NCBI GenBank assembly: GCA_002493005.1 | Contig: DKXL01000029.1 | Span: forward strand, 30,789 to 94,788 | Length of the DNA stretch: 64,000 bases | From: Ruminococcaceae bacterium UBA7127 | Lineage (GTDB): Bacteria > Bacillota > Clostridia > Oscillospirales > Acutalibacteraceae | Direction: 5' to 3' | Shown: positions 1-64,000 of the stretch, one piece after another | Numbering within the stretch: position 1 is the stretch's first letter | Layout of the letters: each line of letters starts with the position of its first letter | Notes under the pieces: model-generated | The model's input: only the letters and a program-made list of their open reading frames with translations | Databases searched by the model: none | What the model was told of the DNA's origin: nothing | Made by a program: the position numbers and the translations under genes

Positions 1-1
1 C

Positions 2-262
2 GGAGCTTTTGTCGAGCTTGCTCCAAACCTTGCAGGACTTGCCGAAAGTCACGAGGGAGTGTGTGCAGGTCAGCAGGTAAGCGTGTACATAAAGAGCATA
101 ATTCCTGACAAAATGAAAATCAAGCTTATTATTATTGATACCTTTGACTATAAATATAACCCTCAAAAGCCAAAGTATTATTGTGACAGCAGTCATATAA
201 GCAGCTTTTTGTATTCACCCGAGCACTGCACAAAAAAGGTTGAAACAGTCTTTGGTGAATAG
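2..262 (+). CDS. S1 RNA-binding domain protein, 3' part (truncated by window start)
   Basis: Frame open from base 2: GAFVELAPNLAGLAESHEGVCAGQQVSVYIKSI, the S1-domain GAFV..GL pattern. Confidence 0.75.
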   Translation, partial: GAFVELAPNLAGLAESHEGVCAGQQVSVYIKSIIPDKMKIKLIIIDTFDYKYNPQKPKYYCDSSHISSFLYSPEHCTKKVETVFGE

Positions 263-278
263 GATATAGCAAAAAATA

Positions 279-302
279 ACCCGACCAAAATTTTGGTCGG
301 GT
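279..302. terminator. Bidirectional intrinsic terminator
   Basis: Perfect palindrome ACCCGACCAAAATTTTGGTCGGGT between convergent genes, with A/T-rich flanks. Confidence 0.75.
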
Positions 303-351
303 AAATTTGTTTATGAATATCGAAAAATAATTTACAATTATTTAAATAAGA

Positions 352-780
352 TTAATGACAGCCGCAATCGTCGCATTCAGGCACACAGCCGACAATAGGG
401 TCAGGGTCAATGCCCATTTTTTGATAGTAGTCGGAGATAGCAGCCTTAATTGCCTGCTCAGCAAGCACAGAGCAGTGAACCTTAACAGGCGGAAGTCCGT
501 CCAGAGCCTCCATAACTGCCTTGTTGGTGAGCTTAAGCGCGTCGTTAATTGACTTGCCTTTAATCATCTCGGTAGCCATACTGCTTGTGGCAATAGCGGC
601 TCCGCAGCCAAATGTTTTAAACTTTACATCTGTTATGATATCATCTTCAACCTTGATGTACATTTTCATAATATCGCCGCATTTTGAGTTGCCAACCTCA
701 CCGATACCGTCGGCGTTTTCAATTTCACCAACATTGCGCGGATTAGCAAAATGATCCATAACCTTCTCAGAATAAGCCAT
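352..780 (-). CDS. iscU: Fe-S cluster scaffold protein IscU/NifU
   Basis: YSEKVMDHF, CGD, FGCG, LPPVKVHCS motifs. Confidence 0.95.
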   Translation of the reverse strand: MAYSEKVMDHFANPRNVGEIENADGIGEVGNSKCGDIMKMYIKVEDDIITDVKFKTFGCGAAIATSSMATEMIKGKSINDALKLTNKAVMEALDGLPPVKVHCSVLAEQAIKAAISDYYQKMGIDPDPIVGCVPECDDCGCH

Positions 781-803
781 TATATAAACCTCCTAAGTTA
801 TAA

Positions 804-1997
804 TTAAGCGTTTTGTGCTGCTTCATCTTTTTTAATTTTTTCCCAGAGGGGGGACATTGCTCTAAGGTAATCGACAATCTTTGGAACTACCTCAAGAATA
901 TAGTCGATATCCTCCTCGGTAGTGCCGTCAGAGAATGAAAGACGCATACTTCCGTGAGCAATTTCGTGCGGAAGACCGATAGCAAGCAGAACATGGCTTG
1001 GGTCAAGGCTGCCTGATGTGCACGCAGAACCCGAAGAAGCCGATATTCCGTTCAAATCAAGCCTTAAAAGCAAACTTTCACCCTCAATGCCCTCAAAGCA
1101 CATATTAACATTGCCCGGCAGACGGTGAACCCTGTCACCGTTAATTCTTGAACGCTCAATCTTAAGAAGTCCGTCAATGAGTCTGTCCCTCATTTTAGTA
1201 AGCTTTGCGTTTCTTTCACTCATTGTGTCAATTGCGAGCTGTAATGCTGCGTCAAGACCAACAATGCCTGCAACATTTTCTGTGCCTGCACGTCTGCCTC
1301 TTTCCTGAGCGCCGCCGTCGATAAGATTTTCTATCTTAACGCCACGTCTTACATAGAGAAGTCCACAACCCTTAGGACCGTGAATTTTGTGAGCAGTCAT
1401 AGAGAGTAAATCAATGTTTTGCTCTGTGACATTGATTTTTACAAATCCCGCAGCCTGAACAGCGTCAGTATGAAAAAGTACGCCGTGCTTTTTGCAGATT
1501 GCGCCAATCTCTGAAATTGGCTGAATAGTTCCGATTTCATTGTTGGCATACATAATAGAAACAATGGCAGTGTTCTCCTTAATAGCGTTTTCTACGTCCT
1601 CGGGATGAACAATACCGTTTTCATATACATCAAGATATGTTACCTCAAAGCCCTCTTTTTCAAGCGACTCACAGGTGTGCAAAATTGCGTGATGCTCAAA
1701 CTTTGAAGTAATAATATGATTTTTGCCCTTTGCCTTTAGAGCGTGGCAAACTCCCTTGAGCGCCCAGTTGTCAGATTCACTGCCGCCTGATGTAAAGAAA
1801 ATTTCGTTCGGAAACTTTGCGCCAAGGTTTTTGGCAATGTTTTCTCTTGATTTTTCAACAGCTTCTTTAGCCGCTCCGCCGATTCTGTAAAGGCTTGACG
1901 GATTGCCGTAAACCTCTGTAAGATACGGCATCATTTTTTCAAGCACAACAGGGGACAGAGCAGTTGTAGCCGAATTATCAGCATAGATATTTCTCAT
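804..1997 (-). CDS. iscS: Cysteine desulfurase IscS/NifS
   Basis: [27 protein letters not shown]; start reassigned to ATG after the AAAGGTG RBS. Confidence 0.95.
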
Positions 1998-2019
1998 ATA
2001 TTTCACCTTTCGCAAAAAG

Positions 2020-2457
2020 TTATGAATATTGTTTTGACGCGGCTACCGCGAGTCGGTCGCATCTCTCGTTTTCAGGATGTCCTGCATGACCCTTGACCCA
2101 TACAATATCAATATCGTGGATGTCATATAGCTTAAGAAGTTTGTCCCATAATTCAGGATTGAGGGCAGGCTCCTTTTTGTTACGCATCCAGTTGTTTGCC
2201 TTCCACTTTTTTGCCCATCCCAGCTTGAGTGCGTTACAAACATATTGTGAATCACTGTAAAGAATGACTTTGCAGGGCTCTTTTAGCAAAGCAAGAGCAT
2301 TGATAACAGCCGAAAGCTCCATACGGTTGTTTGTTGTGTTTGCCTCACCGCCCGAAATTTCTTTTTCGTGGCCGTTGTAACGCAAAATTGCGCCCCAACC
2401 TCCGGGACCGGGATTGCCGCTGCAAGCACCGTCTGTAAAGATTTCAACCTGTTTCAA
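2020..2457 (-). CDS. rnhA: Ribonuclease HI
   Basis: [32 protein letters not shown]; TTG start after AGAGGAG. Confidence 0.96.
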
Positions 2458-2721
2458 TCGAATTCTCCTCTTGTAGTAGTCGTAGGGGTCTAAACCATAC
2501 CAAAGTTTATTATAATACTCTCAAACGACAAATGCAACCATTATTTGGGATAATTCTATAAAAATGGTAGGTAATAGAATAAAAAACAATACAGACAAAG
2601 TGATAAAACAATATTTTGAATGCATAGACTTTGTTATTATTTTTCCATTTTTTGCACATAATATACTTTACAACAACTTCTTTATGATTTTGTTGCAACC
2701 GGTTTTTCTCAAATAAAACAC

Positions 2722-2751
2722 TTGACATAATATGCAAAAGTGCGGTAAAAT
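2722..2751 (+). promoter_or_regulatory. Sigma-A promoter for the rnj operon
   Basis: TTGACA-18 nt-TAAAAT. Confidence 0.6.
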
Positions 2752-2908
2752 AATATGAATATATATGATAGGGTTGGTATATACTCTACACAATTTAGTA
2801 ATAAAATTCGTGTATATAATACGGATTATAAATAATCGAAGTCAGGCTCTATTTTGGACGGACAAGGGCAAAGACTTCAAAAATAAATACATTAATGGAG
2901 GTAAATTT

Positions 2909-4786
2909 GTGAGTACAGAAAAAAACAAGAATAAATTTAATATGAAACAGTCAAAGTACTCAAACGGCAAAAGCACAACTAAGTATAAGAACGGTTCATT
3001 CAAGCACACTGATAAACAAAGGAAAAACGGTGATACGGCGCCATTCAAACCTAATAGTAAGTATAATTACGGTAATAATTACGGCAGAAAGCAGGGCAAC
3101 AGAAACTATGTGCCAAGGCAGATTAAGAAGCCGTCGGTCAAGATAGCATTTTTGGGCGGACTAAATGAAATTGGCAAGAATATAACTCTTATTGAATGTG
3201 AAAATGATATTGTAATTATTGACTGCGGAATGGCATTCCCGGACGGCGATATGTTGGGTGTTGACCTTGTTATTCCGGATTTCACCTATATTGAGCAGAA
3301 TTTTGATAAAGTAAAAGGAATAGTTCTTACTCACGGTCATGAGGATCATATCGGCGGGTTGCCGTTTTTGCTCTCAAAGGTAAATGTTCCGATTTACGGT
3401 ACGCCGCTTACATTAGGTCTTGTCGGCAACAAGCTCAAGGAGCACAGCCTGTTTAACAAAGCGGTGCTTAATGTTGTAAACGCAGGACAAACTATTAAGC
3501 TTGGCTGTATGAGCATAGATTTCATTCACGTTAATCACTCAATCCCCGACGCGGTTGCTTTTGCAATCCATACTCCGGGCGGTACTATTGTTCACACAGG
3601 CGATTTTAAAATTGACTGCACTCCGATTACAGGCGGAATGATTGACCTTTCCGGCTTTGCACGAGTTGGCGACGAGGGCGTGCTTGCTCTGCTTGCAGAG
3701 AGCACAAATGCCGAACGTCCGGGTTATACGCCTACAGAGCGTACTGTTTCGGATAGTTTTGACAAGCTGTTTCGTGACGCGGAGAATTACAGAATTATTA
3801 TTGCAACCTTTGCTTCAAACGTAAATCGTGTTCAGCAGATTATAAATTGTGCAGAAAAGTACGGCAGAAAGGTTGCGCTTTCGGGAAGAAGTATGGTCAA
3901 CTATATGGATGTTGCCAAAAAACTTGGCTATCTGTCTGTGCCCGATAATATTTTAATTGATCTTGATATGCTCGACAAATATTCGCCTGAGCAGATTGTG
4001 CTTGTTACCACAGGCAGTCAGGGCGAACCTATGAGCGCACTTTCAAGAATGGCTTATTCTGATCATCGCAAGGTTATGGTCGGCGAGGGCGACTTTATAA
4101 TCATCTCGGCAAATCCTATTCCCGGCAACGAAAAGACCGTTGGCAATGTTGTAGATGAACTGCTCAAAAAGGGTTGCCGTGTCGTTTATGAATCAATGTA
4201 TGAGGTTCACGTGTCAGGTCACGCTTGTCAGGAGGAACTTAAGATTATTCACAGCCTTGTAAAGCCAAAATATTTTATTCCTGTTCACGGCGAGCAAAAA
4301 CACCTGCGCAAGCACGCTGACCTTGCTGTGTTCCTTGGTATGGAGCGAAAAAATATCTTTATCGGCGATGTTGGAAGCGTTCTTGAGGTTAATCAGAATT
4401 ATATGAAAGAGCTGCCGCCTGTTCAGGCAGGCAAAGTATTTGTTGACGGCTTGGGTGTCGGTGATGTAGGAAGCATCGTTCTGCGTGACCGTAAGCATCT
4501 GGGTCAGGACGGACTTATTATTATTGTTGCATCTCTTGACGTTTACGACGGACATGTTATCAGCGGTCCTGATATAGTATCGCGCGGTTTTGTGTATGTC
4601 AGAGAGAGCGAGGGTCTGTTGGACGAAGTCAAAAAACTTGCTTTGTCAATTCTTGAGGATTGTGCAGACAGAAATATACACGAGTGGGGTGTAATCAAAA
4701 ACTGCATTAAAGACGAGGTTGCAAAGCTTATCGGTCAGCGTACCAGACGTGCACCGATGATACTGCCTATTCTTCAGGAAGTATAA
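2909..4786 (+). CDS. rnj: Ribonuclease J with basic N-terminal extension
   Basis: GGLNEIGKN, THGHEDHIGG, HSIPD, HTGDFK, HVSGH; GTG start after GGAGG. Confidence 0.95.
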   Translation: MSTEKNKNKFNMKQSKYSNGKSTTKYKNGSFKHTDKQRKNGDTAPFKPNSKYNYGNNYGRKQGNRNYVPRQIKKPSVKIAFLGGLNEIGKNITLIECENDIVIIDCGMAFPDGDMLGVDLVIPDFTYIEQNFDKVKGIVLTHGHEDHIGGLPFLLSKVNVPIYGTPLTLGLVGNKLKEHSLFNKAVLNVVNAGQTIKLGCMSIDFIHVNHSIPDAVAFAIHTPGGTIVHTGDFKIDCTPITGGMIDLSGFARVGDEGVLALLAESTNAERPGYTPTERTVSDSFDKLFRDAENYRIIIATFASNVNRVQQIINCAEKYGRKVALSGRSMVNYMDVAKKLGYLSVPDNILIDLDMLDKYSPEQIVLVTTGSQGEPMSALSRMAYSDHRKVMVGEGDFIIISANPIPGNEKTVGNVVDELLKKGCRVVYESMYEVHVSGHACQEELKIIHSLVKPKYFIPVHGEQKHLRKHADLAVFLGMERKNIFIGDVGSVLEVNQNYMKELPPVQAGKVFVDGLGVGDVGSIVLRDRKHLGQDGLIIIVASLDVYDGHVISGPDIVSRGFVYVRESEGLLDEVKKLALSILEDCADRNIHEWGVIKNCIKDEVAKLIGQRTRRAPMILPILQEV

Positions 4787-4843
4787 TAGTTAACGTATAT
4801 GTAAATTGATAATTGTTAATTGTAAATTGTTTAGGGGTTTAGT

Positions 4844-6808
4844 ATGAGAAAGAAGAACTGGACGTTAACTCCTTGGTTTATTATATTTGCCGCCGCAATG
4901 TTGTTTATGTCTATTGTGACTTACAACTATAATCAAACGTTGAGCTATGTTGAAATAGGCATTTCTGTTTTGGTATTTGTTGCGGTTTTTGCAATGTCGA
5001 TAAGATTCGGCAGTTATATTCGCAGTATAGTAAAAAATGCAACCGACAATATAAAAGGGGTTAATCCCGATTATCTCGAAAAATTTAAATTCCCGATTGT
5101 GGTTGTCGGCAAAAAAGGCGATGTTGTGTGGTGTAACTCACGATTTCGCAAAACAGTTTGTAACGGCAAAAGCCCGGAGGGCGAAAGTGTTGTAAACTAC
5201 ATTTCGGGACACGACGCTCAAAGCCTTGCTTCGGGCGAGGGTACCGATATTGCCGTAAACGGCAGAGAATTCACGGTATACTGTGTTCCGTCAGGGCAGG
5301 GCGTTATCTGTCACTTTTTTGAGAATACCTATTACAAGCAAATTGCACGAGAACATTTTGCAAGCCGCCCAAGCGTTGCTGTTATTGTTTTTGACAATGC
5401 AGAGGATTTTTCAGATAATTCCGACGAGGCTGTGTCAGAGGTTATGCTAAATGTTGAGGTATGCTTGCAAAAGTGGGCTGCCCAATATAATGCTCTTTAC
5501 AAAAGGCTGGGCAATAACCGATATATGATTGTGTTCAGAGATTCGGACGTTGAGAAGATGATTGGAGAAAAGTTTCCGATTCTGCGTGAAATTCGTTCAA
5601 TTACTGTTGAAAGAATTTCTGCTACTGTGTCTGTCGGTCTTAGCAGGGGCGCAAAAAATATCAAGGAGAGCGAGGCTAATGCCCGCAAAGCACTTGAAAT
5701 GGCACTCGGCAGAGGCGGAGATCAGGTTGCAATCATAAAAAAAGATAACAGCTATGATTTCTTTGGCGGCAAGGCTGCCGCAACAGAAAAGGCAAGTAAG
5801 GTAAGAATGCGTGTTGTTTCAAATGCAATCAGCAGAGCGATTGCTGACAGTGACATAGTCTATATTATGGGACACAGATTCTCTGACCTTGACTGTGTCG
5901 GCGCTGCAATCGGTATGCAATGCTTGATTGAAAAGTCACTCAAGCGTTATTGCAGAATTGTTATAAACAAAGAGTTGACTATGGCTCAGCCGCTTATAGA
6001 TTATGCGAAAAATAATTTGAACAGCGAAATTTTCATTTCGCCCCAACAGGCAATAGAGAATGTAACTGCAAAAACGCTTTTGGTTGTTGTCGATACCCAT
6101 CTCAGACGTTCACTTGAGAGCGCAGAGCTTTTTGATAAATGCAAAAGGGTTGTTGTTATTGACCACCATCGTAAAGCAGTCGATTACATAAACAATTCAC
6201 TTGTGTTCTGTCACGAACCGTCGGCGTCATCGGCGTGTGAAATGTGCAGTGAAATTATTGGCTGCCTTGACGACAAGCCAATCGGTTTTGTGCAGGCTGA
6301 CGCTTTGCTTGCAGGCATTATGCTTGATACCAAGAATTTTGCCGTAAAAACAGGCGTGCGCACGTTTGAGGCGGCGGCTTATCTCAGAAGAAAAGGTGCT
6401 AATACGCTGACTGTAAAGGAAATGTTTTCCGACAGCATTGATACATATCGTGAAAAGGTTGGAATTGTCTGCAAGGCTCACATATACAGGGGTTGTGCTG
6501 TGTCTGTGGCTGACTTTACCTCAGGCGATATCAGACTTGCATCGGCACAGGCGGCTGATGAAATGCTTAATCTTCACGGTGTGTCAGCTTCGTTTGTAAT
6601 ATTTAAGGATGCAAATACCGAAAATCAGATTAATATTTCTTCACGCAGCTACGGCAAAATTAATGTGCAGATTATAATGGAACAGATGGGCGGCGGCGGT
6701 CATCAGACTATGGCCGCAACCCAGATAAAAGACTCGACCAAGGAGCTTGTATATCAGCAGCTTTTGTCTGTTATAGACGAGGTTCTTGACGATGCCTCAA
6801 ATAATTAA
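4844..6808 (+). CDS. gdpP: c-di-AMP phosphodiesterase GdpP (2 TM, PAS, degenerate GGDEF, DHH/DHHA1)
   Basis: GRGGDQV, GHRFSDLD, IDHH, GGGGH; conserved position before rplI-dnaB. Confidence 0.9.
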   Translation: MRKKNWTLTPWFIIFAAAMLFMSIVTYNYNQTLSYVEIGISVLVFVAVFAMSIRFGSYIRSIVKNATDNIKGVNPDYLEKFKFPIVVVGKKGDVVWCNSRFRKTVCNGKSPEGESVVNYISGHDAQSLASGEGTDIAVNGREFTVYCVPSGQGVICHFFENTYYKQIAREHFASRPSVAVIVFDNAEDFSDNSDEAVSEVMLNVEVCLQKWAAQYNALYKRLGNNRYMIVFRDSDVEKMIGEKFPILREIRSITVERISATVSVGLSRGAKNIKESEANARKALEMALGRGGDQVAIIKKDNSYDFFGGKAAATEKASKVRMRVVSNAISRAIADSDIVYIMGHRFSDLDCVGAAIGMQCLIEKSLKRYCRIVINKELTMAQPLIDYAKNNLNSEIFISPQQAIENVTAKTLLVVVDTHLRRSLESAELFDKCKRVVVIDHHRKAVDYINNSLVFCHEPSASSACEMCSEIIGCLDDKPIGFVQADALLAGIMLDTKNFAVKTGVRTFEAAAYLRRKGANTLTVKEMFSDSIDTYREKVGIVCKAHIYRGCAVSVADFTSGDIRLASAQAADEMLNLHGVSASFVIFKDANTENQINISSRSYGKINVQIIMEQMGGGGHQTMAATQIKDSTKELVYQQLLSVIDEVLDDASNN

Positions 6809-6897
6809 AATTTTTTGTTACAGCAAAGCAAAATTTCATTTTGCTGTATAGCTGTATAATGATAAAAAATGCAAATTCTCTGAAAGGATTGATTATA

Positions 6898-7344
6898 ATG
6901 AAGGTAATTTTAATGCAGGACGTAAAGTCGCTTGGAAAAAAAGGTGAGCTTGTAGAAGCATCAGACGGATACGCACGTAACTATTTGCTCCCAAAAAAAC
7001 TTGCAAAAGAGGCAAATGCTCAGGCTATGAACGAGTATAAAAATGCAGAAAATTCAAAGAATTTCAAAATCGCAACTCAAAAGGCTCAGGCTGAGGCTGA
7101 CAAGAAAAAACTTGAGGGAAAGGTTTTTGCAATGAAAGCAAAGGCAGGACAGGGAGGAAAACTGTTTGGCAGTATTACCTCAAAGCAGGTTGCCGAAGAA
7201 ATCAAAAAACAATACAATATCAACATTGACAAGCGCAAGGTTTTGCTTGAATGTGACATCAAGGAGTATGGCACATACAGCGCAGAAGTTAAGCTGTATA
7301 CAGGAATTTCTGCGAAAATTGACGTTAAGGTGTCTGAGGAATAA
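6898..7344 (+). CDS. rplI: 50S ribosomal protein L9
   Basis: MKVILMQDVKSLGKKG..DGYARNYL, GKLFGSIT. Confidence 0.97.
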   Translation: MKVILMQDVKSLGKKGELVEASDGYARNYLLPKKLAKEANAQAMNEYKNAENSKNFKIATQKAQAEADKKKLEGKVFAMKAKAGQGGKLFGSITSKQVAEEIKKQYNINIDKRKVLLECDIKEYGTYSAEVKLYTGISAKIDVKVSEE

Positions 7345-7446
7345 TTACAGTTAAATAATTTTGTGTCTGAGATTCATCCTTACTGCGAAAAGCAGATAAA
7401 TTAAGGAAATTTCGACAATAGCGTATTAAAAAATAAGGTATAAATA

Positions 7447-8820
7447 ATGGCTGAAACGACTTTTACTAACAGTTACGATGGTTTACATATGCCATACAGT
7501 CCCGAGGCAGAACAGGCAGTTTTGGGTGCGGTTATCCTTGACAGCAGTGTGTTTGACAAGGTGGTTGATTACATCAAACAGCCTGATTACTTCTATGTGG
7601 CTCTGCACAAAATCATTTTTGCAGAGATGCAGGAAATGACTGGGCTTGGACTGGCTATTGACTTTGTAACTCTTCTTGAAAAACTAAAACAGAATAAAGC
7701 GTTTGACGAATCAACCGGCAAGACCTATCTGATGGATTTGGTCAACAACTGTCCGTCTATCTCCAATGCGGAGGCTTATGCCAAGGTTATTGCCGAAAAG
7801 TACAACCTTCGCAGACTCATTACGGCGTCACGTGAGATTATTGACGATGCAACAGCTGCTAACGATGACACTGCGGTTCTCATAGACTCTGCCGAGCAGA
7901 AGATTTTTGATATTCGCAGGGGCAACGAAAAGCATGGTCTTGAGCGCATCAACTCTGTAATTTTGCAGACGTTTAATCGCCTCGATTCTTTAAACAGCGA
8001 GGTTGACAACAATCTCAAACCAATTCCGACGGGAATCGGGGATCTTGACAGAATGATAACAGGTCTTAACCGAAGTGACCTTATATTGCTTGCGGCTCGA
8101 CCGGGTATGGGCAAAACGAGCTTTGCGCTCAACATTGCACGAAGTGTTGCCTGTCAGGCAAAAAAGACGGTTGCCTTTTTCTCACTTGAAATGTCAAAGG
8201 AACAGCTTGCAAGCCGTTTGCTTTCGACAGAAGCGTTAATCAGCGGCACAAAACTGCGTACAGGCAAACTAAGCGAGGACGAATGGAGCAGGCTTATTCC
8301 TGCAAGTGACGTGCTCAGCAAGGCTGAGTTGTATCTTGATGACACTCCGGGAATTACAATAGCGGAAATGAAGTCGCGCCTTCGCAGACTGCCAAATCTC
8401 GACTTGGTAATTATCGACTATCTTCAGCTTATGGCGAGCGGCAGAAGGATTGAAAACCGTGTTCAGGAAATTTCTGAAATTACCAGAAATCTTAAGATTT
8501 TGGCTAAGGAAATGAATGTTCCGGTCATTACGCTTTCGCAGTTGTCCCGTGCTGCCGAAAAGCGTGACGATCATAGACCTCAGCTTGCCGATTTGCGTGA
8601 TTCAGGTTCAATCGAGCAGGACGCCGACATAGTGCTTTTCCTGTATCGTGAGGGCTACTATAATAAAGACAAGGACGGAGAACAAGCGGCACAGACAGCC
8701 GATATGAACGCGGGTGAATGTATCGTGGCTAAGAACCGTCACGGCGAAACCAATATCGTTAAACTGCATTGGCAGGGCGAGTTTATGCGCTTTACCGGTA
8801 CGGAGGCAAGAAATGAATGA
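7447..8820 (+). CDS. dnaB: Replicative DNA helicase
   Basis: AARPGMGKT, FSLEM, IDYLQL, LSQLSR, DLRDSGSIEQDAD. Confidence 0.97.
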   Translation: MAETTFTNSYDGLHMPYSPEAEQAVLGAVILDSSVFDKVVDYIKQPDYFYVALHKIIFAEMQEMTGLGLAIDFVTLLEKLKQNKAFDESTGKTYLMDLVNNCPSISNAEAYAKVIAEKYNLRRLITASREIIDDATAANDDTAVLIDSAEQKIFDIRRGNEKHGLERINSVILQTFNRLDSLNSEVDNNLKPIPTGIGDLDRMITGLNRSDLILLAARPGMGKTSFALNIARSVACQAKKTVAFFSLEMSKEQLASRLLSTEALISGTKLRTGKLSEDEWSRLIPASDVLSKAELYLDDTPGITIAEMKSRLRRLPNLDLVIIDYLQLMASGRRIENRVQEISEITRNLKILAKEMNVPVITLSQLSRAAEKRDDHRPQLADLRDSGSIEQDADIVLFLYREGYYNKDKDGEQAAQTADMNAGECIVAKNRHGETNIVKLHWQGEFMRFTGTEARNE

Positions 8821-10126
8821 GCACGTCGAGCAGACAATTCGAAGGTACAATCTGCTTGAATACGGCGACACGGTTGTTGTTGCGCTGTCGGGCGGTGCGG
8901 ATTCTGTTTGTCTGCTAGATCTTATTAATTCGATAAAAGAAAAATATAATCTTACAATATATGCCGCTCATATTAATCATAATTTGCGCGGCGATGAGGC
9001 AAAAAGCGACGAAAATTTCTGCAAAACTATTTGTAAGAAATATAACATAGAATTATTTGTAAAGAGTGCTGATGTCAAGACGCTTGCGGCAAAGCAAAAA
9101 ATAAGTGAGGAGTTGTGCGGGCGCAATGTGCGGTATGAGTTTTTTGATGAACTTTCAAAGAACTTGAGTGCAAAAGTTGCCACTGCACACACAGCGTCTG
9201 ATAATGCCGAAACGTTGATTTTTAACCTTGCAAGGGGTTGCTCGGTCGGCGGTATGGCGGCAATTCCTCCCAAACGCGGATATATCATCAGACCGCTTAT
9301 TGAAACAACAAGGGCGGACGTTGAACGCTATTGCGCAGAACACAGCCTTGAATATGTTACCGACAGTACAAATCTTACTGATGATTACACACGTAATAAT
9401 ATTCGACACAATGTTGTTCCGGTGCTCAAGGGTATAAATCCAGCCTTTGAAAAGGCGGCTTTGAACCTGAGCAGCAATGCAAGAGAAATTCTTGATTTTT
9501 TGACAAACTGTGCTTATAAAGCTATTGACGATTGTAAAAACGACTTTGGTTATGATTGCAGTAAGTTTTTGGAGCTTGACAAGGCGGTTCTGAAACAAGC
9601 AATTATAATTCTGTTTAGGAATAATTACAATATATCTTTGGAGCAACGCCATATTTCACTAATCTGTAATATTATAAAAGACGGTGGCTCGGTTGAAATT
9701 TCCAAATCGTTGACGGCAGTATCAAAACAGGGGATATTCAGGGTAGTGCAGACAAATTTGCACGAAGATTTTGAAGATATAATTCTAAATAGGAATAATA
9801 TATTTGACTATAACAACAAACTATATTCTGTATCGGAATTAAACAGTAAAATTGACATCAATACAATCAACGCGGACTTAGCAAATTCAGGCGCAGTTTT
9901 CAGAAACCGCAGACAAGGCGATACATTTACTTATCCTAAGTGTAAGGTTACAAAACCGTTGCGAAAGATACTCAATGAGCAAAAAATCCCGGCAGAGCTG
10001 AGAGATGAACTTTTGGTACTTGCTAAAGGAAGCACTGTTTTGTGGTGTGAATGTATCGGAGCTTCGCTTGAGGGACAAGCGCTATCAGCCCAAAATGCAT
10101 TGAAAATTAATATAAAATATAATTAA
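8813..10126 (+). CDS. tilS: tRNA(Ile)-lysidine synthetase
   Basis: SGGADS PP-loop, HINHNLR, TAHTASD, RPL; ATG overlaps the dnaB end after GGAGG. Confidence 0.93.
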   Translation: MNEHVEQTIRRYNLLEYGDTVVVALSGGADSVCLLDLINSIKEKYNLTIYAAHINHNLRGDEAKSDENFCKTICKKYNIELFVKSADVKTLAAKQKISEELCGRNVRYEFFDELSKNLSAKVATAHTASDNAETLIFNLARGCSVGGMAAIPPKRGYIIRPLIETTRADVERYCAEHSLEYVTDSTNLTDDYTRNNIRHNVVPVLKGINPAFEKAALNLSSNAREILDFLTNCAYKAIDDCKNDFGYDCSKFLELDKAVLKQAIIILFRNNYNISLEQRHISLICNIIKDGGSVEISKSLTAVSKQGIFRVVQTNLHEDFEDIILNRNNIFDYNNKLYSVSELNSKIDINTINADLANSGAVFRNRRQGDTFTYPKCKVTKPLRKILNEQKIPAELRDELLVLAKGSTVLWCECIGASLEGQALSAQNALKINIKYN

Positions 10127-10141
10127 AAAAGGGGGTGCATT

Positions 10142-10678
10142 ATGCATAAGGATATTCAAAAAATCCTTTTTTCGAAAAAAGATATTGAAAATATTGTGAA
10201 TTCTATTGCAAAACAGATTGAAAAAGACTATAATGGCAAGGACTTTATAATGGTTGGACTGCTCAAGGGCAGTGTAGCTTTTATGACAGATATTATGAAA
10301 AGAGTTAATCTTGACTTTGCCATAGATTTTATAGCTGCCTCAAGTTATGGCAGTGCTACAGAATCAAGCGGAAGAGTTAATATTCAAAAGGACATTTCAC
10401 AGTCGATTGAGGGCAAGGATATTCTTATCATTGAGGATATTATCGATTCGGGAAACACTCTTGATTTCATTACAAAATATCTTGCTGTCAAAAAGGCAAA
10501 ATCAGTCAGAATATGCACCCTGTTCAATAAACCCGACAGGCGAAAGACAGAAATACCTGTTGATTATGTCGGTGCAGTAATTCCCGACGTATTTGTTGTG
10601 GGATACGGACTTGATTACGATGAAAAATATCGCAATCTTCCGTATGTCGGCATTTTAAAGCCGTCGGTATATTCTTAA
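10142..10678 (+). CDS. hpt: Hypoxanthine phosphoribosyltransferase
   Basis: IIEDIIDSGNTL, FVVGYGLDYDEKYRNLP. Confidence 0.96.
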   Translation: MHKDIQKILFSKKDIENIVNSIAKQIEKDYNGKDFIMVGLLKGSVAFMTDIMKRVNLDFAIDFIAASSYGSATESSGRVNIQKDISQSIEGKDILIIEDIIDSGNTLDFITKYLAVKKAKSVRICTLFNKPDRRKTEIPVDYVGAVIPDVFVVGYGLDYDEKYRNLPYVGILKPSVYS

Positions 10679-10731
10679 TATATACATAATCAAATGATTA
10701 CAATATATAATATACAGAGGAGTGACAAGCA

Positions 10732-12750
10732 TTGGATAATAAAAAGAAAATGCGCAATCTGTTAATTTATCTTGGTATTCCAATTTTAATAATTATTGCA
10801 GTAGCGGCATTCTTGAATACGAATAAGGCAGAGAGCCCAAAAACTTCCGACCTTGTGCAATACTTTGTCGAAGACAAGGTGGACAGCTACAAGATTAATT
10901 ATGGTTCGGGTGTGATTGAGATTACGCTCAAGGAGGGAGAAACTGCAATAGTTCCCACCTCACCGTCATCTCAGCCTACTACTGCTGCCCCTACTCAAAG
11001 CACAGATTCTTCAAACTCAAAGCAGGTCAAAAAAAATCAGGTAGTAGTCAAGGGTCAGCTTGCAGATATTCAGCGTTTTCTCGATGATATTGCGCCTTAT
11101 CAGGCATCTGCCGACGAAGCCATTGAATATAACCTGATAAAAGCAAGCGACAATTCGCTGCTTATGGAAATTATTCCGACCGTAATCATTTTTGTTCTGC
11201 TCATTGTTGCATGGATATTTATAATGAAGAAGATGGGCGGCGGTCTTGGCGGCAAGGAAATGAACTTTGGCAAGGCTAAGATTAAAAATACAAACGACGA
11301 AAAGCGCAAGACAACATTTGATGATGTTGCAGGCGCAGATGAAGAAAAGGAAGAGCTTGCTGAGGTGGTTGAATTTCTTAAGGCTCCCGATAAGTACAAC
11401 AAGCTCGGCGCAAGAATACCAAAGGGTGTATTGCTTGTAGGCCCTCCGGGAACAGGTAAAACCTTGCTTGCAAGAGCAGTTGCAGGTGAAGCAGGAGTTC
11501 CGTTCTTCTCAATTTCTGGTTCTGACTTTGTTGAAATGTTCGTCGGCGTGGGTGCTTCACGTGTTCGCGACCTGTTTGAACAGGCAAAGAAAAATTCTCC
11601 TTGCATTATATTTATTGACGAGATTGATGCAGTAGGTCGTCAGAGAGGCGCAGGACTCGGCGGCGGCAATGACGAGCGAGAGCAGACTCTTAATCAGCTG
11701 CTTGTTGAAATGGACGGCTTTGGTGCAAATGAAGGTGTAATTCTTATTGCGGCAACCAACAGACCCGATGTTCTTGATCCGGCACTTATGCGTCCGGGCA
11801 GATTTGACCGCCAGGTAATTGTAAGTTATCCTGATGTTAACGGACGTGAGGCAATTCTTAAGGTACATGCACGCAAAAAACCGCTTGCTCCTGATGTAAA
11901 ACTCAAGACGATTGCAAAAACCACAGCAGGCTTTACAGGCGCAGACCTTGAAAATCTTCTCAACGAGGCGGCTTTGCTTGCGGCTCGCAAAAATAAAAAA
12001 GCTATTACAATGGACGAAATCAAAGAAGCAACAGTTAAGGTTGTTGTAGGCGCTGAGAAAAAGTCAAAGGTTATGAGCGACAAGGAAAAGAAACTTACCG
12101 CGTACCACGAGGCAGGACACGCAATTCTCTTTGATAAACTTTCTACTCAGGACCCTGTTCACGAAATCTCCATTATTCCGCGCGGTATGGCAGGCGGTTA
12201 CACAATGCCGCTTCCAAGCGAGGATAAATCGTACAATTCACGCAATGAGATGCTTGAAGATATCGTAGTATGTCTTGGCGGCCGTGTGGCTGAAGCACTT
12301 ATTCTTGATGATATTTCAACAGGTGCGTCAAATGATATTGAAAAAGCTACAAAGACGGCACGTTCTATGGTAACCAAATACGGTATGACCAAGGAGCTTG
12401 GCTGTGTTTGCTACGGAGCTGATAACGGCGCTGTGTTCCTCGGCAGAGATATGGCTCGTTCTCAGGATTATTCCGAGGCAACTGCTGCCAAGATTGACGA
12501 GCTTGTACTTGCAATCGTTAATGATGCATACGACAAGGCTGAGAAGATTCTTGGTGAAAACATTGATAAGCTTCACGATATAGCCGCATATCTTATTAAA
12601 CACGAAAAGATGGGCAGCGAGGACTTTGAGGCTGTAATGAACGGCACTTATGTTGAGCCTGAAGAGGTTGAAGAAGCAGAGGAAGAAGTTACAACCGATA
12701 ATACGGCTGAAAATACTGACGATTCCAACACTTCATCTACAGAAGAATAA
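10732..12750 (+). CDS. ftsH: ATP-dependent zinc metalloprotease FtsH
   Basis: 2 [21 protein letters not shown]. Confidence 0.97.
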
Positions 12751-12757
12751 TTAATGA

Positions 12758-12785
12758 ACATAGCCTCTCGTTTGAGAGGCTATGT
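12758..12785 (+). terminator. Terminator after ftsH
   Basis: ACATAGCCTCTC-GTTT-GAGAGGCTATGT 12-bp stem. Confidence 0.65.
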
Positions 12786-12939
12786 GTAATTTTTAATTTC
12801 TGCAAACCTGATGTACATACACTGAATAGTAGCATTTGAACTATTAGTCGCAAGTCGGTGTTGCCTGAAATATATAAAAGAAACATTGCAGAACGAGTTA
12901 GATAAACAGACATAATTTTAAGATAAAGGGTAGATAAAA

Positions 12940-15762
12940 ATGGCTCAGGAAAAAATAGTTGTGAGGGGAGCAAAAGAGCATAACCTCAAAAATATAGATG
13001 TTGAAATTCCGCGCAACAAGCTGGTTGTTATTACCGGATTGTCGGGTTCGGGCAAAAGCTCGCTTGCCTTTGATACAATTTATGCCGAGGGTCAGCGCAG
13101 ATATGTTGAAAGCCTTTCTTCGTATGCAAGAATGTTTCTCGGACAGATGGATAAGCCGAATGTTGAGAGTATAGAAGGACTTTCGCCTGCTATTTCCATC
13201 GATCAAAAGACCACGTCCAAAAATCCTCGTTCAACTGTCGGAACAGTTACCGAAATTTATGATTATCTCAGACTTCTTTATGCACGTATTGGTGTTCCTC
13301 ACTGTACAGTATGCGGTAAAGAAATCCGTCAGCAGACAATAGACCAGATTGTTGACAAGATAATGACTTATGAAACAGGCACTAAGATTCAGGTGTTAGC
13401 TCCTGTGGTAAAGGGACGCAAGGGTGAACACGCCAAGGTGATTGATAGTGCAAGAAAGTCAGGCTATGTGCGTGCAAGAGTTGACGGAATTGTATACGAT
13501 TTATCGGAGAAAATCCCATTAGAGAAAAATAAAAAGCATAATATTGATATAATAATTGACCGTCTTGTAATTAAGCCTGAGATAACATCAAGACTTGCTG
13601 ACAGCATAGAAACTGCGTCAAAGCTTTGCGGCGGACTGGCTGTTGTGAATTTTAACGGTGAAGAGGATGTCACTTTTTCTCAAAAATATGCCTGTCCCGA
13701 GCACGGCGTAAGCATAGATGATTTGTCACCTCGTATGTTCTCGTTTAACAATCCGTTTGGAGCATGTCCAAGATGCACCGGACTTGGTGTGTTCCTTAAA
13801 ATTGACGAGAACAAAATAGTCCCCGATATGGAAAAAAGTATAAAGGACGGCGCAATCAAAGGCAGCGGTTGGGCTATGGAGGGCAGCTCCATTGCGGCAA
13901 TGTACTTTGAGGCGCTTTCAAAAAAGTATAAATTTTCACTTTCGGAGCCGCTAAAAAACATTCCAAGGGAAACTCTTGACAAAATACTTTACGGTACAGG
14001 TGATGAAAAGCTGACGATTAACCGAAAATCGGTCTATGGCAGCGGCACCTATGAACAGCCGTTTGAGGGTATTATCAATAACCTTGACCGCCGTTATAGA
14101 GAAACAAGCAGTAACTGGATTAAGGATGAAATACGTTCATATATGACTGAAATTCCCTGTGATGAATGTCACGGTAATCGTCTGTCAAAGGAGAGTTTGG
14201 CTGTAACCGTTGGTAATGTTAACATATCTGACTTTTGTAAAATGTCTGTTGTTGATGCACTCAGCTTTGTCAAAGGACTTGAGCTTACTGAAAAAGAGCA
14301 GATTATCGGTTCGGAAATCATCAAGGAAATCATTGAAAGACTTAATTTTCTCAGGAGCGTCGGACTTGGCTACCTTACACTTTCAAGAAGCTCAGGTACG
14401 CTGAGCGGCGGTGAAAGTCAGCGCATCCGCCTGGCAACTCAGATAGGCAGTTCGCTTATGGGCGTGCTGTATATTCTTGACGAGCCGAGTATAGGGCTTC
14501 ACCAGCGTGACAATGAAAAATTACTTTCAACGCTCAAGCGCTTGCGTGATCTTGGAAATACCGTGATTGTCGTTGAGCACGATGAGGACACGATGTATGC
14601 GGCGGACTGCATTGTTGACGTGGGACCTGGGGCAGGAATACACGGCGGTGAAATAGTCTGTGTGGGAGATGTTGACAAAATTAAGGAATGTCAAGGCTCT
14701 GTTACCGGTCAGTATCTAAGCGGTCAAAGGTGTGTTCCCGTTCCGCAAAAGCGCAGAAAGGGCAATGGATTAAAGCTTGAAATCAAGGGTGCGGCGCAGA
14801 ACAATCTTAAAAATATCGATGTCAAGCTTCCTCTTGGCGAGTTAGTCTGTATAACCGGTGTGTCGGGTTCGGGAAAAAGCTCACTGATTAATGAGATTTT
14901 GTACAAGGTACTTGCAAGGGATTTGAACAGGGCTAAAACAACACCCGGCAAGCATAAAGCAATAAAGGGCATAGAAAATCTTGACAAAGTTATAGCTATC
15001 GACCAAAGCCCCATAGGCAGAACACCCCGCTCAAACCCTGCAACCTACACAGGGTTATTTACTGATATACGCACATTGTTTGCCACTACTCAGGATGCAA
15101 AAATGCGCGGATATACTCCGAGCCGGTTTTCTTTTAATGTCAAGGGCGGCAGATGTGAGGCATGTCAGGGCGACGGTATAATTAAAATTGAAATGCATTT
15201 TTTGTCTGACGTTTATGTTCCCTGCGAGGTTTGTAAGGGTAAGCGCTATAATCGTGAAACCCTTGAAGTCAAGTACAAGGGCAAGTCAATTAATGATGTG
15301 CTTGAAATGTCGGTGGAAGAGGGAATGGAATTTTTTGCAAATGTTCCCAAAATCGCACGAAAGCTAAAGACCTTGTTCGATGTGGGGCTTGGTTATATCA
15401 AGCTCGGACAGCCTGCAACTACGCTCTCTGGCGGTGAGGCTCAGCGTGTTAAACTTGCAACCGAGCTTTCAAAGCGAAGCACAGGCAAGACGATTTATAT
15501 TCTTGATGAGCCGACAACAGGACTTCATATTGCTGACGTTCACAGACTTGTGGATGTGCTTCAGCTTCTTGTTGACAGCGGCAACACTGTTGTTGTTATT
15601 GAGCATAATCTTGACTTGATTAAGACAGCCGACCATATAATTGACCTCGGACCCGAGGGCGGCGAAATGGGAGGACAGATTATAGCGCAGGGTACTCCCG
15701 AGCAGGTTGCAAAGGTAGAAGAGTCTTTTACAGGTCAGTATCTTAAGCCGTTATTGAAATGA
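12940..15762 (+). CDS. uvrA: Excinuclease ABC subunit A
   Basis: Two [10 protein letters not shown] Walker A motifs, LSGGE signatures, zinc fingers. Confidence 0.98.
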
Positions 15763-15951
15763 AAACATAAAACTCAATTTTAAAACCACAGATTTATAAG
15801 TGGGTTTAACCCTTACAATGTTTTATTCTTCCCTTGCAGGCTGTAGATTTTTTGGAATATATAAGCACATCTTTGTGCTATAATAAGTTTTATGTCCGCA
15901 AAGAAATTTGATTTTGCATTTTTCAGAATATATACTGAAAATGAAAGGAAA

Positions 15952-16596
15952 ATGATTATGCCATTTGATTATAAGAAAGAATACAAAGAATTTTATATGC
16001 CACCCAAAAAACCGAGTATTGTAAATGTGCCGTCTATGAATTACATTGCAGTTCGAGGAAAGGGTAATCCTAATGATGAAGATGGTGAATATAAGGCGTC
16101 GATTGGTTTACTTTACGGAATTGCTTTTACCATAAAAATGAGTTACAAAGGTAATTACAAGATTGATGGTTATTTTGAATATGTTGTGCCGCCTCTTGAA
16201 GGGTTTTGGTGGCAGAATGGCGTTGATGGTATAGACTATGCCCATAAAGAAAACTTCAACTTTATTTCACTCATTCGCCTGCCTGACTTTGTTACAAAGG
16301 AGGACTTTGATTGGGCAGTTTCTGAAGCAACAAAAAAGAAGAAGACAGATTTTTCCAAAGTAGAGTTTTTCACATATAATGAAGGTGTTTGCGTTCAGTG
16401 TATGCATATCGGTTCCTATGATGATGAGCCTGCTACCATTGCAGCTATGAACGAGTACGCTGAAAAAAACGGATATGAGCTTGACATTACTGACTCTCGC
16501 TTTCATCACGAGATTTACTTATCAGATCCGAGAAGGTGCAACCCTGAAAAACTCAAGACAGTGGTACGTCATCCTATTAAAAAAATTAATTCATAA
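15952..16596 (+). CDS. GyrI-like small-molecule-binding domain protein
   Basis: PFDYKKEYKEFY, VVPPLEGFWW, CVQCMHIGSYDDE, HHEIYLSDPR; start after GAAAGGA. Confidence 0.85.
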   Translation: MIMPFDYKKEYKEFYMPPKKPSIVNVPSMNYIAVRGKGNPNDEDGEYKASIGLLYGIAFTIKMSYKGNYKIDGYFEYVVPPLEGFWWQNGVDGIDYAHKENFNFISLIRLPDFVTKEDFDWAVSEATKKKKTDFSKVEFFTYNEGVCVQCMHIGSYDDEPATIAAMNEYAEKNGYELDITDSRFHHEIYLSDPRRCNPEKLKTVVRHPIKKINS

Positions 16597-16627
16597 TAAT
16601 TGACATATGTTTAGAGGAAATATACTA

Positions 16628-16669
16628 AAAAACGCTCTGCAAGAATTTTGTGTCTTGCAGGGCGTTTTT
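16628..16669 (+). terminator. Intrinsic terminator
   Basis: AAAAACGCTCTGCAAGA...TCTTGCAGGGCGTTTTT. Confidence 0.7.
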
Positions 16670-16762
16670 CTTAAGGCTTGATATATGTAAGAATATTTTT
16701 AGAGAAATTGCGGTGTATAATGCAATTTCTCTTTTTTTGTGCGTATATATGGAGGTGAGAAT

Positions 16763-17005
16763 TTGACGGAGCAGGTTTTAATCACGCTTATATCGTTTGC
16801 AGGTACGCTTGTCGGCTCGCTTGTGGGCATATTTACAGCCTCAAGGCTCTCAGACTACCGTATCGGTCAGCTTGAAAAAAAGGTTGATAAACACAATAAC
16901 CTAATAGAACGAACCTATAATCTTGAAGAACAATCAATTCTTCAGGAGGAGAAAATCAGAGTAATAAATCATCGCATTAATGACCTTGAAGAATATCATA
17001 AATAG
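16763..17005 (+). CDS. Phage-like small membrane protein (N-terminal TM + coiled coil), of the type found before holins
   Basis: TTG start after GGAGGTG; hydrophobic N-terminus, then YRIGQLEKKVDKHNNLIERTY..EKIRVINHRINDLE. Confidence 0.75.
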   Translation: MTEQVLITLISFAGTLVGSLVGIFTASRLSDYRIGQLEKKVDKHNNLIERTYNLEEQSILQEEKIRVINHRINDLEEYHK

Positions 17006-17021
17006 TGAGGGGATTGATATA

Positions 17022-17237
17022 ATGAAAAAGAAAATATTTACAAAAGAATGGGTAAAAGCAGCGGCAGTCAGAGCGCTCAAAACCACAGCACAGGCGGCAC
17101 TCGGTGCAATAGGAGCAACCGCAATGATTACGGATGTTAATTTTTTGTTGATTGTTTCCACAGCGGCAATGGCGGGAATATGCTCAATCTTGACAAGCGT
17201 TGCAGGGCTGCCGGAGGTTTCACAAACAGATGAATAG
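17022..17237 (+). CDS. Holin, phage r1t-like family
   Basis: WVKAAAVRALKTTAQAALGAIG...SILTSVAGLPEV; 71 aa, hydrophobic; upstream of an amidase. Confidence 0.85.
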   Translation: MKKKIFTKEWVKAAAVRALKTTAQAALGAIGATAMITDVNFLLIVSTAAMAGICSILTSVAGLPEVSQTDE

Positions 17238-17315
17238 TGTGGAAATCACACTGTCTAAAACTAAAATTTATATTGCCTGCTTTGTTTGCCGCAAGCTGCA
17301 ACGAGCAATGGCAAG

Positions 17316-17385
17316 TTGCCGTTTACGTCTTATCTGCCCACAATAAGGCGTAAGGATTTTTAATTATGATTTGTGGGCGGAAAGG
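17316..17385 (+). repeat. Structured leader element, copy 1 (candidate RNA pseudoknot)
   Basis: Similar to 20150-20216. P1 17323-17332/17344-17353; P2 17333-17343/17371-17381; ends in the AAAGG RBS of the amidase. Confidence 0.75.
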
Positions 17386-17399
17386 TATGAAAAAATATA

Positions 17400-18170
17400 A
17401 TGTCAAAAAAAATTTATTTGAGTCCATCAAATCAATACAGTAACACCTACGCCACAGGCGGCACTAATGAAATGGCTCAATGCGACAAAATTGCTGAAGC
17501 AACTGCAAAAGCATTAAAAAGATGTGGGTTTGAGGTTAAGGTCGGCAAATCCGGAGATACCATGCAAAACCGCTGTGTTGAAAGCGACAAGTATGGTGCA
17601 GATATTCATATGCCGATTCATACAAACGCTTATAACGGAAAGGTGACAGGTGGCACACGCGTTTTTTGTTTAAATTCTAACGGTAAAAAAGCTGCTGACG
17701 CAGTGCTGAAAAATCTTGGTGCAATTTCGCCGGGTACAGCTGACAGCGTTACCTACCAAACAGGGCTTTATGAAATTAATGTACCAAAAGCACTCTCAGT
17801 TTATGTTGAATGTGAGTTCCACGATACCAAAACAGGTTCGGATTGGATACGTGCAAATACAGGCAAAATAGCCGAATCAATCTGCAAAGGTATTTGTGCT
17901 TACTTCGGTGTGTCCTATAAATCGTCCGACAGCGGCAAAAAGGAAGATACGGACACATCATTTAAGCGATATATCGTGAGAATAACGTCGTCAAACGGCG
18001 TAAATATCCGCAAAGGCCCCGGTACAAACTACGAGATTACAGGTGCAATTCCCAAAGGCGGAGCATACACCATTGTTGAGGAAAAATCAGGCGCAGGTGC
18101 CAAAAAGTGGGGAAAACTTAAAAGCGGCGCAGGTTGGATTTCACTCGATTATACAGAGAAGATAAAATAA
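17400..18170 (+). CDS. N-acetylmuramoyl-L-alanine amidase (Amidase_3) with C-terminal SH3-like domain, endolysin-like
   Basis: IYLSPSNQ..NE..IHTNA..YVECEFHD; C-terminal NIRKGPGTNY..WGKLKSGAGWISLDY; no signal peptide. Confidence 0.88.
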   Translation: MSKKIYLSPSNQYSNTYATGGTNEMAQCDKIAEATAKALKRCGFEVKVGKSGDTMQNRCVESDKYGADIHMPIHTNAYNGKVTGGTRVFCLNSNGKKAADAVLKNLGAISPGTADSVTYQTGLYEINVPKALSVYVECEFHDTKTGSDWIRANTGKIAESICKGICAYFGVSYKSSDSGKKEDTDTSFKRYIVRITSSNGVNIRKGPGTNYEITGAIPKGGAYTIVEEKSGAGAKKWGKLKSGAGWISLDYTEKIK

Positions 18171-18204
18171 GATTATATTATCAGTTTTACCGAAAAACAG
18201 TAAA

Positions 18205-18240
18205 CGCAAAACAGACCGTCTTACGACGGTCTGTTTTGCG
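18205..18240 (+). terminator. Intrinsic terminator after the amidase
   Basis: CGCAAAACAGACCGTC-TTAC-GACGGTCTGTTTTGCG 16-bp perfect stem. Confidence 0.8.
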
Positions 18241-18649
18241 ATTGTGTGTTTTATGAAAATGTATGTTTCAATATGAAGCAAACATTTTTGCCAAAATCAA
18301 ATGAATTTCACATTCATTGCTACTTATTATACAACCAAATTTAACAAAATTCAAGGCGAAAACTGACGATTTGTCCTTTTCTAACAGAAAGAACGACACA
18401 TTGCACAAAATATCGAATGCGATTTTGTTGATTATTTTTTTCAAAATTGAGATTTTTCAACTAAATCTTAAATTGACTAAAACGTGCCTGTACAAAACTA
18501 ACAAAAAATGAAGACGTTTATTATGCAAATGTCAGTATTACGAACTTTTATGGCTAAAATAAAGTTTCTAAACTTTACAATAGTCAAATTTTTATTCATT
18601 TTTGCAAAGTCCTGACAATGGGACAGTCGCCGTCTACTGTTCTGAAAAT

Positions 18650-18691
18650 CGAACAAATGTTCTTGATTTATTCTGATATTGCTTATATAAT
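18650..18691 (+). promoter_or_regulatory. LexA (SOS/Cheo) box abutting a sigma-A promoter
   Basis: CGAACAAATGTTCT (18650-18663) versus Firmicutes consensus CGAACRNRYGTTCG; TTGATT(18663)-17 nt-TATAAT(18686-18691). Confidence 0.8.
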
Positions 18692-18763
18692 TAAATTAGG
18701 AGCTAAGAAATGCCCCGTCTTGAGCACCTATATAAAGATTGATGTGGAAGAAAGGAATATTGA

Positions 18764-18970
18764 ATGGATTATTATAATTGGTCACTTGAATATGAAGACA
18801 CAGCAAACTCTATTGCTGATGTAATAGAAAAGTTAAAAGCCTCCAAAAATGGCAAAACTGAAACTCAACGAAAGGAAATTGATTTAAAAATAGCTACATA
18901 TAGAACCTATTACAATGAATGTAAGCAAATTGCAAATCACCTGATGGCAAGATATGAGGGAGTGGGATAA
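18764..18970 (+). CDS. Small helical hypothetical protein
   Basis: 68 aa, GAAAGGA RBS, translationally coupled (TAATG) to the next gene. Confidence 0.75.
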   Translation: MDYYNWSLEYEDTANSIADVIEKLKASKNGKTETQRKEIDLKIATYRTYYNECKQIANHLMARYEGVG

Positions 18971-19266
18971 TGAGAAATGACATAGTTCACTTTAATGATG
19001 ATAACGCAAGACAGCTTTTTTTTGATAATTATAATTTTTTCGGTGCAACAAATGATTCAAGCAGAAGCAAGATGAAGAAGATATTGTTTAAAGCAATCGA
19101 CACCGAGCTTACTGCAAAGCAAAAGAAATGTATGATAGATTATTATCTTATGAATAAAAAGGAGAAAGATATTGCAGCTGAGCTTGGCGTAAACCCATCT
19201 ACTGTCTCGCGCCATATCACGCTTGCTAAGAAAAAGCTCAGGCATATTGCCTCTTATTATATGTAA
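18970..19266 (+). CDS. Stand-alone sigma-70 region 4 / HTH protein
   Basis: LTAKQKKCMIDYY..KEKDIAAELGVNPSTVSRHITLAKKKL; no region 2 in 98 aa. Confidence 0.85.
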   Translation: MRNDIVHFNDDNARQLFFDNYNFFGATNDSSRSKMKKILFKAIDTELTAKQKKCMIDYYLMNKKEKDIAAELGVNPSTVSRHITLAKKKLRHIASYYM

Positions 19267-19269
19267 ATT

Positions 19270-19881
19270 TTATTTTATTTCAAATTCCGGCAAATACCAA
19301 AGCAGAGCATCTTCAGCAGTGGCACCGTTTTTGCACAGATAATTTACTCCGTTAATGCTAACACCGACGCATTTGGCGTCCTCGCTGAAATCGGAGCAAT
19401 AACAGTCCCACGGCGATGCAACAGATTGCAGATAGCTGTAATCGTCGCTTTGTACGGTTGCACCGTTTGAAACAGGTGAAAAGGGAATATATAACGCTTT
19501 GCGATTAATGCAAAGCGTTTTTTCTTTTGCATAATCTGCCGCCTTTTTGATTTGCGAATAAATCTCTTTCATACTGCCCGAGGTGTTTTCCTCTATCAGA
19601 TAATCTTCGTCACTAAAGCTGTTCGGATTGACCTTATAATTTGTGTTGAGAATTATAGCCAGTGCCTTTAGGGCTTCGGTACTGTAGCTTTTATCGTATT
19701 TTGCAGCAAGAAGTGCGCACAATGTTTTGCCGTAATCTTCATTATCAATAGGCTTTTTGGGGGTGTCGGCAGTTGACATTGTACTTGTGCTTGTGTTGTT
19801 ATCACTGCATTTTGCTGCTGCAAAAGGGAGCAAAGCCATAAGAATAAACATCAGAATAAGCGCAATGATTTTTTCCTTCAT
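19270..19881 (-). CDS. Short SpoIID/LytB-like exported protein, probably catalytically inactive
   Basis: N-terminal TM/signal; EALKALAII, YLQSVASPWD and GVSINGVNYLCKNG..L.WY match SpoIID blocks. Confidence 0.7.
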   Translation of the reverse strand: MKEKIIALILMFILMALLPFAAAKCSDNNTSTSTMSTADTPKKPIDNEDYGKTLCALLAAKYDKSYSTEALKALAIILNTNYKVNPNSFSDEDYLIEENTSGSMKEIYSQIKKAADYAKEKTLCINRKALYIPFSPVSNGATVQSDDYSYLQSVASPWDCYCSDFSEDAKCVGVSINGVNYLCKNGATAEDALLWYLPEFEIK

Positions 19882-19947
19882 TATAATACACCTTTATTTC
19901 ATACAAAAAATTAGTTAAACTATTGCCAATTTGTGGCTTAATTATCC

Positions 19948-19976
19948 TTGACATAATGATTTAATTAGCTTAAAAT
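19948..19976 (+). promoter_or_regulatory. Sigma-A promoter giving a ~235-nt 5' leader to the membrane protein gene
   Basis: TTGACA-17 nt-TAAAAT. Confidence 0.65.
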
Positions 19977-20149
19977 AATATATGATTTAATATTTATGAA
20001 AATTACTTAAGTAACTGCTGATTAATTTTGACTGCTAAACAAATGACCGGATTTTGCAGTGAATTATTCAGAATTTGCTTAAATTGCATTTTTCGGATTT
20101 ATACTGCCATTTAAAATTATGTCTGTTTTTAATCGGATATCGGTATAAA

Positions 20150-20216
20150 TTGCCATTTACGCCTTATCTGCTCACATTAAGGTTGTAAATTTTTTATTTA
20201 TTTGTGGGCGGAAAGG
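20150..20216 (+). repeat. Structured leader element, copy 2 (candidate RNA pseudoknot)
   Basis: P1 20156-20166/20178-20189; P2 20167-20176/20203-20212; ends GGAAAGG just before ATG 20219. Confidence 0.75.
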
Positions 20217-20218
20217 CT

Positions 20219-21616
20219 ATGGCAATTATTATGAAAGTAAAACATTCTATTATTCCGTTTATACCGATTGCGCTTGCAATGGCAGTGCTGAAAATTATGA
20301 GTATTTTTGCTGTTGACAGCAACGGACTATTGTTTGGTATGAACAAGATAGGTATTTCATATCTTACCGTGCTTTTGGCATTAGGATTGTTTGTTGTTTG
20401 TGTGCTTCTCAATTTGTTTGACCGCAAGACTGCTCCTGTTTATAAAGTGAAAAAGAATTATATTTCGGGTGTTTTTGCAATTCTTTTTGGACTTTCGGTT
20501 GTATGTTCGTCTTTTATTATCTTAATGAACACCTCAAGGGATAATTCGGATTATTACTTTATGAGTATAATTCTTGCAGCGTTTTCAATACCTGCGTGTA
20601 TTGCTTTTGTAATTATGAGCAAGGCTCATTTTACCGGCAGAACTACAGTTTCGGGTGTTTCTCTGTTGTATATTTTCCCCGCGCTTTGGGGCTGTTGTGC
20701 ACTTGTGTATGAGTTTTTGACCGTAACTAAGGTATCTGTTTCGGCAACAGATTTGACTTCACTGTTTTGCTGCATTTTTATTACTCTCTACCTGTTTTCA
20801 TATGCTATGATTTTATCCAGAGTAAAGGGCAGAAATCCTGTCAAAGCCTGTTTTATCTATGGTCTTCCGGCAGTTGCGCTGTCACTTTCATATGGCGTTT
20901 ATGAGGTTGTAACAGCTGTGTATGAAAATACAGGTGTTCAGACTATAGTTCTTGGCGCACAGTTTGTAATTTTTGCTGTTTATGCTATTTCATTTATTAT
21001 TGAGATGTTCACAGGCACACTCACCAAGGATGAGGTTGAAATCATTGACAGTCTTCCGGAGGAAGAAGATACCTACGAGAACAGCTACATCAAGTCAGGA
21101 GCTTATGACGAGTTGCTCAAAAGCGACAAAAGTAACGATGACAGTGATAAATTAGATTCGTCATATGGATATTTGGGCGATTTTGTAACCGGTTACCAAG
21201 AAGATAATGATGTTCAGTTTTCGGGTCAAAAGCCTGATGTACTTGACAGTGTGATTATGGACTCAGGTTCACAAAAGACTCCTGATTTGGTTGAGGATAT
21301 TCTTGCTCAGGCAGCTGAAAGAAGGTCAGTCGAGCAAAAAAATAACGAGGCTAAAGAGGAAACTGATAATTCTGTGACTGCAAATTCCGAAATTTTGCAG
21401 GAAGAACCAAAATCCGATGCTGCAGCAGTGCCGAAGCCTGTCGATGAACCTAAAGAGGAAAAGGCTGAAATAATTGAACCGATGCCTACAGCAGAGCAGA
21501 AGTTAGCTGAAACTGCAAAAACTGCTGATAATGATTTAAGCAGTGACGATATAATCAGCCGCGACAGATTAAGTCAGATTGACAAACTTTTGGCTGAACT
21601 TGAAAATAAAAAATGA
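20219..21616 (+). CDS. Polytopic membrane protein (~8 TM) with a long acidic C-terminal tail
   Basis: Multiple hydrophobic segments in the first ~265 aa, D/E-rich remainder; start could also be the later ATG. Confidence 0.75.
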   Translation: MAIIMKVKHSIIPFIPIALAMAVLKIMSIFAVDSNGLLFGMNKIGISYLTVLLALGLFVVCVLLNLFDRKTAPVYKVKKNYISGVFAILFGLSVVCSSFIILMNTSRDNSDYYFMSIILAAFSIPACIAFVIMSKAHFTGRTTVSGVSLLYIFPALWGCCALVYEFLTVTKVSVSATDLTSLFCCIFITLYLFSYAMILSRVKGRNPVKACFIYGLPAVALSLSYGVYEVVTAVYENTGVQTIVLGAQFVIFAVYAISFIIEMFTGTLTKDEVEIIDSLPEEEDTYENSYIKSGAYDELLKSDKSNDDSDKLDSSYGYLGDFVTGYQEDNDVQFSGQKPDVLDSVIMDSGSQKTPDLVEDILAQAAERRSVEQKNNEAKEETDNSVTANSEILQEEPKSDAAAVPKPVDEPKEEKAEIIEPMPTAEQKLAETAKTADNDLSSDDIISRDRLSQIDKLLAELENKK

Positions 21617-21618
21617 TA

Positions 21619-21647
21619 TTGACATTCTTAAATCAGAGTGTTATTAT
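21619..21647 (+). promoter_or_regulatory. Sigma-A promoter of the thrS leader
   Basis: TTGACA-17 nt-TATTAT with extended TG. Confidence 0.7.
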
Positions 21648-21654
21648 TAATAAA

Positions 21655-21900
21655 AATAATAGTGATTGCAGATAAGGACACGGTTTGCAAAAGACCTTTT
21701 TCAGAGAGCGGAGTAATTTGCTGTGATATTCCGCATAAGGATTTGCAGACTACCACCTTTGAAACTGTACAGGAAATGGTACGGCGTAAGACCGCGTTAA
21801 GGTCATTTGAGGACATTGCCTTGCGCGTTGTCAAATTTGGGTGGAACCACGATTTATTCGTCCCAATATTCCATTAAGGAATATTGGGGCTTTTTATTTT
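21655..21900 (+). promoter_or_regulatory. T-box riboswitch (Thr)
   Basis: AGAGA and GCTG stem I motifs; GAA-ACT specifier (Thr); AATTTGGGTGGAACCACG T-box; CCCAATATTCC/GGAATATTGGG terminator with T-run; upstream of thrS. Confidence 0.92.
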
Positions 21901-21929
21901 AATAATAATTTTTGCAAAGGAGCTTTAAA

Positions 21930-23870
21930 ATGATTAATGTTGAACTTAAAGGCGGAGTAGTCAAGGAATTTGACTGCGGTACAACACCTGCTGAAATTGC
22001 AAAATCAATAGGAATGGGACTTTACAAGTCTGTATGCTGTGCAAGGGTTGATGATGAGATTGTTGACCTAAGAACGCCGCTTGAGAATGATTGCAGACTT
22101 GACCTGCTGACATTTGATGACCCGGAGGGTAAAAAAACTTTTTGGCATACCGCCTCTCATGTTCTTGCACAGGCAGTAAAACGACTTTATCCAAATGCTA
22201 AGTGTGCAATCGGTCCTGCTGTTGACAGCGGATTTTATTATGATTTTGACGTTGAAAAGCCTTTTTCAGCTGACGACCTTGAAAAAATAAAGGCGGAGAT
22301 GAAAAAAATCGTTAAATCAGGTGCAGAGCTTGAACGCTTTGAACTTTCTCCCGATGCGGCAATTGAAAAGCTCAGTGAAATGAACGAACCGTATAAGATT
22401 GAACTTGTTAAGGAGCACGCCGATAACGGTGAAAATATCAGCTTTTACAAGCAGGATGATTTTACAGATCTTTGTGCAGGACCTCATCTTATGAATGTTT
22501 CTGTGCTCAAGGCAATTGAGCTTACAAACTGTACAGGTGCATATTGGAGAGGAGACGCAAACAACGCACAGCTTTGCCGTGTATACGGAGTTGCATTTCC
22601 AAAGGCTTCAATGCTTGAAGAGCATCTCAAAATGCTGGCTGAAGCAAAGCTTCGTGATCATAATAAACTTGGCAGAGAGCTTGAGCTGTTTACAACAAGT
22701 GAGGTAATCGGTCAGGGCTTGCCTATTCTTCTTCCAAAGGGTGCAAGAATTATTCAGCTTTTGCAGCGCTTTGTAGAGGATGAGGAGCAACGCCGTGGTT
22801 GGCTGCTTACCAAAACTCCGTTTATGGCTAAGAGTGATTTGTACAAAATCAGCGGACACTGGGATCATTATCAGGACGGTATGTTTATTCTCGGAGATCC
22901 TGAAAAGGATGATGAGGTATTTGCTCTTCGTCCGATGACATGTCCGTTCCAGTATCAGGCATATCTAAACCGTCAGCGCTCATATCGTGACCTGCCGTTA
23001 AGATACAATGAAACATCAACTCTTTTCCGCAACGAGGCAAGCGGCGAAATGCACGGACTGATTCGTGTTCGTCAGTTTACAATATCAGAAGGTCACCTTA
23101 TGTGTCTGCCTGAACAGCTTGAGCAGGAGTTCAAGGGCTGTCTTGAGCTTGCCATTTATATGCTGAAAACACTAGGGCTATATGAAGATGTTTCATATCG
23201 CTTTTCACAGTGGGATCCAAAGGATAAAGAAAAATATATCGGCACTGCCGAACAATGGGATGAAGCACAGGGAATAATGCGAAAAATTCTTGATGACCTT
23301 GAAGTGCCTTATGCAATAGGTATAGGTGAGGCTGCCTTTTATGGTCCTAAGCTCGATATTCAGATAAAGAATGTTTACGGCAAAGAGGACACTCTCATTA
23401 CAATCCAGATTGACCAAATGCTTGCAGAAAAGTTTAATATGGAATATGTAGACAGAGATGGCACAAAGAAGAATCCTTACATTATTCATAGAACTTCAAT
23501 AGGCTGCTATGAAAGAACACTTGCTCTTCTCATTGAGAAGTACGCTGGCGCATTCCCAATGTGGCTTGCTCCTGTTCAGGTTAAGCTTTTGCCTGTTGCA
23601 GACAGACACCTTGATTATGTTTACGAGATTAAAAAGGTGCTCGAGGCGAACGGTATGCGTGTAGAGGTTGATTCAAGAAGTGAAAAGATTGGCTACAAAA
23701 TCCGTGAGGCTCAACTTGAAAAGGTACCGTATATGTTTATTATAGGTGACAAGGATGTTGAGGCAAATACTGTTTCTGTTCGTCACAGAAAGAATGGTGA
23801 CCTTGGCGCAATGCAGCTTGATGAATTTGTCCAAAAGGCTCTTGAAGAAATAAATAATAAGACAATTTAA
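21930..23870 (+). CDS. thrS: Threonine--tRNA ligase
   Basis: TGS domain, DLCAGPH, DHNKLG, RPMTCP, AAFYGPKLD, IIHR. Confidence 0.97.
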   Translation: MINVELKGGVVKEFDCGTTPAEIAKSIGMGLYKSVCCARVDDEIVDLRTPLENDCRLDLLTFDDPEGKKTFWHTASHVLAQAVKRLYPNAKCAIGPAVDSGFYYDFDVEKPFSADDLEKIKAEMKKIVKSGAELERFELSPDAAIEKLSEMNEPYKIELVKEHADNGENISFYKQDDFTDLCAGPHLMNVSVLKAIELTNCTGAYWRGDANNAQLCRVYGVAFPKASMLEEHLKMLAEAKLRDHNKLGRELELFTTSEVIGQGLPILLPKGARIIQLLQRFVEDEEQRRGWLLTKTPFMAKSDLYKISGHWDHYQDGMFILGDPEKDDEVFALRPMTCPFQYQAYLNRQRSYRDLPLRYNETSTLFRNEASGEMHGLIRVRQFTISEGHLMCLPEQLEQEFKGCLELAIYMLKTLGLYEDVSYRFSQWDPKDKEKYIGTAEQWDEAQGIMRKILDDLEVPYAIGIGEAAFYGPKLDIQIKNVYGKEDTLITIQIDQMLAEKFNMEYVDRDGTKKNPYIIHRTSIGCYERTLALLIEKYAGAFPMWLAPVQVKLLPVADRHLDYVYEIKKVLEANGMRVEVDSRSEKIGYKIREAQLEKVPYMFIIGDKDVEANTVSVRHRKNGDLGAMQLDEFVQKALEEINNKTI

Positions 23871-23926
23871 GTCTACTAAAAAATTTGTTATTTTTTAATT
23901 TGTGATTATTATAAAGCAGGTGAGCT

Positions 23927-24667
23927 ATGCCTTACGGCTACATTCCGTATGAAAAAACGCACTACAAAGTGAACCGACACAGCTTTAAAAAGCGGCGCAT
24001 AATAATATCGGCAATAATTATTTTGGCGGTGGCAATAATTGCGGCGGGCATATTCTTCGCAATACGTGTGCATAATGATGACATATTGTCGTCGACTGAT
24101 GATGGGACGGCGGATTCGTCACAGCTTCTTAGCGTTGTAGGCGCGCAGTCACCGCTTGAAAAAAGCTATGTTCCAATGCTTTGTGATTGTGAGGGATTCA
24201 GGGTGAATGTGCTTGTTGAGGATTCACTCTCGCAAATGATTTTGGACGCAGCGGCAAAGGGAATAAAGCTAAAAATTAAATCGGCTTATGTTTCTTATGA
24301 AGAACAAAACATTCTTTATGAAGAAACACTATCACAATACCTGAATGATGCAAAGCTGTCAAAGGTGAGGGCAGAAGCAGAAGCCCAAAAGCAAACACCT
24401 ATTGCAGGATGCAGTGAGGCGCAGACAGGACTGCTGATAGATTTTGATTTGAGTGAAACGAGTGCAAAGGCATTTGTTCAGCGTGAATGTGTAAATTACG
24501 GCTTTGTACTGCGCTATCCGAACGGCAAAGAGGGCATAACTCATAAGACTTCAAGCGACACCTTGTACAGATATGTCGGTGTTGACAATGCCAAGAAGAT
24601 GCGAGCATATGATATGTGTCTTGAAGAATATAACGATTATCTTTTAAAGCAAGGCTCTCAAAATTAA
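23927..24667 (+). CDS. Membrane-anchored VanY/M15B D,D-carboxypeptidase-like protein with a degenerate active site
   Basis: N-terminal TM; SAYVSYEEQ, GCSEAQTGLLID, YGFVLRYP, LYRYVG. Confidence 0.8.
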   Translation: MPYGYIPYEKTHYKVNRHSFKKRRIIISAIIILAVAIIAAGIFFAIRVHNDDILSSTDDGTADSSQLLSVVGAQSPLEKSYVPMLCDCEGFRVNVLVEDSLSQMILDAAAKGIKLKIKSAYVSYEEQNILYEETLSQYLNDAKLSKVRAEAEAQKQTPIAGCSEAQTGLLIDFDLSETSAKAFVQRECVNYGFVLRYPNGKEGITHKTSSDTLYRYVGVDNAKKMRAYDMCLEEYNDYLLKQGSQN

Positions 24668-24686
24668 AAAAATATGCAAAAAACAC

Positions 24687-24715
24687 TTGCTTTTTGCGGT
24701 AGTATGTTGTATAAT
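24687..24715 (+). promoter_or_regulatory. Sigma-A promoter of rpmE
   Basis: TTGCTT-17 nt-TATAAT. Confidence 0.65.
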
Positions 24716-24753
24716 AACTCTGTTAATTGTGTAACGTCAGGTAGGTGAAAATA

Positions 24754-24957
24754 ATGAAAGAGAATATCCATCCTAAGTATGAGAAAACAACAATTACTTG
24801 TGCTTGCGGTAATGTTATTGAAACAGCTTCAACAAAGAGCGATATTCGTGTTGAAATTTGTTCAAAATGCCACCCGTTCTATACAGGAAAGCAGAAATTA
24901 GTTGATACAGGCGGACGTGTTGACAGATTTAAAAAGCGTTTCGGCATGGAAAAATAA
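24754..24957 (+). CDS. rpmE: 50S ribosomal protein L31 (zinc-binding type)
   Basis: [26 protein letters not shown]. Confidence 0.97.
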
Positions 24958-25022
24958 TTTTATTTGTAATTGTTCAGGCGGCACGCAGTGCCGCCTAATT
25001 TACTATCCGAGGTAATTATATT

Positions 25023-25655
25023 ATGTCTAAAGACTACAAAACCGTAAGTCGCAGTGCAAAAGATGAATTTGTTGAAAAACGCTCACGCTTTATCGGGTAT
25101 TGCAAACCGGTTTCATCGGAGCAGGAGGCTATAGATTTTATAAACGAAAAGCGAAGCGAGCACTGGAATGCAACGCACAATGTATATGCATATTCTTTGC
25201 GTGATGGCAATATAAAGCGTTACAGCGACGACGGTGAGCCGTCAGGCACAGCCGGAATGCCGACTCTTGACGTTATCACAAAGAATGAAATCTATGATGT
25301 CTGCGTTGTTGTCACACGTTACTTTGGTGGGGTGCTTCTTGGAACCGGAGGACTTGTCAGAGCTTATTCTCAGGGAGCAAAGCTGGCTTTAGAGGCAGGC
25401 GGTATTGTACTTATGCAAAGCTGTGATATTTGCAGTCTGAAATGCAGTTATAATCAGTATGGAAAAATATCTTCACAGATAATTGATATGGGTGCTGTTG
25501 TTGACGATACAATTTTTGAAACCGACGTTATAATAAAATTTCATATCAAATCTCAAAGTCTGCCGAGTCTTAATAAAATGCTTGCCGATTTAACCTGCGG
25601 TGAGGTGCAGGTCGCTTTAGACGGGAACGATTTTTTTCCTATGGTTGCCGATTAG
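25023..25655 (+). CDS. YigZ/IMPACT family protein
   Basis: KRSRFIG, ATHN, SDDGEPSGTAG, VTRYFGGVLLGTGGLVRAY. Confidence 0.93.
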   Translation: MSKDYKTVSRSAKDEFVEKRSRFIGYCKPVSSEQEAIDFINEKRSEHWNATHNVYAYSLRDGNIKRYSDDGEPSGTAGMPTLDVITKNEIYDVCVVVTRYFGGVLLGTGGLVRAYSQGAKLALEAGGIVLMQSCDICSLKCSYNQYGKISSQIIDMGAVVDDTIFETDVIIKFHIKSQSLPSLNKMLADLTCGEVQVALDGNDFFPMVAD

Positions 25656-25786
25656 TTCTAAAAATTTATAAATATGAGTTAATTACTAACAATAAAAAGA
25701 AAAATATTAAAAATTTTGCAATGTTTAAAGGAATATTAAAAAAAAAAGCGTAAAAAACTAATAGGAAACATGAAAGGAGGAGTTTT

Positions 25787-27553
25787 ATGGCTTTCCCCGA
25801 AAGTTTTTTGCAGGATTTGAAGATGCGCAACGATATTACAGATGTTGTTTCGTCATATGTCAGCCTTAAAAGACGCGGCAGGAATATGGTCGGACTCTGT
25901 CCGTTTCATGGCGAAAAAACTCCGTCTTTTAATGTGTACACCGAAAACGGTTCATTTTATTGCTTTGGATGCGGCGCAGGCGGCGATGTCATTACATTTA
26001 TAATGAAAATCGAAAACCTCGATTACCTTGAGGCGGTCAAATTATTGGCTCAGCGTGCAGGACTTGAAATACCGCAGGATTCATATGACGACAGTATGAG
26101 CAGATTGCGCACACGTGTTCTTGAGGCTAATCGTGAGGCGGCAAGATTCTATTATGATTCGCTTTATTCGCCGCAGGGCAGAAGCGGTCTTGATTACTTT
26201 CATTCCCGAATGTTATCCGACAAAACAATCCGCAGGTTCGGACTTGGCTTTGCCGATGATAATTGGTCGTCGCTGTGTAATCATCTGCGGCAAAAAGGAT
26301 TTAAGGATCATGAGCTTGTAGCGGCAAACCTTGCTTCTCAGCGCAGAAACGGCAATGGGATTTATGATCGTTTTACTAATCGTGTTATGTTCCCGATTAT
26401 TGATTTGCGAGGCAACGTCATCGCGTTCGGTGGCCGAATTATGACCGACCAAAAGCCAAAATATTTGAACACATCTGATACTCCCGTGTTCAAAAAAAGC
26501 GCAAATCTGTTTTCGCTTAACAATGCCAAAAATTCCGGTTCACGTACGCTTTTGCTGTGTGAGGGATATATGGATGTTATCGCTGTCAATCAGGCGGGAT
26601 TTCACAATGCTGTTGCAACTCTCGGTACTGCTCTCACAAGTGAACAGGCTGTGCTGATGAAGCGTTATGCAGATGAGATTATAATCTGTTATGATGCCGA
26701 TGAGGCAGGACAAAAGGCTACTGCAAGAGCAATTCCGATTTTGCGAAACTCAGGACTTAATGTAAAGGTTCTAACAATTCCGAGCGGCAAGGACCCTGAT
26801 GAATTTATCAAATCAAAGGGCAAGGACGGTCCTGCGGCATTTGGTGCTCTGATTGACAAGTGCGGCAATGATGTTGAATACCGTCTGCAAAAGTTAAAGC
26901 AAAATTATAATTTGGAGTTTACCGAGGGGAAGGTTGCCTTTTTGCAGGATGCGGCAAAGGTTATTGCTACTATCTCAAGCCCTATTGAACGTGATGTTTA
27001 TTCGTCAAAGGTTTGCAACGAACTTAAAGTTGATAAAAACGCATTTGTACAGCAGATAAACAGCATATCACGAAAATCAAACCGCGAAAACGCCAAAAAA
27101 CAGGCAAGGCAAATTCAAACTGACTTAAGCGGCAGAAATGATAAAATTAATACAGAACACCGCCAAAAGCCCCGAAGCTCAAGTGCGGAAGAAGCACTTT
27201 TAGTGTATCTTATAAATAACCCTGATGCGTATTCTGAAATATCGTCACATATTGCGCCGTCCCAATTTCAAAATTCTTTTATACGGCGATATTTTGAATA
27301 TGTGCTAAATCGCATACAAAACGGGCTTGACCCTTTGACCAATATTGCTGCCGATTTCAGTGCAGACGAGGTGTCAAAGCTGTATCAGCTTATGTCGCAG
27401 GCGATTCCGGCGGCGTCTACTCCTGATGCAATGAGGGAATACATAAAGGTTATTAACGAGGAAAGCTCAAAGCTGAAAAAAGAGGATCTTGATAATATAT
27501 CCGACAATCAGCTTATGGATTACCTCGAAAGAATAAGGAAAAGCAAACAATAA
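25787..27553 (+). CDS. dnaG: DNA primase
   Basis: CPFHGEKTPSF..CFGC zinc finger, KYLNT, EGYMDV, YDADEAG, KDPDE. Confidence 0.97.
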   Translation: MAFPESFLQDLKMRNDITDVVSSYVSLKRRGRNMVGLCPFHGEKTPSFNVYTENGSFYCFGCGAGGDVITFIMKIENLDYLEAVKLLAQRAGLEIPQDSYDDSMSRLRTRVLEANREAARFYYDSLYSPQGRSGLDYFHSRMLSDKTIRRFGLGFADDNWSSLCNHLRQKGFKDHELVAANLASQRRNGNGIYDRFTNRVMFPIIDLRGNVIAFGGRIMTDQKPKYLNTSDTPVFKKSANLFSLNNAKNSGSRTLLLCEGYMDVIAVNQAGFHNAVATLGTALTSEQAVLMKRYADEIIICYDADEAGQKATARAIPILRNSGLNVKVLTIPSGKDPDEFIKSKGKDGPAAFGALIDKCGNDVEYRLQKLKQNYNLEFTEGKVAFLQDAAKVIATISSPIERDVYSSKVCNELKVDKNAFVQQINSISRKSNRENAKKQARQIQTDLSGRNDKINTEHRQKPRSSSAEEALLVYLINNPDAYSEISSHIAPSQFQNSFIRRYFEYVLNRIQNGLDPLTNIAADFSADEVSKLYQLMSQAIPAASTPDAMREYIKVINEESSKLKKEDLDNISDNQLMDYLERIRKSKQ

Positions 27554-27574
27554 TATAAAGAGCAGGAAAGGAAA

Positions 27575-28681
27575 ATGAGTATGGCAGTTCTACAGGATAA
27601 AAAAACTCTTACCAAAGAGCTTATCGAGCTTGGCAAACAGAAAGGACAACTGACAAATCAGGACATTCTTGATGCTATCGGCGAAATTGATTTTGAACCG
27701 GAGCAACTTGAAAAGCTGTATGATACTATTGAACAGCAGGGAATAGAAATTGTTGAGGATATCGGCGACATTAAAATCGAAGATATTGAACTTGATTTTA
27801 ACGATCACAAAGACAGCAATTCTACAGCTGTTGCCGCTGATCCAAGCGTTACTGTTGATGACCCGGTAAAGGTATATCTCAAGGAAATCGGCCGTGTTCC
27901 TCTTCTTACTTCTGATGAAGAGATTGAACTTGCGATAAGAATTTCCGATGGTGATGTTGCGGCAAAACAACGTCTTTCCGAAGCAAACCTGCGCCTTGTT
28001 GTATCTATCGCAAAGCGTTATCTTGGCAGAGGAATGCAGTTCTTGGATCTTATTCAGGAGGGCAATCTCGGTCTTATCAAGGCTGTTGAAAAGTTTGACT
28101 ACACAAAGGGATTTAAGTTTTCAACATATGCAACATGGTGGATAAGACAGGCAATTACCCGTGCTATTGCAGACCAGGCAAGAACAATCCGTATTCCTGT
28201 TCATATGGTTGAAACAATAAACAAAGTAAAAAAGGTTCAGAGTCAGCTTCTCCATCAGAATGGTCACGAACCGTCTGCTGATGAAATTGCAGAGGAAATA
28301 GATATGCCTGTTGATAAGGTGCGCGAAATTATGAGAGTGGCTCAGGAGCCTGTATCTCTTGAAACTCCTATCGGTGAGGAAGAGGACAGCCATCTCGGCG
28401 ATTTTATTCCCGATAATGACGCGCCTGCGCCTGCCGATGCCGCTTCACACACAATGTTGCGTGAACAGCTTTCCGATGTTCTTTCAACACTCACTCCTCG
28501 TGAGGCAAAGGTTCTCAAACTGCGTTTTGGACTTGAGGACGGCAGAAGCAGAACACTCGAAGAGGTTGGCAAGGAGTTCAACGTAACACGTGAGCGTATT
28601 CGCCAGATTGAGGCAAAGGCATTGCGCAAGCTTCGCCACCCGTCAAGAAGCAGAAAACTCAAAGATTATCTTGACTATTAA
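27575..28681 (+). CDS. rpoD: Primary sigma factor SigA/RpoD
   Basis: [44 protein letters not shown]. Confidence 0.98.
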
Positions 28682-28689
28682 GTTTTGTT

Positions 28690-29064
28690 ATGATTACATT
28701 TGATGAATGTGCAGAAATGCTCGATGAAATTGCCGATTCAATGCCATATGAGCTTTATCGTGATTTAAACGGCGGAATATCGCTTTTGCCGCAGTCAAAA
28801 GTTCATCCGCAAGCGGTAAACAATGATTTGTTTATTTTGGGTGAATACATACGCAATTCGCTTGGCAATGCTATAGTGTTTTACTATGGTTCTATCAGCC
28901 GTGTGTACGGCAGACTCAGCAGGGAAGAGTATTACAATATGCTTGTAGGCATCCTGCACCACGAGGTGCGTCATCACAATGAATATCTCGCAGGATGCGA
29001 TGACCTCGGAATTTATGATAAAGAGAGAATCACAGAATATCTTAAAAGCAAAGGTGTAAACTAA
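28690..29064 (+). CDS. Zincin-like metallopeptidase family protein
   Basis: HEVRH (HExxH), ILGEY, IVFYYGS. Confidence 0.75.
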   Translation: MITFDECAEMLDEIADSMPYELYRDLNGGISLLPQSKVHPQAVNNDLFILGEYIRNSLGNAIVFYYGSISRVYGRLSREEYYNMLVGILHHEVRHHNEYLAGCDDLGIYDKERITEYLKSKGVN

Positions 29065-29072
29065 CCTATAAT

Positions 29073-29111
29073 AAAAAACAGTCTTGAAATTTATTTCAAG
29101 ACTGTTTTTTT
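29073..29111. terminator. Bidirectional terminator
   Basis: AAAAAAACAGTCTTGAAAT..ATTTCAAGACTGTTTTTTT. Confidence 0.8.
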
Positions 29112-29282
29112 AGTTTCAGGGATAATCCTCGCACTATCGCTTAGCAACGGTAGCCCGGTGTAAGCATTTTTCTATCAGTAATGCAGGAATCCCTTTTGTT
29201 TTAGTTTCGTTTTAATTTCGGGCACTAAAGGTTATTTTAAAAACAAAGCTGTCTGCTCGAAATGTGAGCGGCGTCACGCCGC

Positions 29283-29588
29283 CTAGCCTATTGTTATAAT
29301 TTGACCGGGATAAATAACGTTTGGATTATTAAGTCTGTTGAGATCAGAAAGTTGCTTGACAGTAGTGTTAAAACGTTGGGCTATTGACCAAAGAGTGTCG
29401 CCGGGGCGCGCAACATAGTAATTATTGTCGGCTGTTCCGGCAGGAATGCTCAGCACCTGCCCTACGTACAGGCTGTTCGGGTCTTGAATGTTGTTGTACT
29501 TCAAAATGTCGTTTATCGTAGTTTGAAAAAACTGTGCTATTGCAAATAATGTATTACCGGGTCTTACAGTGTATTGCACAAGCTCCAT
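29283..29588 (-). CDS. Small protein with two LysM domains
   Basis: YTVRPGNTLFAIA..LYVGQVLSIP and YVARPGDTLWSIA..IYPGQII; AAGGAGG RBS; no signal peptide. Confidence 0.9.
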   Translation of the reverse strand: MELVQYTVRPGNTLFAIAQFFQTTINDILKYNNIQDPNSLYVGQVLSIPAGTADNNYYVARPGDTLWSIAQRFNTTVKQLSDLNRLNNPNVIYPGQIITIG

Positions 29589-29692
29589 TTTTATCGCCTC
29601 CTTATGCTAATACATAATATGTAGTTTTCCTCTGATTGACACTGCGAATAAATTTTTCATAAATTGGTATGCTAAGTGTGGAGGTAATCAAT

Positions 29693-30949
29693 ATGAACAT
29701 TACAATCGATAAAGTTTTTGGAAGAGAAATTATCGACTCAAGAGGTAACCCGACAGTCGAGGCAGAGGTTGGGTTGTCTGACGGCACATATGCAAAGGCA
29801 TCCGTACCGTCCGGTGCTTCAACAGGTGAGTTTGAAGCGGTTGAGTTAAGAGATAACGATGCCCGCTATATGGGCAAAGGCGTAACTCAGGCGGTAAATA
29901 ATATCAACAAGATAATTGCTCCTGCTTTGTGCGGAGATTCACCGTTTGACCAGTGCGCAATCGACAGCAAACTTATTGAACTTGACGGTACCAAGAACAA
30001 GCAAAAGCTTGGTGCAAACGCAATTTTGGCTGTGTCGCTTGCGTGTGCCAAGGCAGCGGCAGGGCATTTTAAGCTACCGTTGTTTAGATATATCGGAGGC
30101 AGTTTTGCCGTCAGAATGCCCGTGCCTATGATGAATATTTTAAACGGAGGCGCGCATGCTGCCAATAATATCGACATTCAGGAATTTATGATAATGCCTG
30201 TAAATGCGTGTTGTTTTTCAGAAGGGTTAAGACAATGCTGTGAAATTTATCATACATTGGGCAAAATTCTCAAAAAGAATAATATGTCAACTTCTGTCGG
30301 CGACGAGGGCGGTTATGCACCAAATCTTGATTCGGACGAGCAGGCAATCGAGCTTATTATCAAGGCAATCGATATGGCAGGCTACAGCACAAACGACATA
30401 AAGATTGCGCTTGATGCAGCTGCTTCGGAATGGTATAGTGACGGTATTTACAAATTGCCGAAAAGACGTGAAGAGCTTACAAGCGACAAACTTATTGAAT
30501 ATTTTAAGCGTTTGTCATCGCAATATCCCATAATTTCCATAGAAGACCCTTTGTCAGAACACGATTGGGAAGGCTGGACAAAAATCACCTCGGAAATCGG
30601 TTCAAAGGTTCAGCTTGTCGGTGACGATTTGTTTGTAACAAATACCAAGCGTTTAAAGCAGGGAATAGACTGCGGCGCTGCAAATGCAATTCTTATAAAA
30701 ATTAATCAAATCGGCACTCTTACGGAAACACTTGATGCAATAGATACCGCCCACAAAGCAGGGTATAAGACTGTTATATCGCACAGAAGCGGAGAAACCG
30801 AGGACACAACCATTGCCGATCTCGCTGTTGCGGTCAATTCGGGTCAAATAAAAACAGGTGCGCCGTGCCGAACTGACAGAGTAGCAAAATACAACAGACT
30901 TTTGCGCATAGAAAGCGAGATAGTAAATACTTCGCAATACGGAATTTAG
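29693..30949 (+). CDS. eno: Enolase
   Basis: [44 protein letters not shown]. Confidence 0.95.
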
Positions 30950-30959
30950 TATAAACTGA

Positions 30960-30991
30960 CTTGAGGACAGTTTAATAAAGCTGTCCTCAAG
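30960..30991 (+). terminator. Terminator after eno
   Basis: CTTGAGGACAG..CTGTCCTCAAG. Confidence 0.65.
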
Positions 30992-31224
30992 CTTTATAAT
31001 AAGCGGGCTTTTAAAAATTGCTGATTTTATGGAAGAATATGTAAATATTTCTTACATGTCGATAAATGACAAAAGTGTATTCGGCATAATGCACATAAAA
31101 ACAGATAAAAATTCTACAATTTAAAAGCGCTCTTTACTACATTAATTCATTAACGGAATTAAAATTGATGTAAATATATGATAAAATTATACAATGAAAT
31201 GCTAATAGTCAGGAGGCATTTTTA

Positions 31225-34083
31225 TTGGTTTTTAAAAGGATTATCACAGGAGTAATGGCAGCAATTATGATGACAGGTATGTGTATTTCCAATGCTTCGG
31301 CAGCAACAAAGAATAAACAACAGGACTATCAGACCTATGCAAAAAACCTTGATAAAACTACATATTCAGGTAGTGATCTCGGTGCAACCTACAGCAAAAA
31401 AGCGACTACTTTCAAGGTTTGGTCGCCGAAAGCGTCAAGTGTTAAGGTAAATATTTTTGAGCACGGCAGCGACGATGAGGGAGATGCCGGTTCAATTTCA
31501 TCAAAAGCACTTGTTTTGGACAAAAAAACAGGAGTTTGGTCTACTACAATGAATGGTGACCTCAAAAATAAATATTACACCTATACTGTAAAGCATGGTA
31601 AAACAGCCAAGGAAACTGCTGATATTTATGCAAAGGCTTGCGGTGTAAACGGCAAGCGCAGTATGATTGTAGACCTTTCCTCTACCAATCCAAAGGGTTG
31701 GGAAGACGACAAGCATGTTCTTGTTTCAAATCAAACCTCAGCTTCGGTGTGGGAAGTATCTGTCGCAGATTTTTCTTCGTCGGAGTCAAGCGGAGTTTCA
31801 GAGAAATACAGGGGTAAGTTTATGGCTTTTACCGAGAACGGAACAACCGTAAACGGAGTTCAGGGTGCAGCCCCGACCTGTGTTGATTATCTCAAAAAGC
31901 TCGGTGTTAAATATGTTCAGATTATGCCGTTCTATGACTTTGGTTCAGTTGATGAGAGCAAGGACATAATGGAGCAGTATAACTGGGGTTATGACCCTGT
32001 CAACTACAACTGTCCTGAGGGCTCATATTCGACAAATCCATACAAGGGTGAAGTCAGAATCAAGGAATGCAAGCAGATGATACAGGCACTCCATAATGCA
32101 GGCATAGGCGTTATTATGGATGTTGTTTACAATCATACCTACTCAACTGACTCTGCTTTTCAGGCAACCGTACCTAATTATTATTACAGAATGAATGATG
32201 ACGGTACATTCTCAAACGGTTCGGGATGCAGCAATGACACAGCGTCAGAGCACGCTATGTTCCGCAAGTTTATGCGTGACTCTGTAACCTATTGGGCAAA
32301 GGAATATCACATTGACGGTTTCCGCTTTGATCTTATGGGACTTCATGATGTTCATACAATGAACAGTATTCGTAATGATCTTGATAATCTCTACGCTGAC
32401 GGCAGCGGACAAAAAATAATTATGTACGGCGAAGCGTGGGATATGCCGACTAAGTGCGACGACGGCACTGTAATGGCAAATCAAAACAACCTCAAGAAGC
32501 TCAATTCACGTATCGGCGCATTTGACGATACAATTCGCGATGCAATCAAGGGCAGTAACGCAGGAACAGACAAGGGTTTTGTTCAGGAGGGTTCAAAGCG
32601 TGCCGCGCTGAAAACCGGAATTGCAGGTCAGTCTGACACAATTTCAGGCTGGGCAAAAGCTCCGTCGCAGTGTGTAACTTATACTTCCTGTCATGACAAT
32701 CTCTGCCTTTATGACAAACTTGTCGATTCGGTATACGGCAAAGACAGCGAATACCGCAAGCGTTATGAGGATCTTGTTAAGATGAATAAACTTGCAGGCG
32801 CAATAGTTATCACCTCACAGGGTATTCCGTTTATGATGGCAGGCGAGGAGTTTGCACGCAGTAAGGACGGCGATGAGAACTCATATGCTTCAAGCAGAAC
32901 AGAAAATATGATTGATTGGCAGAATGTCGATAACTATTCGGACATTATTGAGTATTATCGCGGATTATATAAAATACGCGATGCATTTGCGGCTTTTTCG
33001 GACTGCACTGCAATGACAGCCAACAACATTTCTTATATTCAGGATCCACCAAAGGGCGTTATGGGCTATGTGCTCAATAATACCGAGGATGATAAATGGA
33101 ACAAGGTATGTGTGATCTTTAACGGCAGTGAGTCTGCCCAAGACATGACTGTAAAGGGCGATTGGGTAGTAATTGCCGATAACGAAAGTGCCGGTTTGCG
33201 CAACATCAAAAACATTACCGACACTGTAACTGTTGAGGCTCATTCAGCAGTCATTATGGTTGATACAGCAGGATATGACGCTGCGGGAATTTCTGACAGC
33301 GAGGGTATCGTAAAAGTAAATTATTATGATAACAAGACAAATAAGCTCATCAAAAAACAGGTTTTGTCAGGTGAGCTTGGTTCAACCTATAATGTTACAA
33401 CACTTGCTTCATCGGTAAATTATGATGTTAAAAAAGCTGAGGGCGATTCTCAGGGAATTTTTTCCGACCAGATTCTTACTGCTGATGTATATGTTGAAGA
33501 ATACAGCGGAGAACTGGCGACGGTTACATTTAAGTTTGTTGATGAAGAAAGCGGTGCTGAGCTTGAGGATGCGTACCGCATAAGAAACAGAATGGGACAG
33601 CAGTATTTTACCCCTGAAATTCCGACAATTAACGGATACAAACTTATGCTTGACAAACTTCCGGGTAACGGTGCAGGCAAATTTAATTCAAAGAACACCA
33701 TTGTAACTTACAATTATGCCCGCATCACTGATAAAAAGGAAAAATCAACCTGCACAGTGAATGCTGTTTATATGGATGACTCCGGAAATATAATCGAAAC
33801 AAAGACTATAACCGGAAAAGAAGGTGAGGAGTATGTTCTTCCCGAGAATGAGTACGAGGAAAAGCATCTTACTGAGGTGTCTGAGAATTCATACGGCAAA
33901 TTTAAAAAAGGCGAAATCAACGTTATTTTCAGTTACTCATCCACTCCGGATCCATTCAAAGAAATGTTGGTTTACGTTGGTATAGGTACAGCTGTTATAA
34001 TTGCACTGTGCTTTGGTTCAATGATTTATTCAAAAATTCAGCGCAAGCGCAGATATTGTGCCGCAATGGATATTGATGAATAA
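31225..34083 (+). CDS. Secreted, membrane-anchored type I pullulanase (CBM48-GH13, MucBP-like repeats, C-terminal TM)
   Basis: Signal peptide; YNWGYDP, DVVYNH, GFRFDLMG, GEAW, CHDN; C-terminal TM followed by a basic tail. Confidence 0.92.
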   Translation: MVFKRIITGVMAAIMMTGMCISNASAATKNKQQDYQTYAKNLDKTTYSGSDLGATYSKKATTFKVWSPKASSVKVNIFEHGSDDEGDAGSISSKALVLDKKTGVWSTTMNGDLKNKYYTYTVKHGKTAKETADIYAKACGVNGKRSMIVDLSSTNPKGWEDDKHVLVSNQTSASVWEVSVADFSSSESSGVSEKYRGKFMAFTENGTTVNGVQGAAPTCVDYLKKLGVKYVQIMPFYDFGSVDESKDIMEQYNWGYDPVNYNCPEGSYSTNPYKGEVRIKECKQMIQALHNAGIGVIMDVVYNHTYSTDSAFQATVPNYYYRMNDDGTFSNGSGCSNDTASEHAMFRKFMRDSVTYWAKEYHIDGFRFDLMGLHDVHTMNSIRNDLDNLYADGSGQKIIMYGEAWDMPTKCDDGTVMANQNNLKKLNSRIGAFDDTIRDAIKGSNAGTDKGFVQEGSKRAALKTGIAGQSDTISGWAKAPSQCVTYTSCHDNLCLYDKLVDSVYGKDSEYRKRYEDLVKMNKLAGAIVITSQGIPFMMAGEEFARSKDGDENSYASSRTENMIDWQNVDNYSDIIEYYRGLYKIRDAFAAFSDCTAMTANNISYIQDPPKGVMGYVLNNTEDDKWNKVCVIFNGSESAQDMTVKGDWVVIADNESAGLRNIKNITDTVTVEAHSAVIMVDTAGYDAAGISDSEGIVKVNYYDNKTNKLIKKQVLSGELGSTYNVTTLASSVNYDVKKAEGDSQGIFSDQILTADVYVEEYSGELATVTFKFVDEESGAELEDAYRIRNRMGQQYFTPEIPTINGYKLMLDKLPGNGAGKFNSKNTIVTYNYARITDKKEKSTCTVNAVYMDDSGNIIETKTITGKEGEEYVLPENEYEEKHLTEVSENSYGKFKKGEINVIFSYSSTPDPFKEMLVYVGIGTAVIIALCFGSMIYSKIQRKRRYCAAMDIDE

Positions 34084-34144
34084 TTTTGGTAGTTATTTCC
34101 GCGCATTGCGGAATAATATAGAAAAATAAGGAGGAATATTATCT

Positions 34145-37100
34145 ATGAGAACTACAAAGAAAATTGTTTCTGCTGTTCTTGCTGTTTGTATGCTTGCCTC
34201 AACAAGTGTTGTATCAAGTTTTGCTGCAACTGTCAATGATGATGATATGGTTGGTATTACAACGCCGTATTCAACTGCTTGTGAAGCGCTTGACAAAGAA
34301 TATGCTTACAGCGGAAATGACCTTGGTGCTACCTACGCACCCGAAAAGACTACCTTTAAGGTATGGTCACCAACTGCAACAGAAGTAAAACTTAACCTTT
34401 ATGCAACAGGTTCAGATGCTGAAGAAGGTGCAAAAGACCTTGGTGTATTTGACCTTGAAAAGGTTATGGACGGTGAAAAGTTTACAGGTGTTTGGGCTGT
34501 AACTGTTGACGGCGACCTTAAGAATGTATATTATACATATTCAATTACAGCTGCTCCTACTACAGGCGGCAATGCTGTAAAGAGAGAAACACAGGACATC
34601 AACTCTGTTGCAACCGGTGTAAACGGCAACAGATCAATGGTTTGTGACCTTGATTCAACTGACCCTAAAGGCTGGGAGAATGATAAGCATGTTCTTCTTG
34701 ATGATGTAACAGCTTCATCAGTTTGGGAACTCCACGTTAAGGACTTCTCATATGATCCTGCATCAGGTGTATCTGAAGCAAACAGAGGCAAATTCCTTGC
34801 CTTTACAGAAACAGGAACAACTCTTAACGGTGAGGGCGACTTTGCTACTTGTATTGATTATCTCAAGGAGCTTGGCATTACCACTGTTCAAATTAATCCT
34901 TTCTATGATTTCCAGTCAATCAATGAGGCTGGCTCAGACGCTCAGTTTAACTGGGGATATGATCCGCAGAACTACAATGTCCCCGAGGGTTCATATTCTT
35001 CAAATCCATATGACGGTAACGTAAGAATTACTGAGTGTAAGCAAATGATTCAGGCACTTCACAATGCCGGCATTTCAGTTGTAATGGACGTTGTTTACAA
35101 CCATACATATTCAACTGATTCTTGCTTCCAGAAAACAGTACCTAACTACTACTACAGAATGACAAAGTCATCAACATTCTCTAACGGTTCAGGTTGCGGC
35201 AACGAATGTGCAACAGAGCGTGCAATGTACAGACAGTTCCTTGTTAACTCTTGCCGTTATTGGGTAGACGAGTACCACGTTGACGGTTTCCGTTTCGACC
35301 TTATGGGTCTTATGGACTGCGAGGCAATGAACGAAATCAGAGCAAACCTTGACGAAGTTAGCGAGAACATCTCTATGTGGGGTGAAGGCTGGACAGGCGG
35401 AACATCAACTGCTCCTACTTATACCTGCACAGGTGAGAGATATTACCCTGCAACCCAGGCTAATGCTGCAAAAGTTAACTCAAGAGTTGGCTTCTTTAAC
35501 GATGCTATTCGTGATGCGGTTAAGGGCAGCGTATTTGAAACAACAGGTAAGGGCTTTATCCAGGGCGCAAAGAGCGTTGATAACATCAAGGGTCTTTACT
35601 ATGGTATTACTGCAAATACTACTAAGAATAAGTGGCAGGCTTTGGCTCCTGAGCAGTGTGTAACTTATGCTGCATGCCACGACAATGCAACTCTTTATGA
35701 CAGAATTATTGCATCAACAGGTATGGCTGATTACACCAAGAGATACACAGATGCAGTAAAGATGAATAAACTCGCAGGTGCAATTCTTTATACATCACAG
35801 GGTGTTACATTTACACTTGCAGGTGAAGAAATGTGCCGTACTAAGGAAGGCGACGAGAACAGCTACAAGTCATCACCGCTCATTAATATGATAAAGTGGC
35901 AGAATGTAGTTGACTATGCTGACGTTATTTCTTACTATAAGGGTCTTAACAAGATTAAGGCTAACTTCTCACCATTTACCTGCGACGACTCAACATATTC
36001 AAATTACACAACATTCAATGTTACAAATAATCTTTCTGTTCCGTCAGATTTATTCTCATTCACAGTAACAAATGATACACCGGGTGAGTGGAACAAAATG
36101 GCTGTTATCTACAACGGCGGAGCTAAAGAGCAGAGCGTTACTCTTTCTGACAAGTCAGTTACAGACTGGGTTGTAATTGCTAATAATGAGTCAGCAGGCG
36201 TTGATAAGCTCGGTGAGGTTACAGGCTCAAGATTTACTGTTCCTGCTCGCAGTGCACTTATCGCAGTTGATAAGGCAGGCTTTGAGGCTGCTGCTATTGA
36301 ATCAACAACAGGTAAGGTAAAGGTTAACTTTGTTTATGAGCCGACAGGCGAAAAGCTTGAGGATTCTGTTGTTTTACAGGGCGAAATCGGTACTAACTAC
36401 AAGACCGTACCAAGTCCGGGAATCCCTGACACATATGTACTCAACAGCGTTGAGGGCGTAGAAACAGGCAAGTATTCGTCAGATATGGCTGAGGTTACAT
36501 ACAAGTATGTTGACTATGTTCCGGAATCAATGACTAAGGCTGATTTTAACCGTGACGGAATTATTGACGCCAAAGATGTTACAGAGTATCAGAAGTATCT
36601 CGCAGAAATGGTTACATTTGACGAAGATCTTGAAGCTATTGCAGACCTTTCATATGACGGCATTAAGAACGTTCAGGATGCAACAATGCTTTCAAAGCAC
36701 ATTGCAGAACTTCCTGTATCTTCCGGTACAGTTACAATTAACTACTACTACACAGATGCCTCAGGTGTACAAAAGAAGCTTGATGATTCAATCGTAATCA
36801 ATGGCAAGGTTGGCACACCGTATACTTCTGAGAAGTTTAAGGTTGTTGGCTATGATGTTGATCCCGACAGAGTTCCCGATAATGCTGAAGGCGTAATTCC
36901 TTACGGCAGCATCAACGTAGATTACTATTACGTTCCGTCAAGTCTTGATATTAACATCCATGTTAAGCACAATGGTAGCCTTAAGTGGGCGCCAACACTT
37001 TGGATTTGGGGTTCAGATCTTGGTGGAAAGGATTCTGGCAACTTTACAGGCGGCACAGCTGCAAAATGGCCGGGCGTTACTATTGCTGACGAAGACGGCG

Positions 37101-37327
37101 ACGGCTGGTTCGAGTATAACTTCACATATGAAGGTGCCGGCACATACAATGTAATTGTATCAAACAACGGTTCTACTAAGACTTCTGACTACAAGGGATT
37201 TGTTGAAAATGATCTGTGGATTGTAATTAACGATTCAGCAGTTTCAGGTGGAACATATCTCAGCTGCTATGCAGAAAATCCTGACCTTAACCCGGATGCA
37301 GTAGAAACATCTTACAGAATAGGTTAA
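34145..37327 (+). CDS. Dockerin-bearing type I pullulanase (CBM48-GH13-MucBP-dockerin-MucBP-starch CBM), R. bromii Amy12-like
   Basis: Signal peptide; FNWGYDP, GFRFDLMG, GEGW, CHDN; dockerin loops DFNRDGIIDAKD and DLSYDGIKNVQD; C-terminal W..LWIW..WPG..DGWF. Confidence 0.92.
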   Translation: MRTTKKIVSAVLAVCMLASTSVVSSFAATVNDDDMVGITTPYSTACEALDKEYAYSGNDLGATYAPEKTTFKVWSPTATEVKLNLYATGSDAEEGAKDLGVFDLEKVMDGEKFTGVWAVTVDGDLKNVYYTYSITAAPTTGGNAVKRETQDINSVATGVNGNRSMVCDLDSTDPKGWENDKHVLLDDVTASSVWELHVKDFSYDPASGVSEANRGKFLAFTETGTTLNGEGDFATCIDYLKELGITTVQINPFYDFQSINEAGSDAQFNWGYDPQNYNVPEGSYSSNPYDGNVRITECKQMIQALHNAGISVVMDVVYNHTYSTDSCFQKTVPNYYYRMTKSSTFSNGSGCGNECATERAMYRQFLVNSCRYWVDEYHVDGFRFDLMGLMDCEAMNEIRANLDEVSENISMWGEGWTGGTSTAPTYTCTGERYYPATQANAAKVNSRVGFFNDAIRDAVKGSVFETTGKGFIQGAKSVDNIKGLYYGITANTTKNKWQALAPEQCVTYAACHDNATLYDRIIASTGMADYTKRYTDAVKMNKLAGAILYTSQGVTFTLAGEEMCRTKEGDENSYKSSPLINMIKWQNVVDYADVISYYKGLNKIKANFSPFTCDDSTYSNYTTFNVTNNLSVPSDLFSFTVTNDTPGEWNKMAVIYNGGAKEQSVTLSDKSVTDWVVIANNESAGVDKLGEVTGSRFTVPARSALIAVDKAGFEAAAIESTTGKVKVNFVYEPTGEKLEDSVVLQGEIGTNYKTVPSPGIPDTYVLNSVEGVETGKYSSDMAEVTYKYVDYVPESMTKADFNRDGIIDAKDVTEYQKYLAEMVTFDEDLEAIADLSYDGIKNVQDATMLSKHIAELPVSSGTVTINYYYTDASGVQKKLDDSIVINGKVGTPYTSEKFKVVGYDVDPDRVPDNAEGVIPYGSINVDYYYVPSSLDINIHVKHNGSLKWAPTLWIWGSDLGGKDSGNFTGGTAAKWPGVTIADEDGDGWFEYNFTYEGAGTYNVIVSNNGSTKTSDYKGFVENDLWIVINDSAVSGGTYLSCYAENPDLNPDAVETSYRIG

Positions 37328-37360
37328 TGAGTTTAGATTTATCGTAAAACTTTATAACGC

Positions 37361-37397
37361 AATAAAGGAAGCCCTTTTTAAAGGGCTTCCTTATTTT
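37361..37397 (+). terminator. Terminator of the pullulanase pair
   Basis: AAGGAAGCCCTT..AAGGGCTTCCTTATTTT. Confidence 0.75.
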
Positions 37398-37525
37398 CTC
37401 TTTATAGGGAAATTCAGAAGTTGGGGCGATTATTATACTAATCTCTAATAAAAAGTAAACAAAACGTATTGCGGGCAGTGTCATGCCGCCAAACTGTAAG
37501 CGACGACACGTTGTCGTTACAACGT

Positions 37526-38719
37526 TTATTCAATCAAGCCGATGTCCTGTTTCCACTTTAAAATGCGTTTAACCGATTGGTCAATCTGTCTTTCGGGAAT
37601 TTCACCGTTTTGAACAGCCTGCAAAACAGCAGGATACTGTACATCAATATCCGAACAGCAGAGAATGTCATTACCGCATTTTGCTGCAAATACTGCGGCG
37701 GAATCAGTGCCTGTGTATTCTGTGATTGCGCTCATGGCTAAATCATCAGTCATTATTACACCGTTAAATCCCAGTTCGTTGCGGATTATATTATGCACGT
37801 TACTTGAAAGAGAAGCAGGGTGCTTGCTGTCCATACAGTCTACAATATTGTGCGACACAAGTATACAATCTGCGCCGGAGTCAATGCCTGATATAAACGG
37901 TTTGAAGTCGGCGGCTTCAAACTCGGAATACTCACGGTTATCATAAGCTATGCCTGTGTGTGTATCCTCGTTGTTGCCATAACCCGGAAAATGCTTGAGC
38001 ACAGTTCCTAGCTTTTTTGCCTTGCTGATTTCTACAACAGTCTTGACGAATTTACATTCGTAGTCAACATTTGGACTAAATGATCTGTAATACATAAAAG
38101 CATCAGGGTCGGACGTTATGTCGCAGTCGGGAGCCATATTGACGTTTATCCCAAGCGACAATAGTAAATCTGCCTTTTCGGTTGCATCTGATTTAATCGC
38201 ATCCCAGCCGCCTAAAGCATATGTGTCACTCGGGGAGAGAAACGGCTCGTCACGAAGATTTGGATTTGAGCTTACACGGACTACAGTACCACCTTCCTCG
38301 TCCACGCCGATAAGCAGAGGTATCTCAGCGGCTGACTGATAGCTTTTTATGTTGTCTGTAATCTCATCTTTTGTCTTGCCCTCAAAATCACGGCCGAATA
38401 AGATATAGCCGCCCAAATGATATTTAGAAACGGTTTCGACTGCGTCTATGTCAGGACAGCGTACATAGAACATCTGACCGACCTTTTCTTCAACAGTCAT
38501 CTTGTCTATTATATCGTCAAGTTTTTGATTGTTAATTTCTTCCGGTGACTGAGTTGTCGGAGGAACGGTTGTTTCGTGAGCAGGTGCCTTTGTTGTTTGT
38601 AAAACAGTCTGTTTTGCAGTCGATTCAATTTGAGAATTGTCACTTGCACAACCGTAAAGCGATGAAGCAATGAGAGCGACCGTAATAGCCGAAATAATTA
38701 TTTTTTTAAAAACTTTCAT
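37526..38719 (-). CDS. GH3 beta-N-acetylhexosaminidase-like lipoprotein
   Basis: Lipobox LYGC, T/P-rich linker, DEEGGTVVR, KHFPGYG..DTH, MTDDL. Confidence 0.88.
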   Translation of the reverse strand: MKVFKKIIISAITVALIASSLYGCASDNSQIESTAKQTVLQTTKAPAHETTVPPTTQSPEEINNQKLDDIIDKMTVEEKVGQMFYVRCPDIDAVETVSKYHLGGYILFGRDFEGKTKDEITDNIKSYQSAAEIPLLIGVDEEGGTVVRVSSNPNLRDEPFLSPSDTYALGGWDAIKSDATEKADLLLSLGINVNMAPDCDITSDPDAFMYYRSFSPNVDYECKFVKTVVEISKAKKLGTVLKHFPGYGNNEDTHTGIAYDNREYSEFEAADFKPFISGIDSGADCILVSHNIVDCMDSKHPASLSSNVHNIIRNELGFNGVIMTDDLAMSAITEYTGTDSAAVFAAKCGNDILCCSDIDVQYPAVLQAVQNGEIPERQIDQSVKRILKWKQDIGLIE

Positions 38720-38748
38720 ATTTTGTTCCTTAAAAAAGTGATTGGTTA

Positions 38749-40746
38749 TCATTCTGTGACAGTGACAACGCAGTGGGATTTTACACCGTTGGAGGTGCGG
38801 CAGGTGATTGTTACTGTCCCGGGAGATATTGCGGTAATATTTCCGTTATTCTCGCTGACATCAGCAATACTGTCGTCAGATGTATCAAAGGTTTTTGTCA
38901 GTGATGCCGTGCTGTCAAGAACATCTCCGCATAATGTGAAGTTCTCACCACATTTGAGGGATAGCTTTGATTTGTTCAGGTTTAAATTTACAGGCATCAG
39001 CTTAACATTAACAGTAAGACTGACGGTTTTGTCATCACTCGAACAGCCTTTTATGGTAGTCAAGCCAATTCCGCGGGCAGTTACCAAGCCGTTTTCATCA
39101 ACACTTGCAACTTTATCATCACTCGACACCCATCTTATATCGTTTTTGCCGACATAAGACGAATAGCAAGCTTCAATCTGATATTTTTCAAGAAATCCCA
39201 TACTGATTTCATTATCGTTAATCATCAGCGTTGTTTGCTCTTGAAGCATCCTGTTGAGTTTTTGCGCAACATACGGGCCATAGATTTTTTGATTTGTGTA
39301 TGTCAATGGATGAATTCCGTCGCCTTTGTCATTCTTTAATCTAAAATACTGGTTTGAAATTTCTTCATTAACATCCGTAAGCTGTGTTTCTTCACTTAAG
39401 TCGATATAATCTATTTCCCATTTTTCAAGTATATCCTTAATGAGCTTCCAATATTCCGATTGCCTGTTATATTTGGTTTTGGTTAGCTTATGACAAAGCA
39501 CGAACAGCTTTACGGAATCACGATAATTCTCTTGAAGAAAATAGCAGATACTTTCAAGCGCTCCGGCAGTTGTATATTCATCATAGTTGCCTGATTTGTC
39601 ATCATCAGGTGTCACAGTGCCAATTTCTACCTTTTTGAATAAATCATTAAAGCCGCCCTCTAACAGAATTATGTCATAATGACCTTTCATTTGAGTTACT
39701 CTCTCAAGAATACTTTTTCTTGAGTCGTTCTTCATATTTTTTCGCCGTGCGAGCGTTGTACCGGGAACTGCGTTGTTTATTATATTGCAATTACAATTTT
39801 GAGCAATAAAGTTGCAATATGAGAAGCAGTCGTTTCCCAAAATATCGGTACCTGTGCCATAAGCTACGCTGTCGCCGTCACAGTATATTGATTTTCCGTT
39901 AAGATAATCGGGAGAAGGGTACAGGTTTTTGACAGCGGGAAGTGTGTAGTAGGAAGTGTCGTCAGAAATATATTTTTCCAAAAGCTTTTTGTCACTTTCC
40001 GTTACCTCAAGGTCATTATCAATATCTGCGTTGCACAACTGAATTTGGCTGAGTGCAATGTTATCTGTTAGATAACTGCTAATCAGGCTTGTATCTTTGT
40101 TGTCAATCCTGCCGTCACAGTTGACATCACCGTAATATACTTTATCGATGCTGTCAAAACTGAGCATATGCTCAGTTGCGTACTTTTCGGCATAGGTGCC
40201 GCTGTATCCGATGATTTTAAATGATGAGTCGGTACTATATTGTTGTGTGCTGATTTTCGTATTTTGCGTCGAGTCAAAAACGTCAGTGTCTACTGTACAA
40301 CTGATAGCAAAAGCATCATCACCTATGATCGATATCGTAGGAGGTATTTCAATTGATTTAAGCTGAGTACAGTTCATAAATGCTCCGTAACCAATGGTTT
40401 TAAGTCTGTTTCCAAAGCTTACGTGCGACAGATTTTTGCAACCGTAAAAAGCCCACCAACCGATCTCGGTAACAGTATCGGGGATTGTTATATTTTTGGC
40501 TGGGCTTGAGTAGAACGCAGCACACGAAACAGCGGTTACATCACAGCCTCCGAGCATAGATGGAATTTCAATGCTTTCGGCATTACCGCTATAGCCGATA
40601 ATGCTTGCTTTTTTGTCACCTAATTTATACTGCCAATCACCCTCAGAATAAGTATCGTGTGTATCAGCGGCATAACAAACCGTAGTGTATGGAATTATAG
40701 TAAATAAAATTGTAATAGATAGTAATACAGAAATTAATTTTTTCAT
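38749..40746 (-). CDS. Secreted multidomain protein: BspA-type LRR, dockerin, SGNH hydrolase, two Ig-like domains
   Basis: IPDTVTEIGWWAFYGC repeats; GDVNCDGRIDNKD and ADIDNDLEVTESD; GDS, GGFND, DGIHP; WVSSDDKVASVDENGLVTA. Confidence 0.85.
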   Translation of the reverse strand: MKKLISVLLSITILFTIIPYTTVCYAADTHDTYSEGDWQYKLGDKKASIIGYSGNAESIEIPSMLGGCDVTAVSCAAFYSSPAKNITIPDTVTEIGWWAFYGCKNLSHVSFGNRLKTIGYGAFMNCTQLKSIEIPPTISIIGDDAFAISCTVDTDVFDSTQNTKISTQQYSTDSSFKIIGYSGTYAEKYATEHMLSFDSIDKVYYGDVNCDGRIDNKDTSLISSYLTDNIALSQIQLCNADIDNDLEVTESDKKLLEKYISDDTSYYTLPAVKNLYPSPDYLNGKSIYCDGDSVAYGTGTDILGNDCFSYCNFIAQNCNCNIINNAVPGTTLARRKNMKNDSRKSILERVTQMKGHYDIILLEGGFNDLFKKVEIGTVTPDDDKSGNYDEYTTAGALESICYFLQENYRDSVKLFVLCHKLTKTKYNRQSEYWKLIKDILEKWEIDYIDLSEETQLTDVNEEISNQYFRLKNDKGDGIHPLTYTNQKIYGPYVAQKLNRMLQEQTTLMINDNEISMGFLEKYQIEACYSSYVGKNDIRWVSSDDKVASVDENGLVTARGIGLTTIKGCSSDDKTVSLTVNVKLMPVNLNLNKSKLSLKCGENFTLCGDVLDSTASLTKTFDTSDDSIADVSENNGNITAISPGTVTITCRTSNGVKSHCVVTVTE

Positions 40747-40889
40747 TGTGCAACACCCCAGTTGGATATAAATATATTTTACTTTAATACAGTCAGTTTG
40801 TAAATAGAAAACAGCAAAATTACATTAATCAAAAGTATCTATACTGTAAGTATACCCAAACTCTAGCCATCAAATTAATGATTTTTCGA

Positions 40890-40922
40890 CAAAACAAATG
40901 ACCGGCATTTCTGCCGGTCATT
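40890..40922 (-). terminator. Intrinsic terminator of a short minus-strand transcript
   Basis: AATGACCGGCA..TGCCGGTCATT 11-bp stem followed by TTGTTTTG on the minus strand. Confidence 0.75.
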
Positions 40923-41078
40923 AGGGGTATATTGGGTTATAGAAGGAATATATCAAAATAATAACGAAATAAGCATTGAAAACTAAATGCATAAAAACTC
41001 ACGCCTAATTTCAAAACTCCAAAACAAAATTACCTAAAAACAAAACTGATTGTTTCAATGCTTATTTCGTAAATTTTA
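40890..41078 (-). ncRNA. Candidate ~190-nt sRNA or small-peptide mRNA
   Basis: TTGCTG-16-TATAAT promoter (41112-41085), perfect 18-bp inverted repeat 40964-40981/41053-41070, own terminator. Confidence 0.55.
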
Positions 41079-41226
41079 ACTGTGATTATATTTTACTATA
41101 TTGCAACAGCAAAAATCGATTGCATTTGCAACGGAATTAAATTACGAGTGTAAAATGTAAAGAAGTCTTTTTGTCAATATTGCACAAATAAGCAAAGATT
41201 ACCTTCGTTATGAGCACCGAGTAAGC

Positions 41227-41256
41227 AAAAAACAGGCGGCTTATAACAAGCCGCCC
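41227..41256 (-). terminator. Terminator after fprA
   Basis: GGCGGCTT..AAGCCGCC followed by TGTTTTTT on the minus strand. Confidence 0.75.
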
Positions 41257-41274
41257 AAATAACACAAATATAAT

Positions 41275-42435
41275 TTAAGCTAAAATTTCGTCTGCAAGAG
41301 CTTCAAGCTGAGTAACATTTTCGTCTTTCATTGCAGAGCGGATAGTAACAGTTGTCGGACAAATCTCAATGTCTTTCATTGATTCCATATATTCTTTCAT
41401 GATCTTTCCTGCCATCGGACCCCAAGAACCGTTCTCTACAATAGCAACCTTTCTGTTCTTGTAACCCTTGATTTTGAGATGATGCAGAAAATCATTCATA
41501 ATCGGGAAGATTCCTCCGTCATATGTCGGTGCGGCGAGTACCATTTTGCTGTAACGAAAAGCATCTTCAATATCTTCGGCAAGGTCGGTTCTTGACAAAT
41601 CTGCAATAGAGATTTTTTTGTCAGTTTTTTCTTTAAGAATATCATAAAGCTTGAGTGCGGCTTTTTCGGTGTTGCCGTGAATTGATGCATATGCAATAAA
41701 TATGCCGTCGGTTTCAGCTTCATATTTGCTCCATGTGTCGTACAATCCGATATGATAAGAAAGGTTTTCTGTAAGGATCGGACCGTGAAGCGGACAAATT
41801 GTCTTAATATCAAGAGCAGCCGCCTTTTTGAGAAGAGCCTGCACCTGTGTGCCGTACTTACCGCAAATGTTAAAATAGTAACGTCTTGCTTCGCAAGCCC
41901 AATCTTCATCGGTATCAAGTGCTCCAAACTTGCCAAAACCGTCAGCCGAGAACAAAACCTTTTCGGTGCTTTCATACTCAACCATAACCTCAGGCCAATG
42001 AACCATCGGTGCCATTGCAAATGTTAGCTTGTGCGCTCCAAGGTCAAGTGTGTCGCCTTCTTTTACTGTTATAGTTTTGTCAGTAAGGTCAATATCAAAA
42101 AACTGCGGCAGCATATTAAATGTTTTTGCGTTGCCGACAAGTTTTACATTAGGATATTTCTCTAAAAGAACTTTAACGTTAGATGAATGGTCAGGCTCAA
42201 GGTGGCTGATTACAAGATAATCGGGGGTTTTACCGCAAAGCTCGGTTTCAAGATTTTTAAGCCATTCGTCGGTTTTGCGCTTATCAACAGTATCCATTAC
42301 GGCAATTTTTTCGTCCAAAATAAGGTATGAGTTGTATGACACACCATTTGGAACAACATACTGACTTTCAAACAAGTCAATAGTTTTGTCGTCAACTCCT
42401 ATGTATTTAATTGAATCAGAAATTGTTACTTTCAT
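41275..42435 (-). CDS. fprA: FprA-type flavodiiron protein
   Basis: SYNSYLI, HLEPDHS, HWPE, SADGFG, CPLHGP, C-terminal flavodoxin domain. Confidence 0.92.
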   Translation of the reverse strand: MKVTISDSIKYIGVDDKTIDLFESQYVVPNGVSYNSYLILDEKIAVMDTVDKRKTDEWLKNLETELCGKTPDYLVISHLEPDHSSNVKVLLEKYPNVKLVGNAKTFNMLPQFFDIDLTDKTITVKEGDTLDLGAHKLTFAMAPMVHWPEVMVEYESTEKVLFSADGFGKFGALDTDEDWACEARRYYFNICGKYGTQVQALLKKAAALDIKTICPLHGPILTENLSYHIGLYDTWSKYEAETDGIFIAYASIHGNTEKAALKLYDILKEKTDKKISIADLSRTDLAEDIEDAFRYSKMVLAAPTYDGGIFPIMNDFLHHLKIKGYKNRKVAIVENGSWGPMAGKIMKEYMESMKDIEICPTTVTIRSAMKDENVTQLEALADEILA

Positions 42436-42613
42436 AGTATCTCTCCTTATTTAAAATTCCACAGTTATTATACAACTAAATTTGACTAAAATCAATCTTT
42501 TAATTTATGCAGTGCTCTGATGGATTTTTAAAATTAAATTGTTCGTGCAAAAAATGGTAAGATATGTTATAATTATAATAAAATAACAGAAGATTAAAAA
42601 TTCGGAGGAACAA

Positions 42614-44761
42614 ATGGAGTATTCACAGCTTTTGTCACAACAGTTTAACATAAAACAGGAGTATGCATCAAACATCATATTATTGCTTGATGACGGAAAC
42701 ACAATTCCGTTTATTGCACGTTACAGAAAAGAAATGCATGGGTCAATGGATGACCAGTTAATCAGAGAATTTGCAGAAAAACTTGAGTATCTGCGAGGAC
42801 TTGATAAGCGCAGAGAAGAAATCCGCTCGCTTATTGATGCACAGCAACAGCTCACAGACGAGCTGTCGGCGGCAATAGACAAGGCGGCAACGCTCAGTGA
42901 GCTGGAGGATATCTATCGTCCTTATCGCCCAAAGCGCAAGACCAGAGCTTCTGTTGCAAAGGAAAAAGGCTTAGAACCGTTTGCCATTGAAATACTCAAG
43001 CAGGAGAACGGCTTTGATCCCGCAAAGGCGGCTGTCAATTTTATTGACGAGGAAAAGGGAGTTGCGACATACGAGGATGCTATGCAGGGCGCAATGGATA
43101 TTATCGCTGAGCAGGTGTCCGACAACGCAGAAATCCGTAAGCGTGTACGCAATCTTACCAACATATACGGTACAGTTTGCTCTGTTGCTGTTGATGCAGA
43201 AAAAGAAAGCGTTTATACAATTTATTATGACTTTAAGGAGCCGGTCAAAAAAATTGCAGGTCACAGAGTGCTTGCAGTCAACAGGGGAGAGAAAGAGGGC
43301 TTTTTAAAGGTTTCGATTGAAATGGACAGCGAAAGACCGCTTAATTCAATCTGCAAGGTGATGATAAACGGGGATAATGCATTGTGTGCCGATATCATCA
43401 AAGAAGCCTGTACAGACGCATATCAGCGCCTTATTTTCCCGTCAATAGAGCGAGAAATACGCAATGAACTCACCGACACAGCCGCAGAGAATGCAATGAA
43501 GGTTTTTGCAGTAAACCTCAAGCAGCTTTTGATGCAGCCGCCTGTCAAGGGAAAAACCGTACTCGGTCTTGACCCGGGATTCAGAACAGGCTGTAAGGTT
43601 GCTGTGGTTGACGGTACAGGAAAGGTGCTTGATACAGCGGTAATTTATCCGACTCATTCCGAACGAAAAATACAGGAATCAAAGCAGACAATTTTGAACC
43701 TCATCAAAAAGTATAATGTAGACATAATTTCTATCGGTAACGGAACAGCAAGCAAAGAAACAGAGATGTTTACCGCCGATTTAATAAAAGAAGCTGACCA
43801 CAAGGTGTATTATATGGTAGTCAGCGAGGCAGGTGCGTCGGTTTATTCCGCATCAAAGCTTGCCGCAACAGAACTGCCTGAGCTTGACCTAACATTGAGA
43901 AGTGCAGTTTCTATCGCTCGCCGTCTGCAAGACCCTCTTGCGGAGCTTGTCAAAATCGAGCCAAAGGCAATCGGCGTTGGTCAGTATCAGCACGATATGC
44001 CGCAAAAACGCCTTGGAGAAACACTCGACGGTGTTGTAGAAAACTGTGTAAACTCAGTCGGAGTTGATCTTAACACAGCTTCTCCTGCACTTCTATCAAG
44101 AGTAGCAGGACTTAACTCAACCGTGTGTAAGAACATAGTAGCATATCGTGAAGAGAACGGAGCGTTTTCGTCAAGGAGCGAGCTAAAGAAAGTTCCAAAG
44201 CTGGGGCCAAAGGCATTTGAACAATGCGCAGGATTTTTGCGTGTTCCCGAGAGTCGTAATTCGCTTGATAATACAGGCGTTCACCCCGAAAGCTACAAAA
44301 GCGCAAAAGAGCTTTTAAACATACTTCAATATTCTGACAAAGAAATAAAGCAGGGCGATTTTGCCGATCTTCAGTTTAGAGTAAAGCAAAAAGGCACAAA
44401 GTCGCTTGCCGACATTCTCGGCATAGGACTTCCGACTCTTGATGATATAGTTAAGGAATTGTCAAAGCCGGGACGCGACCCTCGTGACGAACTTCCTGCG
44501 CCTATGTTAAGAAGTGATATTCTTGACATCAAAGACCTCAAGGACGGTATGGAGCTTAAGGGCACAGTGCGCAACGTAATTGACTTTGGCGCATTTGTCG
44601 ATATCGGAGTTCATCAGGACGGACTTGTGCACATTTCTCAGATTTGCGATAAATATATCAAGCATCCGGGCGAAGTCCTCAAGGTCGGCGATGTAGTAAA
44701 TGTCAAGGTGCTTAGTGTTGACCCTGATAAAAACAGAATTTCTCTCACAATGAGATTTTAA
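42614..44761 (+). CDS. tex: Tex-family transcription accessory protein
   Basis: TIPFIARYRKE, GLDPGFRTGCK, EAGASVYSAS, IGVGQYQHD, C-terminal S1 domain. Confidence 0.95.
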   Translation: MEYSQLLSQQFNIKQEYASNIILLLDDGNTIPFIARYRKEMHGSMDDQLIREFAEKLEYLRGLDKRREEIRSLIDAQQQLTDELSAAIDKAATLSELEDIYRPYRPKRKTRASVAKEKGLEPFAIEILKQENGFDPAKAAVNFIDEEKGVATYEDAMQGAMDIIAEQVSDNAEIRKRVRNLTNIYGTVCSVAVDAEKESVYTIYYDFKEPVKKIAGHRVLAVNRGEKEGFLKVSIEMDSERPLNSICKVMINGDNALCADIIKEACTDAYQRLIFPSIEREIRNELTDTAAENAMKVFAVNLKQLLMQPPVKGKTVLGLDPGFRTGCKVAVVDGTGKVLDTAVIYPTHSERKIQESKQTILNLIKKYNVDIISIGNGTASKETEMFTADLIKEADHKVYYMVVSEAGASVYSASKLAATELPELDLTLRSAVSIARRLQDPLAELVKIEPKAIGVGQYQHDMPQKRLGETLDGVVENCVNSVGVDLNTASPALLSRVAGLNSTVCKNIVAYREENGAFSSRSELKKVPKLGPKAFEQCAGFLRVPESRNSLDNTGVHPESYKSAKELLNILQYSDKEIKQGDFADLQFRVKQKGTKSLADILGIGLPTLDDIVKELSKPGRDPRDELPAPMLRSDILDIKDLKDGMELKGTVRNVIDFGAFVDIGVHQDGLVHISQICDKYIKHPGEVLKVGDVVNVKVLSVDPDKNRISLTMRF

Positions 44762-44796
44762 TTATATAAATACGTATAAATTTAATCGGAGGCTGT

Positions 44797-45915
44797 ATGA
44801 AACTTAAATTTTCTGCTCCCTGCATATTCGGGCTTGAGGGACTGTGCGCAAACGAGTTGCGATTTCTCGGCATAGACGACGTCGTAGCCGAAAACGGCAG
44901 AGTAACATTTTCGGGCGATTATTATACGCTTGCAAAGGCAAATATTAATTCTCACTACGCAGAGCGAATCCAAATTCTTCTTGCTGAGTTTGAAGCACAT
45001 ACATTTGATGAGCTTTTTGATAATGTAGGCAAAGTCAACTGGGAGGATTTTATCGGCATTGCTGAGGCTTTTCCCGTAAAGGGAAGCTGTCTTAATTCGG
45101 ATCTTATGAGTGTTCCCGATTGCCAGAAGATAATTAAAAAATCAGTTGTAAAGCGCCTTTCGCAAAAATATATGCTTCCGTGGTTTGATGAAACAGGCGC
45201 AGTTCATCAGATACAATTTTTGATAATGAACAACAAAGTCAGCATTATGCTTGATACCTCAGGTGCAGGTCTTCATAAGCGAGGCTACAGAGCCGACTCA
45301 AACGACGCTCCGATTAAGGAAACTCTTGCAGCGGCAATGGTTGAGCTGTCAAGAGTCAGGGCAAATCATTTTGTAACCGATCCAATGTGCGGAAGCGGCA
45401 CTATTTTGATTGAAGCGGCGATGAAAGCCCTGAATATTGCTCCGGGACTTAACAGGTATTTTGCCTGTGAGCGCTGGCAATGTGTACCCAAGGGCATTTT
45501 TGAATCAGAGCGAGATCTTGCACGCAGTAAAATCCGCAGTGATTGTACCTTTAGAGCAACAGGATATGACATTGATGAAAATTCTCTTTCAATAGCACGC
45601 AAAAATGCTGAGATTGCAGGCGTTGCGGACAGAATTACATTTGAAAAGCGTGACATAAAGGATTTTGTTCCCGAAAACGGTTTTCAAACAGTTATCACAA
45701 ATCCGCCTTACGGCGAGAGGCTCCTTGATGTAAAGTCGGCAGAGCAATTATACAAGGTGATGGGCGAGAGGTTCAAACCCGACAAAACTAAGATCTATAC
45801 CATCATAAGCCCTGATGATGATTTTGAAAAAATATTCGGAAGAAAAGCCGATAAGCGCCGTAAGCTATACAACGGAACATTAAAATGTCAGCTTTATATG
45901 TACTATAAGTTTTAA
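44797..45915 (+). CDS. THUMP-domain SAM-dependent RNA methyltransferase (RlmL/YpsC-like)
   Basis: DTSGAGLHKRGYR, APIKETLAA, DPMCGSGT, TNPPYGER. Confidence 0.92.
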   Translation: MKLKFSAPCIFGLEGLCANELRFLGIDDVVAENGRVTFSGDYYTLAKANINSHYAERIQILLAEFEAHTFDELFDNVGKVNWEDFIGIAEAFPVKGSCLNSDLMSVPDCQKIIKKSVVKRLSQKYMLPWFDETGAVHQIQFLIMNNKVSIMLDTSGAGLHKRGYRADSNDAPIKETLAAAMVELSRVRANHFVTDPMCGSGTILIEAAMKALNIAPGLNRYFACERWQCVPKGIFESERDLARSKIRSDCTFRATGYDIDENSLSIARKNAEIAGVADRITFEKRDIKDFVPENGFQTVITNPPYGERLLDVKSAEQLYKVMGERFKPDKTKIYTIISPDDDFEKIFGRKADKRRKLYNGTLKCQLYMYYKF

Positions 45916-46047
45916 GAAACTGCTAAATAAATTACACTGCAAGCTGTTTGTACATTTTGCTTGCATATTTTTGCCGGCTTACACAAAAAATCACAATGTC
46001 AAAATATTAATCAGATAAAATTTAATTAGTTTTTCGGGAGGTAAATT

Positions 46048-47262
46048 ATGAAAAAACTACTTGCACTTTTATTGTCAATCGTTATGGTTGCATCATTTAC
46101 AGCGTGCACGAATTCACAAGATAACTCTGACTTGAAGGATACACAGGATACACAGGCAACCACATTAAGTAACGAAGATGTTAACGCTGAAACGCTCGAT
46201 ACCGATGTGCTTGAATGGGTTGATTTTGCGCAGTATAATCTTGACGAAACTGCACAGGTAAAGAATATAATTCTTATGATTGGTGACGGAATGGGTGAAA
46301 ATATTATAAAGGCAAGCGAAATTGTAAAGGGAGATAGGCTTGTTATGAGCGGACTTCCTTACCAAACCCATGTTACAACATACTCCCAGTCTGTGACTGA
46401 CGGCTTGGCTGAGTTTACCGACAGTGCCGCCTCTGCAACTGCGCTCAGCACAGGAGTAAAAACCTATAACAAATATATAGGAGTTGATAAAGACGGCAAC
46501 AAGCTCGAAACAATCTGTGAATTTGCAAAGGGATTAGGTATGAAAACCGGCTTGGTTGACAGACATTATGTTTGTCACGCTACGCCTGCCGGTATGGCGG
46601 CTCATACAGACAATCGTGACAATTATCCCGAGATAATAAAAGAAATGCTCGCATCAGAAATTGATGTTATGTTCGGCGGCGGAGCACAGCACTACAAGGA
46701 TATCAAAAGCGTACAAAGGACTGCTTCCAAGCATAGCTACAAGTTTATTGATAATGAGGAAGATTTGCTTTCAGCTACATCTTCCGACGGCAGATTACTT
46801 GGATTATTTGCCTATGCTAATATGGACAGGGCGTCAATGAACCCTTCGCTTACTACAATGACTTCGAAGGCACTTGATTTGCTTGATAACGACAAGGGCT
46901 TTTTCCTGATGGTTGAGGGCAGCAACATTGATGTTTTTGAATCAGCGCAGGATATGACAAGCACACTTGAACAGATGCAGTCGTTTGACAAAACAGTAGA
47001 TTTGGTTCTTAAATGGGCGGAAAAGCACCCGGGTACGCTTGTGCTTGTAACAGCAGACCACGAAACGGGCGGCGTTGTGATACCTGAAAATGCAACTGCA
47101 AAAGATATTAACGACAGCTGTTTTACCTCAGGCGGTGAGCACACAAATACAAATGTTTTGTTAATGGCAGGCGGCGCTCAGTCTGCTGAAATATGCAAGC
47201 CGGACTTGATTGACAACACAGATATCGCAAAGTATATGCGCAGTGTGTTAAGCAAAGAATAA
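46048..47262 (+). CDS. Alkaline phosphatase family lipoprotein
   Basis: Lipobox FTAC; KNIILMIGDGMG, TDSAASAT, HATPA, TADHETG. Confidence 0.9.
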   Translation: MKKLLALLLSIVMVASFTACTNSQDNSDLKDTQDTQATTLSNEDVNAETLDTDVLEWVDFAQYNLDETAQVKNIILMIGDGMGENIIKASEIVKGDRLVMSGLPYQTHVTTYSQSVTDGLAEFTDSAASATALSTGVKTYNKYIGVDKDGNKLETICEFAKGLGMKTGLVDRHYVCHATPAGMAAHTDNRDNYPEIIKEMLASEIDVMFGGGAQHYKDIKSVQRTASKHSYKFIDNEEDLLSATSSDGRLLGLFAYANMDRASMNPSLTTMTSKALDLLDNDKGFFLMVEGSNIDVFESAQDMTSTLEQMQSFDKTVDLVLKWAEKHPGTLVLVTADHETGGVVIPENATAKDINDSCFTSGGEHTNTNVLLMAGGAQSAEICKPDLIDNTDIAKYMRSVLSKE

Positions 47263-47408
47263 CTAAATCAACAGCCAAAACAAAAAATAAACAGATAAAT
47301 TCAACAGGCGATTGCCTGGGAAAGACATAGAAGTAATAAAGGATTTAAATACAAAATAGTAAATAATTACAAATATCTGCCAAGATTTTGACCTAACAGG
47401 CAAAGTTA

Positions 47409-47438
47409 AACCCGCTCTTTTATTAGAAAGAGCGGGTT
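47409..47438. terminator. Bidirectional terminator
   Basis: AACCCGCTCTTT..AAAGAGCGGGTT between convergent genes. Confidence 0.7.
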
Positions 47439-48771
47439 ATTCTGTGTTTCTTGAAATCAACACCAAATCTTTGTTGTCGGTTACACCGTCAAGATTGTAG
47501 TCAGCCGCGGTGATGTTGACGGTTGACAGAAGTTTGGAATCGATAAAATACTCCATTAGCATCGAAATATCGTTTGATTTTATATTGCCTTCGCCCGTCA
47601 CATCGCCTTTGACCGCAACAAGGTAAGTCTTTGAGCCGTATTTTACCTGATACCCGGTTTTCATTTTACCGCTTTTTACAACAGAGCCATCGGCGTCATA
47701 AACGGTGCAATCGCCTGAGAATTGCTTTTTAAACTGTGATACAGTCGTTTTGCTTTCAACGGCTGTTATTATTCCGTTTGAATTAATTTTATAGTTTATA
47801 TTGGGAGGTTTGCCGTTATCACTGCTGTTTTCATTACTGCTTTGCGCAGATTCTTTCTTGTAATCGGAAGATGTCAGCACAAATACGTTATTGTTTGATG
47901 TAACAACGGCTGACTTGTTGCCATGAGCAAGTACTGATTTTATCGTATCGTCAAATTTGATTGATTTTGCATTTGAGTTAAGGTATGCGGTATCTCCAAT
48001 CGAATAATATGTATAGCTATTGTGTACAGCAACGCAATTTGTTTGTACATTGGATAAATAGCTTGTTTTTCCGTCTGTCAAACAGACAAGTTCACCACCG
48101 CTTGTAAAAATGTAATCAACCCCTGCATTGTATATTTCACTGTTGCCGCTTGATATCCGAGCACAATATGTATAATTTGAGATTGTAAGTCCGTAAATTG
48201 AGCCGTCATACAGCACTAAATATGTTTTGCCGTTATTGTTGAAAATCGCCGTTACATTAGTGTTGAATTTATAATTTTTGGTTTTGCCGTTTGACAAATT
48301 AATTTGCTTTACATATGCGTATATATCATCTTTTTTGAGAAGATAAACGCATTTGTCCGATACCGAAAAATGCTTAGGAGTTATCTTATTTTCTCCGAGC
48401 AGTTCATATGATTTACAACTGCCGTTTAAAGCATTAAGTTCATAAAGCAGAATATTATTTTCAATCGAGTCGGTATGTGCAAGTGCATAGGAAAAATTAC
48501 CGCTTTGACACATCGCTCTTACTTTGCCTTTTACCGAAATCTGTCTTGAACAAAAGTCAGGCAGTATTCTAACACAGCAAAAGCCCTGCGCGTTAAATCC
48601 ATAAACAAATGAACCTTTCTCGTTGTTGTCACAGCGTAGGGTGGTACAGTCGTTAATAATATCAGGATTATATTCGGTTAAAGCGTGACTTGTGATTGAA
48701 TTCTGTAAAATAATTGTGTATGCAATAAGCGCTATAGTTATAATTAATTTGAACTTCATTCCATAACTCAT
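47437..48771 (-). CDS. Secreted beta-rich protein with C-terminal dockerin
   Basis: Signal-like N-terminus; GDVTGEGNIKSND and ADYNLDGVTDNKD duplicated Ca-binding loops. Confidence 0.8.
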   Translation of the reverse strand: MSYGMKFKLIITIALIAYTIILQNSITSHALTEYNPDIINDCTTLRCDNNEKGSFVYGFNAQGFCCVRILPDFCSRQISVKGKVRAMCQSGNFSYALAHTDSIENNILLYELNALNGSCKSYELLGENKITPKHFSVSDKCVYLLKKDDIYAYVKQINLSNGKTKNYKFNTNVTAIFNNNGKTYLVLYDGSIYGLTISNYTYCARISSGNSEIYNAGVDYIFTSGGELVCLTDGKTSYLSNVQTNCVAVHNSYTYYSIGDTAYLNSNAKSIKFDDTIKSVLAHGNKSAVVTSNNNVFVLTSSDYKKESAQSSNENSSDNGKPPNINYKINSNGIITAVESKTTVSQFKKQFSGDCTVYDADGSVVKSGKMKTGYQVKYGSKTYLVAVKGDVTGEGNIKSNDISMLMEYFIDSKLLSTVNITAADYNLDGVTDNKDLVLISRNTE

Positions 48772-48809
48772 ACGTGATTAATAATCACTACCCCTAAAAT
48801 TATATAATT

Positions 48810-49763
48810 TTACTTAGTAGCTTCGGTTGTCACTGCAGTGGTTTCTTGTGCCGCTGACGGATCTACCTTTGTGTGTAGGTAATCATTAATCAAAAGACCC
48901 TTATCGTTTATCTCATAAGACATTTCCATTGGAACTTCTTCGCCGTTGTAATAATATGAAAGGGTAATTGTTTTGTCGTCGTATGTATAAATACCGTTGA
49001 CAACAAGCATATCGTTTTGATTATATTCAGCCGTGCCGTCTTCGTTAAAAGTAAGAGTCTGGAAAGCCATTCCGTTATCGAATTTCCACGAACCTACAAT
49101 TTTATCATTAGGTTTAAAATCCTTATCGGGTTCAAGCTGCGGAATATCAACTGCGGATTCTTTAAAAGTAAAGCTGTTATTACTTCCGTCACTTGCATTA
49201 TTACTAATGGTAAGTGTTAGGGTTCTGCCCGTAAAAACATTGCCGCTGATTTCATAGTTGTATGCAATCTCTCCGTTTGGAGTGCTGCAAGTAAGAAGTT
49301 TTGATCCGTCGTCGCTAACATCTGTTGTGTATGTACAAAGCAACTGCATTGAATCTTCCTTGATAGTCAGTTTGCCGTCACTTTCAATTATAAAGTATTC
49401 TTTAATCTTAGGCTCTTCGCCGGAAGATGTTGATGCTTCGTCAGCAGAAGCTGTGGGAGTTGTGTCAAGTTCCCATGTGCCGACAACACTTTGATTAAAG
49501 AAGCACTTGAAAACGAGCAATACGATTGCCGCAACAGCAACTATAACTATAGCAATAATTATGGGAATCTGAAGAAGCGGCTTTTTCTTCTTTGCAGGTG
49601 TTTTATCGGTTTCTGCGCTCAGTTCTGTGTTCTGTTCAAAATCCTGTCCAACAAATTCGTTATTTTGCTCAATTTCTTGTTCAACGTTTGAATCAGCGTC
49701 CTGCACAGCATTTTCTGTAAATGTATCTTCTGTGGTTAACATATCTTTATTTTCGTCCAACAA
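48810..49763 (-). CDS. Single-pass membrane protein with two repeated extracellular beta domains
   Basis: Acidic N-terminus, TM, repeats VVGTW../IVGSW..TFNEDGT; TTG start after AGGAGG. Confidence 0.75.
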   Translation of the reverse strand: MLDENKDMLTTEDTFTENAVQDADSNVEQEIEQNNEFVGQDFEQNTELSAETDKTPAKKKKPLLQIPIIIAIVIVAVAAIVLLVFKCFFNQSVVGTWELDTTPTASADEASTSSGEEPKIKEYFIIESDGKLTIKEDSMQLLCTYTTDVSDDGSKLLTCSTPNGEIAYNYEISGNVFTGRTLTLTISNNASDGSNNSFTFKESAVDIPQLEPDKDFKPNDKIVGSWKFDNGMAFQTLTFNEDGTAEYNQNDMLVVNGIYTYDDKTITLSYYYNGEEVPMEMSYEINDKGLLINDYLHTKVDPSAAQETTAVTTEATK

Positions 49764-49796
49764 AAAGACCTCCTAATTAATATCGGAATATTTTGA

Positions 49797-50531
49797 TTAT
49801 TCCATTTCCCAGTTATGCCATACGTTCTGAATATCATCATTGTCATCGAACATATCAAGCATCTTCTGCATCTTTGTCTGAGCTTCTTCATCCTCAAGTT
49901 TTGTGTATGTGCTCGGAACCATTTCAAGTTCAGCTGAAACAAATGAGTAGCCGAGCTTTTCAAGCTCATCTCTTACAGCGCCAAAATCTTCGGTTTCGGT
50001 GTAAATTGTAAACACATCATCGTCAGCCTCAAAGTCAGCCGCGCCGCATTCAAGAGCGTCGCCCATTACTGTATCCTCGTCCTTGTCAAGTTCTTCACGC
50101 TCAATCACAAGAACACCTTTTTTTGAGAACATAAAGCTAACACAGCCCTGTGTGCCCATATTTCCGCCAAACTTGTCAAAGTAATGTCTTACTTCTCCTG
50201 CGGTTCTGTTTCTGTTATCGGTCAAAGCCTCAACAATAACTGCAACTCCGTTTGGACCGTAGCCTTCATATGTAACTGCCTCATAGTTTGTTGAGTCGCT
50301 GTCGCTTGACGCCTTTTTGATAATACGCTCGATATTGTCATTTGGCACATTAGCAGCCTTTGCCTTTGCAATGCAGTCCTTTAGCTTTGAGTTTACTGAT
50401 GGGTCAGCACTGCCGCCCTCTTTGATTGCAACAATAAGTTCTCTGCCGATTTTTGTAAACACTTTAGCTCTTGCTGCGTCGTTTTTACCTTTTTTCTGTT
50501 TAATCGTACTCCATTTGTTATGTCCTGACAT
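49797..50531 (-). CDS. YebC/PmpR family protein
   Basis: MSGHNKWSTIK, YEGYGP, TDNRNRT. Confidence 0.96.
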   Translation of the reverse strand: MSGHNKWSTIKQKKGKNDAARAKVFTKIGRELIVAIKEGGSADPSVNSKLKDCIAKAKAANVPNDNIERIIKKASSDSDSTNYEAVTYEGYGPNGVAVIVEALTDNRNRTAGEVRHYFDKFGGNMGTQGCVSFMFSKKGVLVIEREELDKDEDTVMGDALECGAADFEADDDVFTIYTETEDFGAVRDELEKLGYSFVSAELEMVPSTYTKLEDEEAQTKMQKMLDMFDDNDDIQNVWHNWEME

Positions 50532-50633
50532 AAAATCAATCCTTTTTAATAAAGTGAATTTATCTTTATAAGTATATCACAACCAATTTAAGTAGTAAAC
50601 ATAAAAAGTTATTACAATTTTGTAATAACTCCA

Positions 50634-50662
50634 TTGTAATTTAATATTAATAATGGTATAAT
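50634..50662 (+). promoter_or_regulatory. Sigma-A promoter of the yloC operon
   Basis: TTGTAA-17 nt-TATAAT with extended TG. Confidence 0.6.
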
Positions 50663-50728
50663 ATTCTATAAATTTAAACACAGCATAAAATGCTGCCGAA
50701 TATGCAGCATCAGCAGAGGAGAATATCT

Positions 50729-51613
50729 ATGATAAAATCAATGACAGGTTTCGGCAGATGCCAGGCTGTTGTCAACGGCAGAGAAATTACCGTTGAAATC
50801 AAGAGCGTAAACCATCGTTATTTTGAATTTTTGTGCAGGACTCCGCGCAGCTACGGATTTTTGGATGACAAGCTGAAAAGTTATGTTAATTCAAGAGTTT
50901 CAAGAGGCAAGATTGACGTGTTTGTATCAATAGGCGCGTCTGACGAGATTCCTGCCGAGGTAACTGTAAACCATCAGCTCGTTTCCGGCTATCTAAATGC
51001 TTTTAAGGAATTATCGGATACTTACGGAATTACAAATGATGCAAGCGTAGTTGCTGTAACTCGTTTCCCCGATGTATTAACGGTTCACAAGCCGATTGAG
51101 GATGAAGAACAAATTACAACAGATGTTTTGCAGGTGGCACAGACTGCTATGGATTCGTTTGTTGATATGCGTGAGGCAGAGGGCGAGAAGATGAAAGATG
51201 ACATCCTAAGCCGTGCCAATACGATTATTTCGATAGTAAATGAAATCGAAAAGCGTTCGCCGCAGACAGTTTCGGAATACGAAAGCCGTTTGCTTGAACG
51301 CATTAAGCAGACACTTGCAGAAAACGATATAGACCTTGATGAACAACGTGTTCTTACAGAGGTTGCAATTTTTGCAGATAAGGTTGCCGTTGCAGAGGAA
51401 ACAGTTAGGCTTAAAAGTCACTTTGAACAGCTAAGCGAGTTTCTTGAGTACACAGAGCCTGTCGGCAGAAAAATCGACTTTATCATCCAGGAGATGAACC
51501 GCGAGGCAAATACAATCGGTTCAAAAGTTCAGGATGCAGTGCTTGCTCACAAGGTGGTTGACATCAAAAGCGAAATTGAGAAAATCCGTGAGCAGGTTCA
51601 AAACATTGAGTAA
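50729..51613 (+). CDS. YicC/YloC family endoribonuclease
   Basis: MIKSMTGFGR, KSVNHR, GRKIDFIIQEMNREANTIGSK, REQVQNIE. Confidence 0.95.
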   Translation: MIKSMTGFGRCQAVVNGREITVEIKSVNHRYFEFLCRTPRSYGFLDDKLKSYVNSRVSRGKIDVFVSIGASDEIPAEVTVNHQLVSGYLNAFKELSDTYGITNDASVVAVTRFPDVLTVHKPIEDEEQITTDVLQVAQTAMDSFVDMREAEGEKMKDDILSRANTIISIVNEIEKRSPQTVSEYESRLLERIKQTLAENDIDLDEQRVLTEVAIFADKVAVAEETVRLKSHFEQLSEFLEYTEPVGRKIDFIIQEMNREANTIGSKVQDAVLAHKVVDIKSEIEKIREQVQNIE

Positions 51614-51622
51614 GGTGATATA

Positions 51623-51880
51623 ATGAAGCTGATTAACATAGGATTCGGCAATCTTGTAAGCTCTGACAAGCTGATTGCAGTTGTTGCTCCCGACTCCGCT
51701 CCTGTCAAGCGAATTGTGCAGGACGCAAAAGCAAACGGCTTGTTGATAGATGCTACGTGCGGACGCAAATGTAAGGCTGTTATTATAGCCGAAAACAATC
51801 AGATCGTTCTTTCTGCTATATCTTGTGAAGCGATACAGAACAGGGCAAATGAAAGCGAGGAGCATAAAGATGAGCAATAA
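51623..51880 (+). CDS. remA: RemA/DUF370 family protein
   Basis: LINIGFGN, SAPVKR, IDATCGR. Confidence 0.88.
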   Translation: MKLINIGFGNLVSSDKLIAVVAPDSAPVKRIVQDAKANGLLIDATCGRKCKAVIIAENNQIVLSAISCEAIQNRANESEEHKDEQ

Positions 51881-52436
51881 AAAGAGAGGCAAGCTTGTTT
51901 TATACTCGGGTTCATCGGGCGTAGGCAAGGGCACATTACTTGGTGAGCTTATGAAAAAAGACGAGTCAATCCGCTTGTCTGTGTCAAACACGACCCGCAA
52001 GCCGCGTGAAGGCGAGATAGACGGTGTACACTATAATTTTTTGACGCGCAAGCAGTTTGTCGATTTGATTGACAAGGACGGCTATCTTGAGTATGCCGAG
52101 TATTGCGGCAACTACTACGGTACTCCCAAACAACAGGTTGAGGATATGCTCAGTGACGGCTACAACGTTTTTCTTGAGATTGAGGTGCAGGGCGGACTTC
52201 AGATAATGGACAAATATCCTGATGTACTCAGTATCTTTATCTTACCGCCGTCTATGGAGTCGCTTGAGCGCAGACTCAGACGCAGAGGAACAGAAACAGA
52301 GGATGTTATTTTTGAAAGGCTCAGTGAGGCAAAACGGGAAATGAGCTTTAAAAATCGTTACAAATATAATGTTGTAAATGACGATATAGACACAGCTGTT
52401 AATGAAATACTTGATATACTTCACAAAGAAGCCTAA
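51870..52436 (+). CDS. gmk: Guanylate kinase
   Basis: GSSGVGKGT, TTRKPREGEIDGVHY, YYGT. Confidence 0.96.
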   Translation: MSNKKRGKLVLYSGSSGVGKGTLLGELMKKDESIRLSVSNTTRKPREGEIDGVHYNFLTRKQFVDLIDKDGYLEYAEYCGNYYGTPKQQVEDMLSDGYNVFLEIEVQGGLQIMDKYPDVLSIFILPPSMESLERRLRRRGTETEDVIFERLSEAKREMSFKNRYKYNVVNDDIDTAVNEILDILHKEA

Positions 52437-52524
52437 CAATAGTATTACTATGGATGCAAAAGCATCTGTAATTATAAACCAAACCGTTTAATGAAAATTT
52501 ATTTTAATTATGAGGAGAATTATT

Positions 52525-52731
52525 ATGCACAGAGTAGACGTTGATGAATTATTTGCAGGCAAGCAGAGTAAGTATGCACTTGTAGTCGGTGTATCAAAAA
52601 GAGCAAGACAGATTACACAGACCTTTGAAGAAGAGGGCGTTGTAACAGAAGACAAACCTGTATTGCTCGCTATCGACGAAATCAAAAGCCACAGTATAAA
52701 TATCATAGAGCCTGACGAAGATGAGCTCTGA
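52525..52731 (+). CDS. rpoZ: RNA polymerase omega subunit
   Basis: SKYALVVGVSKRARQI, KPVLLAIDEI; follows gmk. Confidence 0.92.
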   Translation: MHRVDVDELFAGKQSKYALVVGVSKRARQITQTFEEEGVVTEDKPVLLAIDEIKSHSINIIEPDEDEL

Positions 52732-55162
52732 TTTGACAGCAAGAGTTGCAGTAGAAAAAACTACCTATACTTTTGATAAAATCTTTGACTATGCCGTTCC
52801 CGAATTTCTTTGTTCAAAGGCAAAAATAGGGGCAAGGGTACTTGTGCCGTTTGGCAGAGGCAACCGAAAACGTCAGGGAATTATATTTGAAATTCAAAAC
52901 AAAAATCCTGACGGACTTAAAAGTGTTATAAGTGTTCTTGATGATGAGCCTGTGCTGTCGTCAGAAATGATTAGTATGGCAGGTTTTATGAAGGAGCGTT
53001 ACTTTTGCACATATTACGATGCAGTAAAAACAATGCTTCCAACAGGCATCAACTACACAATAACCACGCTTTACGGCGCAAAACAAAGTTCTGATTTTGA
53101 TGAGAGCGTTCTTGATGATGAACAACAGCGCATTTATAATTATCTTGTTTTAAAGCGTAAGGCTGTAAAATCCGACAAGATACTTGATGATTTCGGATTT
53201 TCAAATACGGAAATTCTCGACAAAATGGTGTCGTTAGGCGCATTGTATAAGTCTGATGAGGCTTTTCGCAGGATATCCGACGCAGTTATGAAGATGGCGG
53301 CGCCCACAGAGCTTGCCCTGTCAGCTTCAATTAAACTTACCGAAAAACAAAGCAATGTGCTTGAACTGCTCAAGACGACCGGCGGCACTTCCGTAAAGGA
53401 AATCTGTTATTTTACAGGGGTTACCACCGGTGTAATTAACACGCTTTACAAAAAAGGTCTTGTATATTTTTATGACGAAGAAGTTTTCCGAATTGGCAAA
53501 CGCTTAAAAGATTTAAGTCTTGAACCAATAGCTTTATCAGACCAACAGCAGACGGCGTGCAACAATCTCTACAAAGAGTATTGCGATTTACAGCCGCACA
53601 CAAGTTTGCTCTACGGAATAACGGGTTCGGGTAAAACCAGTGTGTTTATGAAGCTGATTGAAAAGGTGATTGACGATGATAAGGGCATTATAGTAATGGT
53701 GCCCGAAATCTCGCTTACACCGCAGTTTGTTTCATTGTTTTCAAGACGTTTTGGTGATAAAATTGCAGTTTTTCACAGCGCTTTGTCACTTGGTGAACGT
53801 CTTGATGAATACAAAAGAGTAAAAAAAGGTCTGGCAAAAATTGTAATAGGAACTCGCAGTGCCGTGTTTGCTCCGTTTGAGAAAATCGGACTTATTATAA
53901 TGGACGAGGAGCAGGAGTACAGCTACAAGTCAGAAAACTCACCACGCTATCATGCACGCGAAATTGCAAAATTCAGATGTGCGCACAACAATGCGCTTTT
54001 GGTGCTCAGCTCGGCAACACCGAGTGTAGAAACCTTTTATTATGCGAATAGCGGACGTTATTCGCTCAATACTTTGACCTCTCGCTACGGCAGTGCAACA
54101 CTTCCGAATGTAGTGACTGCCGATATGAATGTTGAGGTGCAAAACGGCAATGCAACGGGATTTTCAAATGTTTTACTTGAGAATCTGAATAATAATCTTG
54201 AAAACGGCAAGCAATCAATTTTGCTTTTGAACAGACGAGGATACAATACCTTTGTAACCTGCCGAACATGCGGCGATGCGGTTGCGTGTCCAAACTGTTC
54301 GATTTCGCTGACATATCACAGGGTTAATAACAGGCTTATGTGTCACTATTGCGGTTATTCCGTGCCGTATTCCGACGAGTGCCCAACCTGTCACAGCAAA
54401 ACGCTGCGCTTTGGCGGTGCAGGAACTCAAAAGGCAGAAAAAGACATATCAGAGATATTCCCCGACGCTCGTATTTTAAGAATGGACACAGATACCGCCT
54501 CATCAAAATCGTCTTATGAAAAGATGATTTCAGCGTTTTCAGATGGAAAATATGACATACTCATTGGCACCCAAATGGTTGCAAAAGGTCTTGATTTTCC
54601 AAATGTTACGCTTGTAGGAGTATTAAATACCGACCAAATGCTTTACGCTGACGATTATCGCAGCTATGAGCGTTCGTTTTCGTTGCTTACACAGGTTGTT
54701 GGCAGAAGCGGCAGAGGAACGTCAAAGGGAATGGCTGTTATTCAGTCGTATACCCCCGATAACCTTATAATTTCTATGGCGGCAAATCAGGACTATAACG
54801 CATTTTATAATACAGAAATCAAAATCCGTAAGGCAATGCTGTATCCGCCGTTTGCCGACATTTGTCTTGTAGGATTTGTGGGAGAAAAGCAACACCTTTC
54901 CTTAAAGGCGGCGAACGCATTTTTGCAGTCGTTTATCGAGCTTGCAAAAAGAGATTATCCGCAAATACCTCTCAGAATATTGGGACCGTCACCTGCAACC
55001 GTGGTAAAGGTCAGCAATAAATTCAGATATAAGTTAATAATAAAATGTAAAAATAACCGAGAATTCCGCAAGCTTTTGTCAACACTTTTGATTGACTTCG
55101 GCGAAAACAAGGAATTTTCAAATGTTACGGCTTATGCCGATATGAATGCTTTGATTTGTTAA
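52721..55162 (+). CDS. priA: Primosomal protein N'
   Basis: GITGSGKT, VPEISLTPQ, DEEQ, Cys-rich region, GTQMVAKGLDF. Confidence 0.96.
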   Translation: MSSDLTARVAVEKTTYTFDKIFDYAVPEFLCSKAKIGARVLVPFGRGNRKRQGIIFEIQNKNPDGLKSVISVLDDEPVLSSEMISMAGFMKERYFCTYYDAVKTMLPTGINYTITTLYGAKQSSDFDESVLDDEQQRIYNYLVLKRKAVKSDKILDDFGFSNTEILDKMVSLGALYKSDEAFRRISDAVMKMAAPTELALSASIKLTEKQSNVLELLKTTGGTSVKEICYFTGVTTGVINTLYKKGLVYFYDEEVFRIGKRLKDLSLEPIALSDQQQTACNNLYKEYCDLQPHTSLLYGITGSGKTSVFMKLIEKVIDDDKGIIVMVPEISLTPQFVSLFSRRFGDKIAVFHSALSLGERLDEYKRVKKGLAKIVIGTRSAVFAPFEKIGLIIMDEEQEYSYKSENSPRYHAREIAKFRCAHNNALLVLSSATPSVETFYYANSGRYSLNTLTSRYGSATLPNVVTADMNVEVQNGNATGFSNVLLENLNNNLENGKQSILLLNRRGYNTFVTCRTCGDAVACPNCSISLTYHRVNNRLMCHYCGYSVPYSDECPTCHSKTLRFGGAGTQKAEKDISEIFPDARILRMDTDTASSKSSYEKMISAFSDGKYDILIGTQMVAKGLDFPNVTLVGVLNTDQMLYADDYRSYERSFSLLTQVVGRSGRGTSKGMAVIQSYTPDNLIISMAANQDYNAFYNTEIKIRKAMLYPPFADICLVGFVGEKQHLSLKAANAFLQSFIELAKRDYPQIPLRILGPSPATVVKVSNKFRYKLIIKCKNNREFRKLLSTLLIDFGENKEFSNVTAYADMNALIC

Positions 55163-55237
55163 GCAAACACTATTAGTAAAATTTATTAGTGCTTGCCGGC
55201 AAATTAATAATTGATTATGATTGAAAGAGGAAACATA

Positions 55238-55711
55238 ATGGCAATCAGACAAATTGTAAAAGAAGGAGATCCGGTACTCACCAAAAAGTGCAGACCGGTA
55301 GAAAAATTTGATGCTCGGCTTGCTCAACTGCTTGACGATATGGCTGAAACTCTGCATCTTGCAAACGGTGTAGGGCTTGCCGCTCCGCAGGTGGGAATAT
55401 TAAGACGTGCAGTAATAGTTGATGTGGGCGAGGGAGTAATTGAGCTTATCAACCCCAAAATCATTGCTTTCAGCGGCGAACAGGAGTCACTTGAGGGTTG
55501 TTTGTCGTGTCCGGGTGAGTGGGGAATTACCCGCCGTCCCGATTACGTTAAGGTTAAAGCACAGGACAGAAACGGCAATGAATTTACCGTTGACGGAAGA
55601 GAACTTCTTGCTAAGGCTTTTTGCCATGAGCTTGATCACCTTGACGGAATTATATACAAGCAAAAAGCAATCAGAATGTTAACACCCAAAGAGATTGAAG
55701 AATTGGGATAA
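55238..55711 (+). CDS. def: Peptide deformylase
   Basis: GVGLAAPQVG, EGCLS, HELDHLDG. Confidence 0.96.
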   Translation: MAIRQIVKEGDPVLTKKCRPVEKFDARLAQLLDDMAETLHLANGVGLAAPQVGILRRAVIVDVGEGVIELINPKIIAFSGEQESLEGCLSCPGEWGITRRPDYVKVKAQDRNGNEFTVDGRELLAKAFCHELDHLDGIIYKQKAIRMLTPKEIEELG

Positions 55712-55764
55712 TCTTTGGTGCTGATATTGCTTTTTGATTTAGCTTAACTATAAGAAGGAACGAT

Positions 55765-56682
55765 ATGAAGATTATTTATATGGGCACTCCTGATTTTGCA
55801 GTGCCTTCACTTAAAGCACTTGCAAATTCAGAACACGAGGTTGTCGCCGTATTCACTCAGCCCGACAAGCCAAAGGGCAGAAAGATGATTTTAACTCCGC
55901 CTGATGTCAAGGTTTGTGCCGCAAAGTTGAACATTCCCGTTTATCAGCCGACTACATTCAAAGACGGAAAGGCGCTTGAAATTATAAATAGTTATAATCC
56001 GGATGTAATCGTTGTTGCAGCTTACGGAAAAATTTTGCCAAAGTCGGTGCTTGACGCTCCAAAATACGGTTGTGTTAATATTCACGGCTCACTGTTGCCA
56101 AAGTACAGAGGTGCCGCGCCGATTCAGCAATCCGTACTAAACGGCGATAAGATAACAGGCGTAACCACAATGCTTATGGATGTCGGACTTGACACAGGCG
56201 ATATCCTTATGACGGCTCAGACTGAGATTGGCGAAAACGAAACATCGGGAGAATTGTTTGACCGCCTTGCAATTTTGGGCGGTGGTTTGATACTCGATAC
56301 ACTTTTCGCTCTTGAAAACAATACAGTAACGCCGCAAAAACAGGATGAGAGCAAAGCGTGTCACACTTCTAAAATTGACAAAAGCTATTGCCCGATTGAT
56401 TTTACAAAATCAGCGGCAGAGGTTCACAATCAAATCAGAGGGCTTAATCCCTGGCCGATAGCAACAACACAGATTTGCGGCAAAAATATCAAAATATATT
56501 CCTCTCGTTTGTGTGAAAAAAGCGGTAAATCGGGTACTATAATCAGTGTAAAGCCATTTGTTGTAGCCTGCGGCGAAGGTTCGGTAGAAATTCTTGAACT
56601 TCAGCCGGAGGGAAAAAAGCGAATGTCGTCAGATGCATTTATTGCTGGGCACAAGCTGTGTGAGGGCGACACAATAGGCTGA
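55765..56682 (+). CDS. fmt: Methionyl-tRNA formyltransferase
   Basis: MGTPDFA, HGSLLPKYRGAAPI, GLDTGD. Confidence 0.96.
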   Translation: MKIIYMGTPDFAVPSLKALANSEHEVVAVFTQPDKPKGRKMILTPPDVKVCAAKLNIPVYQPTTFKDGKALEIINSYNPDVIVVAAYGKILPKSVLDAPKYGCVNIHGSLLPKYRGAAPIQQSVLNGDKITGVTTMLMDVGLDTGDILMTAQTEIGENETSGELFDRLAILGGGLILDTLFALENNTVTPQKQDESKACHTSKIDKSYCPIDFTKSAAEVHNQIRGLNPWPIATTQICGKNIKIYSSRLCEKSGKSGTIISVKPFVVACGEGSVEILELQPEGKKRMSSDAFIAGHKLCEGDTIG

Positions 56683-56698
56683 TTGAAAGGAGAAAATT

Positions 56699-57400
56699 AT
56701 GCCTTTTTTCTATGGATTTGACTGGACATATATCGTGTTTATTCTTCCTTGCATTATAATCACGCTGATATGTCAGATTAATGTAAAATCGACTTTTTCA
56801 AAGTATTCAAAAATCAGAAATTCACGTAATCTTACAGGCGCTCAGGCGGCTGAATACGTACTCCGCCAAAACGGAGTAGCAGGTGTAAGGATTGAACATG
56901 TTGCAGGCAGTATGACAGACCATTTTGACCCGCGCACCAATGTAATCAGACTTTCTGACACTGTTTACAACAGCAATTCGGTTGCAGCTGTAGGTGTTGC
57001 CTGTCACGAGGCAGGTCATGCAGTTCAGCATGCACAGAACTATCTTCCAAACCGCATAAGAACAGCAGTATTGCCAATGGCAAGACTCGGTTCGGGACTT
57101 AGCTGGATTTTTATCATTATCGGACTTTGCTTTACGGCAAAGGTAGGATTTACATTTTTGTACATCGGCATCATTTTGTTTTCGCTTTCTGTTTTGTTCA
57201 CACTTGCAACATTACCTGTTGAATTTAACGCGTCAAAGCGTGCGCTCGACACAATCAAAAGCGGAGATTTGCTTTATGGTGATGAATACACAGGTGCAAA
57301 ACGCACATTACAGGCGGCGGCAATGACTTATGTTGCGGCTGCACTCACTGCAATTATGCAGCTTTTAAGACTTGTTTTAATTGCACAAAGACGCAGATAA
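56699..57400 (+). CDS. Membrane zinc metallopeptidase (YugP-like)
   Basis: TDHFDP, HEAGHAVQH, TLPVEFNAS, AAMTYVA. Confidence 0.9.
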   Translation: MPFFYGFDWTYIVFILPCIIITLICQINVKSTFSKYSKIRNSRNLTGAQAAEYVLRQNGVAGVRIEHVAGSMTDHFDPRTNVIRLSDTVYNSNSVAAVGVACHEAGHAVQHAQNYLPNRIRTAVLPMARLGSGLSWIFIIIGLCFTAKVGFTFLYIGIILFSLSVLFTLATLPVEFNASKRALDTIKSGDLLYGDEYTGAKRTLQAAAMTYVAAALTAIMQLLRLVLIAQRRR

Positions 57401-57428
57401 ATAAATTAACGGAGTAAAGAAGCAGACT

Positions 57429-58763
57429 ATGGCTAATTCACGCAACACAGCACTTGAAGTGCTGCTGAAAATTGAAAACGAAGACGCATATTCAAATATT
57501 GCTTTGAATAATGCCATAAAAGAAAATAAACTGAATGGTATAGACAGCGCTTTTGTATCTGCGCTTGTTTACGGTGTGCTCGAGCGAAAAATAACACTTG
57601 ATTACATCATCAAAACCTACTCCAAAATTCCATTAAGGAAAATAGAATCAAAAACAAAAAATATACTCAGGCTTGGTATTTTACAGCTTTTGTTTATGGA
57701 TAAAGTTCCCGACAGTGCCGCTGTCAACGAAAGCGTGAACCTCGCCAAGAAGCATAAACTCCAAAAATCCTCAGGTTTTATTAACGGTATCCTGCGCTCA
57801 ATTACAAGAGCCGAGATAAAATATACCTTGCCCGACAAGAGCAATTTGTTAAGATATTTGTCAGTCAAATATTCAGTTCCCGAGGATATAATCAGACTTT
57901 GGATTAATTCTTACGGAGAATTAAATGCAGAGGAGCTTTTAAAATCGCTTGGCGGCAGACCACAGATTTGCTGTCGTGTAAATACACTCAAAACCGATAA
58001 AGCAAGGCTTACGGCGGAGCTTGAAAAGCAAGGGGTTAAAACAGAAGAAGTAAAGTTTCTTCCCGATGCTCTTTATCTTGAAAATACAGGCTCTGTAGAA
58101 AGGCTCAACGCTTACAAAAACGGATTATTTCACATTCAGGACGCTTCATCACAGCTTTGTGTAAGCTGTCTTTCGCCAAAGCCTCGCCAAATTATGCTTG
58201 ACATATGCGCCGCCCCCGGCGGCAAGTCGTTTACTGCCGCTCAGCTTATGAACGACAGGGGCAAAATTTTTTCCTGCGATATGTTTGAACATAAGCTAAA
58301 GCTTATAAACAGCGGCGCAAGGCGGCTGGGCATAAACTCAGTTGTCACTCTTTTGCGTGACGGTGAAAAAGATGAGGTGACTTTGCCGCTTGCCGACCGA
58401 ATACTTTGCGATGTTCCTTGCAGCGGACTGGGGATAATGGCACGTAAGCCAGAAATCAGATACAAAAAAGATGTTATTACTGCGCAGCTTCCTGAGCTTC
58501 AATATAAAATTCTCAGCAACAGCGCAAAATACCTTGCAAACGGAGGGGTGCTTGTCTACTCAACCTGCACGCTTAATCCTGCTGAAAATAACGAAAACGC
58601 AAACCGTTTTCTGTCTGAGCATCCTGACTTTTACGGAGTAAAAATCAAACTGCCAAACGGTATTGAACGCGCATTTGATGAAGAACCCTACGAGATTACT
58701 CTGATGCCGCACAAGGCAAAAACAGACGGCTTTTACTTTGCAGTATTTGGAAAGAAGGTTTGA
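57429..58763 (+). CDS. rsmB: 16S rRNA m5C967 methyltransferase
   Basis: NusB-like N-terminus, QDASS, CAAPGGKS, DVPCSG, YSTCT. Confidence 0.95.
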   Translation: MANSRNTALEVLLKIENEDAYSNIALNNAIKENKLNGIDSAFVSALVYGVLERKITLDYIIKTYSKIPLRKIESKTKNILRLGILQLLFMDKVPDSAAVNESVNLAKKHKLQKSSGFINGILRSITRAEIKYTLPDKSNLLRYLSVKYSVPEDIIRLWINSYGELNAEELLKSLGGRPQICCRVNTLKTDKARLTAELEKQGVKTEEVKFLPDALYLENTGSVERLNAYKNGLFHIQDASSQLCVSCLSPKPRQIMLDICAAPGGKSFTAAQLMNDRGKIFSCDMFEHKLKLINSGARRLGINSVVTLLRDGEKDEVTLPLADRILCDVPCSGLGIMARKPEIRYKKDVITAQLPELQYKILSNSAKYLANGGVLVYSTCTLNPAENNENANRFLSEHPDFYGVKIKLPNGIERAFDEEPYEITLMPHKAKTDGFYFAVFGKKV

Positions 58764-59809
58764 TTTTGAATACGCTTGTTGACCTAAAATCAATGACTAC
58801 TGCCGAAATCTGCGAGTTTGCCGTTGCAAATAATTACCCAAAATTCAGGGGGAAGCAAATCAGCGAGTGGCTGTCAAAGGGCGTTGAATCCTTTGATGAA
58901 ATGAAAAACCTGCCGTCAGACTTACGGCAGTTTCTTCAAACAAGTTGTTACATTTCTGTTGCAAATATTGCAAAAAAACTTGTTTCAAGGTATGATAAAA
59001 CAGTAAAATATCTTTTTTCGTTTTATGACAGTGAATGTGTTGAATCTGTAATAATGAAATATAAACACGGATATACAATCTGCATTTCAACTCAGGTCGG
59101 ATGTAAGATGGGCTGTACGTTTTGCGCCACAGGCAAAAGCGGATTTTCACGGAGTCTTGCACCGTCCGAGATGTTAGCTCAAATTGAATCGGCACAAAAG
59201 GATTTGAATATAAGAATTTCCAATATTGTTTTAATGGGAATGGGGGAACCTCTCGACAACTTTGACAATGTAGTCAAGTTTTTGAATTTAGTTTCGTCAG
59301 ATGAGGGTCTCAACATAGGAATGAGGCACATTACGCTTTCAACCTGCGGAATAGTACCAAAGATTTATGAACTTGCAAAACTGCATTTGGGAATAACGCT
59401 TTCGGTTTCTCTGCACGCTCCAAATGATGAAATCAGACGGCAGACTATGCCGATTGCACGTAAATATTCTATGGAAGAATTGCTCAAAGCTTGCAGAGAT
59501 TATTTTAATTCGACAGGCAGACGAGTAACATTTGAATATTCAATGATAAGCGGAGTAAATGACAGTGACCACAATGCTCACGAGCTTGCCAATCGTTTGC
59601 AGGGAATGGGCTGTCACGTTAATCTTATTCCCGTCAACTCGGTTGAGGGTACAGAATACATAAAGAGTAATATCAAAAGGCAGCAAGCCTTTATAAATAT
59701 ACTTGCATCAAAAAAAATAGGAGCCACCGTAAGAAGAACGCTTGGCAGTGATATCAACGCTTCTTGCGGTCAGCTCAAAAGAAAGCATATAGAAGAAGGA
59801 GGTAAATAA
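58760..59809 (+). CDS. rlmN: Dual-specificity RNA methyltransferase RlmN
   Basis: CISTQVGCKMGCTFC radical SAM motif, MGMGEP, DINASCGQL. Confidence 0.96.
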   Translation: MILNTLVDLKSMTTAEICEFAVANNYPKFRGKQISEWLSKGVESFDEMKNLPSDLRQFLQTSCYISVANIAKKLVSRYDKTVKYLFSFYDSECVESVIMKYKHGYTICISTQVGCKMGCTFCATGKSGFSRSLAPSEMLAQIESAQKDLNIRISNIVLMGMGEPLDNFDNVVKFLNLVSSDEGLNIGMRHITLSTCGIVPKIYELAKLHLGITLSVSLHAPNDEIRRQTMPIARKYSMEELLKACRDYFNSTGRRVTFEYSMISGVNDSDHNAHELANRLQGMGCHVNLIPVNSVEGTEYIKSNIKRQQAFINILASKKIGATVRRTLGSDINASCGQLKRKHIEEGGK

Positions 59810-59810
59810 C

Positions 59811-60536
59811 TTGGAAGTATTCAGCAAGAGTGATATCGGACTTGTAAGAAAAGAAAATCAGGATGATTGCCGCTTCGGAGTTATATCTCCCAGCTGTGTC
59901 TGGGCGGTTGTGTGTGACGGAATGGGCGGCGCCAACGGAGGCAACATCGCCAGTGCGGCAGCCGTTGAGTATATCAGCACCAAAATTACTGATTTGTACA
60001 AGGATGATATGACCAAAGAGCAAATAGGCGAGCTTATGGCAGAGATTGTTGTCAATGCAAATATGAGGGTGTTTGAGATGTCCACACAAGACCCCGAGCT
60101 TGCAGGAATGGGCACAACCTGTGAATTTGTATTTGTAAAAGACACTACTGTTCATGTTGTGCATGTAGGTGACAGCCGCACATACGCAATCAGAGGCGGC
60201 AAAATCAAACAGCTTACCGAGGATCATTCCGTTGTTCAGGAGATGGTCAGAAGGGGCGAGCTGACATATGAGCAGGCTCAGAATCATCCCAACAAAAACT
60301 TTATCACACGTGCTTTGGGTATCAAGCCCTCTGTTCGTCTTGATTATATTGAAGCCAACTTTATCTATGGTGATGTGCTTTTGATATGTACCGACGGACT
60401 TTCAAACTGTGTGACAACAGGTGATATTGTAAAGATTTGTCATGAAAACCGCGGTGACAGTTTAATTACCAAACTTGTTGACAAGGCTAAAGATGGCGGC
60501 GGAACCGACAACATCACCGTAACTGTAATTTACTAA
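59811..60536 (+). CDS. PP2C Ser/Thr phosphatase (Stp/PrpC)
   Basis: DGMGG, GMGTT, HVGDSR, CTDGL, DNIT. Confidence 0.95.
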   Translation: MEVFSKSDIGLVRKENQDDCRFGVISPSCVWAVVCDGMGGANGGNIASAAAVEYISTKITDLYKDDMTKEQIGELMAEIVVNANMRVFEMSTQDPELAGMGTTCEFVFVKDTTVHVVHVGDSRTYAIRGGKIKQLTEDHSVVQEMVRRGELTYEQAQNHPNKNFITRALGIKPSVRLDYIEANFIYGDVLLICTDGLSNCVTTGDIVKICHENRGDSLITKLVDKAKDGGGTDNITVTVIY

Positions 60537-60554
60537 CGAAGGGAGCCCATCGTT

Positions 60555-62654
60555 TTGGATAAATATATAGGCAAGCGACTTGACGGCAGATATGAAATAC
60601 ATGAGCTTATAGGCGTTGGCGGTATGGCTAACGTTTATCGCTGTACCGATACTATTGACGACCGAGAGGTTGCTATTAAGATATTAAAGGATGAGTACCT
60701 TAATAACGAGGAATTTATACGCAGATTTAAAAACGAGTCCAAAGCCATTGCAATGCTTTCACATCAGAATATTGTTAAGGTGTATGACGTAAGCTTTGGC
60801 GATATGATTCAATATATTGTAATGGAGTATATTGACGGTATTACCCTCAAGGAATATATTGACCAGCAGGGTATTATTGAGTGGAAGGACACAATTCATC
60901 TTACAATTCAGGTTCTTCGTGCACTTCAGCACGCACACGAATGCGGCATAGTACACCGTGACATTAAGCCGCAGAATATTATGCTTTTGCAGGATGGCAC
61001 AATCAAGGTAACAGACTTTGGTATTGCAAGATTTTCCGATAAGTCAACACGTACAATGACAGAGCAGGCGATAGGTTCGGTACATTATATTGCGCCCGAG
61101 CAGGCAAAGGGTGATGCTACCGACGGTAAAACGGACATATATTCTGTCGGTGTTATGTTGTATGAAATGCTTACAGGCAAGCTGCCGTTTGACGGCGACA
61201 GTGCTGTGACAATCGCGCTTATGCAGCTTCAGTCCACACCAAAACGTCCTCGCGAGGTAAACCCCGGTATTCCAATCGGGCTTGAACAGATTACTATGCG
61301 CGCAATGCAAAAACTTCCTGCTGACCGCTACAAGTCAGCGGCTGAAATGCTCAGTGACATTGAGCGCTTTAGACTTAATCCGTCTATTGTGTTTGATTAC
61401 GGCAAGAACGTTGTCGATAATCAGCCGACAAGATTTGTTAATTCTTTAAAAGAAACAAAACCGAGCGAAATTAAAAATTCAGACAGAACACGAGTTGTTG
61501 ATATTCCTAACGCGTCAGATCAGCGCGATGATGATAAGTTTGCTGACGAGGAATATGCAAAGGAGCACAGCTCGGCATACTATGCAATCAAGGGAATTTT
61601 GATTGCGGCGGTAGCGGTATGTGCGGTGTTCTTTGCGCTTGCCTTTTTCAGAGGATGTTCTGTATCTCAGTCAAAGGATGTAGATGTTCCGGATTTTGTC
61701 GGCAAATCCTTTGTTGAGGTAAAAGAAAATAACCCAAATAACTTTGTGTTTGAAGTCAAGAGTGAATTTGATGAAACCAAAGAAATCGGAGCTGTTCTTG
61801 AGCAAGATCCGCCTGCAAATTCAATGAAAGTAAAATCCGGGTCAACAATCACACTTACAGTAAACGGAACAGACACAGAGGTTTCGATTCCTTATGTAAT
61901 AAACAGTGACGAAAAAGCAGCCGTAAAGGCGCTTAAGGATAAAAACCTTATGACTGATGTTGTTTATGTTGAAAATACAAAAACACCAAAGGGCTACACT
62001 ATTGACACATTCCCAAAGGCGGGCGTGAAAACAACAATCGGTTCAACTGTAACCGTATTTATTGCCAACGGTGCAAAGCCGGAGCAGGTAAAGCTTCCGT
62101 CTGTTGAGGGATTGATGCTTGCGGAGGCTCAGCAAATGCTTACAGAGCTTGGACTCACAGTTGAAACTCAGCTCGACGATGAAAGCAAGGAGCCAAAGGA
62201 TACTGTGCTCAGCATGTCGCCTCTACAGTACGGCAAGGTTGACAAAGGCTCTGTTGTTACACTTCTTGTAAGCTCAGGACTTGGGGATAAGAACACAGTA
62301 AATATTGTTGTTGACTTGCCTGATAATTCGCCGGAAACTGTTGAGATGACAGTTATTGTTGACGGAGTTATTGATCAGCAATACAGCAAAACACTTGTCC
62401 CGATGTACAACAAAACCTGTACGCTTGAATTTACAGGCTCGGGTACATCTTCAATCGTGGTACAGCTTGACGGTCAGGTTTATCGTGAGTACTCAATTGA
62501 TTATGCAACTTCAAATGTAAGCACAACGGCTACTCACGAATATGTTGCTCCGACAACTGCGCCGCCTGAAACAGAGCCGTCTACAACGAATGAATACAGT
62601 GAAGGCGACGATCCTGATAATCCTGTTACTCCGACAGGAAATCCGACTCCGTAA
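60555..62654 (+). CDS. pknB: PASTA-domain Ser/Thr kinase (PknB/PrkC)
   Basis: GVGGMA, HRDIKPQN, DFG, APE, TM, PASTA repeats. Confidence 0.95.
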   Translation: MDKYIGKRLDGRYEIHELIGVGGMANVYRCTDTIDDREVAIKILKDEYLNNEEFIRRFKNESKAIAMLSHQNIVKVYDVSFGDMIQYIVMEYIDGITLKEYIDQQGIIEWKDTIHLTIQVLRALQHAHECGIVHRDIKPQNIMLLQDGTIKVTDFGIARFSDKSTRTMTEQAIGSVHYIAPEQAKGDATDGKTDIYSVGVMLYEMLTGKLPFDGDSAVTIALMQLQSTPKRPREVNPGIPIGLEQITMRAMQKLPADRYKSAAEMLSDIERFRLNPSIVFDYGKNVVDNQPTRFVNSLKETKPSEIKNSDRTRVVDIPNASDQRDDDKFADEEYAKEHSSAYYAIKGILIAAVAVCAVFFALAFFRGCSVSQSKDVDVPDFVGKSFVEVKENNPNNFVFEVKSEFDETKEIGAVLEQDPPANSMKVKSGSTITLTVNGTDTEVSIPYVINSDEKAAVKALKDKNLMTDVVYVENTKTPKGYTIDTFPKAGVKTTIGSTVTVFIANGAKPEQVKLPSVEGLMLAEAQQMLTELGLTVETQLDDESKEPKDTVLSMSPLQYGKVDKGSVVTLLVSSGLGDKNTVNIVVDLPDNSPETVEMTVIVDGVIDQQYSKTLVPMYNKTCTLEFTGSGTSSIVVQLDGQVYREYSIDYATSNVSTTATHEYVAPTTAPPETEPSTTNEYSEGDDPDNPVTPTGNPTP

Positions 62655-62672
62655 TGAGTGTGGCTGGTTTTT

Positions 62673-63560
62673 ATGAATAAATTAAACGGTGTTCTTATGA
62701 AATCAATCGGCGGATTCTATTATGTTCGCTGTGACGGCAAAGAGTATGAATGTAAAGCAAGGGGGAGCTTTCGCAAAAGCGGAAACTCCCCGGTTGCAGG
62801 TGATAAGGTTGTTATAAACGTGCCTGAGGACGGCTTTGCTTCAATAGAAGAAATCCTGCCTCGTGCCAATAAACTTAAACGACCTGCGCTTGCCAATATA
62901 GATGCACTTGTAATTGTATGTTCCACTGTAGACCCAATGCCGAATTTTGCTGTAATTGACAAAATGACGGCGGCGGCAGTCAATAATAATATGGAGCCGA
63001 TAGTTGTCATTACAAAAAACGATTTAAAAAACGGCGACAGGCTTGCAAAGATTTATATGAATTCTGACATTAAGGTCTTTCAGTGTTCACCTGAAAATAC
63101 GGACGAGATATCAGCACTCAGAGATTATCTAAAGGGCAAGGTGTCGGCATTTACCGGTAACAGCGGAGTAGGCAAGTCTACGCTTTTAAATCTTCTGTTT
63201 AATAATCTTGAACTTCAAACGGGACAAATCAGCCAAAAGCTCGGCAGAGGACGACATACTACACGTGTTGTTGAGCTGTTTGAACTTGACGGATGTTTTG
63301 TTGCCGACACTCCGGGATTTTCAACAGTTGATCTTCAGCGTTATGAGATGATTGACAAATCTCAGCTTCAATACTGTTTTCCTGAGTTTGAAAAATATCT
63401 CGGTGAGTGCAAATTTACATCGTGCTCCCACACCTGTGAAAAAGGATGCAGGATTTTGCAGGCACTCTCTGACGGAGATATTGAGCAAACCCGACATCAA
63501 AGCTATGTGTTGATGTATAATGAAGTAAAAGATATAAAGTCATGGCAATTTAAGGAGTAA
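62673..63560 (+). CDS. rsgA: Ribosome small subunit-dependent GTPase A
   Basis: TKND, GNSGVGKS, GRHTT, DTPGF, C-terminal CKF..CSH..GC. Confidence 0.95.
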   Translation: MNKLNGVLMKSIGGFYYVRCDGKEYECKARGSFRKSGNSPVAGDKVVINVPEDGFASIEEILPRANKLKRPALANIDALVIVCSTVDPMPNFAVIDKMTAAAVNNNMEPIVVITKNDLKNGDRLAKIYMNSDIKVFQCSPENTDEISALRDYLKGKVSAFTGNSGVGKSTLLNLLFNNLELQTGQISQKLGRGRHTTRVVELFELDGCFVADTPGFSTVDLQRYEMIDKSQLQYCFPEFEKYLGECKFTSCSHTCEKGCRILQALSDGDIEQTRHQSYVLMYNEVKDIKSWQFKE

Positions 63561-63562
63561 AA

Positions 63563-64000
63563 ATGCGTTGTGTAATCATTTCGGGCTCACCCGACACGGA
63601 TGTCAATTTCATAAAAGAACAGGTTTTGCCCGATGATTACATCATATGTGCAGACAAAGGCTGTGAATATGCCTTACTTTCAGGCATTGTTCCAAACCTT
63701 GTTGTGAGCGATTTTGACTCGTGCAGTCAAAAAATTTTCCCAAATTGCGAAACTATAACGCTAAATCCGCATAAAGATGATACAGATACTATGCATGCGA
63801 TTGATATTGCGCTTGAGAAGGGCTACAGAGAAATTGTGTTACTTGGCGCTACGGGCGGCAGACTTGACCACACCATAGCTAATCTGTCCGCTTTGCAGTA
63901 TATTTCTTTGAAGGGCGCAAAAGGATATGTATTGTCAAAAACGGAGCATATCGAGTATCTCCCAAAAGGCTGTTATGAATTTGACGGACTTAACGGTAAA
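63563..64000 (+). CDS. thiN: Thiamine pyrophosphokinase (truncated by window end; absent from ORF track)
   Basis: ATG after AAGGAG: MRCVIISG..ICADKG..SDFDS..KDDTDT..GATGGRLDHT. Confidence 0.9.
   Translation, partial: MRCVIISGSPDTDVNFIKEQVLPDDYIICADKGCEYALLSGIVPNLVVSDFDSCSQKIFPNCETITLNPHKDDTDTMHAIDIALEKGYREIVLLGATGGRLDHTIANLSALQYISLKGAKGYVLSKTEHIEYLPKGCYEFDGLNGK

Follow-up and report, generated by a model that had tools for sequence, protein, structure and literature searches.

The leaders of an amidase gene and of a membrane protein gene, both of which lie in the 64,000-nucleotide stretch of DNA analysed here (the window), belong to a large, previously undescribed repeat family of gut and rumen Clostridia, with units of 100-190 nt. 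We put at roughly 0.55 the probability that these leaders are copies of an interspersed RNA cassette of fixed orientation, mobile or formerly mobile, that replaces the ribosome binding site (RBS) of a gene and whose core serves as a translational gate. Such a cassette would take the last few bases before the start codon, the RBS of the gene being replaced by its own, and would spread by transposition-like events. Shown directly are family membership, position relative to genes, orientation, the helices, insertion polymorphism and the survival of the core where an insertion is old. A more far-reaching possibility, on which we would place distinctly less than even odds, is that the family represents a new class of mobile element that integrates at translation-initiation sites, silences the native Shine-Dalgarno (SD) sequence with a hairpin of its own and installs a switchable RBS. 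Dozens of unrelated genes per genome, phage genes included, would then come under one RNA-level control, through an element that would spread without terminal repeats, target duplication or a recognisable transposase.

Architecture of the element and its two copies in the window

A full-length copy, of approximately 150-190 nt, consists of a hairpin (H0), a long bulged hairpin (H1) and a core. Within the core, the P1 5' strand is followed by the P2 hairpin, an A/U-rich linker and a 3' strand that forms the pseudoknot with the P2 loop; next come an SD of sequence GGAAAGG and the P1 3' strand, with the native ATG 1-3 nt further on. The start of H0 coincides with, or lies just past, the native SD or the stop codon of the upstream gene. 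The P1 3' strand occupies the interval between the internal SD and the start codon.

A preliminary description had reported two copies of an element in this DNA, and both are present where it placed them, with approximately 90 nt alignable between them (window positions 17313-17402 and 20147-20233) and no relationship between their flanks outside this alignment. The 15-mer that comprises the 3' pseudoknot strand and the SD occurs exactly twice in the 64-kb window and, when up to three mismatches are allowed, gives five matches against 1.33 expected. The extent of approximately 70 nt given earlier was correctly located but too small, as copy 1 includes two additional 5' hairpins and extends upstream to the stop codon of the holin gene (17235). 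The element had also been said to abut the RBS; instead, the SD is an internal part of it. Of the two ATG triplets after the SD, the second, 14 nt on (17400 in copy 1 and 20231 in copy 2), is the true start codon; the first is part of helix P1 and is out of frame in copy 1. The features of the two copies are as follows.

17235-17399, + strand: copy 1, full-length (H0, H1 and core), which fills the holin-amidase intercistronic gap and aligns end to end with full-length copies of other species (alignment A7)
17235-17253, + strand: H0 hairpin of copy 1; the TAG at 17235-17237 is the holin stop codon, and the stem covaries in A7
17273-17314, + strand: H1 of copy 1, a long bulged hairpin with compensatory changes (UA/CG and GC/CG/AU)
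17322-17354, + strand: P2 hairpin of copy 1 (5' strand 17322-17333, loop 17334-17342, 3' strand 17343-17354), the hairpin of the preliminary description; covariation present
17372-17385, + strand: 3' pseudoknot strand (17372-17380) running into the internal SD GGAAAGG (17379-17385) of copy 1, wholly paired in the minimum-energy fold
17400-18170, + strand: gene for an Amidase_3 and SH3 protein, served by copy 1, with its ATG 14 nt after the SD
20147-20230, + strand: copy 2, which has the core but neither H0 nor H1 and forms the last part of a 5' UTR
20148-20156, + strand: P1 5' strand of copy 2, pairing at 9 of 9 positions with 20219-20227; P1 covaries in seven of eight pairs
20157-20189, + strand: P2 hairpin of copy 2 (loop 20168-20176); covariation present
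20203-20216, + strand: 3' pseudoknot strand (20203-20211) and SD (20210-20216) of copy 2
20219-20227, + strand: P1 3' strand of copy 2, the SD-to-ATG spacer, which holds a conserved non-start ATG
20231-21616, + strand: gene for a 461-residue membrane protein without a Pfam match, served by copy 2, with its ATG at 20231

It counts against the cassette reading that about half of all copies lack H0 and H1, as copy 2 does, and that copy 1 has lost the P1 3' strand, so that a placed copy does not need all of these parts. H0 was not found by itself elsewhere in the genome and always lies within elements.

Covarying helices and a candidate gate on the internal SD

The earlier proposal of a hairpin whose loop pairs downstream, as an H-type pseudoknot running into the SD, is upheld both by pairing-preserving substitutions and by covariation in homologues. 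Across 100 distinct homologous cores, 89.5% of cells are paired, a share that drops to 28-53% once the partners are shifted by 1-3 columns. Covariation in these cores scores 0.288, compared with 0.147 for shuffled and 0.03-0.10 for slid controls. The two middle pairs of P1 are seen as UA, CG, GC and AU, and P2 shows changes on both sides in all six outer pairs and in five of the six inner ones. The pseudoknot helix is 96.8% paired, with one pair alternating between UA and CG (42 and 23 cells, respectively), and divergent copies contribute further compensations (A-U to G-C and C-G to U-A). In a structure-blind MAFFT alignment of 29 full-length copies (A7), 95.1% of cells are paired, against 35-44% when slid. 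Many of the pairs are G-U, which is allowed on the sense strand only. The core is accordingly an H-type RNA pseudoknot, in which loop and downstream strand pair and both helices are compensated. Across GTDB families, conservation of the loop, the SD, the 3' strand of the pseudoknot and the first half of P1's 3' strand goes beyond pairing to the bases themselves.

A second pairing proposed earlier, between a 5' GCC(R)UUU and AAAGGY at the SD, has a better alternative on each side: in P1, where covariation is strong, the 5' strand is joined to the SD-ATG spacer, and the SD pairs with the P2 5' strand. By our own geometric estimate, P1, P2 and the full pseudoknot may be sterically incompatible all at once. 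In every copy folded, the minimum-energy structure consists of P1 together with a helix that pairs the whole SD, the partner of the SD in this stable fold being the P2 5' strand and loop. Predicted energies are -31 to -36 kcal/mol for the SD-paired form and approximately -15 kcal/mol plus -10 to -13 kcal/mol of pseudoknot duplex for the SD-free form, and the transcript prefix is predicted to fold into P2. The P2 3' strand (AUAAGG) is a mimic of the SD, and the P2 5' inner strand is 86-97% conserved, its partner in P2 60-91%.

These predicted structures contain the parts of a gate. The inner strand CCUUAU would pair with the SD mimic AUAAGG and leave the SD free or, alternatively, would extend the pseudoknot helix onto the SD and hide it in a helix of 15-16 bp. 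P2 would form first during transcription, the SD-paired fold being the stable end state, and the two pairings may act as an on/off switch. The two-state translational switch of the preliminary description thus survives as a possible opposition of the SD-paired fold and P2, with a different partner for the SD from the GCC(R)UUU first suggested. The SD and the 3' strand of the pseudoknot hardly vary, so that covariation carries no information on the predicted helix that hides the SD. A separate observation that speaks against the gate is that the SD-paired fold is so stable that translation of essential genes such as cysS and ispG, which the element serves, is hard to explain.

Dispersal, position and insertion sites

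The 1.74-Mb genome from which the window derives holds 11-13 copies in a single reading direction. Eight of 36 congeneric species carry the element, with 3-20 copies each, so that its occurrence is patchy within the genus, and in a class-wide sample it was found in 12 of 150 genomes, belonging to at least seven GTDB families of Clostridia. One 1.6-Mb metagenome-assembled genome (MAG) has 25 copies with pairwise identities of 62-96%, the highest being reached at unrelated loci, and a conserved 20-mer has more than 118 exact matches in the genome contigs searched. Five copies are present in a cultured carrier, Ructibacterium gallinarum DSM 107454, and the collections of cultured phages and plasmids searched gave no match to the element. 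Rfam 15 has no gathering-level match in the 64-kb window, none overlapping either copy at E-values up to 10 and none to six full-length copies of other species at E-values up to 1, and solo H1 loci returned nothing relevant from Rfam. The earlier impression that the element belongs to no known class therefore holds at both gathering and permissive thresholds.

Placement relative to genes is strict. In 117 of 120 copies the start codon of a long open reading frame on the same strand lies 3-11 nt past the conserved 3' motif, and in 80 of the 120 it lies at exactly +8. Many copies in random orientation and position had been named at the outset as the mark of a mobile repeat; the copies are indeed many, but their placement is anything but random. 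As 44% of full-length copies are intercistronic, the element needs no promoter. The downstream genes, which form an essentially random set, include those for the amidase, argC, panC and others, in addition to cysS, cysK, ispG and genes for a histidine kinase, an amylase, an ABC ATPase and a phage portal protein. Copies of the latter kind, together with orthologues in sister species that lack the element, contradict the candidate riboswitch for envelope genes put forward in the preliminary description, and such variety of genes alongside element-free orthologues forms the pattern of a dispersed repeat and no ligand regulon.

Filled and empty sites define where the element lies. Among 24 congeners in which the region upstream of ispG was read, 23 have the native SD, 5 nt and the ATG, and the element stands between SD and ATG in this genome only. 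At cysS it is present only in this genome and its closest relative, and here H0 and H1 have decayed while the core is retained with compensatory changes in P2, a pattern that points to cis-acting selection at the mRNA level. Further filled/empty pairs were found at dtd, panC, an MBL hydrolase gene, rarA and argC. Comparison of these sites places the insertion within a few bases upstream of the native ATG, with constant orientation, and the native SD is usually left stranded upstream of the element. The distribution and the filled and empty sites, which are the only grounds on which mobility is proposed, suggest that the element moves or once moved.

There are no terminal inverted repeats: H0, at the left end, is not an inverted copy of the P1 3' strand at the right end, and the P1 5' strand is internal. 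Neither the seven filled/empty pairs nor the flanks of aligned copies show a consistent 2-4-nt target-site duplication, and no conserved 4-5-nt target lies directly 5' of the left end, where flanks differ save for an SD-like motif at varying distance. A transposase for the element was not found. The Y1 (HUH) transposase PF01797 occurs in two of five copy-rich genomes and is absent from genomes with 20 and 15 copies, one of these an 89%-complete MAG; two of the five element-rich genomes tested lack Y1 transposase and reverse transcriptase, and neither enzyme co-occurs consistently with the element.

The stranded SD may be dealt with by the element. An SD-like motif is present within 14 nt 5' of H0 in 63 of 72 full-length copies, compared with 20 of 72 in a control window. 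Copy-specific complementarity between the 5' flank and the sequence after H0 amounts to 2.33 bp, against 0.86 bp with flanks permuted (maximum of 2000 permutations, 1.38). The lower stem of H0 pairs with the stranded native SD, and one subfamily has a CCUCC anti-SD directly after H0. From these features we infer that H0 would silence the orphaned native SD.

Other assignments for the 5' parts were tried and rejected. The hexamer spacings of a promoter in the conserved 5' parts misfit by eye, and a CRP/Rex-type operator at H0 would have the wrong half-site spacing, with a stem that covaries as RNA. Start-stop or ribosome hopping at the GTG-TGA of H0 founders on a second subfamily that has no stop. 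H0 pairs with the 5' flank as the P1 helix of a group I intron does, but there is no Intron_gpI match at E-values up to 10, and the stop codons of upstream genes inside H0, together with the conserved internal SD, argue against excision.

Alternative readings and comparison with known systems

The core could be read as the aptamer of a riboswitch for a metabolite or second messenger, with P1, P2 and the pseudoknot gating the SD, since it is compact and well conserved and combines a pseudoknot and a fairly conserved A/U-rich linker with an alternative helix that sequesters the SD. Signal riboswitches such as the c-di-GMP classes likewise precede diverse genes. We nevertheless regard this as very improbable, because the downstream genes, a phage portal gene and an endolysin-like amidase among them, have no common theme, and gene association is unstable between sister species, the ispG site being filled in only one of 24; association with one pathway across species is not what is seen. 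Identity of up to 96% at unrelated loci of one genome, patchiness in one genus and the lack of an Rfam aptamer match point the same way. An operator for a trans-acting factor, be it an RNA-binding protein, a ribosome or ribosomal protein or a small RNA, that acts on the loop, pseudoknot and SD and co-regulates the dispersed copies, is unlikely rather than implausible. Entrapment at the rpsO pseudoknot by S15 and phage repressors of the RegA type are precedents, and the conservation of the loop, pseudoknot 3' strand, SD and first half of the P1 3' strand across GTDB families suggests sequence-specific recognition. The double duty of these strands as SD, anti-SD and pseudoknot explains the same conservation, however, and no candidate factor was identified. 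Such an operator is moreover compatible with an RBS-replacing cassette, for which it would supply the trigger of the gate and not a replacement.

Phage T7 intercistronic RNase III sites and the Correia elements of Neisseria work by RNA processing, and the long, near-continuous duplex of the minimum-energy fold, together with the intercistronic position of 44% of full-length copies, would fit a comparable role. The P1 and SD helices (25-30 bp with internal loops) would then form an RNase III-type site at which polycistronic mRNA is cleaved and the SD freed, or a 5' stabiliser of the downstream cistron. This is quite improbable, as the outer helix of P2 covaries strongly even though the long duplex leaves it unpaired, a fact for which processing does not account. 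We think it no more probable that the element is purely selfish DNA with no role in mRNA, its helices serving single-stranded-DNA transposition as do REP sequences or IS200/IS605 ends. Its hairpins, strict strand specificity and lack of terminal inverted repeats and target duplication do recall HUH-type elements, but the left flank has no conserved target tetranucleotide, and Y1 transposase is missing from two of five copy-rich genomes. Against DNA-level function stand also the many sense-only G-U pairs and the old cysS insertion, which keeps its core by compensation after losing H0 and H1. It is extremely improbable that the element is a small upstream protein-coding gene or a leader peptide whose translation is coupled to that of the gene downstream. 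Some copies do have a frame of 55-65 codons that opens at a GTG in H0 and closes with a TGA that overlaps the ATG of the downstream gene, but any open frame through the element is found in only 16 of 71 full-length copies, the frames are inconsistent, indels are not multiples of three, and it is the helices that covary.

If the element is indeed a mobile cassette that replaces the RBS, gut and rumen Clostridia would contain thousands of self-contained RBS units, and these would illustrate how a repeat can lodge in the few positions where a gene tolerates change least and yet leave the gene alive. They would provide a natural insulated and gated RBS comparable to synthetic bicistronic and insulator designs, could rewire, species by species, how housekeeping and phage genes are translated, and would constitute a sizeable RNA family missing from Rfam. 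As R. gallinarum DSM 107454 is in culture, the element is experimentally testable.

The element shares features with several known systems. Like MITEs, REP/BIME, Correia and ERIC sequences it is short, non-coding, multi-copy and patchy, is co-transcribed with its neighbours and forms RNA hairpins, but it has none of their terminal inverted repeats or palindromic units, usual target duplication, occurrence in both orientations or unfixed distance to the start codon. With IS200/IS605-derived PATEs it has in common strand specificity, subterminal hairpins and the lack of terminal repeats and target duplication; unlike them, it has no conserved target tetranucleotide and no consistent Y1 transposase, and its right end is fixed at the start codon. 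It resembles translational riboswitch and RNA-thermometer expression platforms, which set anti-SD against anti-anti-SD strands, and the E. coli rpsO pseudoknot operator in that an upstream strand with an alternative partner can pair with the SD and a hairpin loop pairs with SD-adjacent sequence, whereas no ligand or sensor was identified and the copies are dispersed and species-polymorphic and do not belong to one gene family.

Literature searches for a repeat that inserts between SD and ATG, or for a matching motif, yielded nothing beyond an analogy with the REP2 repeats of Neisseria and the IR sequences of Borrelia plasmids, which are dispersed RBS-bearing repeats upstream of open reading frames (reviewed in Delihas, 2011; PMC3184786). 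Common to these and to the element are a length of approximately 100-150 bp, a position immediately upstream of unrelated open reading frames, the carriage of an RBS, extension to the ATG, stem-loops and the lack of terminal inverted repeats (PMC3184786). There is no sequence relationship, the hosts belong to another phylum, and REP2 also supplies a promoter and is not described as sitting between SD and ATG. The element is thus an RBS-bearing repeat of the REP2 type as a concept, and not as a homology family, in that it is an upstream repeat that supplies the RBS and reaches the ATG. Unlike REP2, it often lies between cistrons, strands the native SD on its 5' side and pairs with it, and is built around a covarying core of pseudoknot and SD mimic.

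A family of elements next to start codons

The two copies in the window can be aligned (17313-17402 against 20147-20233; 79% mean column identity over 132 aligned columns) and have unrelated flanks, which bears out the paired element of the preliminary description. The 15-mer spanning the 3′ pseudoknot strand and the Shine-Dalgarno (SD) sequence has exactly two exact occurrences in the window. The features are:

17235-17399: copy 1, full length, with the 3′ strand of the closing helix P1 lost
17400: start of the amidase ORF, its ATG 14 nt 3′ of the copy 1 SD
20147-20230: copy 2, without a recognisable H0, the first of two 5′ hairpins
20231 (or in-frame 20219): start of the membrane-protein ORF, its ATG 14 nt 3′ of the copy 2 SD

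The element is a family and not a pair. BLAST, an nhmmer profile and a covariance model of the element, whose E-values are rough, each recover 11-13 copies in the genome of the window (1.74 Mb, 86.5% complete), with a start codon ahead of every copy in the same reading direction. The genes concerned encode a YlbF-like protein, a histidine kinase, an SdpI-family membrane protein, CysK, an S1-domain protein, IspG, CysS, a secreted amylase, an ABC ATPase, the amidase and an unknown membrane protein. Matches are present in 14 of 36 congeneric species (3-20 strong copies in 8 of the 36), while 24 other families of the order give one weak match in total. In an even class-wide sample, 12 of 150 genomes are carriers, drawn from at least seven GTDB families and with 1-10 copies each. 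Scanned for an exact 20-mer, 185,579 species genomes returned at least 118 stretches; a set chosen in this way cannot reveal variation in the SD or pseudoknot 3′ strand. The matches listed include MAGs labelled Ruminococcus, Oscillospiraceae, Eubacterium, Congzhengia and Ca. Aphodoplasma, and the isolate Ructibacterium gallinarum; among them, a long ORF starts 3-11 nt past the conserved motif in 117 of 120 copies, at exactly +8 in 80 of the 120. A single 1.6-Mb MAG carries 25 copies (62-96% pairwise identity). Two IMG/VR viral contigs match the exact 20-mer, one upstream of a portal gene; the element has no match in cultured phage and plasmid collections or in Rfam.

Several observations concern the surroundings of these copies. 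An XhlA-like gene, an r1t-type holin and an Amidase_3+SH3 gene (16739-18170) form a PBSX-style lysis cassette directly after uvrA and a GyrI-like gene, with no other phage genes nearby. The conserved non-start ATG of copy 1 begins an 18-codon out-of-frame ORF (17387-17443) overlapping the amidase start, because an A-rich run has replaced the P1 3′ strand. A sub-threshold match to the AdoCbl-II riboswitch (18259-18334, minus strand; 24.1 bits, gathering score 36.5, E 0.019), located in the AT-rich spacer 3′ of the amidase terminator, is probably due to chance. Just outside the 5′ end of the window, the contig carries a third copy (C40:30024-30126 in the window's genome, G000); it precedes the S1-domain protein gene, whose 3′ end reaches into the window and terminates at about position 259.

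Anatomy and a candidate translational gate

Counted from H0 to the ATG, full-length copies are some 150-190 nt long, and they comprise H0, a short linker, the long bulged hairpin H1, the core, 1-3 nt and the ATG. The core runs from the P1 5′ strand through the P2 hairpin, an A/U-rich linker, the strand complementary to the P2 loop and the SD to the P1 3′ strand. In the two subfamilies H0 and H1 differ in sequence and share their shape, and 71 of 143 copies lack a recognisable H0.

In a set of 100 distinct cores, pairing holds in 89.5% of cells, with a covariation score of 0.288, against 0.147 for shuffles and 0.03-0.10 for slid controls, in which helix partners are displaced by 1-3 columns; as the relatedness of the copies inflates the shuffle values, the slid controls were relied on. 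In the same cores P1 has two-sided changes in seven of its eight pairs, the two middle pairs occurring as UA, CG, GC and AU. A MAFFT alignment fitted to no structure gave 95.1% pairing over H0, H1, P1, P2 and the pseudoknot, compared with 35-44% in slid controls. There are many G-U pairs, and the structure is therefore that of the sense strand.

RNAfold (11 copies) and RNAalifold (both subfamilies) return an identical most stable nested fold, consisting of P1 and one long helix that joins the P2 5′ inner strand and the entire loop to the 3′ strand and the full SD. In 8 of the 11 copies its stability far exceeds that of shuffled sequence (z -3.5 to -6.9), whereas three divergent copies do no better than shuffles (z about 0 to -0.6). 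The fold leaves the outer P2 helix unpaired, yet this helix covaries strongly, so both arrangements must matter. They differ only in the partner of CCUUAU, the P2 5′ inner strand, which pairs either with the SD-like P2 3′ strand (AUAAGG) or with the SD itself (GGAAAGG); this dual-partner strand is 86-97% conserved, against 60-91% for its P2 partner. The SD-paired state lies at -31 to -36 kcal/mol, and the SD-free state combines a nested part of about -15 kcal/mol with a pseudoknot duplex worth -10 to -13. P2 is computed to form in a transcript ending 5′ of the 3′ strand. As modelled, the element would be an SD switch, its kinetic 'on' state relaxing, or being flipped, to 'off'.

Insertion between native SD and start codon

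Filled and empty sites can be compared directly. In 23 of 24 ispG congeners with the upstream region read, the empty state is native SD, 5 nt and ATG; in the window's genome the identical native SD is followed by a 159-nt element and the identical ATG. The cysS site is filled only in the window's genome and its closest relative, all others having the cysE stop and an SD immediately 5′ of the ATG. Further filled/empty pairs exist at dtd, panC, an MBL hydrolase gene, rarA and argC. The native state at panC and the MBL hydrolase gene is an ATGA stop/start overlap, and the stop codon of the upstream gene now lies inside H0. We infer from these sites and from the distribution of copies that the element is, or once was, mobile; neither target duplication nor terminal inverted repeat was seen in the comparisons.

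At cysS the insertion is older than the divergence of two species that share 89% identity in CysS. H0 and H1 have degenerated in these copies and are no longer recognisable; the loop, pseudoknot strand and SD are retained, and P2 persists with base pairs that differ between the two species. This pattern suggests that the core is under selection in cis and that the 5′ module becomes dispensable later.

An SD-like motif lies within 14 nt 5′ of H0 in 88% of full-length copies (28% in a control window), and an upstream ORF ends inside or beside H0 in 44%. One subfamily carries CCUCC directly after H0, and in several copies the stem extends via the spacer into the native SD. Flank complementarity is copy-specific (2.33 bp, against 0.86 bp with permuted flanks). 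H0 would silence the orphaned native SD together with the GTG at start-codon distance from it.

Individual copies add variations. In the ispG copy (L021, contig C11) the usual P1 sequence is replaced, and the H0 3′ arm is perfectly complementary (8 bp) to both the H0 5′ arm and the SD-ATG spacer, so that H0 and P1 are mutually exclusive there. Subfamily-B copies (e.g., L094, L099 and L112) have a GC-rich 6-mer after the anti-SD that can pair with the H1 5′ base, in competition with H1's own base pairs; it is possibly a second relay from native SD to core. Solo H1-type bulged hairpins, lacking H0 and core, occur in the window's genome roughly 100-200 nt 5′ of other genes:

C35:18286, C8:6073, C2:32046, C6:23722, C56:17106, C38:81273, C31:36721: solo H1 (L234-L239)

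They often lie just 3′ of a promoter-like -10 box, itself embedded in another hairpin. Three sites, one at a contig end, share an identical ~150-nt repeat; none of these loci matches Rfam.

Other readings and the nearest known system

The preliminary description had also proposed a candidate riboswitch. As a pathway riboswitch this was rejected, since the downstream genes are unrelated and ispG and cysS congeners mostly lack the element. A protein-coding element was likewise rejected. L085, L093 and some 14 further copies contain a frame of 55-65 codons that opens at the H0 GTG and closes with a TGA overlapping the ATG of the gene downstream, and gene callers may annotate such frames as small proteins. 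Classification as a classical MITE, REP or PATE was rejected too, and neither a Y1 transposase nor a reverse transcriptase is linked to the element. The closest described concept is the type represented by Neisseria REP2 and Borrelia IR repeats, which carry a ribosome-binding site and extend to the ATG (PMC3184786), the trait that they have in common with the element described here.
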